Source of the DNA: Scenedesmus sp. PABB004
Taxonomy: Eukaryota
DNA: 64,000 bases
Assembly: GCA_014905635.1 (NCBI GenBank)
Contig: CM026548.1
Span: forward strand, 1,488,001 to 1,552,000
Direction of reading: 5' to 3'
The notes below the pieces were generated by a model. That model had not been told where the DNA came from and ran no database searches. It was given only the letters and a program-made list of their open reading frames with translations. A program made the position numbers and the translations under genes. Of the stretch, positions 1 through 64,000 are shown one piece after another (position 1 is the stretch's first letter; each line of letters starts with the position of its first letter).

Positions 1-7
1 CTTGCAG

Positions 8-820
8 GGCCGGCTGCTTGCGGGGCTCAGCGCCGGCTTCAACTCGGTCAACATTGCGGTCAACTCGGTCAACACCGTGCTGAGCGGCGCGGTGCCGCTG
101 CCCGTGCCCTCGCTGCCCATGAGCGGCTCCGTCGACGTCAACGCCGCCACCCGCGACGGTGCAGGCGGGGCCTGCGCCCCCTTCCCTCCCCGCATCGGCA
201 GCGGCGTGCCACGCACGACGCACGCGCGCACCGCATGCGCTGACCCCCCCCCCCCCCCTGGCGCCGCCGCCAGGCGAGACTCCCCTCATGGCTGCGGTGC
301 TGGCGGGGCGCCCGGGCGCGCTCGGCCCGCTGCTGGATGCGGGCGCAGACGCGCTGCGCATGGACAATGTCGGCCGGACCGCGCTGCACCACGCCGCGTG
401 GGCGGGCGACGCCGCGAGCGCGCGCGCGCTGCTGGCGCACGCGGAGGAGCGCGGGACGCTGGCGCGGCTCGTCGAGGCGACGACCGGCACGGGGCTCACG
501 CCGCTGCACCACGCCGCTTGGCGCGGCCACGCAGACCTGGTCAAGCTGCTGGTGCGCTGCCGGCGCCGCGGGCCTCACCGTCCCCTTCGCATCACCCTCC
601 CTCTCCCTCTCCCTCTCCCTCAGCAGGCCTGCCCGCCGCCCCGCGCGGCCGCGCAGGTCAACGCGGGCGCGCCTCTGGCCGCGGCGTCGACGCTCGACAC
701 CATGGGTGAGGTCGCGGCCAACGGGGGCAGCACGCCGCTGCACCTCGCCGCGATGAGGGGCGAGGTGGGCGTGGCGTGGCTGCTGCTGCGCGCGAATGCA
801 AAGCTCATGGCCCTGGCGGC

Positions 821-859
<39 letters not shown>

Positions 860-1930
860 GGCCCTGGCGGACGCGCGCGGGTGCGCCGGCGACCTGCGGC
901 GGCTGCCCGACCGATACAACAAGACGCCCGCCACACTCGCCTGGGATATGCAGCGGTGCGCCGCGGTCGCGCGCGGCAGCGCGGCCGGCGCGACTCCGCT
1001 GGGGCGGCGCGCGGCGCAGGGGGCAGGCAGCGCCCCGCTCACGCCCACCCGCCCGCCGCGGGCGCGGCCGGGCGCCGCGCAGCTCCGACCTGGGCCTCGT
1101 CCTGGACCCAGCCACGCCGCTGGAGCAGGCCATCGAGCTGGCCGGCAGTGCTGCGAAGAGGGCGCGGCATGCGGACAAGGCGGGCGGCCTGCGCCGCAGC
1201 GGCAGCAGCCGGCGGCGCACGCCCGGCGACGCGGCGGCGGACGCGGGCCCCGCCACGCCGGCGACCGCCGGGCGGCAGGCGGGCGGCGGCAGCGAGGGCA
1301 CAGCGGCCGACCTGGCGCGCCTGGCGCTGGGCAGGACCGGCAGCGCGCGGGGCCACGGCGCCGCCGCCGCCGGCGGCGGCGCTGGCAGCCCCGGCGCTGG
1401 CAGCCCCGGCGCTGGCAGCCCCGGCGCTGGCGCCATCTACCTGCCACCGCCCCGCCCGCGCGCCGGGCGCGGCGCGGCGAGCGCCGACGGCGCCGCGCCC
1501 CAGCCCGACGCGGGCGCGGACGAGTTTGGCAGCTTTGCGAGCGCGCCTGCGCCCGCGCCTGCCGTGCCCTTGCCCGCGCCGCCCGCGGGCGCCGGCGGCG
1601 GGTCGGAGCCGCCGCAGGGCCTCGTGTGCCCAATCACGGGCGAGGTGTTCCGGGACCCCGTGCGCGCGAGCAACGGCGCCGCGTACGAGCGCGATGCGAT
1701 TGAGGTGCGGCGGCGCGCGCTGGTCGACGGCGGCAGCGGCGCGCGCTGGTCAACGGCGGCGTCCCGTTACCCAGCGCCCGCCGCCGCGCCGTCGCCCGCA
1801 GACGTGGTTCGCGCTGGGCAACAGCCAGTTCCCGGGCGGCCGCGGGCACATCGAGCACGAGCGCCTGGCGCCCGCCGACGACGTGCGCGCCGCGGCTGCC
1901 GAGTGGCGCGCCGCCGCCGCCGGGCGCTGA
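8..1930 (+). CDS. Ankyrin-repeat protein with C-terminal U-box (E3 ligase-like); 5' end outside window, spliced
   Basis: Ankyrin motifs GETPLMAAV, GRTALHHAA, GLTPLHHAA, GSTPLHLAA. U-box PQGLVCPITGEVFRDPVRASNGAAYERDAIE|TWF. GT-AG introns; stop TGA 1928-1930. Confidence 0.85.
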
Positions 1931-2341
1931 GGAGCGGCGGCGCACAAGAGGAGAGAGCAGGGGGGTGGGCTGGGCGTCTAGATAGGCCTGTGCATAGCTG
2001 TACAGCGTGCGGCGCGGCGGCCCGAGTGACGTGACGGAGCTGAGCGAACGCGGCGGCCGGCGCGCCCGGCGGCGCCGCGGGCGGGGTGCGTGCACTCGCC
2101 CAAGCTGGTGTGTGCCGCCGGACGCTGTGCTGGCGTCGTCCGCGCGCCCGGCCCCAACCACCGCGCTGCGAGCAGCTCCCCGGCTTGCGTGCTGCCCGAC
2201 GCGCCTCCGCAGCAGCTCGGGCCAACCACCAATTGCCAGGCCAGCCCGTCCGCGGCCCGCCGCGGCACGCCGGCCCCCCGGCGCGACGGCAGCAGCAGCG
2301 GCGGGCGGCTCGGCCCCGCCGGCCGGGCGCGCGCCCCGGCC

Positions 2342-4590
2342 ATGGCTCCCTCGGACCTGGTACAGGTGGCGGTGCTGCTCCTGAGCGCGCTGGCGCTGGC
2401 GAACGCGCAGCAGGCGTGCCCGGCGACGTATTCCAGCGGCGGCAAGCCGCTGCTGTTCGGCGGCGTGAGCCAGCGATGCACCAGCGGCTGCCAGAGCCGG
2501 GGGGACGACTGGTGCGCAGCCTCCAAGGCGCTGGCACGCCGCCGGCGCCGCCACGCGTGCCGCCGCCCGGCCGGCACCCGCCGACCCGCGCTGGCGGCCC
2601 GCCGTCGCGCCCGCCGCTCCGCCGCACAGGGGCAAGATCTGTGCGCTGGACCCCTCCTCCAGCGTGTGGGGCGTCTGCACCCCGCAGCAGGCGGCCAACG
2701 CGTTTGGTGAGCGGCCACGGCCAGCGCTGGCACGCGGCGCGGCAGGGGCGCGCGAGCTCACGCCGCGCGGCCGCGCCGCAGAGCTGGCCAAGACGCTGGG
2801 CCGCGGCTCCATCCTGGAGATGTCGCCCTGCGACCTGCTGCCGCACCTGCGCGGCCGCACGCTCTGGCTGCTCGGGTGAGCGGTTGGCGGGCGCGGGCGC
2901 GCGGGGGCCGCGGCCGCGCGGTGGACGCTGACCGCCGCGCCGCCGGCGCCGCCCTCGTTGCCCGACGCGCATTCAACAACGCAGCGACAGCCACAGCAAG
3001 ACGCTGTACCGCGCGCTGCAGTGCTTCCTGCAAGACTTTTGGTGCGCCGGCGGGCAGGGAGCCGGCCGCAGCGCAGCAGCCTGCGGTGTGCGAGCGCGGG
3101 GGCCGAGCTCCCGCCGGCGCCGCCGCGCCCGCCGCCGCCGGCGCAGGAACCATGGCGAGTGCCAGGTCAGCAGCAGCGCGGCGGACATGGCCGACCTGCT
3201 GCGCCTGCCCGCGGCGGACGGCATCAGCAACTGCTTCCACCTGCTCGGCCCCGGCGGCGGCCGCGTGTGCATGGTGCACGTGGTGCTCGCCACGAGCCTG
3301 CTCAACAACTCCCAGGTGCGCGGCGGGCGCGCCCGCCCGCGCGCCGCCGCGCCCCGGCCGGCGCGGCGGCCCACGACCGGCCGCCGCCACGCGCAGGTGG
3401 CCGAGGGCGGCCTGCTGCCGCTGCTACGCGCGCGCTTTGCGGCGCCGGAGGACATCTTTTTTGTGAGCGTCGGCGCGTGGCACCGCAAGACGGCCGAGTG
3501 GGGCACCGCGTACGCGCCGGCGCTGGAGGCGCTGGGGGCGTACTACCAGGTTGGTGGCTCGCCGGGCGGCAGGTGGCGGGGCGGGCGGCGGGGGCGGCGC
3601 TCTGGGCTGGCGGCGCGCGGCCAGCGCGGCCGCGGGCGTCTGCTGAGCCGCGGCCGCGGCCGCCGCGGCACCCGCCAGGCGACGCGAGCGCAGTGGCCGC
3701 ACCTCCTGTTCAGGGAGACGCCCGCCATCCACCCCATGGACCTGCCTCGCAACGTCTGCACCCCGCTCGAGGGTGACGCGCGGCGGCGCCGCCGCCGCCG
3801 CGGATCTCCTGCCACTGCCGCCGCCCGCCGGCGCCCACCCGTGCCCGCGCCGCTCTTTGCTGCATCCCGCCGCCGCCGCGCGGCAGGCTATGCATACCAG
3901 GCGGACAGCGGCGGCCTCACCGTGTCGGCGTCGTCCCCCGCTGCGACGGCGGCCGCGCAGTGGGGCAACGGCCTCAGCCTCAACCGCATCGCCCGCGACG
4001 TGCTGCACAAGTGAGCGAGGGAGGGCGGGCCTGGCCGCGCAGCCTGCCTGCGGCCGCGCCCGCCCACCGGCCCGCCTGCCGCCGCGCGCGCCGGCCCGCC
4101 ACACACACGCGGCTCGCCGCGCGCGCGGCGCAGGTACGGCGTGCCGGTCGTCGCGGCGTTCAACATGAGCGCGCCGCTTGTGGACAACCACATCGGCATG
4201 CGCCTCAGCCCAGCGCTCGACTGCCTGCACTACTGGTGCGCGGCGCCGCGAGCGACCAAACGCGCGACCGCGCCCCCACTCCGAGCGCGGGAGCGCGGCG
4301 CGCGCCCCGCCAGCTTGCCCTCACGCTGCGCCGCGCGCTGCGCACCGCGCCGCCCCGCCAGCTCGCCGGGCATGCCCGAGACCTGGATCTGGGGGCTCTA
4401 CCGCGCCCTGGAGGCGCAAGCGGGCAAGGCCGAGGCCGCGCGCGCGCCCCGCGCGGCCGCCGCGGCCGCCGCGGCGCGCACGCCCGCGCGCGGCCTGCTC
4501 GGCGCCGCGGCCGGCGCCTCCGCGGCCGGCGCGCACGCCGCGGCGCAGGCGGGGCAGTACCAGTGCACGCCCAGCACCATTCGCTTCTGA
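2342..4590 (+). CDS. Secreted SGNH/PC-esterase (trichome-birefringence-like) acyl-esterase/transferase, multi-exon
   Basis: Signal peptide MAPSDLVQVAVLLLSALALANA. LRGRTLWLLG|DSH (GDS motif across an intron), FRETPAIH, and DCLHYC-SPGMPETW (DxxH motif). Confidence 0.8.
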
Positions 4591-5249
4591 GCCGAGCCCT
4601 TGCCCTGCCGCGCCGCGCCGCGCGCCCTGACCGCGCGCGGGCGCGCGCGGCGGTCGGGCGCCGCCATCGACCCGGGAGCGCGGTCGCGCATCTCGCGCCC
4701 GCGAGCAGCGAATAAAGGCGCGAGGGCTGAGAGGCCCCTGGGCCGCGCGCCGAGGTCGCAGCTGTGCCGTTGCAGGGCGGGCGGCCGCGCGGTGTGCCGC
4801 CGCCCCACCCCACTGAGTTGCATCGCGCCTATGCGGCACGAATAAGCGCCCCGCACTGCCTCTGGGCGTCGAAGTCACCTCAAGAACGAACGAACGCGCC
4901 ACCCGCCGCACGGGCGCCGCCGAGGCACCGCTGTGCGCGCGCAGGCGCCACCCGCGGCGATCGCGGCAGGCGGCGAGCGAGCCCCCTCTGTGCAACACTG
5001 TGCAAGCACGCCAGCTACGCCGCCGCCGCGGCGAGCCGCGGGGAGCGGCGCGGGCAGCGGGCAGCGGCGCCACGCAGTGACGCCGCTGCGCGCAAAGCCC
5101 TGCAGCAGCGCACCGCGCCGCCTGTGCGGCGTCCTGCGTTCACCACACCTCGAGGCGTGCTTTCCACCCGTAGGCAGGGCGCACGCGCGTAGGGAAGGAT
5201 GGGCACCCGCCCAGGCTCGAACGAAATGCCGTGTTGAGGGCTCGTCGCC

Positions 5250-8200
5250 ATGAGACGACGAGCGCGTCTGCTGCCTTCCTGGGCGGTGGGGCTGGCGGTA
5301 CTGGCGGGCCTCTGCTGCTGCGCCAGCGCCAACTCGCTGCAGACGGTGCGCAGCGAGGCCGCTACGCGCCGCGCGCGGCGCGCCGGCGCGATGGCAAAGG
5401 CGCGGCGATCGTGAAACGCGTGCGCAAGCTCGCAAGCTGGCTGCCGGGAGGGCGCGAGCGGGCCGGGGGAGCAGCAGCAGCAGCGCTCGAGCTTCCCCCG
5501 GCCGCGCCGGGCCGCCTGGCAGCGCACCGAGGCCGGCCTTCTGACGCCCTTGGCGCGCGCGGCGTTCTGGACGGCGGCCTTGCGGACGGCGGCCGCGGCG
5601 GCCGCGGCCGCTGGTGACGCCGCTGCTGCTGCCGCCCCCGCCCGCGCCGCGCCGCGCCGCGCCGCGCCCGCAGCTCGCGGCGAAGCAGTACCCCGGGCAC
5701 ACGCTCGTCCAGGTGACGCCGACGCGCACCGGCGCGCTCCAGGCCGCGCTGGCCGCGGCGCGCGGCCGGGAAAAGGGCGGCGGGCTGCTCGTCGTGCTGC
5801 TCGGCGGCGGCGGCGGTCAGCTGGTGGTGGACCGGCCGCTGGTGCTGGAGGGACCGCAGCGCCTCGTGCTGGCGACGCCGGCGGCGCTGGCGGCCGCGGC
5901 CGGCGACGCCGGCGGGCTGGCGGAGCCGGTGCCGCCGGCGGAGCTGCTGCGCGTGCGGTGCGGGCCGTCGCGCAGCGGCAGCTTCATTGAAGCACGGTGA
6001 GCACGCTCGGCACGCCCTCCCTGGCTGCCCCCCTGGCGCAGCGGCGCCGGCAGCGGCGGCAGCGCGGGCGGGACCGCGCTGCCGGCCACGTGCGCGCCGA
6101 CGCCGCCCCACCGCCGGGGCCGCGTCCGCCGCGTGCCGCGGTGCAGGGGCGTCGCGTCGCTCGAGCTGCTGGGGCTGGCGGTGCAGGACTGCAGCGGCTC
6201 GGGTGTGGTCGTGCGGGGCGCCGACCGGCTCGCGCTGTCCAACGTCGCGTTTGCGCGGAACAACATCGAGCAGCGCGGGCTGCACGGCGGCGGGCTGCAG
6301 GCGCACAGCATCAAGCAGGTGCGCTGGCAGCGCGCGCCGCCGCGGAGCGTGCACCCAGCAGCGCGCCCGCGCGCCGCCGCCGCCCATCGCCCGCCGACGC
6401 TCGCGCACCGCGTGCCGCAGCTCGTGCTCCGCCGCGTGAGCTGCGCCCGCAACTTTGCGCTCACGCGCGGCGGCTGCATCTACGCTGACGGCGTCGGCAG
6501 CGCCGAGCTCTCCCACAGCGCCTTCACTGCCAACTCGGTGCGGCGCGGCGGGCAGTCAGCGGCGGGCGAAGGCTTGCCAGCCTGCTACGTCACTGCGCGC
6601 GAGGCCGCCGCAGCGCCGCCGCAGCGCGCTCACCGCGCTCGCCGGTTGTCCCCACCGCAGCGCGACGACGACTACGACTCTGGCAGCGGCGGCGCGGTGC
6701 ACTTCAGCTCCGCGTCGTCGGTGCGCGTGTCGCGCTGTGCGTTTGCCGACAACTGGAGCCGCGGCACGGGCAGCGCCGGCGGGGGCCTGTTTGTCGGCAA
6801 CAGCGCCGCGCTGGACGTCGCAGACTGCACCTTCCGCAACAACAGCGCCTCCGCGCAGGCGCGCCCCGCCGCACGCCGCCGCCGCGCCCCGCCGCGCCCC
6901 GCGCCCCACCGCCGCGCCGCGCCCGCCCGCGCGGGCACAGCGCCCCCCCCCCTCCCCGGCCGCGCGCCACGCCCTGCGGCGCCTTTGCCGAGCCGCCGCG
7001 CCGTGCCGCGCCGCCGGCCCGACGCTCGCAGGGCGGCGGCCTGGCGGCGCTGGACGTCGGCGCGGTGGCGGTCCGGCGCTGCAACTTCACCTCCAACGGC
7101 CCGCTGCCGCCGGCGCCGGGCGCGGCCCCCGGCGAGGCGGGCGAGAACCCGGAGCAGGGCGGCGCGCTGGCGCTGATAGGGAACATGAAGAACGATGACT
7201 ACGCGGTCAACGCGACAGTAACGCACTGCAGGCGCGCGGCGCGGCGCGGCGCCGCCACGGGCCGCCGCCGCCGCGGCCGCGCGCCGCGGCGCCGTGGCAC
7301 GTGGGCGGCGGCGCCCCGTCCCTGAGCGCGCCGCCGCCGCCGCATTGTCGCCGCCCAGGTTTGAGGGCAACACGGGCGAGTCGGGCGGGGCCATGTCGGT
7401 CAACCAGTGGGGCAAGGGCCCGTGCCGCCTGGAGCTGACCGACTCGGTCTTCGTTGCCAACTCGGTGCGCTGCCCCCGCGCCGCCCCCGTGCCGCCGCCC
7501 GTCGCCGCCGCGCCCCGCCCAGGAAGCCGGCCCGCCGCCGACGCGGCCCCGCGCACGCGCCCGCGCGCCGCAGGGCCCGTCCGAGGCGGGGGCGCTGTAC
7601 TTCAACGAAAACTTTGCCTGCACCATGGCCCTTGCGCGCTGCACCTTTACGGCCAACACGGGGCAGTACGGCGGCGCCGTGTCGGCGTACGACATCGAGG
7701 CACACGTCACAGACTGCACCTTTACCGCCAACGAGGTGCAGCGCCGAGACCGGCGCCGCGCCGGGCGCCGCCGAGCTCGGCGCCGCGCGCCGGGCCAGGC
7801 GCCGACGTGCCGCACCGCCGCCGCGCCGCCACCGCCGCCGCCAGGCGACGTCGGACGGCGGCGCGGTGCAGGTGCAGACCAACAACGCGGCGGGCACGGG
7901 CAACGCGCTGCGCTTTGACAACTGCACCTTCACGGACAACACCTCGCTCGAGGGCCTCGGCGGCGCCGTCGCGGTGGACTCGCAGGGACTGGCCATGACA
8001 GACTGCACAGCCACAAACAACTCGGTGCGCGCGCTGACCCGCGCCCGCGCCGTTGCCACGCAGCAGCCGCCGCCCCCACTGGCGCCCACGCTGGCGCGGC
8101 CGCGGCGCGCCGCGCGCCGACGCGGGCCCGCCCCCTGCCACGCCGCGCCGCCCCTGATGCGCCAGGCCGCGCTCGGCGGCGGCGGCGTGTCGGTCATCTC

Positions 8201-10583
8201 TGGCACGGACGTCAGCCTCGCGCGCGTGGTGCTGGCCGACAACGCTGCGCGGCTGCGCGCGGGCGGGCTGGCCATCTACCAGGCCGACCGCGTGGCGCTG
8301 ACCAACGTCACGCTTGCACGCAACACGGTGGGGTGTAGGGTTCAGAGTTTAGGGTTCAGGAGGGGCCGGGGCCGCCCCGCGGCGGGGGAGGGGAGCAAGG
8401 CAACAGCCTTGCTACGCCCGCCCGCCCGCCCGCCCGCTCGCCCGCCTGGCCGCACGCCCAGCCCGCGCCGCGCCGCGCCGCGCCGCCGCAGGGCTTTGAG
8501 GGCGGCGGCCTCATGCTCGTGCAGGTCGGGTCGGCGGCGCTGGCGGGGCTGGTGCTGGCCAACAACTCCGCGGGCGCCACCGGCGGCGGCGCGCTGGTGC
8601 AGCAGACGGACGTGCTGACCTGGCGCGACAGCGCGCTGACCGGCAACGCCGCGCCCCTGGGCGGCGGGCTGGTGCTGGACACGAGCAACGCGACGCTGGA
8701 GGGCCTGACCATCACGCACAACACCGCCGGCGCGCTCCACGGCGGCGGCACGGTGAGCGCGCGCCGAGCCGCGCCGCCGAGCGCGCGGCGAGCTGCCGCC
8801 GCCGAGCCGCCGCTGAGCCGCCACCGCCCCCCCCCCCCTCCCGATGTCGCGCCAGGCGGCGGGTGGTGGCGGCGGTGCGCGGTCGGCGTTTGCGGTGACC
8901 TCCATCGGTGCGCTCATGTACCAGCCCGGCAGCGCCGGCGGCGCGCTGGTGCAGCGCACGGCGCTGTCGCTGTCGCGCTGCGCGCTGGGCTCCAACGCCG
9001 CGGCCGTGGACGCGGGCGGGCTGCTCGTGGTCTCGCCGGTGTCGCTGTCGCTGACGGACGCTGACTTCACGAGCAACACCGCGCGCGGCGGCGGCGGCGG
9101 CGGCCTCGTCGTGCGCGGCGTCGGCGGCGGTGCGCCCGTGGCCGGGGTGCTCGCGCGGTGCGCGTTTTCGCGCAACGCCGCGCGCGCCGGCAGCGGCGGC
9201 GGCGCGCTGCTCGACTCGAGCCTTGGCGGGCTGGCGGTGGTCGCGGAGGCGTGCCGCTTTGAGGGCAACGCCGCGTCCGGCAGCGGCGGCGGCCTCGCGG
9301 CGGCCGGCCCGACCGAGCTCGAGTGCCGCAACTGCACCGCCGCCGGCAACACCGCCGGCGGCAGCGGCGGCTGGCTCGCGTGCTCGGGCTGCGCGTCGGC
9401 GCGCGTCGCCGACGGCGCCGCGACCGCCAACAGCGCGGCGAGCGCCGGCGGCGGGCTGTCGTGCGAGGGCTGCGCAGCGCTGGAGGTGCGCGGCGCGGCG
9501 TTTGCGCGCAACGCCGCCGGCGCGGGCGGCGGCCTCGCGGCGCAGGCGCCCGGCGCGGTCGCGATCTCGGGGTGCCGCTTCGAGGCCAACTCGGCGCTCC
9601 CCGGCGCGGCCGCGGCCGCGGCGGCCGCGGCGGGCGCGCCGGACGCGGCCGCGCCGCTGCCGGCCGCGCTGCGGCGCATGGCCGCGCTGCCGGCGGGCTG
9701 GCAGACCCTGTACGGCTCCAGCGCCGCCGCGCTGAGCGGCAGCTGCGGCGTGGGCGGCTCGGGCGGTGGGCTGTGCATCGGGCGCGCCGGCGGCGCGGAG
9801 CTGACCGACAACGCGCTCTCCAACAACAGCGCCAGCACCGGCGGCGCCGTCTATGCGAGCGCCGCGCCGGGCTGCGACGGCGCCGGCGCGGGGCCGTGGC
9901 TGCGCACGTGGGCGGCGGCGCACGACGGCGCCGCGCCCGCCGACGGCGCGGGCGGCAGCTGCGTGCTGCGCATGGCCAACCTCAGCGCGGCCGGCAACAG
10001 GGCCAGCGAGGCCGGCGGCGCGCTCTACACGAGCACGCCGGCCGCCATCGCCCTCAGCGACGGCGGCGGCGACGGCGGCGGCCCGGGCGACGGCGCGCCC
10101 GGCGCGCCGGCGCCGGGCAGCGCCGGCTGGGCGGCGCTGCAGGGCGCGCGGCAGCGCGCGCTGCTGGCGCACCTCGCCGCCGACAATGCGGTCGACGGCG
10201 GCGGCTACGGCGCGGGCGCGGCGTCCTACCCCGCGGCCCTCAGCCTCATGGCGCCGCAGGAGCTCACCGACGACGCGGCGGCGGCCGAGGCGGGCCGCGC
10301 GCGGCGCGGCCGCGCGCTGCTGGCGCAGCGGCGCGCCGCGGCGGGGGCGCCCGCGCGGCGGCTGGCGGCGGCGCCGGCGCCGGGCGGCGCGCCGCGCGGC
10401 GGCCGCCGGCTGCGCGCCGTGCCCGACCTGCCGAGCGACGGCGGCGGCGGCCTGGCCAAGAGCTTTGGCGAGGCGCTGGACCAGCTCAGCAACGTGGGCA
10501 ACCTCGCCGGCCGCGTGACGTCGGCGGAGGACCGCGCGGCAAACCAAGGTGCGACCACGCCGCCCGCGCCCTCTCCGCGCCGT

Positions 10584-10641
<58 letters not shown>

Positions 10642-13600
10642 GCGGCGCGCGACGCCGCGCCCCCCGCCTGCGTCGCCGCCGCAGGCATGGCGCTCGCGCC
10701 GACCTGCCCCGCGCTCGGCGCGACGGTCACGGGCGCGTCGTCGCTGGCGGTGGACAACAGCCAGATCTTCAGCCTCCCCATCCACGTGCTGGACGCCTTT
10801 GGCATGCAGGTCTCACGCGGCCCCGGCAGCGGGTGGCTCATCACGCTGCACCCGCACGACGCCACGCGCCCCGGCGGCGGCGCCGGCGGCAACGCGAGCG
10901 CGGGCGGCGGCAGCCGCGCCGCGCTCGCGGGCGCGCGGCGCGTGCGCCTTGACGGCGGCGCCGCGGTGCTGACCAACCTGCTGCTGGCGCTGCCGCCCAA
11001 CACCGACACTGTGTTCTCGCTCACCGCGCAGCAGCCCGGCGGCACCGCGGGCGAGGTGCGCGGGGGTTGGCACCTGAACCCTGCCCGCGCCCGCGCGGCC
11101 CAGCTGCCCCACCGGCCGTCCACCCCTGACCTCCCTGCCCCGCGCCGCGCCGCCAGGTCCTGGCCACGCGCCTGGCGCTGCAGGTCCGGCCGTGCCTCGC
11201 GGGCCAGCAGGCGCGCTTCCGCAGCGCGGGCGCGGCCGGCGGCGGCTCCGGCGGCGGCTCCGGCGGCGGCGGCGGCGGGTCCACCACCGTGGGCGTGTGC
11301 GAGCTGTGCCCCGCGCCGTCGTTCAGCTTCAGTGCCTATGGCCTCAACCCGCCGGGCAGCCCCGGCGCGGGCGCGCTCAACCTGTCGCTGCCGGGCGAGT
11401 GCCAGGGCTGCCCGGCGCAGGGGCTCTGCGTCGCCGGCATGGCCATCCCTGCGCAGGGCGCGTGGCAGCCCCACCCGCGCAGCGCGAGCATCGCCGCCTG
11501 CCCGCACCGCTGGGCGTGCACGCGGTCGCCGGACGCGACCGCCAACCTGCAGGCGCTCGCGTGCGCGGCGCGCCAGCACCTCGACCCCGCCGCCATCGAC
11601 GCCCGGCCCTACACCGCGCTGCAGTGCAGCCGCGGCTACATCGGTGCGCGCGCGGCACGCTGCGCTGCGGCCGCGCTGCGCCGCGCCGCGCCGCGCGCCT
11701 CCTCGCCGCCACGCAGCCGTCCTGCCGCGCCGTGCCGCCTCACCCGCGCACGCCCCCCTTTCTCGTCGCCCTCCCCCCCCCCCCCCCCCGCTTGGGCACA
11801 CGCCCATTCAGGCCCCTTCTGCAGCGTCTGCTACCGCCCCGCCCGCAACGTGTGGCTCGCCGCCTGGCTCGTGGCGCAGGCGGGCGCCGCGGGCGGCACG
11901 GGGCGCGGCTACAGCGTGGTGTCGGCGCCGCCGGCGCTCGTGGCGCCGCGGCGCGACTTTGACGCGTCTGAGGTGTACGGCCGCTCCAACGGGCGCTGCG
12001 CCCGCTGCCCCCACCCCGCGTTTGCGTGGCTGCGCTTCCTCGCCGCGCGCGCGCTCGACGCTGTGCTCATCGCCGCGCTGGCGCAGCTCTGGCTCGTCCT
12101 CGGCTGGCTCGCCGCGTCGCCCGCGGCCGAGGCGCTGGACGCGCTCAAGGGCGCGCGGCACCGTGGGCTCACCGTGCGGCACAGCGTGCTCGGCCCGCGC
12201 GCCCTCGCCGCGCTGGCCAGCCTGCGCAGCCGCAGCTCGTTCGGCGGCGGCGCCGCCGCCGCCGCCGCCGCGGCGGCCAGCAGTGACAGCGTGTACGCCG
12301 TGGCGCCGCCGTCGCGCGCCGCGCTGCGGCGCGCGCGCCAGGCGGCCGCCGCCGCGGCGGTGGCGGCGGCGCGCCACAAGCCGCACGGGCCGGGCATGCG
12401 GCGCAGCAGCCTGCGCGAGGAGTGGGAGGAGGAGCGCGCGGCGCGGGCCAAGCCTGGGCACTCTGGCAGCGGCGGCAGCAGCCTCCTGAGCTTCCTCAGC
12501 CTGCGGTCGCTGCTGCCCGGCCGCAGCCGGCCCGGCGGCAGCGGCACCAGCGCCGGCAGCGACGCCCCGCGCGTGCGCAGCTGGCCGGGGCACGGCAGCT
12601 GCTCGCCGAAGGCCGGCGGCGCGCCAGCGGGCGGCTCGCCGGCGGGCGCCGCGCCCGCCTCGCCGCGCGCCGACGCCGATGCCGCCGCCGATGCAGTGGC
12701 TGTGTCCGCGCCCCAGCCGCGCAGCGGCGCGGCCAAGGCCCCTCCGGGCGGCGCGGCACGCGCCGCGCCGCCGGGGCCGCCGCAGGGCGTGCCGCGCCAG
12801 CACAGCATTGACAGCCCGGGCAGCCTGGGCAGCCTGGGCAGCCTTGGCAGCTTTGGGCGCATGCCGTCGCACCTGCTGCTGCGCGTGCAGCACGGCAGCG
12901 TGTCGCAGTCGCTGAGCGCCCTGGGGAGCGGCTTTTACGCGCTTCACGCGCCGCACAGCATGCGCTACGCGAGCGCGGTGCGGCTCGTCGCGGCGCACGC
13001 GGCCGCCGCGGTCGCCGAGAGCGGGCAGCTCGCGCGCGCAGACAGCATCCTCTTGCCGCCCCTCGACGCCGCTGACCTGGACGGCGACGCCGGCGCTGCG
13101 CTGGCGGTGGAGATGTCGGCCCTGCTGCTGATGGCGGTGCAGCACCTGGCAGCCATGGCGCAGGTGTGTGACCCGCACGCGGCGCCAGGGGCTCGGTCTG
13201 GGGGAGGGGCGGCGCGCCGCGCCGCGTCGCGCCGCGCGGGCCGGCCGGCGTCGCGCGCCCACGCCGCCACACCGCCGCGGTTGCAGGTCGCGCTGGACTC
13301 GGCCCAGCTTGCGGCGGTGCTGCTGGGCCAGGACCTGCTGCTGCTGCTGCCGGGCTGGGCCGCGACGGCGATGTCGGCGCTGCTCGTCAGCCAGGCGACG
13401 ACGTGGCAGTGGATGGCGGCGGACTGCCTCCTGCCGCGCGGCAGCGCCGCGAGCGGCGCCGTGCTGCAGGCGCTGCTGGTGCTCGTGCTGCCGCGTGAGT
13501 CGCGGGCGCCGCGCCGCGCCATAGCCGCACACCCTGGGACCGGCCGCGCCCTGCGCCCCACCGCCGCCGACCCTGTGCCGGCGGCCGCTGGCCGTCGCCT

Positions 13601-15603
13601 GACCTCCCTCCCTCTGCCCTCCCTCTGCCCTCCCGCCCTGCCTCCCCGCCTCCCTGCCCCGCGACCGCGCAGCGCTCTACCTGGCCGTGGTCTTCCCCAG
13701 CCTCTGGTCCCTCAACCACGTCCTGGCGCGGCACATGTTTGGCCCGCCAGGCGGCCGCGACAGAGAGGCGCAGAGCCGCTTCGCGCCGGCGTCGCCGCGC
13801 TCGCCGGCGAGCGGCGCGGTGCTCGGCAGGGCCGGCAGCGCTGGCAGCCCCGGCAGCCCCGGCAGCGGCGGCGGGCCGGCGTCGCCCTTCTATCTGGCCC
13901 TGGCCGCCGGGGCCGGTGGGGGCAAGGCGGCGGCGCCCGCCGCGCCGGCGGCCAACGCGCTCACGCCCTGGGCCAGCGCGGCCGCCGCGGGCGACGACGC
14001 GCAGTCGGCAGCCTGGGCGGACCAGGGGCGCGGCGCGGCGCTGCTCAAGGCGCCCCCGCCCCCGCCGCACAGCGACGGCGGCCGCCCGGCGCCACCGAGC
14101 AAGGCAGCGCCGTGCGCGGCGGCGCCGGTGGCGGCGCACGGCGTCGCGACCTCTCGCTCCGTGGGCCCGCGCGCGTCGCTCGTGGCCTGGGCCACCAGCC
14201 GCCGGGCGCGGGCGCCGCCTGGCGCGCTGCCCGGCGCGCCGCCGCCGCCCGGTCGCCGCGTGCCGCGCACGGGCTGGCGCCGCCTGCTGCCTGCGCACCG
14301 CGCGAGCTGGCGCCAGCTCGCCGCGGTCGCGGTGGCGACGATGAGCTATTGCTATACGCTCCACCTGGGCACCGTGGTGGGCGCATTCAGCTGCCTGCCG
14401 CTCGCGTCGCGGCCGCGCGTGCCGGGCGAGGTGGCGCTGACCGGCCAGTTCTGGGCGGCCGACATGCAGCTGCCCTGCTGGAGCGGCGGGCACGTGGCCG
14501 TTGTGGCCGCCGCGCTGCTGCTGGGCGTGCCGCTGCTGCTTGGCTACTGGTGGCTGCTGCTCGTGCTGGCCTGGCCCGAGCGCGACGAGGAGTGGGAGGA
14601 GGAGCAGGAGGAGGAGCAGCAGGCCTCGCAGGCGCCGCACGGCCCGCAGCAGCCCGCCGCGGCAGCGCCCCCGCCGCAGCGGGCGGGGAGCCAGCGGCGT
14701 TCCACGCACCTGGCGCCGGCGGAGTCCAAGGAGCTGTGGGGCGGCAGCAGCAGCCCCACCAAGCTGGCGCCGGCGGCCTCGATGGAGCTGGCGGGCGGCG
14801 GCAGCCCGACCAAGCCGGCGAGCGGCGGCAGCCCCACCAAGCTGGCAGGCGGCGGCAGCCCCACCAAGCTGGCAAGCTCGGGCAGCAGCACCGTGCTGGG
14901 CGTGCCGGCCGCGTGCACGCAGGCGGGCGGCGCACCGCCGCAGCCCGGGCCGCGCGAGGGTGGGGTCGCGGGGCTGCTGGCGCGCATGTGGGCGCTCCTG
15001 CGCGCCGCGCTGGCGCTGCCAGTGCGGCTGCTCGAGCCGTACGTTGTGCGCTGCCACGCGGCCACGCTGCCACTCGGCCTGACTGCGGGCGCCGTCGCCG
15101 GCGGCGGCGTGTGGCGCGAGGGCTGCTGGTGGTGGCTGCTCGTGCGGGAGCTGCTCAAGGGCGGCGTCGTGGTGGTGGCGACGGCGACGTCGATGCGCGG
15201 CCCCCGCGTGCAGGCGCTGCTGCTGCAGGCGTGCATGGTCGTCGCGGCGGCGCTCACCTGGCAGGCGCGGCCGGGGGGCAGCACGTCGATGCAGCGCCTG
15301 CAGTACACGGCCGCCTGCTGGCTGCAGCTGCTCGCGCTGGTCGTGGTGCTGCTCGCGCTGCCAGACACCAGCCTCGACAGCCTCGGCGCGCTCGGCGGCG
15401 TGGTGCTCGGCCTCGTCGCCGCCGTGGCGGCGCTGGTGGCGTTCGTGTTTGCCTGCCTCACCTGGCGCTGCATCGCGGCGGCGCGCGACTTTGCGGCGGC
15501 GCATGCGACCGCGGCGCTCTCGCCGGGGGGCTCGCTGCAGCACACGCTGTCCGGGCTGCGCGCGGCTTGGACCTCCCACACAGGCAGCTCGGTCGCTCGT
15601 TGA
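5250..15603 (+). CDS. Giant surface protein: signal peptide, Pmp-like GGA(I/L/V)/FxxN parallel beta-helix repeats, Cys-rich region, multi-pass TM C-terminus
   Basis: MRRRARLLPSWAVGLAVLAGLCCCASA at 5250. Many FxxN..GG[AG][LVI] repeats from 6.1 to 10.1 kb, CELCPAPSFS/CQGCP Cys module, CSRGYIGPFCSVC, then hydrophobic helices and WWWLLVRELLK. Many introns; exact exon set uncertain. Confidence 0.75.
14752..14871 (+). repeat. Coding tandem repeat encoding 4x SPTK
   Basis: agcccc/gaccaag repeated four times in the ORF 13687-15603 frame. Confidence 0.8.
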
Positions 15604-15784
15604 GGGGCGGCGGGACATGGTGCGCATTCTTCTGGCCTGACTGGCAGCACGGCGCTTTGAACGCGCGGGGGCAGGCGCAAACAGCCTTGCAGGCGCGCCC
15701 GGGCGGCGGTGGGCTGCGGCCAAGCTCTAAAACTGGGGGCGGGGCACATGCAGCGTGCGGCAGGGAAGGGGGGGGGGGGAGCGA

Positions 15785-15789
15785 TTACA
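15785..15789 (-). promoter_or_regulatory. TGTAA polyadenylation signal for the kleisin gene
   Basis: ttaca on the + strand, about 165 nt past the kleisin stop; TGTAA is the chlorophyte poly(A) signal. Confidence 0.45.
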
Positions 15790-15953
15790 GGAGGGTTTTT
15801 TCACAATCACTGCTGAGCTGGCAGCGCGCACGCCGGGCCTGAACCCTGGCACTCGCAACCAAACCGCGCCGATTGCCGCGGCCGACCGGCCTGCAGACCG
15901 CCGCCGCCGCTCAGCCCCGGCCAGCCCGCCGCAGCGCGCCCCGCCGCCCCCGG

Positions 15954-18900
15954 CTACGGCGCCGCGGCGCCGCCGTCGGCCAGGAGCTTGGGGCGAGGCG
16001 TGAGGCTGAGCTCGCCGTACGGCCCCGCCTGCGCCAGCGCCAGGTAGCCGCGGTTCTGCAGGACCAGGAGCTCGTAGAAGGAGCGGCTCACGTCCAGCCG
16101 CGCGGCACGCGGCGGCGCGTCGTGCGCGCCGCCGCCGCCGGACACGACGGCGGGGCGCGCGCCGCCGCCGCGGCGCGGCCGCGCGAGCGCGCCGCCGGCG
16201 CACGCGTGGCGCAGCAGCGCGCTGAACGCGACGCCGGCGCCGCTCGCCGGGCCCGCGCCGCCGTCGTCGCCGGGCTGCTTGCGCTTGCCGGCCGCGCCGG
16301 CGGCGGGCGCCGCCGCGCCGCCGACGGCGCCCGGCTGGGCCGCCAGCATGTGCTTGAGCGTGTTCAGCACCCGCCGCGTGTTGGAGGTGAAGCCGGCCGA
16401 CGCGTCCCTGGCGGCGGCGGAGCGGCCCCCGTGGCCGTGCGGCTGGCGCGTGCCCTCCCCGCCCTCGCCCTCCGTCAGGAGCAGCTCCGGCGCGCCCTGC
16501 TGCTCCCCCGCTGCGTCCTCACTGCCCTCCTGCTGCTCCTCCTGCTCCTCCTCCAGCTGCTCCTGCTCCCACAACGGCTCCTCGTCGGCGGCCGGCCAGC
16601 CCGCCTGATCGGCAGCAACATCTTCCTGCCGCTGCTGCTCCGGCACCTCGAGCTGCTCCGGCTCCGCCGCGGCCGCCGCTGCCGACGCCGCGGGCTTGCG
16701 GCCAGCCTTGCGCTTGGTCGCCGGGCCGGCGTCGCCCGCGCCGGCGTCGACCGTGCCGCCCGCCACGCGCACCGCCGCCAGCCGCTCCGCCACGCCCGCC
16801 AGCAGGCTGCGCGCGAGGCGGGGGCTGAACGCGACGGCGGGCGCGGCGGCCGCCAGCCGGCCGCCGGTGCCGAAGCCCAGCGCCGCGAGGCTGGGGGAGG
16901 AGTCCTCCCCCGCCGGGGCGCCGCCGCCCGCGTCCTCGCCGCCGGGCCAGGGCCCCAGGCCGCCGACGCCCGCCGGCCCCGTGGCCGCCGCGGCCGCCAC
17001 CGCCGCCGCGCTGACCACGCTGCCGCGGAGCAGCTGCGCCGGACGCGCCAGCCCCAGCTCCGCGCCGCCGCTGGGCAGCAGCGCGCGCAGCACCGCGCCC
17101 GCGGCGGCGTCAAACTCGGCGCAGCAGGCAAACGCGCCGCCGTTGGCCGCCGCTGCCGCCAGCGCCTCGCCCGGGCTGCCCAGCGGCAGCGCGTTGGACA
17201 GGAGCTGCAGCCGCGCGGCCGCGCCCAGCGTCGGGCCGCCGCCCGCCGCCGCGCCGCCGCCGGCGCCGGCGTGCAGCAGCAGGGCCTGGCGCGCGCGGTG
17301 CGCGCCGCGGCCAAGGTCCAGCAGCGGGCTGCGGTCCGCCAGGAGCGCACGGATGGTGGCGCCAGGCAGCTCGGTGGTGATCTGAGGCGCCGGCGGTGTG
17401 ATGGGGGGCGAGGCATGGCAGGTCAGCGGGGGTCCTGGAGAGGGGGGCGGAGGCGCAGCGCCTGCACCCCGGGCGCCCGCCCGCGCGCGCCGCTCCCGCG
17501 CCCAGCCAGCCGCCGCCGCTCACCCTGTTGCGGCTCGCGTCGTCGTCCAGCTGCGCCGCGCCGAGCGGGCCAAACAGCTGCCGCAGCACGGCGGCGCGCC
17601 GGGCGCTCTTGGCCGCCGCCGCGGCTGACGTGTCGGGCGCGGCAGCGGCCCCGCGCTCCGTCAGGCCCTGGAACGGCACCTCCTGCCCCTCGCGCCGCGC
17701 CGCGGCGCCCTCCCATGCCAGCTGGGCGCCGCCCGGCGCGCGCGCGTCGCCCGGCGCCGGCGGCGCCTGCTGCGGCGTGTGGCAGCTGTGCTGCTCGCCC
17801 TCGCTGCTGCCGGCGGGGCTGCCGTCCGCGCTGGCGCCGCGCTGGCTGCCTCCGCGCGCCGGCAGCGGCTGCAGCGCGTCCAGGTCGTAGCCGCCCGCGC
17901 CAAACACCTCTTCCTCTTCTTCCCCTCGCCACGGCTCCTCCCCCTCTGCCGGCGCCAGCAGCTGTGCCCCGCCCTCCGCGGCCGCCGCCGCCGCCGCCGC
18001 GGCGCCGTCGCTGAGCTCCGCGGCGGCCGCCTCGGCCTCGGCCTCGGCCGCCGCCTCGGCCGCGGCCGCCGCTGCGGCGCGCTGCGTGCTGGGCCCCACG
18101 CTGGATGCGCGCAGCGCGGCGACGTCGAGCTCGGTGAGGTCAAACGCTGACGCGTCGTCCAGCCCCGCGTCGCCGTCCAGCTCAAACACCTCGGGGTCGA
18201 GGCTGCCGCCGCGCCAGCCGCCCAGGCTGCCCAGCAGCCCCCCCGCGTCGGCCAGGCCGTGCGAGCTCGCGGCGGCCGGCAGCCCGCGCTGCTGCGACGC
18301 GCCGCCGCCGCCGAGCGAGGCCTGCGAGCCCAGCGACGGCAGCGCGTCGAGGCTCTGCGAGCCCCAGGGGCCGCTGAGGTCAAACGCGTCGCTCATGTCA
18401 ACCTCAAACCCCAGGCCGTCCGGCGCGGCCGGCTCGGAGCCACCGCCGCCAGCGCCGGCCGGCGGCGCGCCGCGCCGCGCGCGCCGCGGCGCCGCCGCGG
18501 GCGCGCCGCCGCCGGGCTGCTGCTGCGAGCCCTCGAGCCCGTCGCCGCCGGGGTGCTGCGCCGCCGCCGCCGCCGCGGGCGCCGCCCCGCTCGTGGCCAC
18601 GCGCTCCAGCACCGCCTGGCAGTCTGACTGAAGGTAGTCGACCTGGTTGGGGCGGCGGCGGCGGGGGGCGGGGTCGGCCCGCGCTGCTAGCTGTGACCAG
18701 CCAGTGCTGCGCTGCGGCCGCGGCGCGCGCCTTGTTGCCGCACCTTTTTGCGGTAGATGCGCACCAGGCCGAGCAGCAGCTGGCCGTTGAGGCGCAGCGC
18801 GAGCGGCACGTCCGCGCCGAGGCCGCCGAGCAGCTGCTCCACGCTCGCCGACACGCTCGCCGCCTCGACCGCCGGGCGCTTGAGCTGCCGCTCCAGGTGC

Positions 18901-18965
18901 GCCGCCGTCCAGAGCAGGCGCAGCGGGCCCTGCCGGCTGAGGTTCTGGGTGCTGTAGAACGACAT
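15954..18965 (-). CDS. Cohesin alpha-kleisin subunit (Rad21/Rec8 family)
   Basis: N-terminal MSFYSTQNLSRQGPLRLLWTAAH...LALRLNGQLLLGLVRIYRKK|VDYLQSDC. C-terminal winged helix SRSFYELLVLQNRGYLALAQAGPYGELSL. Rad21 versus Rec8 cannot be resolved by eye. Confidence 0.9.
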
Positions 18966-19528
18966 GGCGCCGACCAGGCGCGCGCCGCTAGGTCGCTGCG
19001 CTGCTGGCCTGCCCGCCGCTGCTCGCCCTCCGCCCGCGCGCCGCCGGCGGGCCGCGCGCGCGCGCCCGCCGGCTGGCCGCCGGTCGACTCGGGCGGCCCA
19101 GCTCCGCGCCGGCGCTGCCCAGCACTGCGGCGCCGGGCCAGCGGCAGCGCACGGTGCGCGGCGCGTGCGAGCAGCGGCGGCCGGTGAGGTGCGGCGCGGC
19201 GGCGGGCTGGCCCGTGTTCCTGGCGCTCCGTGGAAGCTGGGCGGCTTGCCGCGCCTGGCCGCGCAGCAACGCGGGCGTCAAAGGAAAACGGTGCACCGTC
19301 GCTGACCAGCGGAGTTGGGCGACGTGGAGGCGAGCACACTCGCAAGACTGCGGCGAGCTGCCGGCCGGTCGCGCACGCGATGCGGGCGGCCGGGGGGCAG
19401 TCGCGGCGATTGCGCTGCCAGTCTAGCCCGCTGAGCGGCGCGCAGCCCGCCCGCGAGCGCGACAGAGTCCACAGCTGCGCACCGCGCTCTCCCAGCAGCT
19501 GCCCAAGCCCGCAGCGCGCCTGGGCAAC

Positions 19529-20358
19529 ATGCTGCTCCACGTCGGCCGCGCTCGCCCCGCCTGCTGCCGGCAGCGGCGGTCGCCGGGCGCCGCGGCGGCA
19601 GCGGCCGCACCGCTGCTGCAGCACCAGCAGCAGCGCGCGCGCAGCGGCGGCGGCGCGCTGGCGGCGCCGGCGCAGCAGCAGCAGCCGCCGCGCGCGCTGG
19701 TCGTCGCGTTCGCGGCGCCCAAGGCGGCGGGCAAGGGCTTCGGCAACCCCGCCAAGCTCGCCAAGCCGGCCGGCAAGGCCGGTGGGAAGTGCCCCTGCGG
19801 CTCGGGCGTGCCGTACGACGTGCGCGCAGCCGGCAGCCGCGCCGCGCCCAGCGCCGCGCCCGCCGGCCGGCGCCGACGGCCGCCCTCTCCCCGCCGCCGC
19901 GCCGCCCCTACCGCCGCAGGCCTGCTGCGGGCGCTACCACGGCGCGGGCGCGCCGCTCGCGCCCACGCCCGAGGCGCTGCTGCGCGCGCGCTTCACCGCG
20001 TACTCGCTCGGCCTTGTGGACTTCCTGGTCGCCACCACGCACCGCGAGGCGCGGCGGCGGCCCGCGGCGCCGCGCCCGCACGCGGCCGCAGCAGCCTGAG
20101 TCGTCGCGCCCCGGGCCGTCGCGCCGCGCACGCCGCCGCAGCAGCCTGAGCCGCCGCGAGCCGCGCCGCGCCTGAGCGCCCGTGCGCCGCCGCGCCCGCG
20201 CCCGCGGCCGCGCCGCCGCGCAGAACCCGGAGCACACGGGCGACCCGGTGACGTATGCGCGCAGCGTGCAGCGCACCGCGCGCGCGACCGAGTACCTCGG
20301 CCTGACCCTGCTCGGCACGCCGCCGCGCGGCGGCGCCGAGGGCGGCGGCGGCGGCGAG

Positions 20359-20431
<73 letters not shown>

Positions 20432-20613
20432 GCGGCGCGGAGGGCGGCGCGGAGGGCGGCGCGGAGGGCGGCGGCGACGAGGCGTTCCTGCGCTTCAGCG
20501 TGCGCTGGCGGCCGCGCGGCAGCCGGGGCGGCGGGGGCGAGGAGGTCGCGCTCGAGACGAGCCACTTCAAGCGCGTCGGCGGCGCCTGGCTCTACTACGC
20601 CGCCGCCGAGTGA
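19529..20613 (+). CDS. SEC-C motif / YchJ (UPF0225)-like protein with transit-peptide-like N-terminus
   Basis: [43 protein letters not shown]. Second intron has a GC donor (gag|gcgcgg). Confidence 0.85.
20361..20430 (+). repeat. (AGC)n microsatellite encoding poly-Ser inside the YchJ-like CDS
   Basis: About 23 AGC units. Confidence 0.95.
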
Positions 20614-20631
20614 GGCCGGGCAGCTGCTCTG

Positions 20632-20636
20632 TGTAA
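20632..20636 (+). promoter_or_regulatory. TGTAA polyadenylation signal
   Basis: About 18 nt after the YchJ-like stop. Confidence 0.5.
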
Positions 20637-21572
20637 GCCCGGCGAGGCTCTCGCCGCGCGCGTCCCCGTGAGGCCAGCACGCGTCGCGCGGTCGGCGCGG
20701 CGGCCGCCAGCCAGCAGCCGCTGCACCCCCCCCCGTGCCGCCAGTCCGGAAAACAAGCCCTCCCACGCCGCAGCTTGGCAGCCTGGCACGGCGGCGAGGC
20801 CGCAGCCGGCGGCGCTGGCCAGCGGCGTGCGGCGTCACCGAACTCGCGCGCGCCAGCCGCCGCGCCACGCCGCCGCGCGGCCTGCCCGCGCCTGGTGATA
20901 CGCACCTCGGCGAGAGCCGCGGGCGGCACTTGCGAGCCGCCGCCCACCGCCCTGCGAACCGCCCTGCGCCCCGGCTGCAGGCACTGTGAACTCTCGGCGG
21001 CAGCATTCTTGTAGCCCTCAGCTTCGCACTCGCTCCCCGGGCCGCTGCGCGCTGTTCGGCCGTCATAAAAGCGTTCTCCGGCGACCTTCCGACCCAACGC
21101 GGCGGTCGGCTGGTGCAACGGCGGCCCGGGCAGGCCACCTGCACGTCGGCGCCGCGGGTCCCGCCGCGCGCCGCCACCCCCCCTGTCGCCTACAAAGCCG
21201 CCCGGCCGCCGCGCAGTCCTGCATCCACTCAAGCCAATCCCAAAGCACTCAACCAGCGCCAAACCGTCCGCCTACACAGCCGCCCCGAGCAACCACCGAG
21301 CCCGGTGAGCCGCGCGCCCTGCGCGCCCGCGCTGCCGCGCTCCCTGACGCGCGCCGGCCTGCCCTGGGTCGCAAACCGCCCTTTTATGTCTATCGCACCC
21401 GGCACGCGCGCCCCGGGCGCCCGCGCGGGGCAGCAGCGCGCCGCCGGCGGTGACCCGCGGCCGGGACCCCCCGCCGCGCCGCCGCGCCCCTGCACGCCGC
21501 GCCGGCCTCCACTGACCCCGCCTGCTGCCCACGCCCCCTGCCCCCACCCGCGCAGGCACGACACCTTCACCC

Positions 21573-22199
21573 ATGGCACGCTCAACGATCGCCGCGTCGG
21601 CGCTGGCCGCCGCGCTGCTCCTGCTGGCCGCGGCCGCGTCCGCGCAGGACCCGAGCGCGTCGCCGCCCAAGCAGGCGACCGGCTGCACCGCGCGCTTCAG
21701 CCCCGAAGCCGCGACGCGGCCGCCGGCCGGCTTTGACAAGGGCGCGCTGGTCAAGGAGACCATGGCGCGCGTCGCCGAGGCGAAGCGCGCGCTCGAGGAG
21801 GCGCTCTCCAGCGACGCCGGCGGCGACGCCGCGTGGAAGGCGCACTGCGCCAACGTCGGCAAGCCCGAGATGTGAGCGCGCGGAGTGCGCACGCGGGCGC
21901 CCGCGGGCGCCTGCCCGCCGCCGCGCCCCTGCCCACACCCCTCGCCTCCCCTGCAACCCCCACCCATCACCCCCCGCCCGCCCGCCGCCCCTGCCAGGTA
22001 CTATGACGACATGCGGCGCGAGGTGTTCTTCAACAACCTGCTGGACATGCAGGTGGGCCAGGGTTCAGCGCGGCAGCCGGGCGGGCCTAAACCCTGCCCG
22101 GGCGGCCGCCGACCCGTCCGCCCGCCCGCCCCGCACCGCTGCAGGCGCGCAACAAGGAGGAGGGCGACGACATGGTGGCCTGGGGCATCACCCAGGTGC

Positions 22200-22249
<50 letters not shown>

Positions 22250-23961
22250 GCCGCCGCCGCCGCATCCCGCCGCCGCGGCCGCGCGGCGCACGTCGCGTCG
22301 CGCGCTCTCGCTGCGGCTGACCGGCCCGCCCGCCCCCGCCCCCGCCCCTGCCCTGCCCTGCCCTGCCCTGCCCTGCCCTGCCTGCCGCCAGTTCTCCCAC
22401 CTGGGGCAGTCTGAGTTTGAGGAGTTCTACCTCACGCCCTTTGACGCCATGAGTGAGCGTCGCCGCCGCCGCCGCCGCCGCCGCGCCTGCCCCCCCCCCG
22501 CTCACCTCCCCGCGCAGCGTCCCGCCATGCGCTCGCTGCCGCTGCCTGCCAACCTGCCGCGCCGTGCCAAACCCGCGCCGCGTCGCGTCGCAGAGGACCC
22601 CTCCACCGGCGAGAAGGACCCCTCCAACCCCTTCAACGGCGGGCGCAAGCTGCTGCAGGGCGCGCTCACGTGCCGCAAGAACCGCGCGTACGCCGGCGCC
22701 GCGGGGGCGCTGCCCTCCTACTTTGACTGGCGCACCGCCGGCGTCATCACGCCCGTCCGCAACCAGCTCGGGGTGCGCGCACACGAGGGCGCGCCCGCCC
22801 GCAGCGCCGCCGCCGCCGCCGCCGCCGGGCGCCGCACGCGTTGAGCGCCGCCTCACGCCCGCCCCCCGCTCCGCCCTCCGCCCCGCGCGCGCCCCGCCCT
22901 CGAGCAGTGCGGGTCGTGCTCCGCCTTTGCCACGGTCGGCGCGCTCGAGTCGACCTGGATCCGCAAGTGGTGGGGCCTCGGCTACCGCAGCTACAACACA
23001 GACCTCTCCGAGGGTGAGCGGAGCGCGCGGCTCGCGGCTCAAAACCCTAAACCCAGCGCCCCGCGGCCCCGGCCTGGCCCCTCAGCCCCTTGGCCCCTTG
23101 GCCCGCGCCGCGCCGCCGCGCCGCGCCGCGCCATCCACGCCGCCCGCCCACGCCGCCGCCCCGCCTGCCGCCCTCGCGCACGCGTCCAGACGATTTCCTC
23201 GAGTGCACCGCCGGGAACCAATGTGGCGGCGCCTGGCCTGACAGCGTGTTCGACCGCTTCACCTGCCGCGGCGCGCCCTTTGAGGCGGCGCAGCCGTACA
23301 ACGCCGCCGACGGCAACGTCTGCAGGGACATCCCGCGTTACAACACCGGCGCCGCGGCGTGGAGCTACGTCCCCGCAGCGGGTGCGGGCGGGGCCCGCGC
23401 CGCGGGCCGCAGCCGCGCACGACCCCGGCCGCCGCGCCGCCCTGACCCGACCCCCGCCCCTTGACCCTCCCGCGCAGGCGTGCCGACCACAACCGACATC
23501 CTCGCGCGCAGCGTGCGGCTCAACCCGACCGTCATCGCCGTCGACGCGTCGGCCTGGTCGGGCCTCGCCGCGGGCTGGGTGTCCAACTGCGGCGCGCGCT
23601 ACACCGCGCTCAACCACGCCGTGCTCGTGGTCGGCTGGATCGACGACGTCCCCATGTGAGACCCCATGCCGCCGCGCCCCCGCGCCGCACGCCGCGCGCG
23701 CCCCCCTGCCGCCCGCCCCGCGCGCCCCTGCCGCGCGGCCGCCGGGCCGCCGAGCGCTGACCGCGCTGACCGCCCCGCGCTCCGCTCCCGTTCCCTCCTC
23801 CTCGCAGGAGCAACGGCGAGACGTGGGACTACTGGCTCATTAAGAACAGCTGGGGCACCGGCTTTGCCAACGCGGGCTACGCGTGGGTGCGCAAGGACTG
23901 CGCCGCGTCGCCGGGGCCGTTTGGCATGTACAGGATGCACGCGTGGACGCCCTCGATGTGA
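21573..23961 (+). CDS. Papain-family (C1A) cysteine protease with signal peptide and I29-like prodomain
   Basis: FDWRTAGVITPVRNQLG|CGSCSAF, DLSE, NHAVLVVGW, YWLIKNSWG. Prodomain RREVFFNNL...ITQFSHL. Probable 5'UTR intron ~21305-21555. Confidence 0.9.
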
Positions 23962-24589
23962 GGCCCGCCAGCGACCCCCCGCGCCACGGCGCGGGCACTA
24001 CCTAGCACCTGCCGCGCGACGACCGCGCTCCCCCTCGCGTGGGCGGTGGTGCAGCTGTGCCTCGGGGCGCCGCCGCAGCGACCCCTGCGCGCCCTCGGTA
24101 TTGCGCGGCGACTCCCCCGTCGCTGCCTCGTTTTGGTTTTGCCTGCTCACCGCACCGCGCTGTCTTTGCTGGCGCCGTCTGGCGCCGGCACGTTGCTTCC
24201 TTGCGAGAGCCCCCATGGTTTGATTGCAGCCCCCGCGCGGGCAGGCCCTAGACCTCCCGCACGCACAGCATCTGCTTGCTTGGCCCGGCCGTCATGCCGC
24301 CACCCCACCTGTACCTCCCATGACCCGCCGCGCATGCCTGAGACCGGCACGCTGCGCGCGCACGCCCCTGCTGCTGCAACACCTTTCTCTGAGCGGTCAA
24401 TGAGCGCCCTCGTGTGTAACCAACCGCACTCCTTCTCGCAACACAGCGACTCAGGCGGCGCGACTTGCCGCGCGATGGCCTGCCGCGGCCCGCTCAACTC
24501 ACGCGATTGTGCAGCAGCGGCCACAACCCGCAAGCAGTCAACGCACGCAGCTGCACCAGGGCCCCAGCCGCCAAACGGCCGGCTCCGGC

Positions 24590-26795
24590 TCACTCGGCAC
24601 CCGGCGCGCGCGCCGCCGCCGCGGCCAGCGCGCGGCACACCGGCTTGTGCGCGCGCCAAGCGGCCGCCTGGCAGGCGCGGCTGCAGTAGCGCGTGGGCGC
24701 GGCCGACTTGCCGCAGCCCCCGCACACAGTCACCCGGCCGCGCACCGCCGCCAGCTCGCTGTGCGCGCCGGCCATCGCCGCACAGCGCGGGTTGTTGCAG
24801 CACGCGCGCAGCGGCAGCGCGGCGCACACCGTGGCGCACAGCTCCTCCGCCTGCGCGGCCAGTGCCTGGCCTCGCTGCTGTGCCATGGCGAGCGCGGCCG
24901 CGCCGTCGGCCATGGCGTCGCCCAGCTGCACGGCCATCTCCGTCGACGCCGTGTGCAGCTGCTCTTGCTGCGCCAGCAGGCGCTCCAGGCCCACGCGCGA
25001 GGCGTCCGCCGGCAGCGACCCCAGCGCGCGCAGGCGCGGCCCCAGCAGCGCCGCCGCGTCGCTCAGGTCCGCCGCCACGGCGGCAGCAGTCACCAGCGGC
25101 ATCGGCTCGCCTGGCGCACCAGCGTCGCTCGGCAAGGCCACGGCGGCCGCCAGCGCCTGACTCAGCAGCTGCGCCACCACCGCCAGGCCGCGCGCCGCCA
25201 GCACCGCCCACAGCGCGGGCGGCTCGTATGCAAGCTGGCCGCCGGCGGCCGCCACGGCTGCCGGCTGCGCGCGCGCCACCGCGTCGCCGACGGCACAGCC
25301 GGCGCGCACCACGTCCAGGCACCCGCTCGCCAGCACCCTCAGCAGCTGCTCAAGCAAGCCGGCCTCGGCCGCCGCAAGCCGTGCGGCCTCTGCCACGCAC
25401 TTGAGCGCCGTGAGCAGGCAGGCAGACACCTCGTGCTGCAGCCGCAGGCCCGCGCCGCCGCCGGTCGTCGTCAGCGCCGGCGCGTCCGCCAGGCTGGGGC
25501 CGAGCCGCCTGATGGCGTCACTCGTTGCGTGCGCTGTGAGCAGGGCGGCCCGCGGCCTCCCATGCCTCGCCCAGCTCCTGGCTGCGCCCTCCAGTAGCCG
25601 GCACAGCGTCGAGGGGTCCTGCCGCGCAAACGCCTCCAGCGCCGCGTCCGCTGCGGCGGCGGCAGCAGTGTCGGCGGCGGCGGCAGCGTGAGCGAGCGTG
25701 CAGACAGGGAGGCGGACTGTGTGCCCATCGCCAGGCTTGGCTGCCGCCAGCGCAGCGTGCCGCGCACCCTCTGCTCCGATGCTGCACAGCAGGAGTTTGC
25801 CACAGACCCCCAGACCGGTCACAGCATTGTGTCGCTGCCTGCCAGCCTCCTGCTCGTCCACGCCATCTGTGCCCGCAGCTGCCACCGCTGCGCGGGGCGA
25901 GCTGCCCGCGTCTGGCTCCAGCAGCGCGGCGGCGGTGGGCCGGGCGAGCGGCAGGAACGCGCGCACCACTGCCGCCACCGCCGCCTCCGCCGCCTGGTCG
26001 TCCTGCGGCGCACCCACAAAAGCCTTTGCTGTCCGCAGGCGCTCCACGATGAAGCCGGCGCACATCGCGCCAGCCATCAGCACGGGGCGCGTCGGCTGCA
26101 GCGCCACCAGCTCCAGCGCCACCTCCGCCGCCGCAGCAGCCAGCGCGGCGCCGCATGGCTGCGGCAGGCTGCCGCCGCAGCTGGTCGGCGGGGAGACAGC
26201 AAACAAAGAAGTCACTGCAGAGATGGCATTCTCCACCAGCACCTCAATGTGCTCGCCCGGGGGCACCGCCGCGGAGGCATCCAGCTCCAGCGCGCGCAGC
26301 AGCGCGGCGTGCCGCGCCGGCACAGCGGGCGCGCCGCCGCTGCCGCCGCCGCCGCCGCTTGAGCCGACGCGGCCGTCGGCGGCGGCCGGCCGACCATGCT
26401 GCGCCTCGTGCCGGTGCGCCGCGCGCAGCGTGAGCTCCGCCAGCAGCAGCTGCTGCACAGGGGGGTCTGCCAGCAGCTCGCGCCGCGCCTCTCCACACTC
26501 ACGGCCTGGCTGCCCGGCCAACACGACACTCTCAGCTGCCCGCCAGGCCCCTGTGCACGCCCAGATGACAGCGATGTCCACGCTGGCGCCCATTCTTGAG
26601 CTGTCGGCTGCCGCGCGCCAGGCGCCGGCGCGGCGCAGCACCGCGAGTGCCAGCCGTGCGGCCGGCTGGGCCAGCGGCAGCGGTGGGCCCTCCAGTTGGC
26701 CGTCTGGTGGCCAGGCGTTAGCAGCAGTGTTTGCTGCCATCAGCAGCGCGCCTGCCGCCGTGATCAGTGCATTCAGCTCATCACCGCCCCCCTGC

Positions 26796-26840
<45 letters not shown>

Positions 26841-27188
26841 GCCTCCAGCTCCGCGGCGTGGGCGGTGCAGGCCGCGGGCAGCAGCCGCAGCATGCCTGCG
26901 GGTGCGCGACGGTCACGGTCTGGTCAGAGGTGGGCCCGGCAGCTGTTGGCGCGCAGACCTCACTGCCGCCAGCCGCCCGCTGCGCGCACGCAGCTCACCC
27001 GCGCGCTGCACCTCAGCCGCCAGCTCCGTGTCAGGCACGCCAAGCCTGGTGCGAATGGCATGGCTCTGTTGCAGCAGTTTACACAGGGAATAAAGCGTGG
27101 CGACAAAGCCCAGGCCGGTCGCCAGCGCCGCCGGCGCCGCCAGCAGCTCCAGAGCACGGCCCACGGCCTGCGCCAGCTGCTCCTGCAC
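24590..27188 (-). CDS. Alanine-rich protein with C-terminal MYND-type zinc finger; 5' end irregular
   Basis: ACCNNPRC...CGGCG...[18 protein letters not shown]. Upstream exon-like segment ~26998-27188 lacks an ATG; first in-frame ATG is 26893. Confidence 0.75.
26797..26838 (-). repeat. (CAG)n poly-Gln tract in the MYND gene
   Basis: Run of ctg on the + strand. Confidence 0.9.
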
Positions 27189-27498
27189 GCGCTAGTGGCC
27201 GCCGGGCGCTGCTGCTGTCGCCGCTGCGTTGCTGCCCCGGCGGCGGGCCGCCACGACCGCTGGCAGCGCGGGAACGGCACCCGAGAGCCGCGCCGCTGGG
27301 CCGGGGGCGGTGTGGGGGGTGCGGCGACGGGGCGGCGGCGAGGGTGCAGGGCGGCGGCACAGCGCGCGCTGCGCGCAGGCTCCGGCGCCGGCGCCGCGGG
27401 CAGGCTGCCGCGCGACTCGTGGTTACTACAGGCGCGCGAGGCCGCGCGGGCCGCCGCCGCGGCGCGGCTCAGTCCCACGACTCTGTCCTTCGCCCGCG

Positions 27499-28274
27499 TC
27501 AGGCCGGCACCACCTCGCCCGCCACGCCGTACTTGGCCGCAAACTTGGCCTCCCAGTCGGCGAGCGTCTTGAGCTGCGCCTCGCTTGCGCCGCTGAGGTC
27601 GGCGCTGCACTCCTCGGCCGTCACCTGCGCGCCGCCGCGGCACGGGGTGACGGGCGGCCGCGGCGCCGGCCGGCCGACGGCCGGGGTGCCGCCCGGCCGC
27701 CGCGCGCCGCCCCGCGCGCGCCGCCGCGGGCCGACCGACCTTCATGAGCGCCAGCGCCCGGGCGCACTCCTTGCCCGCAAACACCGCGTACGGCCCGCCT
27801 GCGGCGGGCGCGGCGCCGCGGCCCTCGCGCCGCGCCCGCCGCCGCGCACGCCGCCGCGCCCGCCGCCGCGCACGCCGCCGCGCCCGCCGCCGCGCGCGCC
27901 GCGTCTGCTGCGGCGCGCCGCCGCCGCCGCTGCCGCGGGCGCGCCCCGCCTGCGGGCCGCGCACCGGGGCCGTAGAAGCCGCGCCCCGCGGAGACGTCGT
28001 AGATCTTGCCCCGCACCGCGATGTAGAGCGGGCGCGTCGCGTCGCGGCCGTCAAACTCGGCAAGCGCCGCCGCCGACAGCCGCAGCGCGCCCGCCGGCGC
28101 CGCCGCCATGCCGCGGCCCGCCGACTGCGCGGCCTTTCCCGCGAAGGGGCAGCCCCGGCGGCTGAAGAGCTGGGTGAGCGCCCACAGCGCCGCCACGACG
28201 AGCAGCGCGACAAGCACCGGCCCGCGCGCCGCTGCTGCTGCTGCCGCTTCGCCGCCGACGCCCGGCAGGCTCAT
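27499..28274 (-). CDS. Membrane-associated progesterone receptor (MAPR)/cytochrome b5-like heme/steroid-binding protein
   Basis: N-terminal TM helix. LAEFDGRD..RPLYIAVRGKIYDVSAGRGFYGPG|GPYAVFAGKECARALA...L..WEAKF..KY. Three exons. Confidence 0.92.
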
Positions 28275-28575
28275 TCTCGCGCGCCGGGACGCGCGCTCGG
28301 GCGGCGGCGGTGTGCGGCAGCGGGGCGCGGCGCGGGGCTTTTCACCACCAGCTCGCGGGGCCCAGGCGAGCGCGGCTTTGCGTGCTGCCCAGCTGCCAAG
28401 CTACCGCAGCGTTCAGACCCCGCCACCCGCCTGTTGAGCTCCTCGCCAGACGCACACGACGCGCGGCTCGGCGGCGGTCCCCAGGCGACGGCAGCAGCGG
28501 CACAGCGGCAGCGGCGCCGGCGCCGGCGCAGGCCGCAGCAGCCGCCGGAGGCCGCAGCGGCCGCCCCGGCGGGCC

Positions 28576-29221
28576 ATGGCTGCTGCCGCGCCGGTGGAGG
28601 TGTCGCGCGCGGCTGAGGACAGTGAGTGGCGCCGCGCCGCGCTGCTGCGCGCGACGCATCGGCCGCCGCCGCCGCCGCGCCCGACGACGCCTGACCGCGG
28701 CCGCGCGCGGCCAGAGCTGACCTACAAGTTGGGCCTCGCGGCGGAGGTCAAGTGCGCCGCGCTCGTGGCGGCCTACAACGCGTGCGCCGACGGCCGCACC
28801 ATCAGCGCGGCGTGGGCGTGCCGCTCGGCCTACGCCGCCAGCCAGGCCTGCATACGTGACTAGTGAGAAGCCCGGCCGGGCGGCGCGGCGCGGCGCGGCG
28901 CGGCGCGGCGCGGCGCGGCGGGCTCGCTGCCTGCGCAGCGCGGCCGGCCAGGCCGCCTGGTGCGCGGTGGGGGCGCGGCCGGACCCGCCGCACCGCGGGC
29001 TCGCGCGGCCGCGCCGGCCCGCGCCGCCCCGCGCCGGCCCGCGCCGACCCGCCGCCGCCGCCGCGGCGCGGCGCGGCGGGCGCAGCGTGAACCGGGACAA
29101 CATCGAGGCGCTGAAGCAGCGCTGGGTCGCCGCGGGGCGGCCGCAGTTCCCCGACTGGCCGGGCCTCATGGCGGGCATCGTCGCGCCGGAGCACATGCGC
29201 CCCCTGGTCCGCCAGAAATAG
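28576..29221 (+). CDS. CMC1: Cmc1-like twin CX9C mitochondrial COX assembly protein
   Basis: CAALVAAYNAC..GRTIS..WACRSAYAASQAC gives two CX9C motifs; three exons. Confidence 0.8.
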
Positions 29222-29678
29222 CGGCGGCGGGCCGCGGCGGCCGGCTGTGTGTGGGCTGTGGGCGCGGGGCGAGCGGAGAGGCGATCGATCGCCTCTCGCG
29301 AGCGGGCGCGGCGACCGAGCGAGCGACCTCGGACGGCGGTGGCTGGCGGCCAACGCCCCCTCGCCGCGAGCTGGGGGCGGCAGCAGCGTTCGTCCAGGCG
29401 CGCCGCCGCCGCGCAGGGGGCGATGGGTGTCGCCGGCGGCGGCGTGGAAGCCGCGGCAAAAACTCAGCCTGGCACCCAGGAAACGTTTCGCTGGCGCGAG
29501 GTGCTCGCGGGGCAGTCTAGCAGCGTATCAGTAACGTTTTGAGCTCGCAGCGCACGCACGCCGCCCCGTCTCTCTGGGCGCGCCCAGTTCTCCGCCGCTG
29601 CCGTCGCGCTCGCGGGACGCCGATTTCCCGGCCGCGCGCCGCGCCACAGCTGCTCCTTGGACCGGGGGTGCTGCTGCG

Positions 29679-30884
29679 ATGCGTGGCCGGCCAGGCTGGC
29701 GGGCGGCCGCGGCGCTGGCCGTGCTGCTCGTCATGGCGTTGGTCGTCCTGACCCGCGCCCAAGGCGTGCCGGCCCAGCAGCGCCAGCGCGTTGCTCTGGA
29801 TCTCTACATCGGCAGCCGCGCGCCCGACGCGGTCGACGGGAGCAAGCTTGGCTGGAACAAGGTACCGCGAGGCGTTGGGCAGCGGCGGCGCGCCGGGTTC
29901 CGACGGTGACGCGGCGCTTCCGGCTGACGCCGCCGCCGCTGCCGCCGCAGTACATAATCCAGGGCTCCAACGCGAGCAGCTACAGCGGCTGCATGCCGCT
30001 CCTGGACGGCGTGTTTGGGGCGGCGCGCGGTCTCGGCCTCGCCACGCTGACCCTGCACTACGTCGGCGCCAAGGACAGCAGCAAGTCGCCCTGGTACTGC
30101 CGCGGCTCGGATGCAGAGTGCGAGGGCAACATCCAGCAGGTGCGCCAGCGGCGGAGCGACGCAGTGGCGGGCGGCGGCACGGCAGCGCGGCCGGGCCGCC
30201 CGCCACGCGCCGCCCGCGCTGCCTGCGTAACCACGCCCCCCCCCCCCCGCCCCCCTCCCCCTCCCCGCCCTCCTCCTGCCCTCCCACCCCGCACGCCCGC
30301 AGCTCTGCGTGCAGAGCCAAGCGCGCACGCCGGACCAGCGCTTTGACTGGGCGTGGGCGTTTGCGCTCTGCCAGGCGTCCGACCCCGCGTCGATCGGCAG
30401 CCCAGCCGACCTGCAGGGCCGCCCGCTGGCCAACCAGTGCCTGCGGCGGCTGCCGCGCGTGCCGCTGCGCACGCGCGACGCGATCCGGGCCTGCATGTTT
30501 GCGCCGGACCGCCTGTCGGGGCTGTACGCCGAGTTTGAGGAGACCTCCCGCGACGCGCCGGACGTCACGTACGGCTGCTCGCTGCGGCTCGAGGGGCAGC
30601 AGCGCCTCGTGCGCGCGCGCAACGACTGGGTCGTCGCGCCCGGCGGCAGCAGCGATGCGGAGCTGCTCGGCAGCGTGTGCGCGGCGTACCGCGACAAAAA
30701 CGGCCTGCCGCAGCCGCCGCCCGAGGCGGCCGACGACGGCAGCGGCCTGCCGCTCGCGTGCCAGGGCCTCGCGGTGCGCAGCAGCGCGGCCGCAGCCGCG
30801 GTCAACGCCACGGCGGACTCGGGCGCGGACTCGGGCGCGGGCGGCGACGCCGTGCCTGCGGGAGCCGCCGGAGAGCGGCGCTGA
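29679..30884 (+). CDS. Secreted GILT-like (thioredoxin-fold) protein lacking the usual catalytic Cys
   Basis: Signal peptide, RVALDLYIGSRAPDA, WYCRGSDAECEGNIQQ|LCVQ, FALCQ, LLGSVCAAY match the GILT pattern. Confidence 0.65.
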
Positions 30885-31941
30885 TCCAACAACAAGGGCA
30901 ACGGGCTGGGCTGGCGCGGGGCCGCCGCCGCTGAGACGCGGCGGCGTTCGCGGGGGGCGCGGCGCGCCGGCGCCGTCAGCGCTGCCAGGGCTCACGGGCG
31001 GCGGCGTGGGCGCTCAGCCCGCCGCCGCAGCACTGCCGATGTGCCGATGCGGTCTCAACCCTGCGGGGGCTGTGCAGGCTGTGCGGGCGCGACACAATAA
31101 TGCCTATTCGTGCTGACGCGCCGCACTGACAACCAACGACTGGGTGTAGGCGACTGGGACCCGCTCGCTGGCACACCCAGCGAGCAGGTGCTCGCTCAGA
31201 CCGATGGTCTCGCGGGTGTGGCGCAGCAGTGCGCCGCTTGCAGCCGCGTGTTGCTTCGAGGTGTGTGGCGCCGGGATGCGCCGACATTGGGCGGGCGGCC
31301 GTGTTTCGATTGGTTCGCAAGAGTAACGCTTGCCGTCCCACGTTCAGCACGTGCCAGTTCAATTGCGGTTGGTGGGGCTGTGCGACACCAGCTCCGCCGG
31401 GCAGCCCCGCCGCCCCCACGGCGTGCGCACGAGCGAGCGGGGGACGCGGCCGGCAGCGTGCGACGGGGGGGGGGGGGGGGCAGCGTTTGTTTGCCAGAAT
31501 ACCTCGTTCGGCTCACGCGTTCCCTCCTCCCAGCGACCGGTCCCAGCCCGCCCGCACAAGATCTGCTGCCCCTGCCCTGAACAGTCACGGGCCAGCACGA
31601 GGCCATCGTATGCCCCTCTGGTGAGACTCCAAAGTGGTCAGCGCCCAGGCTGCTGGGCAGCAGGCGTTCTTGCTCAATCCCCTCCCGGGCCGCCCGGGAA
31701 GGCACTCCCGCCCTTGCGCACACGCGCAGGCAATCCCGGCGCACATCGACCGCAGACATTTAAAGCCATTCAAAGCCAGCCAGCTCATTGCAGTGAACTT
31801 GCCCTCGTCGAACCAGCCTCACACACGAGGAGGCGACGCGCGCCCGAACCAGCAGCCTCGCATTTCTGCATATGAACATGCGCGCAGGCGCGGCACGGCT
31901 GCACGCAGAAATGCCTGATGGGGCCACGGGTGCACCGCCCC

Positions 31942-34126
31942 TCAGCAGCCGCCCACGACCGCCTGGCTGCGCTCGTTGGAGTTGCGGCGCGGCGGCGTGC
32001 CGGGCAGCGCGGCGCCAGCGCCGCTGGCCGCGACCGGCGCGTTGCGCGCGCCGCCGCGGCTGCAGGCCTGGGACGCCTTGCCGCCCTTGAACAGCCTGTC
32101 GAGCTTGGCCCGCGTCGCCGCGACGGCGCCGCTGATCACCGCCAGGCTGCGCGACGCGCTGCCCTTGTTGTTGATGGGCGCACGCAGCTCCAGCGCGGCG
32201 GCCAGCTGGCCCTTGACGCTCTCGAGCTCGGCGCCGGCGGCGGCGCGCGCGTCATTGGCCTCCTTGAGCGCGCCGTGCGCCGCCACCAGGCACGTGCACA
32301 GCTCTTGGTCGTCCTGGGCGTCGGCCTGCGCACACGCATGCAGCCGCGCCCAGGGCGCACCGCGGCGTGAGCGGCGCAGCGCGCCCGGGCTGGCAGCAGG
32401 CGCGGGGCGTGCGGGCGCGGCGGCGGCAGGAGCGCGCGCGCGGCGGCGCCGGTCGGGGCCGCGCACCCAGATGTGGCCCTCGCCGTGCACCATCATGCAA
32501 TACGCGCTCCAGTCCTTGACGGAGCGGCACTCGATCTTGAGGGCGTAGACGGCGTCGTTCAGGTTCTTCTCGCGCACGGCGGCGGCGGCGAGCGCGTCGT
32601 GGGCGCCCTGCAGGCCGTGCTCCGCCTCGGCCAGGCGCGCGCGCAGGTCGGCTGTCTCGGCCGCGGCAGCCTGCGCGCATGCAGGGGGCACAGAGCGGCG
32701 TGAGCAGGGCAGCAGGGGGCAAGGCGTGGCAGGGCCCAGCACCAGCAGGGAGGGGGCAGCAGCAGGAGCGCACGCGGCGGCGGACAGGGCAGCGCACCGT
32801 GAGGGAGTCGCACGTGGCGTGGCACAGCGCCGCGTAGGCGACCGCGGTCTGCATCGTCTGGCTCGCGTCGGCGAGCTCGCCGCGCAGGCAGGCGATGTTG
32901 GCGGCGTCCATCTCCGCGTGCATGGCGGTGGCGGCGAGCGCGTCCTTGGCCTCCTTCAGCTCGCGCTGCATCTCCGCCGCGCGCTCGCTCACGTCGCGCG
33001 CGCCGGCCTGCGCGCGCGCAGGGAGGGGGGGGGGCACAGCGCAGCGCAGCGTGAGCGGGGCAGCGCGCATGGGCTGGGCCCAGCAGCAGGCAGGGGCCAG
33101 CAGGAGCGCGCGCGGCGGCGGTCAGGGCAGCGCACCGCGCAGGCGTCGTGCGCGGTCTGGCAGGCCTTGGCGTCGTCGCGCGCGCGCGCGAGGTCGGCGC
33201 GCAGGCTGGCGATGACCGCGTTGTCGGCCTCAGCGCGCGCCTTGGCCGCGGCGCGCTCGTCCTTGACGCCCTGCAGCGCGCGCTCCAGCACGCCCACGTG
33301 CGCGCGCAGGTCGGGCGCCTCGGCCGCGTCGGCCTGCGCAGGGGCACCGCGCAGCGCGGCTGGCCGTGAGCAGGGCAGCGCGCGCGGCCTGGCAGGCCCA
33401 GCAGCAGGCGCGTGGCGGCGGTACGAGCCCGCGCGGCGGCGCGCAGCGCACCAGGAGGCCGGCGCGCGTGGTGTCGCAGGCGTTGGCGTAGTCGCGCGCG
33501 CTCTCGAGCTTGGCGAGCAGCCTGGCGACGTCGGCCTTGCCACGCGCGTTGGCGACGGCGAGCGCGGCCTTGGTGCTTGCGAGCTCGGCGCGCAGGTCCG
33601 CGACCTGGGCGCGCAGGTCCACGACCTCGGCGCACAGGGCCTCGCCCTCGCCGGCGGCGGCCGGCTTGGCGGCGCTCGCCGTCGGGGCCGCCGCGATGGC
33701 GTGGTGGTGGGCGCTGGGCATGGCGGAGGTGGAAGAGGCCCGGCGGGCGGTGCGCCCGCGAGGGCCGCGCGCGTGGGCCTGCGGCGCCTTGTTGTTGGCC
33801 TGCGCGGCAGCCGGGAGCGACAGGCAGGGGCGCGTGGGTGAGCTGCAGCGCGCAGTGAGAGGGCGTTGGGCAGCTGGCGGGGAGCTGGGCTGGCCGTCGC
33901 GCGAGCCAGTGGGCGGCGCTACTGTTGTGCTGGCGCGGCGCGCTGGCAGCGTGTGGCGCCGTGGCGCCGCGTGGGGATGTGCGTTCGACTGTATGAGCGG
34001 CTTGGCGGCGGCCGTCGGCGCCTCTGGTGCCCCCGGCGCTCGGCAGGGAGCTCTCGCGCGCAGCCGCTCCCCCCCGCGCCGCCCCGCCCTCACCAGCTGG
34101 CGGCGGCTGATGCGGGAGGTATACAT
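31942..34126 (-). CDS. Hypothetical coiled-coil protein built from repeated phase-0 exons
   Basis: MYTSRISRRQL|ANNK..., then exons 33136-33333, 32798-33007 and 32467-32670 with heptad-rich sequence (DLRA..AE/LR.ELA). Stop at 31942. Confidence 0.65.
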
Positions 34127-35332
34127 GGTCTCAATGAATCTCGTGGGTGGCAGGACGGGCTCTGGAGTGGCGCTCTGCGCGTCGGCGAGAGGAGCGTGTG
34201 CGCAGGAGGGCAGGCTGTGAGCGTCGTGTGCTGCCTGAAGCACTGGCGGTGAGTCGAGCGAGCTTTGAGGAGCCGCCTGGGGCGGCGGGGGGCTTGGCGG
34301 CTTGGGGAGCGGGCGGGTTCTGGGGCGCGCGCGCGAATGGGCCGCCCGAGGCGACGGTCGACCGCGCAGGGATTGTGGCGCGCCCAAACCTCGGCGCTGG
34401 AGCCCGTAAAGCTCCACGCAGCGCGCCGCGGCGAGCTGGCGCGGCGCCGCCGCCGGGCGGCACCGGCTGCGGCGGCGGCGCTGCTCGCGCGCGCGCGCGC
34501 TCGCGGCCGCTGCCCGGGCGCGCGCGGAGGCGTGCCTGGGCGTGACCGACGCTGCCCTGTGTCTCACAAAACTGTCACTGAGCACACCGGGTCTGCCGCT
34601 GCCCCCAAGCCACCAGCCGGGCGCGGGCGGCCGCGCGCGACGACCAGCAACGCGCCGCCCACCGCGCTCCGGCCCCGCCCGCACAGGCGCCTCTGCCGCT
34701 GCCCGCCCAGTCGAGGCCAGCAGGAGGCTGATTGGACCGCAACGAGCGAGGCGCAGCGTGGCGAACAACGTGCGGGGCGGCGGGGGCTCGCCGCGCGCTG
34801 CCCGCGGCCGCCGCCGTGGTGGCGGAGCGGGCGGCGAGCGGGGGCGCTGCACGGCAGCGGTCGGAGGAGGGGCGGTGTGGGCTGAAGGGAGCTGGTGGCA
34901 GGCGGGCGGCCGGGCGGCGAACGCGGCAGCCGCGGCGTTTGCCGCTTGCCGCCCCGGGCCCAGAGCTCCACAGCCGCCCAAGTTCCTGTCGCGGCCCCCG
35001 CCCGCGTTCATTTGATTCATTGGCAGACAAGTGACGTTCTCTGCAGCAGCGCAGGGGGATGTTTTCATGCAAGCCGCCAGGCCGTCGGCGCTCGGGGGCG
35101 GAGCGCAGCACGTTCTCGTGCGCGCTCCCCGCCGGCGCGCGGCCGTGGCACGGGAGGCGTGGGACCCCTCCCCCCATCAAACGTGCGCTCCGCGCGGAAG
35201 CCGCGTGCGCGCGCACGGTGCACGGCAGCCGGCCGGGCAGCGCGTGCATGCGCGGCGGTGCATGGGCAGTCCTGCCAGTCTCGCTTCCCTGGCCCAGCCC
35301 TGGCCCCAGCGCAGACGCGCCGCGCGCGGCGC

Positions 35333-37459
35333 TCACGGCGCCGGCGCGGCGGCCGGCGCGCCTCCGGCGGCCGCGGCGCCGGGCTTGGCGCCGCCGCCGG
35401 CGCCGCCGCCGCGGCGCCGCACGCCGAGCGCGCGCGTCACCGCGCCAAAGACCTTGTGCCGCGAGAGGCGGTCAATCGCGGCGGCAATGTCGGCGCGGCC
35501 GATGCGGCCGTCGCCGTCGGCGTCGAGCAACTCCACCGCGGCGCGGTACCCGCGCAGCGCGCACATGCCGAGCAGCACCGCGATCATCGCGCCCACGAGC
35601 GCGACGCTCAGCAGCTGCAGCGCGAGGCTGTGCCGCCCGCTGATGCCGCCGCTGAGCAGGCCGCCCTCCTCGCCGACGGCGACAAAGAGGTTGAGCCACA
35701 CCACGCTCAGCAGCACGCCCGCGGCGCCGAGGTGGAGGCGGTTGAGCAGGCGGTAGGGGTAGGGCAGCAGGCCCATGGTGGCGGCGGTGTACGCGAGCAG
35801 CACGAGCGAGCAGCCCACGAGCTGGCTGATCACGCCCGTCGACGCGAGCCCCAGCACGACCGCGACGAGCACGAGCTTGCGCAGCTCGACGACGCTGCCC
35901 CAGTAGTAGAGCCGGGGGCGGAAGTCCTCCACGAGGTGGCCGTACGAGGCGAAGAACTCGCTCGTCGGCGCGAGGCGCCCCGCCGCGGCGGCGCGGCCGA
36001 GCACCCAGCCCTGGACGAGCGGGTACGCGAGCAGCGCGAGGCCGCCGGGGATGCCGAGCCCGAGCGCGAGCGCGCGGTGCCCGGGGTCGACGAAGCACTC
36101 GCGCTCGAGGTCGCTCGTCCAGAACCACCCCCGCGCGGAGAGCACCTCGCCGGGGATGGGGCTCGCGCCCGAGCCGGCGGGGTCGAGGTAGCGGCAGGAG
36201 AAGACCCCCAGGATGGTGTACGCGAGCGCGGGGTAAAAGTAGGAGAGCGTGACGAGCAGGCTGCACACGATCGGCGCGCGCAGGCGCACCGACAGCACGT
36301 CGCGCACGAGCGCCTGCCCCGTGCGCGCCGACACGGCGGCGGCGTACGCGAGCCACGCGACGAGCAGGAGCAGGAGGTACGCGATGGGGAGGAGGAGGGA
36401 GCCCGCGGTCTGGATGAGGCTGAGGTTGTCGCTCACATAGTCGGTGCGGGGGAGGATGCAGTCGAGGCTGATCCAGGCCTTGGTCGACAGCGGCGTCACG
36501 CTCACCGCGCTCAGCGCGGCGCTCGCGGCGCTCTGCCAGCCGAGCAGCACCGCCTGCAGGATGGAGAGGACCTGCAGGAAGTCCTTGAACACCTGGGGGC
36601 GGCAGTGGTGGTGGTGTGTGCGTGGTGGTGGGGGCGTCAGGAGGCAGGGGCGTCAGGGGCAGGGACGGAAGAGGCCCCTGGAGGGGCAGGGCCGCGGCGG
36701 GCGCGGAGCCACGCGCCGCGCGGCGCCGCCGCTGCCGGCCGGCAGGCCCGCGACGGGCCCGCGCGGCGCACCTCAAACAGCTCGCCCGTGGTGAGGCTGT
36801 CGGGCGAGTAGTTGAGCGCCGCGCGCACGACGCCCCCGGCGCCCTTGCCGCGCGCAAACTCGCGCGCAAACAGGGGGCCGCGCTTGAGCGGCTTGCGCCC
36901 GCGCCGCTTGCGCGCGCTCGCGCTCGCGGCGGCCGCAGCGACGGCGCCCGCCGCGGAGCTGCCCGGCGCGACCAGGCCGTCCGCGTCGCCGCCCTCGGGC
37001 GGCGGCGCGCCGGCGGCGACGGCGCCGGGCCCGCCCGCCATGCCGCGCGCCTCGAGCGCCGCCATCTGCGCGCGGCTGAGCTGCGCCGGGCCGCGCGCGG
37101 GGCCCTCCGGCACCGAGGCGAGCCCGCTGAAGCTCACGCGCGACTGCGGCAGCGCGCCGTTGGCGCTGGCCGCGGGGCCCTCGCGCGGGGCAAACGTGGG
37201 GCTCTCGCGCGGGCCGCGCGGCGGCGCGTGGGCCTGGTCGCGCCCGCCCACGGGCGGCAGGGGCGCGTCCTCGTCGTCGGCCGCGCCCGCGGCGGCGCCC
37301 CACATCGCGTGCGCCCCGGCGTCGGCGCCGCCGCCCGCGGGCGAGCTCGGCGCCGCCGCGAGGCTGCTCGCGCCCGCGGGCAGCGCGACGCTGCCGGGCT
37401 TGGGCGCGCTCAGCCCGCCGAGCCCGCCCGGCACGGGCGCCGCCGCCGGCGCCGCCGAC

Positions 37460-37510
<51 letters not shown>

Positions 37511-40500
37511 GCGGTCGCGGCGGCGCCGAGCTTTGCGAACGCGGCGCGCCGCGCTGCCTGGACCTCCTTGCGGCGCTTGCGCATCTCCACGAGCGTCGTG
37601 AGTATGAGCGTGCCGACCAGGATGAGGTCAAAGATGCGGCTGAGGACGTAGAAGACCACCGCGGCGCTCCACTTCGGGCAGAGCGCGCAGCCGGTGTAAA
37701 ACTGGCCGTACGGCTCGCTCCCGGGGGGCCCCGGCCAGATGCAGTCGGCGCAGAGCCGCCCCTGGTAGCCCTGCGCGCACATGAGACCGTCGTACGCCTC
37801 GCCCACCGCGTCGCTGGTGTTGAGGGCGGAGGCAAACGCGGGCGCCGCGGCGGCGAGGCGGCGCCCCGCGTTGCCGCCCGCGGCGAGCGCGGCCGCGTCG
37901 GCGGCCGCCGCCTTGGCCGCCAGCGCGGCGAGCACGGGCTCGCAGCTCGCGCGCAGCTCGTCCCAGGGCGACGTCGGGCGCGGCGGCCGGCGCAGCGCGG
38001 AGCCGTTGGCGCCGCCGCGCCCCGACAGCGCGTCGCCAAACGCGGCGTCCGTGGCGGCGTCGCTCTCGTAGCCCGGGTTGTTCACCATCAGGGCCTGCTG
38101 CTGCAGGCAGCGCAGCGTGCGCATCGCCTCCGTCGACCTGCGGGGGGGGGGGGGGACCGGGCCGTGGGCGCGCTGCGCGTGGCGCGCGCGCTGCGCGCGC
38201 TGCGCGGCGGCGGCGCCCGGCGGCCGCGCGCGGCTGGCCCCCGTGCCGGCGTGGCGGCGCGGGCGTGCGCGCACCGCAGGCACGCGTTGCGCTGTGGGCA
38301 CTTGTGCATGCGCGTGGAGAGGGGGCCGCTGTTCCAGTAGCCGCTGTCGGGCAGCAGGCTCGTGGCGGAGCAGTAGGCGGCGTTGCTGGGGCAGATGCTG
38401 CACTTGGGCGTGGTGTGGCTGAAGGTGAAGAGGGGGCTCGTGCAGTTGTAGCACCCCACCGCCGTCGTCGCCTGGCCCCAGCGGCACCCCGGCAGCGCGA
38501 CGCGCATCGTCTGCCCGCCGCCGGGCAGCTCGCTGCCCTCGAGCGCTGAGAGCAGGCGGAACGTCACGTCCTGCACGCTCCCCGGCGCCGCGAGGAGCTG
38601 GAGCTGGTCAAAGGTCGCGGTGCCGTTGAGGGGAAGGACCTTGGAGATGCCGCTGAGCTGGCAGGCGCTGCAGTTGCCAAAGTCGGCGGTCGCCTGCACG
38701 CTCAGCTGCTGCGCGACGTCGTCCGCGACGCGGCCCTCGAGCTGGTCCAGCACCGGCAGCTCCACCGACGCGAGGCGCCCCGCGTCGCTCACGCTGCCGT
38801 GCACGAGCCGCGCGTCGGCGAGCCGCGCGGGCGCCGCGGCGCCGCCGGCGGAGCCGCCCGCGCCCGCGGCGCCGGGCCCTGCGCCGCCCACGACGACCTG
38901 GCCCAGCTTGGCGGGGCCGGTCGCGACGCGCGCGGCCGCGGCGCCGCCGTCCGGCAGCGCGCCGGCGCCGGCCGCGGCGCCGCTGGCGGCGCCCGCGGTC
39001 GAGGCCGCCAGCTGCTGCGCGACCGCCAGCGTGCTCACGCTGCGTGGGGCCGCGGCGCCGCTCGGCTGCTGCGGCGCCGGCTCCGCGAGCAGGCGGCGGC
39101 CGCTCGGCTCCGCCTCGGCGCCGCTCGGCGCAGGCTCCGCGTCGCCCGGCGGGGCCGCCTTGTCCGTCTTGCCGGACGGCGCCGGCGCCGCCTTGGTGCT
39201 GCCGGTCGCGCCGCCCGGCGCGGGCTTGCTGCCCGCCTTGCTCGGGCGGCCGGGCTTGGCGCCGGGCGCGGGCGCCGCGGGCGCCGGGCCGGGGCGCGCC
39301 TTGCCGCCCTGCGGCCCGCGGCGGCTGCCGGCCTCGCGCACCGCGCCGCCGCCGGTCGCCGAGACGAGGACGGTGGCGTTGGTGACGTAGAGGTCTGCGC
39401 CGCTGCCGAGGCTGTCGCTGTCAACGGCGCCGCCGTCGGCGCCGCCGCCCTGCAGCAGGCGGCGCCGCGTGAGCGGGCCGCCCGCGCCGGGGCCGTCGGC
39501 GAGGGCGTTGTGCTTGAACGTCGTCGCCCCGGGGTCGAGCGAGAGGGGGCAGGTGCCGGGGCCCTCGGGGCAGGCCTCGACGAAGAGCCCCGCGCCAAAG
39601 AGGGCGGTGTTGTTCTCAAACACGCTGCGCCCGGGCAGGCCAAAGCCGGCGCCCCACAGGCCGAGGCAGAGCCCGCCGCCGGAGCCGACGACGCCGCACG
39701 CCGGCAGCGCCTGCTGCGCCGTCGGCAGCCCGGGGCCGGGCGGCGGCGCCCAGGCAAAGGCGCGCGCGCCGGCGCCGGTCACGCTGCCCGCGGTCGCGGC
39801 CGCGCGGTCGGCCGCGGCGCCGAGCTGGCGCGCCGCGGCCGCGCTGGCCGCGCCGCCGGCGGCGTTGCCGCCGAACGTGCAGCCCGCCGCGGTGCTGCCC
39901 TCGCCCGCGGCGAGCACGCACGCGCCGCCGCCGGAGGCCGCGGCGTTGTCAGCGAAGCCGACGCGGCTGAGCGAGAGGGAGGTGCAGCCGACGCAGCTCA
40001 CGCCGCCGCCGGTTTGCACGGCCGCGTTGCCCCGCAGCGCGCCACCCGTGAGCGTGAGGCTGTCGCACAGGCTGCACGCGACGCCGCCGCCCTGGCGGCC
40101 GGCGGTGTTGTTGGTCAGCGCCGTGCCCTCCAGGCGCAGCGTCCAGGCGCTCGGCGGCGCGCCGCCGGCCGCGCCGGCGCGCGCGCGCGCGGTCGCCGCC
40201 GCCGCGTCGCCGGGGAGCAGCAGGCCGCCCGCCAGCGCGCCGCCGTACTGCCCCGCCGCGTTGCCGACGAACGCGCCGCCCACGGCGTCGACGCGCTGGT
40301 TGGCGCCGGTCGGGCCCAGCAGCACGCCGCCGCCCGCGGCGCTCGCCCAGTTGGACGTGAACGTCACGTTGGCCTGCGGGGGGGGGGGGGGCGTCGCGGG
40401 CGCGTGAGGCGCCTTGCGCGCGCACCGCTGCGTGGCCGCCGAGCGGCTCCGCCGCGCGGCTCCGCCGCGCCTCCCGCGGTGCGCGCGCCGCACCAGGCCG

Positions 40501-40813
40501 AGCTGCGAGTCGTCCACGTACACGCCGCCGCCGCGGCCCGCGCCGCCCCACGCGACGTTGCCCGACAGCTCGCACCGCGCGAGCGCGAGCCGCCCGCGCC
40601 ACGCGTACGCGCCGCCGCCGGCGGAGGTCTGCACCTCGCCCAGCATGTACTGAATGGCCTCGCTGCCCGGCGCCGCAGCGGCGGCCGCGGCGGCTGCGGC
40701 GGCCGCCGAGCCGGGCGCGGCCGCGGCCGCGCCGGTCGCGACGTTGCCGGTGAAGGCGCTGCCGCGCACGTCGACGACGCCGCCGTGCTGCATCAGCCCG
40801 CCGCCGACCTGTG

Positions 40814-40861
<48 letters not shown>

Positions 40862-43855
40862 GTGTGAGCGGCGCGGCGCGCGCACGCGCGTGAGCATGCA
40901 GCACGGCGGGGGCGGGGGCGTGCGCGGGGTGCACGGGGTGCTGGGGCTGCACCTTGGCGCGGTTGAACGCAAACACGCAGCCGGCGCTACAGGCCACGGC
41001 GCTGCCGCCGAGCGTGGCGAGGCCGCCGCCCGCGACGGCGCTGTTGTTTGCAAACACCACGCGCGCGAGCGACACGCCGGTCGCGTTGCCCATCGCAAAC
41101 AGGCCGCCGCCAAACATGCCCTGCGGCGGCGCGGGGTGAGAGAGGGGGGCAGGAGCGGGGCGCAGGAGGGGGTCAAGGTGCGGTCAAGAGCGAGCGCGCC
41201 AGCGGCGCCCGGCCCTGCCGGCGGCCCAGCCCGCGCGCGCGGGCGGGCGCCTCGCTGCGGCCCCGCGCCGCGTCGCTGCCGCGCGCGCGCGCCTGGTTGC
41301 TTGTGAGCTGCGCGTCGGCCGCGGTGAGGCGCGTGCCCTCCTCCATGAACACGCCGCCGCCGCTGCCGCCGGTGCAGTTGTTGTGGCTCACGCTCGCGGG
41401 CCCGGGGCCGGCGGCGCCCGCGGCCGCGGCGCGCGCGGCCGGCGCGGCCGCGGCGCCGGGCGCGCCCGCGAGGCGCAGCTTGGCGCCGCGGTCGACGTAG
41501 ACGCCGCCGCCGGAGCTGGACGCGGCGTTGCCGCTGATCGCGCTGCTCACGACCGCGGCGGCCTGCCCCGCCGCGACGTACAGCCCGCCGCCCTTCTCGG
41601 CGCCGCCGCCGCCGGCCGCGTTGGCCGCGACCGCGGCCGCCGCGGCGGCGCGCGCCGCGGCGACGGGGTCGGCCGGCCCCGCGCCGCGGCGCACGCCCGC
41701 CGCGTCGGCGGCCGCGGGCAGCACGCCCGCCAGCGCCGCGAGGCACGCGGCCGCGGGCTCGGGCCCCGGCGGCGCGCCGTTGGCGGTGACGTTGGAGCAG
41801 CGCAGCTCGAGCTCGCTCGCGTCGCTCGAGTCGCTGAGCTTGACCATCACGCCCGCGCCCGCAGGCGCGCTGTTGCAGGACAGCGTGCTGCTGGCCACCA
41901 CCACGCCGGTGCCGCCGTAGACCATGAACCCGCCGCCCTCCTGGCCCGCGGCGTTGCCGAGGAAGGTGTCGTGGTGCACCTCGAGGCCGTCGCAGGGGTG
42001 CGTGATCGCGCCGCCGCCGCGGATGGCCGCGCTGTTGTTCAGCCAGAGGTTGCCGACGCTGGAGAAGACGTGGTCGTCGCCGTAAAAGGTCCCGCACTCG
42101 AGCCCGCCCCCAAACTTGAGCGCAGCGTTGTGCGCGATCACGCAGCCCCGCACGTCGGCGTGCGTCGCGCTGTAAATGACCATGCCGCCGCCGTACGTGC
42201 CCTGCGGGGTGGGTGGGTGGGTGGGTGTGGGTGTGTGGGGGGGGGGGGGGAGGAGGGGGATAAGGAGGAGGAGGAGGGGGCGTGGGACGCGGTGTGCGTG
42301 AGGCGCCGCGGCGCGCACAGCGCAGCGCGCCGCCGCGCGCGCCGCCCGAGCGCGCCGCCGCCGCCGCCGCCGCTGCCGCCCGCCCCGCCCCACCGTGTTG
42401 TGGCTGATGGTGCTGTTGTGTATTGAGATGGCCAGCGTCGCCGCGTCCTCGACCATCTCCGCCAGCAGGCCGCCGCCGCGGCCGGTGAGGGCGTTGTGGG
42501 AGAGCGTGACGTTGCCGAGGTGCGCGGTGAGGGCGTCGTTGGACTCGAAGTACACCCCCGCGGCGGTGCTCAGCCCGCGGCAGCGCGTCACGGTCACGCC
42601 GTCCAGGTGCACCGCGCCGTTGGTCGCGCGCAGGCCGCCGCCCTGCGCGGCGGGGGAGGCGGGACGGTGTTGGGCAGCGCGGCGGCGGCGGCGCGGCGCG
42701 CGGCGGCCACGCTCTTCTCCGCCCCTCTCCCCCCCCCCCCTTTCTCCACACCCCCTCCCCCCCCATCCACCACACCCACCCACCCACCCCCCTCACCCCC
42801 ACACCCACGCACCATGTCGGCGTAGCTGTGCTCGATTGTCGACGCGCGCAGCGCCAGCGCCGACGCGAGCGCGCTGACGCCGCCGCCGACGAAGCGCGCG
42901 TTGCAGTGCGCCAGCGCGCTGCCGGCCATCAGCAGCCCGCCCGCCTCGAGCGCGACGCAGCCGCCGGTGTAGGCCGTCATGACGATCGCCCGGTAGCCCT
43001 CCCGCCCGCCCGCGAGCGGCGACGCGGCGTCGCCGCCGGGCGGCGCGCCGCCCGGCGGCGGCGTGCCGGTGAGGCGGGTGTCGATCAGGGCGAGAAAGGT
43101 CTCGTGCGCCGCGACCGACCCGCCCTCGCCGCCTGCGGGGGCGCGCGGGGCGCAGGGTTGAGGGTTGAGGGTCCAGACGGGGTCTGGGTGTCTGGGTGGT
43201 GTGCGAGCAGCCGGCTGCGGCGGGTGCGGGCGCGCACCCGTGAGCGCGGCGGTGTTGTTGTCAAACGTGCACCGCGACACCGCGAGCCCCTCCTCCGGCG
43301 GCTCGCACGCGCGGCCCTTGGGCCCGCGCGCAAGCGTGGCCTCAAAGCCCCGCCCCACGACGCCCAGCGCGCCGCTGGACGACGAAAACTCCTGGCCGAC
43401 GCCTGTGTGTGCACACGCGGGCGGCGCGCGGCCGCCGGCGGGCGGGCGGGCGGGCGCCCGTGGGCGGGCGGCGCCAGCAGGCGCTGCCGGCGGCGTGCGC
43501 GGCGTGCGCGGCGTGCGCGGCGTGCGCGCGCCCCTTGCCCAGCAGCCACGCCGCCGCGGCGGCGCGCACCCGGGCGGGGGTGGTTGTCGGTGAAGCGGCT
43601 GTCGGCCACCTGCGCGACGCCCACGGGCCTCAGCACCAGCACCGCGCTGCCGTTCACGCCGGCGTTGGCCGTGAAGGTGCTGCCGGCGATGCCGACCCAG
43701 CTGCCCTGCGTGTGCACCGCGCCGCCGCGGCAGGTGTCGTCGCCGTCGGTGCTGCGCGGGCGCGGCGGGCGGGCGTGTGAGTGCGTGTGTGAGTTGGTGT
43801 GGGTTGGGCCGGGGGGACGGGGGGGGGGGGGGGGGGGGTCAGGTCAGCTGCTGGC

Positions 43856-43886
<31 letters not shown>

Positions 43887-44835
43887 GGCCGGCCGGCTGG
43901 CGGGGCGCTCACTTGTTGCCGACGTTGGCGGTGAAGGTGCTGCGCAGCACGAGCAGCGCGCTGCCGTCGGCATACACCGCCCCGCCGCAGCCGGTCGCGA
44001 CGTTGCCCTCAAACGTGCAGCCGTCGACCGCCACCCGGCCGCGCGTGACCGCCACGCCGCCGCCGCGCTCGCCGGAGCAGCGCGACAGCGTGAGGTCGCG
44101 CAGCAGCACGTCAGGCGCGGCGCCGGCCGCGGCCGCGCCGGGCGCGCCGTCCGCGGTCGTAAGTGCGGCCGTCGCGGCGCCGCGGGCGCTGGTGGCGTTG
44201 ACGACCACCGCCGACGCGGCGCAGCCGGTGATGGTGAGGTCCTGCAGCACCACGCCCGACGACCTGCGGCCGCGGCGCCCGGCGTCACTCGGCCGGCAGC
44301 AGCGGCAGCAGCGGCGGCGCCGGGCGCCCCCCGCTGCGGCGCGCGCCGCCACCGCCCGCCCCGCCCTCGCCGCTGCCGGCCGTGGGAGGGCGCACCCGGT
44401 GATGATGAAAGCGGTGGAGTCGGCGCCCTCGCCGGTGCAGGTGATGGTGGCGGGCCCCGACAGCACCAGCCCCTTGCGCCCCGCGATCACCACGGGCGCG
44501 CTGGCGCTGAGCTTGCCCGCCAGGGAGATGCGCTGGGGCGGGCTGCTGCCCTCCAGCAGGTCGCGCAGCTCCGCCCAGCTGCCCGGCGCCGCTGCGCGGC
44601 CCTGCAGGGGCGCGGGCGCAGCGTACGCCAGTGCGCGCGCGGGGAGGACTGCCTCAGCCCAGCAGGCCGACCCCGCGCTGGACAGGGGCTCCAGGGGCTC
44701 GGGCGCCTCGCCGCAGGTCGGCTCCTCCTCCGCCGGCGCCGCGGGCTTGGCCGGGAGGGCGCATGCCGCTGGCCAGTCGAAGCTCAGCGCCAGCAGCGCC
44801 AATAGACCCCACGACCGGCGCGTCCGCGGCTTCAT
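35333..44835 (-). CDS. Second giant beta-helix (Pmp-like) + Cys-rich + multi-TM (TRP-like/adhesion-receptor-like) protein with C-terminal EF-hand
   Basis: Signal peptide MKPRTRRSWGLLALLALSF. Many FxxN/GGG[LV] repeats; CYNC..CSICP..C; CAQGYQGRLCADC. TM exon 35333-36592 with WISLDC, FSC, FW..D...C, YGHL.EDF...YYW..V.ELRK. Tail motif DADGDGRIGRAD. Confidence 0.8.
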
Positions 44836-45555
44836 TGCACACTTAGCATGATGCTGCTGTTGTTGCTGCCCAAGGGCCGCGATCGACGACGGCCGCAGCA
44901 GCGTGCGGTGCGACCTCGCGCGCTGGTGCGTCCTCGCGCGCGCGGCGCTGCCGAGCTTGCGAGTGTGCGCTGGACTGCAACACGTGCAGCGTGCGATCGG
45001 CGGCAGGACAGCAAAGTACCACGGCAGCAGCCTGCCGTGTGAGCTTCCGCCTTGTGACGGAGCCCGATGCAAGGCCCAGCTTTCTCCGTCACACACGCAG
45101 CTGCTGCTCGCGTGGCGCCGGGCTGCTCCGCCGCCGCTCGCCGGCGGCCGCCCGCCTGGCCCCCAGCAGACGCCAGTCAGCAGCTGCTGCGGCGCCGTGC
45201 GCAGCGCGCCCTGCTGCTGCGCGGCCCGCAGCCAGCGCAGCTGGCGGGCTCCAGCAGCACAGCGACCTGGTGGTCGCAGTGCTGCTGCGCCACCAGGCCG
45301 TTCGCTCGGCGGGAGCCCTCGCCCACGAGCGCCAGCGCCACCTCCCCCCGAGTGCGACACGCGGGTTGAGGCCAGGGCAAGGACGAGTGCGCCGGACCGC
45401 GGCCGCGCGGTCACCGCGCGCTCGCGGCGGCCGTCACCCGCTCCGCGGCAGTGGCGGAGGCATGGAGCAGGTGACGGCCGCTGGCGAGCGCGCAGTCACC
45501 GCCGCCGTGGTCGCGGACGCGGCCGGGAGTGTCGCGCGCCCGCCGACTCACGCCA

Positions 45556-45683
45556 CGCCCAGTCCCGGTGGGGTGTAAAGGCAGGACCTCGCACGGCGGG
45601 TGCATCCCCTGGCCCAGGGCCGAGCTCTGGCTGGGAGACACCCGCTGTGTGAGGGCCTGCCCGGCGCCCACCGGGGCTGGGCG
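45556..45683 (+). ncRNA. Candidate pre-miRNA-like stem-loop
   Basis: 45556-45572 pairs with 45667-45683; 45580-45602 pairs with 45639-45661; inner stem ccagggc/gctctgg. Non-Watson-Crick positions are mostly G:U on the + strand. Confidence 0.45.
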
Positions 45684-47011
45684 ACGGTGGGCAGCCCAGG
45701 CCACGCGGCCCAGGCACGGGAGGGCCGGTGCGCAGAGCATGCCGATGCGCCCGCTGCTGTCATCCGCCGCCGCCGCCCCTGGATCAACCGGAGGCGTGCG
45801 CGGCCAGGCCGGCTGCCGCGCAGCGCGGCACCGCGGCGCTGCGCGAGCGCGCGGTCGCCACCTGCTCGTCCTCCTCGGGCGCCGGGCTGGCGCCCTCGAC
45901 AGTGCCCGAGCGCACTCACTCTCGCACACATGCTCGAGGCCGCCAGCCCGGCGCCCGAGGCACAAGCAGGCGCCGGCAGCTCGCTCGTGCAGGCGGGGTC
46001 CAGCGCGCGCGCCGGCAGGCACAGCGCTCCGCCTCGCCCGCGCCGGCGCCGGGCCGCAGCGCCGCGCGCGCAGCTGCGGCGACAGGCTGCGCCCCCAGCA
46101 GCGAGGGCAGACACGGTCGTCAGGGGCGATTCCCGACTGCGCGGCCCACGCGCTGGCGGGCATGCGGCTGGCGGCGCTCGCCGCGCCCGCCCTGCTTGCC
46201 CGGGAGCGGCTGGACGCGCGCTGACGACCTCCTCGATGGCGGCCTCACGGTGCGGCGCCCGCCAGGGTCACGGCGACCGCAGCGCCCGGCCGGGCGCCTC
46301 CAGCCCCGCAGCTCGGCGGCGCGCGCCTGGCCGCCCCATGCCGATGCCCAGCCCTGCCCTGCGCCGCGCGCGTGAGGACGAAAGGGCAGGCGCGGGCGCG
46401 CGGGGTGTGGCGCCCGAGGCAGCGGCGACGGCGCGCGCGCCGCGCCGGCGCAGGTCACGTCGCGCGTTGCGCCACGCACAACGCGCGGCTGCATGTGCTG
46501 CCCAGCGTGAGCACGGCGTGCTTACGCTCGATAACATACAGCCGTGTATCGGGCGGCTGCGGCGGCGGTGGCGGCGGGGGCAGCCGGCGTGCTTTGCGGC
46601 GCCAGCGGGCCGGCCTCGCGCCGCTTGGCGACCGCCGCCTCGCGCCTTGTCGATCGCCTCGGCCGGGCGCTCGTGGTTGTCAGGGGAGCGCACAGCGGCC
46701 GCGGCGGGCGCCGGTGTCGGCGGGGGCGCGGGCGCACGCACGGCGCGGTGTGTGCGAGGCCGGGTGGCACGGCTTTGTTGTGCGTGTGCGTTTGTGGCAA
46801 GTGGGGGAACGGGGGGCGGGGCGCGCGGCCCGCGCGGCGCCGGCGTCAGCGGCGGCGCAAGGGCGCAAGGCGGCGGCGCGGCGCGGCGCTGCATTGCCCG
46901 CCCGGGCGCGGCCAGCAGCCCGCGCAGCCTCGCAACGTGGCACCGGCATCGCGGCGGAAGGACGCAGCGGCCGCACGCGCGCCCGACGCGCCGCAGCCAC
47001 AGAGCGGCAGC

Positions 47012-47595
47012 ATGCAGAGCGCCCTGGCGTTCGGCTCGCGGGCGAGCGCCTTCGTGGCGTCGCCCGTCGCGCCCGCGCGCCGCGTGACGCTGGCGGCGGT
47101 GAGCGCTGGGGGCGCGGGGGCTGCCCTCGCCATCGGGGCCGGCGGCCTGGGGGCGGGCGCGGCGCGGGCGCTGCCGGGGCGCGCAATCCGGCCGGGGCGC
47201 GCAATCCGCGCAATCCGGCACTGCCGCGGGTGCCTGCGCGCCGGCGCGGCAGCAGACAGGGGCTCTCGGCAGGCGGCGCCGGCGCCGCGCAGCGCAGCGG
47301 CGGCGGCCGGCTGCTGCCAGCGACAGCGCGGCAGCGCTTCGCCGCCCCCTGCGCGTGGCGTGCGACCGGCAGAGACACCGGCACCGGCGGCTTGCGCGCC
47401 CCCGAGGCCCCGCCAACGCGCCCGCCGCGCCCGCCGCGCCCGCCACGGCTGCCGCGCCCGCCGCAGCCCGCGCCCAAGGCGTGCGTGGTGGAGGTGGAGG
47501 CGAAGCTCAAGACGCGCAAGGTGCGGCCCGCGGACGGCTCGGGCACGGGCGCACTCACGCGTCGGCGCGGGGGTTCCGCGCGCGCCGCGCGCCAC

Positions 47596-47642
<47 letters not shown>

Positions 47643-48083
47643 CACGCCGCGCCCGGGCCCCGCGCGCGCGCATCGCGCCGCAGTCTGCGGCGAAGCGCAT
47701 CCGCGTGACGGGCGCGGGCAAGCTGATGGCGCGGCACAGCGGCAAGCAGCACATGAACGAGAAGCAGGCGCGGGCCCTTATTGAGGGGGATGGGGGGCAG
47801 AGGGAGGGAGGGAGGCAGGGAGGCAGGGAGGGGCCGCTGCGCGGGGCGTGGGGGCGCAGGGCGCGACGGGCAGGGGGCGGGGGCGGGGGCGTGCTCGCCG
47901 CGCGCTGGGCACGAGGGGACGCGCGGCGAGCGGCCGTGCGCGGCGCGCGGCGCGCCGACGCGCCCCACCGCCCGCGCCGCCGCCCCGCAGACGCGCGCCC
48001 AGAAGCGCGAGCTGTCCAAGTCGTTTGTGCTGGAGCCGGCGGACATCTACCGCGCGACGCGCTGCCTGCCGTACGCCCTCTGA
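47012..48083 (+). CDS. rpl35: Plastid 50S ribosomal protein L35, nucleus-encoded with transit peptide
   Basis: Transit peptide MQSALAFGSRASAF. KLKTRK|SAAKRIRVTGAGKLMARHSGKQHMNEKQ|TRAQKRELSK...LPY. Last intron is GC-AG. Confidence 0.93.
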
Positions 48084-48181
48084 GCGCGGCGGCCGCGGCG
48101 CCGCAGCAGCGTGGGGCCTGGGCGGGGAGGGCGGCGGCGTGTGACTGAGGGAAACGAGCGCGGTTCAGGCAGAGGCTCTGC

Positions 48182-48933
48182 TCACCGCTCAGACGCAGCC
48201 CCGAACACCAGCCACAGCCCCAAGCACAGACCGCAGCCCGGCGCCGCCAGCCCACCGCCGCGAGCGCGCAGCGCAGGCGAGCGCCGACCGCCGCCGATCG
48301 CCGTCGCCCGACCGCCGCTGCCGCGCCCGGCTGCAGCTCCGTCAGAGGCGCTGAGCACGAGCAGCGTCGCCATGGCGGGCGCGCGCCCAAAGTACTTCAC
48401 CAGCGCCGCGTCGCACGCGGGGTCGGTGTGCGCCGCGAGGTAGCGCGCAAAGTCGGGCGACATGCCGGGCACGCGCGGCGCCGCCGCCGCGGCCGCCTGC
48501 CCCGCCAGCGGCGCGCCCGGGGCGCCGCCGCCCTCGGCGCCGCCGCCGGGCAGCACGAGCTCCGCCACGCGGCGCAGGTAGCGCGCCGGCGCGGGGCAGC
48601 CCGGCGCCGCCGCGGCGGCGACGCACGCGCGCGCGGTCGACTCGCGGTACTGCGCCGCGCGGCTGCGCATCGGCCAGACGGGGACGAGGTCGAGGCACGC
48701 CGCTGACCGCCGCCTGCACGAGGTGGCGCTGGATCGCGCCGCGCTCGTAGACCTGCCCCAGCGCGTTGCAAACCGGGTCCTGGAACTGCGGGGGGCGCAC
48801 GCGGCCGCGGCGAGCGGGCGCGCGGGGTGAAGGGCGGGAGAGCGCAGCGCGGCGGGCCGGGCCGCCGCCGCACCAGGCAGAGCGTGATGGGGCACAGCAT
48901 GTCGGGCGGCGTGTGGAACAGGTGCTCGTCCGC
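48182..48933 (-). pseudogene. 5'-truncated, frameshifted U-box protein gene
   Basis: DEHLFHTPPDMLCPITLCL|intron 48786-48873|FQDPVCNALGQVYERGAIQRHL, then a frame change near 48695 to DLVPVWPMRSRAAQYRE. The N-terminal coding part is missing upstream. Confidence 0.7.
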
Positions 48934-49053
48934 GTCTTCCAGATGTCCATCACATAATCTGCCACAGAGTGAACAGCAAGCTGATCCTGCAGCAGGTCAC
49001 CAAGCAGATAACGCCGAGCCTGCTCCAGTGCTGCACACCGCGTTTGCGTCTAC

Positions 49054-49329
49054 ATGCCGGTGAGCGCCAGCGGCACCGGCGCGCCCGCAGGCGGCCAGCC
49101 GCTGGGCGGCGGCGGCGCCATCAGCGTGTCGACCTCCACGCCGGTGACGGTCGTCGCGCCGATCAACGTGACCACGCCGCTGACGCAGACGACTGTGCAG
49201 GCCGGCGGCGGCGGGGGCGGGCTGAGCGACGGCTGGCGGGACCAATGGGCGCGAGCCTGGCTGGTCGCGGCGGCGCTCAAGCCGCGCCTCGTGGTCGCGC
49301 CGATCCTGCTGCCGCTCGGGCGGCGGTGA
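49054..49329 (+). CDS. Small 91-aa hypothetical protein or captured gene fragment
   Basis: ATG-to-TGA ORF with strong G/C third-position bias; Thr/Val/Pro-rich segment and hydrophobic C-terminus. Confidence 0.4.
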   Translation: MPVSASGTGAPAGGQPLGGGGAISVSTSTPVTVVAPINVTTPLTQTTVQAGGGGGGLSDGWRDQWARAWLVAAALKPRLVVAPILLPLGRR

Positions 49330-50813
49330 CGGGGGTACGGGCGTAAACTCACGCCTCCGGCGGCGGCGCAGGCGGACAGCGACGAGCCCCGGGCAGCGCG
49401 CGCCGCAGCCTGCCCGCGCCGCCCCCGCCGGCGCCGCCAGGCTCCCCCGGCGCGCGGGCAGGCGTGATTTGCGCCGGCCGCACCGTCTCACGGTCCCGGC
49501 GCTGGGCCCGCGGGTTTGCGGCGCTGCTGTCAGCCTCGGCGCGCTCAACCCTGCCGCTCGTGTCGGCGCCCCAGAGCTCGGTGACAGTCCGCCCAGGGTA
49601 CGGCGCGTGTTTTACCGAACATCCCTGCGCCGCGCCGCACCGGCTGGCCTTGAAGATCTCTGGCTCGCTCGGCGCGGCCGTGCATCGGCCTGGCACCTGC
49701 GTGGAGCGCCTGCGCACTGCGTGGTGCTGCACGCGTGCCAGCCGCGTGCGCCGGCCGCGTGCCGCGGGCGGCGCCCTGCGCGGCGGCACGGCGGCGCAGC
49801 GGGCGCGCGGGGTGCGTGAGCGCGCGCGGGCGCCGGCGCCTCCCTCGCGCGCCGCGCGGGCGGGCGGGCAGGGCGCGCCACGCCGGGTCCCCTGCGCGGG
49901 GAGGGTGGGAGGGAGTCGCGGGCACTACGAGGCGGCGGCGCGCGGGGCGGGCAGCGGGGCATAGTTGGCGCGTGAGCGGCAAGCGGCGAGCGCGCGGCGT
50001 GCGCGCGGCGGAGGGAGGGAGGAGCGCGGCGCCGCCAAGCACGCGCGCGGCAGGCGGGGCGCGCGGCCCGCGGCCCCCCACTGCGGGGCGCTGCACGACT
50101 GCGTGTGCGCAGCACACGGTCGCGTAGCGCCCCGCAGGGGGGGGGGCCGCGCCCGGCGCCCGGCGCGCGGCCCCCCTCTTCAACAGCAGAGGCAGCGCGG
50201 CGTCACTGAGCTCGGCTCGCCCGCCTCGGCCGCGGCCGCCTCGTCAGCAGCGTGCTGATCGCTGCCGCCGGATAAGCTTGCTGTTCACTCGGTGGCGGAT
50301 TATGTGATGGACATCTGGAAGATGCGGGACACCGTCCTTAAGGGGCGCGGGACCAATGGGCGCGAGCCTGTGGTGTAACTATCTTTGTCTTTGTCTTTTT
50401 AAACGCCGCCACCGGTGGCGCGGCGACCGGCACCGGCCAGATGGCCGGCAGCGCCGCCAGCACCGCCAGCGCCGCCGCCGCGCTTCCTGCTGACCGCCTG
50501 TCGGGCGGGGCCGCGCGGCAGCGGCAGCGGCCGGCGGTGTGTGGGCGGCAGCGGCGGGGGGGGGGGGGGGGGGGCGGCAGCGCCTGCAGCGGCAGTGATT
50601 GCCCGGGCCACCTGCGTCACGGCGGCGCAGCGAAAACCGCCGCTCGGCGGCGCTGCGCGGGGGCATCCCCGCCGCCTGCGCAGCCCGCGACCAGACAGCG
50701 ACCAGCCCTCGACACCCGCGCCCGGCCACGCCTTCGCTGCGACACCCCGCGCCAACCGCCGAGCGGCGCCGGCGCCGCGCGCAGGCCGCGCGCCCCCGCG
50801 GCGGGCCGGCGAC

Positions 50814-51301
50814 ATGCTGGGCCACAGCCTGAGCCTTGACGGCGGCAAGGGCAGCGCCGGCGGCGCGGCGCCGGGCGTCTGGGCGGCGGCGGCGGCGACG
50901 GCGGCGCAGCAGCAGCCCGGCGCGCCGGCGCCGCACCAGGCGGCGGCGGGCCCGCCGCAGGCGCCGGCGGCGGACGAGCACCTGTTCCACACGCCGCCCG
51001 ACATGCTGTGCCCCATCACGCTGCTGCTCGCCGGCGCGGCGGGGTGCGGCCGCAGCAGCGCTGCTCGCTCGCCGCCGCGGGACGGGGCGGCCGCGCCGGC
51101 CGGCGGCAGCGGCCCCCACGCGCCCCCAGGAGTCTCACGCGCCCCCAGGAGTCTCACGCGCCCCCAGGAGGCCCACGCGCCCCTGAACCTGCTCCGCCGC
51201 CGCAACCGCCGCAGGGCGGCGGCGCTGCTGCGCCGACGGCGCGCCGGCCCGCCGGCGGCGCCGGAGCCGCAGCCGCACGCGCAGCAGCAGCAGCCGCCGC
51301 C

Positions 51302-51356
<55 letters not shown>

Positions 51357-52590
51357 CCGGCGCCGCACGCCGTCGAGGCTGAGGTGGCGCGGCTGCGGGC
51401 CGCGTACGGCGCGATGGCGGCAGACTTCTCCCGGCACGGCCTGGACCTCGCCGCCGTCGCGGACGCGGGCGCGTGGTTTGACACGGCCCCCACGCCGCCC
51501 TGGCCGCGCGCGTATTCTGGCTTCCGGCCCAAGCCGCTGCCGCCCGGCGCGGTGCGCCTGGTCGTGGTGCCGCTCGCGCCCGCCGCGCCGCGGCTCGCGG
51601 GCGCGGCGCTGGGGCTGGCGCGCGAGGTCATGGCGGCGCTGCCGGGGTGCAAGGTGCGCGCCGCCGCTCGCCGCTTGCCGAGGGCGGCGCCCGCGCCCGC
51701 GCCGCGCGCGCCGCGCCGCGGGCGTCCGCCGCCTGCCCGGCCGACGCCACACGTGCGCCGCGCCGCGCCGCGCCGCGCGGCAGGTGTTTGCCAACGCGCG
51801 GCAGAACCTCCACATCACCCTCTTTCACTTCAGCCACCCGGCAGACACGCGGCCGGACGCGATGTGCCCGCGCAGCGGCCTCGGCGGCGCCACGGCGGCG
51901 CCGCCGGCGCCCGCCGAGCGCCCGGGGCCGACGCCGGCACAGGTCGCGGCGGAGCAGGCGGCGGCGGCGCGCGTCGCGGCCGCGGCGCAGCCGTTCACGC
52001 TGACGGTGCGCGGGCGCGCGCGCGTGGGGGCGGCGGTGGAGCGCGTCCCCGCCCGGCGCCGGCCGGCCACCCGCCGCCGACGCGCGCCTGCACCCGCACC
52101 GCCGCCGCCGCCCGCAGCTGGAGCGCGTGCTGCTGGCGCGCTCGGGCGTGCTGCTGCTGCTGTGGGTGGACGCCAGCGGCGCGGTCACGCGGCTGCGGCG
52201 CGCGCTGGCGGCTGCGTTCCCGGGCGCCTGCAGCCGGCAGGCGTCGATCATTCACACAAGCGTGCTCCGCGTCGTCGCAACGCCGGCGCCCGGCGGCGAG
52301 GCGGGCGGGCAGCTGGACGCCGGGTCAGTCGCGGCGATCGACGCGGCGTGCGAGCGCTGGACGGCCAAGGTGGGCAGGCGCGGGCCGCGCCGGGGCGGCC
52401 GCGCCGCCGCACACAGCGCGCGCGCCGCCCGACGCGGCCTCGGGGCCGACACCGTCGCCGCGGGCGCCGCGCGCAGCTCCGCGGCACGCCGCTGCACGTG
52501 GCGCAGCTGTGGTGGGTCGAGGAGCGGACGTTCAGCACGATCGAGGGCGAGCGCCTGCCCCTGGCGCTGGGCAACGGGCTGCTGAACTAG
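50814..52590 (+). CDS. 2H-phosphoesterase (LigT/CPDase-like) protein with chimeric N-terminus derived from the U-box gene
   Basis: Two His motifs, NLHITLF and IIHTSVL, on spliced exons. The N-terminal exon carries DEHLFHTPPDMLCPITL and a polyQ tract. Stop TAG at 52590 followed by TGTAA. Confidence 0.7.
51117..51183 (+). repeat. 19-bp tandem repeat x3.5 (cacgcgcccccaggagtct)
   Basis: Units 51117-51135, 51136-51154, 51155-51173 plus a partial unit. Confidence 0.9.
51303..51353 (+). repeat. (CAG)n poly-Gln tract
   Basis: About 17 Gln codons. Confidence 0.95.
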
Positions 52591-52618
52591 CTGCAGCACG
52601 CCGTGAGCGCAGCGCTCG

Positions 52619-52623
52619 TGTAA
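52619..52623 (+). promoter_or_regulatory. TGTAA polyadenylation signal of the 2H gene
   Basis: About 28 nt after TAG 52590. Confidence 0.5.
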
Positions 52624-52703
52624 TCAGTCGCACGCTCTCTCTCTCACCGTCAGCGCTCGGCTGGCAGCACTCTGCCGGCGCGGGTGCGAGCGCCCGACGC
52701 GCA

Positions 52704-54639
52704 GGCGCGCCGGCGGGTGCGCTGGACGGCGGGCGGGCGGCGCGGGAGTGGGGCGTGCGCGGCGCGCCGCGGTGTGGTCCTGGCCGCGCTGCGGGTGTCC
52801 TGACGTGGCCGCCGGTCGCCCTGCTGTGCGCGCGCGGCCTGCGTGCACTCCGACGACGTGCAGTCACGCGCCCGTCATCCGCGGCGCGGCTGCTTGGGAC
52901 CGCCGCCCGCTGCCAGCGGCCCGCCAGCGGCGGCCCGCCAGGGGCTGCGGCGGCAGACGCGCCTCGGTAGCAGCCGGTCCTGGGCGGTGAGTTGCGCGCC
53001 TCGTCGTGGCGGCAGCAGCACCGCACCGACTGCTGGCAGGCTCGTGCTGCCCCAGCCCTCACATCGCCCGGTGCTGTCGGGGGCGGGGGAGTCAGCAGGC
53101 CTGACGCCGCCCCACGCCGCCCTGGCCGGGCGCTTGCGCAGCGGGCTTCGGTCCCTCGCCGCTGCCGCCCGGCGCGGTGCGCCTGGTCCTGGTGCCGCTG
53201 GCCCCGCCGCACCGCGGCTCGCGGGCGCGGCGCTGGGGCCAGCGGCACGCTGAGCACTCGGGTACAAGGGCGCGCCGCCGCTCGCCGGGCCGGCCGTGGC
53301 AGGTGAGGCGTCTGCTGCTGAAGCCGCCGCCGCAGCGGTGGCGCTCGTGCGGGCGCGGCGCCGAGCACGGCGCGAGCTGCGCCCGCCGTCCCGCGCGCGG
53401 GCGCTCGCTGCCAGCGGCGAGGGGCGCTGCCTGCTGCTTCCAGGGCGCTCTGCCGCGTCGTAGCAGCTTCAGCAGTCGATATCACGCCCCGCGAGCCGGA
53501 GCCGGCTGCTGCTGGGCGGGGGCGGCCGGCGCGGCGCCGGCATGTCCCGCGCCGCCTGAGCTCGCGAGCCTTCAATCGCACGATCTCGCCCCGCTGGCGC
53601 GCTGGGAGCTTAGACGACATGCCCAGGTACATCGAGGCACCAGGGGGAATCGTGGGTATGGGGGTCTACGCGGAGCACTCGACGCCGCCGCTGTTCGCTC
53701 GCTGCTGGCGCGGCGGTGACCCCCATACTCACGATTCCCCCTGGTGGCTCGATGTACCTGGGCATGTCGTCTAAGCTCCCAGCGCGCCAGCGGGGCGAGA
53801 TCGTGCGATTGAAGGCTCGCGAGCTCAGGCGGCGCGGGACATGCCGGCGCCGCGCCGGCCGCCCCCGCCCAGCAGCAGCCGGCTCCGGCTCGCGGGGCGT
53901 GATATCGACTGCTGAAGCTGCTACGACGCGGCAGAGCGCCCTGGAAGCAGCAGGCAGCGCCCCTCGCCGCTGGCAGCGAGCGCCCGCGCGCGGGACGGCG
54001 GGCGCAGCTCGCGCCGTGCTCGGCGCCGCGCCCGCACGAGCGCCACCGCTGCGGCGGCGGCTTCAGCAGCAGACGCCTCACCTGCCACGGCCGGCCCGGC
54101 GAGCGGCGGCGCGCCCATGTACCCTAGTGCTCAGCGTGCCAGGCCCCAGCGCCGCGCCCGCGAGCCGCGGCGCGGCGGGGGCCAGCGGCACCACGGCCAG
54201 GCGTACCGCGCCAGGAGGCGGCGGCTTGGTGTGGAAGCCCACGCACCGGCCAGGCGGCGCAGGCCTGCTGACTCCCGCGCCCCCGACAGCACCGGGCGAT
54301 GTGAGGGCTGGGGCAGCACGAGCCTGCCAGCAGTCAGTGCGGTGCTGCCGCCACGACGAGGCGCGCAACTCACAGGACCGGCCGCTGCCGAGGTGCGTCT
54401 GCCGCCGCAGCCCCTGGCGGGCCGCTGGCGGCGGGCGGCGGTCCCCAGGCAGCCGCGCCGCGGATGACGGGCGCGTGACTGCGCGCGTCGTCAGAGTGCA
54501 CGCAGGCCGCGCGTACAGCAGGGCGACCGGCGGCCACGTCAGTACAACCGCAGCGCGGCAGGGCCACACCGCGGCGCGCCGCGCACGCCCCGCACTCCCG
54601 CGCCGCCCGCCCGCCGTCCAGCGCACCCGCCGGCGCGCC
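52704..54639. repeat. Long inverted repeat/foldback: arms ~52704-53666 and ~53718-54639, 51-nt loop
   Basis: The arms are reverse complements. ORFs 52532..53632(-) and 53716..54936(+) share about 124 identical translated residues. Centre reads gtatgggggtc[loop]gacccccatac. Confidence 0.95.
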
Positions 54640-54697
54640 CAGCGACCGCACCGCCACAGGCTCCAGGCACCACACGGGCCCGATCGCGCGGCGCGCC

Positions 54698-57600
54698 ATG
54701 GACCCCGCCACGGTGCGCCCCACGCGTCGCCCGGCAATGCCCCGCGTGCCCTGCGCCCGGCTCCGGGACCCGCCGGCCCGGCGCGCCGCCGGGGTGGGGC
54801 TCATCCCTCGCCCCCGCTGCTGCTGCTGCCGCCCCGCCCGCCCGGGCCGCCCGCGGCCCGCAGACGCGCCCGAGCAGCAAGCATGACGCGCCCTACTGGA
54901 CCACCAACAGCGGCGCGCCGGTGTGGAACAACCTGAACAGCCTCACCGTCGGCCCGCGCGGCCCCATCCTGCTTGAGGACTACCACCTCGTGGAGAAGCT
55001 GGCCAACTTTGACCGCGAGCGCATCCCCGAGCGCGTCGTCCACGCGCGCGGCGCCGCGGCAAAGGGCTTCTTCGAGGCGCGCGCGCGCGCCGCAGCGCCG
55101 CGCGGCGCCGCGCCGCCGCTGCCGCCGCCGCCGCCGCCTGCGCCCAACGCCGCGCCGCCCCACGCCGCCGCCGCAGGTGACGCACGACGTGAGCCACCTG
55201 ACCTGCGCCGACTTCCTGCGCGCGCCGGGCGTGCAGACGCCCGTGATCGTGCGCTTCAGGTGCGCACCTGCGCACGGGCCGGGGGGCTGGGCGGGGCGCT
55301 GCGCCCCGCTCTCGTGCCCCGCCGCGGCCCCTGCCTGCCCCCCCCCCCCACACACACACACCCGCCCGCCCCGCGCGCCCCGCCCGCCCCGCCCGCCCCA
55401 CGCGCGCAGCACGGTCATCCACGAGCGCGGCAGCCCCGAGACGCTGCGCGACCCGCGCGGGTTTGCGGTCAAGTTTTACACGCGCGAGGGCAACTTCGAC
55501 CTGGTCGGCAACAACATGCCGGTGCGACCCCGGCAGGGGTGGTGGGGTGTGTGGGGGGGGGGGGGGGTGAGGGAGGCGTGGTGGTGGTGGGGTGTGAGCG
55601 AGGCGGGCGCGCTGGCGCGGGCCGGCCGGCGGCGCTGCCGCTGCGCCAGCGCGCGGCGCCCGCGCCCGTCCCCCCCGCCCCGCCGCCCACTAAACCCGGC
55701 CTCGTCCCTCGCTCGTCCCTCGCCCACTAAACCCGGCCTCGTCCCTCGCCCCGCCGCAGGTGTTTTTCATCCGCGACGGCATCCAGTTCCCCGACATGGT
55801 CCACGCGCTCAAGGTGCGCGGCTGGCTGTGGCGCCTGTGGCGCCGGGCGGGCAGGAGGGCAGGGAAGCGGGGCTGGCTGCACCGCGCACGCTGCGCCGCG
55901 CCGCGCCCCCCGCCCCAACATGCCTGCCCCGGCACGCACCTTCGCCCGCGCGCGCGCGCGCGCGCGCAGCCCAACCCCAAGTCCCACATCCAGGAGGGGT
56001 GGCGCATCGCCGACTTTTTCAGCCACCACCCCGAGGCCCTGCACATGGTGCGCGGGCGCGGCGTGCGAGGCCCGCGCGCGCGCGCCCCGCCCCCCTCTCT
56101 TGCTGCCCCTCCCGCTCCTAAACCCTCGCCCGCCCGCCCCGCCCCTAAACCCTGCCGCCAGTTTACGTTCCTGCTCGACGACGTGGGCGTGCCCCTCAAC
56201 TACCGCCACATGGAGGGCTTTGGCGTGCACACCTTCACGCTGCTCGCGCCCTGCGGCCGCGAGACGCTCGTCAAGTTCCACTGGAAGCCAACCTGCGGTG
56301 CGGGGGGGGGGGGGGGGGTGGCGGCTGCGGGGCGGGCGTGGCACTGCCGCTGCCGCTGCTGCCCACCCCACCCACCCACCCACCCACCCACACACGCACA
56401 CGCACACGCACCGCCGCCCAGGCGTCAAGTGCCTGCTGGAGGACGAGGCGGTCGCCGTGGGCGGCGCCAACCACTCCCACGCCACGCAGGCGCGGCCCGG
56501 CGCGGCGCGGCGCCTGGCCGCACGCCCCGCGCGCCGCTCGCCGCGCGGCCGTCCGCCCTGAACCCTGCCCCCCTGCCGTCGCCCTAAACCCTGCCCCCCC
56601 CCCCCCACAGGACCTGTACGACGCCATCGCGGCGGGCGACTACCCCGAGTGGACGCTGCACATCCAGACCATGGACCCCGCGGACCAGGACAAGTGCGGG
56701 CGCGGCGCGGCGCACGCGGCGGCGCGCGGCGCGCTCGGTAGCCGCGCCTTCGTCGCCCGCGCGCCGCCGCGCCCCCTCTCCCCCTCCGCCCCCTTCCAAC
56801 ACCCCCCCCCCCCTCTACCACCCCCCCCCCCAGGTTTGACTTTGACCCGCTCGACGTGACCAAGACGTGGCCCGAGGACGCGTTCCCGCTGCACCCCGTA
56901 GGGCGGCTCGTGCTGAACCGCAACCCCGACAACTTTTTCAACGACAACGAGCAGCTCGCCTTCTGCCCCGCCCTCGTCGTGCCCGGTGCGCGGGCGGGAG
57001 GATGCGGCCGGGGGGGGGAGCAGGCGGCCGGCCGGGCGCTGCGCTGCGCTGTGGGCCGCGCTTCCCATCCCCCCCCCCCCGCACACCCACTCACACTCGC
57101 ACACCCACCCGCACCCCCCCCCCCCGCGGCGCGCCCTAGGCGTGAGCTACAGCGACGACAAGCTGCTCCAGACGCGCATCTTCTCCTACGCCGACACGCA
57201 GCGCCACCGCCTGGGGCCCAATTACCTGCAGGCGCGCCCGCCCGCGCACACCACGCGCGGCTGCCCCGACCCCGCGCGCGCCCGCGCTGCCCCGGCCCCG
57301 CGCGCGCCGCGCGCCGCGCGCCGCCCGCCTGCCCGCCGGCGCGCCGCCTCACGCCGCCCCCTTTCTCCCTGCCCCACCCCGCGCAGCTGCCGGTCAACGC
57401 GCCGCGGTGCGCGACGCACAACAACCACCACGACGGGGCCATGAACTTCATGGAGCGCACCGAGGAGGTCAACTACTTCCCCTCGCGGTGCGCCAGCGCG
57501 TGTGTGTGTGTGGGGGCCCTGGCAGGGCTGGCAGGGCGGGCGGAGCTGGGCGAGCGGGGCGGGCGGGGCGGGCCGCGCGGGGCGCGACGGCACCCCGTGC

Positions 57601-58094
57601 TAGTGCCGCCCTGTGCCACGACCCACGCCGCCGCTGCGCCGCACGCGCCGCCGCACGCGCGCAGGTTCGACCCCGTGCGCCACGCCGCGCCGACGCCGCA
57701 GCCGCGCGGCGTGCTGTCGGGGCGGCGCGAGCGCGCGACGCTGGCCAAGGAGAACAACTTTGCGCAGCCCGGCGCGCGCTGGCGCAGCTGGGACGCGGCG
57801 CGCCAGGAGCGCTTTGTGTCGCGCATGGCAGACATGCTCACTGACCGGCGCTGCACCCAGGCGCGCGCGGCGCGGCGGCGCGGCGCGGCACATGCGGGCC
57901 GCGCGGCCGCGGCGGCGCATCTCTCGCCCGCGCCTGCAGCCCGCGCGCGCCCACGCTGCGCCGCCCTCCCGCCCCTCCCTGCCTCCCTGCCCTCGCAGGA
58001 GATCCGGCGCATCTGGGTCGGCTACTGGTCGCAGGCCGACCCGCAGCTCGGGCAGCGCCTCGCCGCCAAGCTGCAGGCCGCCGCGGCGCTGTGA
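54698..58094 (+). CDS. CAT: Monofunctional heme catalase, plant/algal type, 14 exons
   Basis: MDPAT 15-nt first exon; [54 protein letters not shown]. Confidence 0.98.
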
Positions 58095-58832
58095 GCGCGC
58101 GCGGCGCGGCGCGAAGAGGTCGTGTCGGGCGCCGGGCGGTGGTGTGACGGCGCGTTGAGTTTTGCGAGGGCCTTTTGCCCGTGGCTGTGCGTGCGTTGCG
58201 GTCGCGCGTGTGTGCTGCGCAGGTGGCGGTCGGTCGGCGGGGTCGGCGGCGGGCGGGGTGATCGGCGTCGGGGCGGCGGGGGCGGGGGCGGGCAATCGGC
58301 GCGTGAGCTGCAGCCCCGATGGCAAGCGCGTCGCGACTCGCGGCGCGGCGGCGGTGGGGCAGCTCCGTGCAGCAGGACCCGGGAGATGAAGCTGCGCGCA
58401 CCTGGCGAACCCGCCCAGCGCGCTTATCGGTCACTCCCCGCCGCCCCGATCGCACTCCCCAACTCGCCAACTCTCTCGCGCTCGGAGAGCGAGACAGCGC
58501 ACGCCGCAGCAGCGCTTCGCGCGAGCGCGCTCGCCGGTGTGCGCTGCTGGCGCGCGCCCGGCCCCGCTGCGCGCTCCTCGCGCGCGCGTGCACGCGCGCC
58601 GGCGCAGAGGCAGCGGCAGCGGCAGCCGCGGCGGCAGCGCGGCAGCGCGGCAGCAGCGGTTGCCGCCGCCGCCCGCTGCTCGGGCGCGCCGGCAGCTGCC
58701 GCCGCCGCCCTGGGCGCCCTCGCCCCGCCCACGCCCGCGCGCCACCGCCCGCCCGGCGCCGCAGGTGGTCCCGCGCGCGTCCGCTCCGCACCCGGCAGCA
58801 CGCAACCGCCGCGTGCGGCACGCCTGCGCAGC

Positions 58833-61159
58833 ATGGCGGCTCTGACGGGCATGGACGGCGTGCACGGCGCCGGCAAGGGCAGCGGCGGCGGCGCCGGCAG
58901 CTGGCTCGCGGCGCTGCGCGGCGACGGCGTGGGCCGCACGCGGTGCGCTGCCTGCCGCCCGGCCCCACGGGCGCGCGGCCCTGCGAGCCGCGGCCCCGCG
59001 CGCCGGCCCGTGCGCGCGCGTGGCGCGGCGCTCAGCGCCACTGCCGCCGCTGCCGCCGGACGCCCGCCGCAGGACCAGCAGCGCCAGCGGCGGCGGCAAG
59101 GGCGGCGCCGCCGCGCCGTGGTCGCCGCGCACCGCGCGCAGCGACGACGCCGCGAGCTATGACGACGCCGGCAGCGCGGCGAGCGGCGCGTACGTGAGCC
59201 TGTGGAGCCCCCAGATCGCCGGCGCGATGGGCTATGGCAAGGGGTGCGCGCGGCGCGGCGCGGCGCGGCGCTGCGGGGCGGGGCGGGACGGGGAAAAGAG
59301 TTGGCGCGCGCAGCCGGCGGCGCCCCGCTGACGCCGCCGCGGCGCCCTCGCCGCGTCGCGCAGCGGGCGCTCCGGGTCGGCCTTCCAGTGGTGGATCCCG
59401 CTGCTGGCGGGCGCGGTGGCGCTGGGGTCGTACGTCGCCTGGTGCGCCGCCCGAGGCCGTCGCCGCCGCGCCGCCGCGCCCCGCGCGGCCTGCTGCCGCG
59501 GCGGCGCCCCGCAGCGGCCCACGCGCGCGCGCCGCACTGCGCGCCGCGCCACGCGCAGGTGCGTGTTTGTGTTTGCCGCGCGCGACGCGACACAGGCGGC
59601 GATCGACGCGGCGGGGCTGCGCCTGCCCTGGTGGGACGCGCTGCGCGGCATCCTGCTCGCCACCGCGGTCGCGTACCCCGTCTTCATCATCGCCGCCCTC
59701 GCGCTCAGGCACGCACGCGCACACGCGCGCGCGCGCCGCAGCCCTGCGCGACACGCCGCGCCGCGCTTGGCTTGCCCCCGCCGCCGCCGCCGACGCCCGC
59801 ATCCTGACGCCGCCGCTGCCGCGCCGCCGCGCGCGCGCGCGTGGCGCTGGTCACTCGCGCGAGCGCTCAACATCCACGCCCCCGACCGGCGCTGGCTCGC
59901 GTCGAGCCGGCGCTGGCAGGCCGGCAGCGGCGCGGCGAGCGTGCTGCTGTACCTCATGATGGCCCTGCTCGGCGTCTCGGTCGCGGGTGCGCGACGCGGC
60001 CGCGTGCCCGCGGCGCGGCTCTGGGGTGCGTGCCCGCCGCGTCCGAGGGCGACCGCGGGCTCAACCCCGCGCTCCCCGCGCCTCGCGCCGCAGCGCACGC
60101 GGTGTGGGTCGCCTCGGGCCGCGCGTCTCACACGGGCGCGTACTACGCGCTTCGCTACGTCGACCCCGTCTGGACGGGCGTCGCCAACGTGGCCAACGCC
60201 AGCCAGAGCCTGGTTGACTCGTTCCTGGGCCTCGCCGCGGGCCTGCCCACGGCCGTCGCGGGGCGGCGCCTCGCCGAGGCGCCGCCGGGCGGCGGCGCGC
60301 CCGTGCTGCTGCGCCCGCTCACGCCCGGCGACGTCGCCGCCATGCCGCCGCGCGTGCGCGACGCGGGGCTGGCCGCCGCGCGCTCGCTGGCGCAGCTGCC
60401 GGAGCTGGTCGACAGCGTCGGCTCGCTGCTCAACGGCGCGGCGGGCGCGATCGGGGCGGTCGGCGGCGCCGTGGGCAGCGCGCTGCCGGCGGCGGTCAGC
60501 GCCGCCGCGTCGTCGCCGCTGCTGCCGGCGCTGCTGCCCAACGGCACCGACAACCCCCTCTTCGCCACGCTGAAGGGCGTGACAGACGCGGTGCAGGTGC
60601 GCGTGACACTGCGCGCCGCGGGGAGGGTTGCGAGGCGGCGTGGCGCGCGGGCGCAGCGCTTCGGCCCCGCGGCGCCCGCGCGCCCGCCGCGGCGGCGCCT
60701 GCACGTGCGCCCGCCGGCCCGCGCCGCCCGCGCCCGCGCCCGCGCTCGCGCCCACGCGCGCGGCCGACGCCGCGCGCCCGCCGCCGTCGCCGGCTGCAGG
60801 GCCAGCTGCTCAACGCGAGCGGGTGCCCGATGTGGTGCGTCGACATGCGCGACCAGGCGTGGCTGGTCGACGGCTGCGTGTGCAACCTGGACCGCGTGAA
60901 GCGGGCGTACCCCCACCTCGGCGGCATCGCCTCAAACGGCGCGGTCGCCACGGGCCTGGCCTTCACCATGATGGCCGCCGCGTCGTGGCTGCTGCTCCAC
61001 GCGGCGAGCCAGTGGGGCCGCACGCGCGCCGAGGCCAAGCTGCTGCGCCGCCTGCCCAACGCGGCGGCGCTCGCGGCGGCGGCCGGCGCCGGGCCGCTGG
61101 GCGGGGTGGTGGTGCAGCAGCAGCCCCCCAGCCCGACCAAGGCCCTGCCCGCTGTGTGA
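58833..61159 (+). CDS. Four-TM membrane protein with large Cys-containing second external loop
   Basis: Spliced hydrophobic segments WWIPLLAGAVALGSYVAWCVFVF, ILLATAVAYPVFIIAALAL, SVLLYLMMALLGVSVA and VATGLAFTMMAAASWLLL. Loop CPMWCVD...CVC. Confidence 0.65.
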
Positions 61160-61510
61160 CGCGGCGGCGGCGAGGGACGGGTGGCGAGAGGGGCGGGCGG
61201 GCGGCGGCGGGAGTGGATCGCGTTGCATCGGGTCGGTCGCAGGGTCTACAGGCGAGTCGAGAGCGTGGGTGTGCCTGGAGTTGCTTGTTGCTTGACGGAA
61301 CGTCAAATAGTGTGCACGCGCCGCGAGGCGCGGTGGGAGCAATCCGCCAGCGAGTTCAATCAATCAACGCCCTGAGCTGCTGTTGAGCCGCGAGCCACGA
61401 GCCACGCACCCCGAGCCACGCGCGCCTGCCCCGCCGGCGGCGCCTCAGAGCAGTCCCGCCCCGGTAATGCAGCGCTGCCGCTGGCTCCCCGCGCGAGCTG
61501 CCGTGCCGTC

Positions 61511-63470
61511 TCAGCCTGGCGCCAGCGTCGTCAGCAGGGGCGGGCGAGCGGGCGGGGCGGTCAGCGCGGCGCTCTGCACCCGGCTGCGCAGCGCGCCCCG
61601 GCGCGCTGCCATGGCGCCAACGCCCAGGGCTGCACCCCTGCGCGCGGCGGCGGGCTCACCAAAGGGAGTCGCGGGCAGCAGGGCGGCCGCCTTGGCGCGT
61701 ATCAAGGTCCGGCGCGTGTTGGCGGTGCTCGTGACGCCCCGCACCAGCGTGCAGGAGGTGAGGGCGCGGCTGCCGCCGTCGTACGACAGCCGCACCGCCG
61801 CGCACGTCGCCGAGTCGGCGCACGCGCCCGTGCAGTCCTTCTGCGTCAGGCCCGCCTGCGACAGCGTGCTCAGCACGGCGCCCACGCCGCCGGCCGTGTC
61901 GTCGCGCCACCACGAGAACACGCCCGAGCCCATCGCGGCCGGGCGCACCGCGCCGCCGGCCGACATGGCCAGCGCCACCGGCGAGCTCGGCACCAGCTTG
62001 AGAGCAAGCATCGTGCTGCGCGGCGGCAAAGGGGTGGGTTGTGAGGGGGCGGCCGCGCGGGCAGGCGACGGCGCTGGCGAGGAAGGCGGCGCAGCGCAGC
62101 GGCTGCCGCCGGCACGGCGCTGCCGTCGGCGCCGCGCGCGTCGCACGGCAGCCCTCCTCACCTGCCGCCGCTGCCGCCCGTCACGCGGAGCTGGCAGCGG
62201 CTGCCGGCCGCGCCCGCCGCGTAGTCGTAGGTCGCCCACTGGCAGGCGTCCCCCGGGTAGCTCCGGCACGCGTCAGCGCACGCCTCCAGGCTGGCGGCCG
62301 ACGCGAGCACCAGCCCGGTGCCCGCGTCGAGCCGCCAGTTGCCCTCGCCCGCGGGCGCAAACTCGGCGACGCACGCGGCGGCGCTGGCCGACCCCGGCGC
62401 CGACGTGGCGCGCGGCGTGAAGGGGTTGGTGGTGCCGTTTGCCGAAAAGGTGAACACCTGGCCCCTGCTGGAGCAGGGGCTGCAGGCGAGGTCGCCCGGG
62501 GCGCGGTCGTCCCCGCCAAACGTCCCGCTGGCGCAGGGCGCGCAGGGGCCGCCGGCCGCCGCCGCGCCCGTGCCGGCGGGGCACGCTGCACGCGGGCCGG
62601 CGAGGCGCGGGGCGGGGCGCGTGAGGCGGAGTGCTGCGAGACGCGCACGAGGCGCAGCCAGCTCCCCGGCGGCGGTGCAGGAGCAAAGCAGCCGCGCCGC
62701 GCATACCCACCGCTGCAGTCGGCGGCGCTCGTGGAGCCCTCGTCGGCCGTCGTGCGGCCGTTGGGGCAGGTCGTGCACGCGCCGTCGCTCGCGTTGGCCC
62801 GGATGGTCCGCTCCGCGTCCGCGTAGCGGCCCAAGGGGCAGGGCGCCACGCCCGCGAGCGGGCTGGCGGCGTTGGGGTATGCGAAGCCGGGCAGCACCAG
62901 GGAGCAGGCCGCGACCGACGCCGACTCGCGGCCGGGCGTGGTCGTGCCCGCCGGGCAGGCGACGCAGCGCGCCGGCTGCTGCCCGTCCGCGCCGAGCCAG
63001 CTGTACGTGCCGCGGTCGCACGGCGCCGCCGTGGTGCCGCTGTAGCCCCAGCCGGGGCGCGGGCGGCACGCCTCGGGCGACCAGAAGCCGCCGGTGCCGG
63101 GCTCAAAAAAGTACGCCGCCGGGTCGGCCGCCGCGACGGCCAGGTCGGGCGTGAGGGTGCCGGCGGGGCTGCGGCGCGGCGCACGCGCGCAGAGGCGGGA
63201 AGGGGGGGGGGAGGGCTGAGCGACGGGGGAGCGCGGCGCGGCAGGGGGCGCGGCGCTGCGCGCCGGTGCTGCGGGCGCGCGCGCGCGAGAGGCGCACCAG
63301 GGCAGGCAGGGCTCGACGTCCAGGTCGTAGCTGACGCTGTCGTTTGCGCCAAACTGGCTGAACGTGTTGTTGTTGCACGTGACGGCCCACCAGATGTCGG
63401 GGGTGGTCCCGTTGGGCGACCGCGACACGAGCATGCCCTGCCCGCGCCGGATGTCTGGCGCGCGACGCGG

Positions 63471-63504
<34 letters not shown>

Positions 63505-63882
63505 CGGGGTGAAGCGTGAGACCGCAGCGCAGCACGCCGCCAGTCGGTGCAGCGAAGCGCGCACCGCCCCCGCCGGCGGCACCCGGCCGCCCCGGCGCGG
63601 CCGCGCCCGACTCACAGCACGACGCGGCCGAGCGCGTTGCCAGCAGCGCGGGCGGCTTGCCCGAGCCGTCGTCGGCGAGGGCGAAGCGGTCGAGCGGCTG
63701 GTTGCGCGCCGACAGCACGCCGTCGCCGCAGGGCAGGCATGAGAATGCGCGCGGGTCGTCGGGCGCCAGCCAGAGGGGCTGGTACTCGCCGGAGGTGTTG
63801 GTGGCGGGGTCGCCGTTGGCGCAGGGCACCACGCTGGGCTCGTCGTACTCGTCCAGCTGCAGGCGGTGCCCCGGCGGCACGA
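61511..63882 (-). CDS. Extracellular Cys-rich protein (GCC2/GCC3 ephrin-receptor-like repeats, PAN/apple-like C-terminal modules; mastigoneme-like family tentative); 5' end beyond window
   Basis: CDRGTYS..CVACPAGTTT..S.AAC, CPLGRY..CTTCPNGRTT..S..DC, SLEACADAC..CQWATYD, QKDCTGAC..C. Confidence 0.7.
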
Positions 63883-64000
63883 CTGCGCGCGGCGTCGGAC
63901 GGGGAGCAGGGCGATGGTGGGTGTGGGTGTGGGTGGGTGGGTGTGGGGGTGGGTGGGTGGGTGGGGGGGGGGGGGGGGGGGGAGCGGGAGGCAGCGCCCC

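Follow-up and report, generated by a model that had tools for sequence, protein, structure and literature searches.

Is a long foldback that lies directly behind a gene, and carries a piece of that gene in both of its arms, a small-RNA locus newly born from its target? Small-RNA genes of algae have a fast turnover, and little is documented about how they arise; the question is raised here by an inverted repeat of about 1.9 kb in a 64,000-nucleotide stretch of the Scenedesmus sp. PABB004 genome (the window, to which all positions without a prefix refer). A preliminary description had presented it as a young hairpin derived in part from the adjacent 2H-phosphoesterase gene, whose small RNAs could target that gene in cis. 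The foldback is real, but the comparisons reported below give it little resemblance to a regulator recently born from the 2H gene. The window is 79% G+C and belongs to an intron-rich genome of 40 Mb in 80 contigs; at 32220–33620 it also holds a lower-GC stretch with a diverged tandem repeat of ~350-bp period. The foldback consists of the following parts:

52704–53666, plus strand: left arm, 963 nt (self-BLAST and global alignment)
53667–53717, no strand: loop, 51 nt, with equal spacing and no gap in the paralogue on contig C67
53718–54639, minus strand: right arm, 922 nt (self-BLAST and global alignment)

The palindrome at 52704–54639 is the sole long one that self-BLAST detects in the window, with 90.1% identity. 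A stem scan of the window returned a stem of 433 nt at 98%, and global alignment of the arms placed the loop, in agreement with the arms of about 0.95 kb and the 51-nt spacer described earlier. The plus strand of 53240–54145 folds at −1113 kcal/mol (z = −74), and none of 20 shuffled sequences folded as well. Foldbacks with arms of at least 200 bp were absent from a blind sample of 59 stretches of 10 kb (590 kb on 12 contigs of the same genome), and one stretch held a foldback with arms of at least 100 bp; the count leaves out the stretch with the C67 hairpin itself and includes two that flank it. Two hairpins from this sample, L069:1664–1806 and L106:3798–4035, have arms of 71 and 123 bp and are unrelated to the family described here; the former looks like an ordinary pre-miRNA candidate.

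Polishing can erase small differences between arms, and the identity of the inner 369 bp is what an assembly fold-back artefact would have in its favour. The arms differ, however, at 31 substitutions and 15 indels, the loop is unique, the two flanks are unique and different, the contig extends 39 kb past the window, and another contig carries a paralogue of equal spacing. No signature of such an artefact, which the preliminary description had named as a possible refutation, was found, and we consider this explanation very improbable.

The differences between the arms are arranged in strata, the innermost but one being free of them:

53268–53636, plus strand: perfect stratum, 369 bp, identical to 53748–54116 inverted

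From the outside inward, the arms differ by 10 substitutions and 9 indels over the 323 bp of 52704–53026, by 19 substitutions and 6 indels over the 241 bp of 53027–53267, not at all over the 369 bp of 53268–53636, and at two positions over the 30 bp of 53637–53666. The foldback therefore contains a near-perfect intramolecular stem with 369 bp lacking any mismatch, and the earlier observation of an almost perfect inner ~400 bp with more diverged outer parts holds. Identity changes stepwise, from ~90% outside to 100% inside, and the chance of 369 clean bases at the outer rate is ~6 × 10−9. The step indicates that the inner stem is much younger than the outer arms, either in its making or in its last re-matching. 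Polishing may conceal about a percent of arm difference and cannot account for the step. CpG depletion was not found in the arms.

The gene that the foldback was proposed to derive from, and its remnants in the arms, map as follows:

51414–52590, plus strand: parent 2H-like gene, with four GT–AG exon blocks, two HxT/HxS motifs, a single copy and a putative start
52619–52623, plus strand: TGTAA, seen in the sequence, presumably the poly(A)-type signal of the 2H-like gene
53027–53287, plus strand: decayed 2H copy of the left arm, from 51412–51673, 78% identical to the gene
54097–54336, minus strand: decayed 2H copy of the right arm, inverted, 75% identical to the gene; perfect antisense matches of up to 37 nt (54143–54179)

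The HxT/HxS motifs, together with weak profile hints (Pfam E values of 0.15 and 0.019; Atlas leads at 0.86–0.89), suggest that the parent gene is 2H-phosphoesterase-like, and two unnamed metagenome homologues match it. Exon 1 had no homologue among 8000 candidates, so the start given for the gene is putative. We take TGTAA to be the poly(A)-type signal from its role in green algae; the left arm begins 80 nt past it, the distance given in the preliminary description.

Self-BLAST aligns 51488–51673 with 53110–53287 (81%) and with 54097–54259 inverted (79%), and a composition-aware alignment widens the left copy, pairing 51412–51673 with 53027–53287. Both methods thus confirm the decayed copy of the 2H gene reported in each arm. 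The copied stretch starts 2 nt before an in-frame ATG, spans exon 1 and ends 20 nt inside intron 1. Since it includes the exon 1/intron 1 junction (51653/51654), present in both arms without the T of the GT donor, the copy was made at the DNA level and is not a retrocopy, as had been proposed. It accounts for ~260 of the ~960 bp of each arm, the remaining ~700 bp having no match to the gene.

The age of this piece bears directly on whether the foldback is a young hairpin, born from the 2H gene, that silences it in cis through small RNAs. In favour of that origin, both arms carry the piece, the parent lies 1.6 kb away, and the longest perfect matches to the spliced 2H mRNA reach 37 nt in the right arm and 31 nt in the left, with 17 or 19 perfect 21-mers depending on the strand. 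Over 242 ungapped columns, however, identity to the gene is only 78% for the left-arm piece and 75% for the right-arm piece, so that the arms are not close to the parent over most of their length; 44 changes are common to both arms, 7 are left-only, 14 right-only and 3 differ three ways. The 44 common changes indicate that the piece decayed well before the arms parted, which leaves the description of the hairpin as young without support. The piece is also where the stem pairs worst, its 241 bp holding 19 substitutions and 6 indels against none in the next 369: perfect pairing starts where 2H homology ends, and the perfect stem lies inward of the target-derived part. Only the run 53212–53240 is both perfectly paired and matched to the 2H mRNA. 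Silencing of the 2H gene is possible and would at most be a side effect arising from the poorest part of the stem, and we hold the model of a young, 2H-born silencer improbable. Nor is an origin of the hairpin itself from the 2H gene supported, since the centre of the stem belongs to an older family of hairpins that bears no relation to 2H:

53483–53902, plus strand: hairpin core, 78% identical to G000:C67:989875–990375; no Rfam, Pfam or protein match

A genome-wide search with the left arm returned the partner arm, the 2H gene and two matches on C67 that lie 200 bp apart (79–80%), while the remaining 14 of 19 matches were short, GC-rich and had E values above 1e-8. The reverse search from C67 returned only the window and C67 loci, three sequence patterns found the same two loci only, and a profile search over 707 kb of the genome gave four matches, which are the four arms. 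The family is thus not high-copy; the count of two loci is a lower bound, as the DNA search omits very common words. The C67 sequence itself folds as a smaller hairpin, also with a loop spacing of 51 nt, and the two hairpins align gaplessly through their centres. This alignment shows that the core (a stem of ~190–240 bp with the 51-nt loop) and the C67 hairpin share one ancestral sequence. Beyond the C67 stem, homology scored 50.9 against a 95th percentile of 53.8 in the null, which is not significant.

Among 186 stem columns, 143 are invariant, 33 are locus-specific in both arms, none is side-specific and 10 vary in a single arm. The 33 locus-specific columns, set against the absence of arm-specific ones, argue that the arms were copied from each other. 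Late, separate formation of the arms at a fixed site would yield the same locus-specific pattern.

Both hairpins lie directly 3' of coding genes, and the flanking genes are unlike at the two loci. The C67 hairpin is flanked by the 3' ends of two convergent genes, one of them PAS/kinase-like, as read from open reading frames, and no TGTAA occurs on either strand from the stops to the stem. Translations of the upstream gene (L064:450–4585) show PAS/LOV-type segments followed by a Ser/Thr kinase. In the C67 hairpin (L004:1462–1962), the upper stem by the loop is a 21-nt duplex with a central 2-nt mismatch and is miRNA-duplex-like; GT and AG splice-like signals occur at about L004:1920 and 2080.

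A metagenome run, X1, holds one contig that covers 53720–53853 with 21 differences, 15 of them listed. Within 53750–53823, both window arms differ from X1 and C67 at 10 sites and both C67 arms stand alone at 3; 4 further sites are X1-only, 1 is three-state and 1 single-arm, in an unrooted comparison that counts unlisted sites as equal to the window. The contig therefore represents a third version of this part of the core outside the assembly, and it starts 2 nt from the inner end of the stem. Its depth (5.98, versus 3.2 and 2.1) was considered as a sign of collapsed arms; this was dropped, as contig depth does not equal copy number.

The two hairpins are most alike at the junction of stem and loop:

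53638–53693, plus strand: 56-nt block, 29 nt of stem and 27 nt of loop, identical to the C67 hairpin

This block is invariant though 47 of 236 columns differ between the loci. A run of this kind arose in 1 of 20000 random placements, a uniform-placement test that overstates the significance because the differences cluster. Selection on a small RNA or on a processing signal could explain the block; so could conversion between the loci, which would leave it identical without any selection. Half of it is loop, which would be atypical of a miRNA, and the window copy has lost the upper 11-bp stem formed in this region by the C67 hairpin. In the 3' half of the loop, 9 of 19 sites differ between the loci. 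A search for targets of the block gave three further sites at 3 mismatches versus one for the control, which is at chance level; none of the further block sites extends into a homologue. G:U pairs (11 versus 7 of 34) favour neither strand as the transcribed one.

The 18 locus-fixed changes in the ungapped block are distributed 11/6/1 over the three codon positions (p = 0.016), a periodicity that hints at an old coding source. Translated searches of the genome itself recovered only the four arms and proline-rich noise, and the sole match among 1.8 billion protein representatives was a tandem-repeat protein without a real alignment; neither search confirmed a coding ancestry of the core. Protein homologues of the core were found in none of 312 word-search candidates, in Pfam or in the Atlas. 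Rfam gave 6 matches at E values up to 1, all far under the gathering scores, and the core contains no tRNA genes. Two patterns had no match in viral contigs, and all 15 matches to an 18-mer in metagenome contigs were by chance, none being longer than 32 nt. One unrelated metagenome contig (L059:2998–3071) ends in a 74-nt near-perfect palindrome and carried the search pattern twice; this is either a chance match or a fold-back at the contig end.

These observations bear on a mobile-element relic, in which diverged, once-coding copies would have been folded back at the same site by site-specific snap-back, their arms forming late and separately. The codon-position bias, the divergence of the 3' half of the loop, the different flanking genes and a third variant in a contig that begins 2 nt from the inner end of the stem would all fit such a history. 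The family, however, comprises two loci only, with no target-site duplication (TSD) and outer ends that are not shared, no protein homologue appeared in any frame tried, and the 56-nt block lacks even silent changes. We rate a mobile origin as unlikely.

The outermost parts of the arms and the neighbouring catalase gene map as follows:

52704–53026, plus strand: outer stratum, left copy, an inverted copy of the DNA directly upstream of catalase; single-copy besides its partner
54337–54639, plus strand: outer stratum, right copy, ending 58 nt before the likely catalase ATG; probably promoter/5' UTR
54698–55076, plus strand: catalase 5' end, with putative exon 1 at 54698–54712, a GT–AG intron at 54713–54863 and exon 2 from 54864

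The exon at 54864 has no in-frame ATG back to the stop at 54465. The nearest fitting ATG, at 54698, gives a five-codon exon and a GT–AG intron that splices in frame, and a short first exon spliced in this manner is a feature of plant and algal catalases; the catalase N-terminus lies outside the coverage of the solved structures. Since the right arm ends 58 nt before this likely ATG, the outer arms are probably promoter DNA: the catalase promoter and part of the 5' UTR probably lie within 54337–54639, and the left arm probably holds an inverted copy of the catalase-upstream DNA that faces the 3' end of the 2H gene. The right-arm 2H piece and catalase are head to head around ~360 bp. The ~960-bp arms have thus captured a decayed 5' piece of the 2H gene and DNA from upstream of catalase. 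The outer ~780 bp of the arm have no further strong match in the genome, only the centre being common to both hairpins, and nothing in the window rose above the genomic null as a source of the outer and middle arm parts.

The DNA upstream of the 2H gene is a patchwork. A U-box gene is split across strands (48330–48933, minus; 50814–51022, plus), with an exact 53-bp inverted duplication at the break (48881–48933/50970–51022), and an open frame from 50814 runs from the U-box exon piece through a 19-bp tandem repeat and a CAG run into 2H exon 1, possibly as a chimeric gene. Three segments, 50262–50400 (plus), 48930–49040 (minus) and about 49238–49260 (plus), are 3'-end pieces of a repeat that occurs in at least 40 copies (90–96%) and has a short simple-repeat tail; it looks like the end of a non-LTR retroelement. 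Inverted duplications at inversion breakpoints are reported in flies (PMC1885836).

The whole foldback could be a neutral repair scar: a palindrome produced by template switching in a region prone to rearrangement and matched by DNA-level correction alone, with no function as RNA. The 2 kb upstream, with the split U-box gene, its 53-bp inverted duplication and inverted segments of the repeat present at least 40 times, are compatible with this history; arm matching needs no selection, as portions of PMC8794818 and PMC8600007 indicate, and no target of the conserved block was found. Yet long foldbacks are rare in this genome (none in the 59 stretches), and the core forms a hairpin at two unlinked loci that stand 22% apart with the loop spacing unchanged and a 56-nt block invariant. 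We regard a neutral scar as a minority possibility that deserves weight.

We tentatively favour, at close to an even chance, a composite locus of an old hairpin-RNA type whose arms grew by local inverted duplication and stay paired through copying of one arm from the other. The 2H gene and catalase may once have shared upstream DNA, until a rearrangement moved the working 2H gene; the 2H remnant and the promoter could then have been mirrored across the older hairpin, lengthening its arms by local inverted duplication in a rearranged region. Template switching or gene conversion would have re-matched the arms periodically, the latest round covering the inner 369 bp. This copying is our inference, with precedents at smaller (PMC8794818) and larger (PMC8600007) scales in the sections bearing on it. 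The locus would be transcribed in one of two ways. One is read-through of the 2H poly(A) signal, which may be rare because a good TGTAA precedes the hairpin; the other is initiation within the captured upstream DNA, possibly an old head-to-head 2H/catalase promoter firing inward from both arms. The foldback would then probably make double-stranded RNA. Dicer would cut the stem, mostly in its perfect part, with the loop-proximal block as the putative selected element, and small RNAs against 2H would be a minor by-product of a patch of ~30–80 nt. The genome contains Piwi matches at three loci and RNase III matches at three loci. Two tandem Piwi-domain genes lie ~6 kb apart at G000:C16:670248–677597.

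A bolder version, which as a whole we consider quite unlikely, treats the ~250-bp core as a self-maintaining hairpin module that is copied or moved to new sites behind genes. Such a module would keep its invariant loop-proximal block and 51-nt spacing, re-perfect its stem by arm-to-arm copying, and thereby grow at both ends, so that exons and promoters of its neighbours become part of double-stranded RNA. If true, silencing loci would arise from an old hairpin and not from the target gene, and an inverted catalase promoter would have been placed against the 3' end of the 2H gene.

The pair carries weight beyond this locus because it offers a seldom available record of a hairpin's history within one genome: one ancestor, two loci, 33 changes present in both arms, stepwise strata and outward growth over neighbouring genes. 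It is a compact case for testing whether long stems are kept by copying between arms at the DNA level or by selection on the RNA, and whether pieces of captured genes turn into guides for silencing. This is a structural finding in a single species. As judged from its structure, the foldback would work like a known kind; what most merits pursuit is its two-locus family, in which the arms change in concert and a loop-proximal block stays invariant.

One close counterpart is found in green algae. According to parts of PMC4817775, many Chlamydomonas DCL3 substrates are stem-loops in mRNA UTRs and the small RNAs seldom lower mRNA levels in trans; miRNA-like siRNA loci are a known class, LC3, in the corresponding part of PMC7676726. 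As at these loci, a long green-algal stem here lies by the 3' end of a coding gene, and Argonaute and RNase III genes are present in the genome. The foldback differs in its composite stem of ~960 bp, a putative source of small RNAs, and a two-locus family with arms changing in concert is not seen among the Chlamydomonas DCL3 loci described in those parts. Algal miRNAs are not expected to have cross-species Rfam matches, and the window hairpin likewise has none; most young miRNAs are argued to be neutral (both from portions of PMC5511227). A literature search turned up no report of this foldback or of concerted hairpin families in green algae.

Chimeric inverted repeats are also known from flies. 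D. simulans hpRNAs carry pieces of neighbouring genes, and Dsim-hp58 and hp-ODox1/2 resemble the foldback in holding in their arms a piece of ~200 bp from a gene that may be nearby or unrelated; there, the piece makes siRNAs and represses the parent (PMC10317233, relevant parts). In the window, in contrast, the 2H piece is old, mismatched and outside the best stem, and what the family shares is its centre.

In plants, young MIRNA genes are modelled as inverted duplications of their targets. This model is mentioned in a portion of PMC5511227. The foldback likewise carries a DNA-level copy of a neighbouring gene in its arms; here, however, the copy makes up 27% of the arm, is 22–25% diverged, and surrounds a centre of other origin. 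Foldback transposons and MITEs have long inverted repeats, and the foldback resembles them in this and in having a related copy at an unlinked site. In the two copies found here, by contrast, the centre is shared and the ends are not. The best TSD candidates at both loci lie inside the arms or have chance length (5–6 nt), and no terminal inverted repeats common to the copies were found. Neither the TSD nor the high copy number of the foldback transposon considered in the preliminary description was seen. Human Y palindromes are far larger than the ~1-kb arms studied here, which, around a 51-nt spacer, lie in scale between those palindromes and template-switch events of tens of bases. In the parts of PMC8600007 and PMC8794818 that describe them, Y palindromes and template-switch stems have arms that share changes and identity that falls into strata, as the foldback does.
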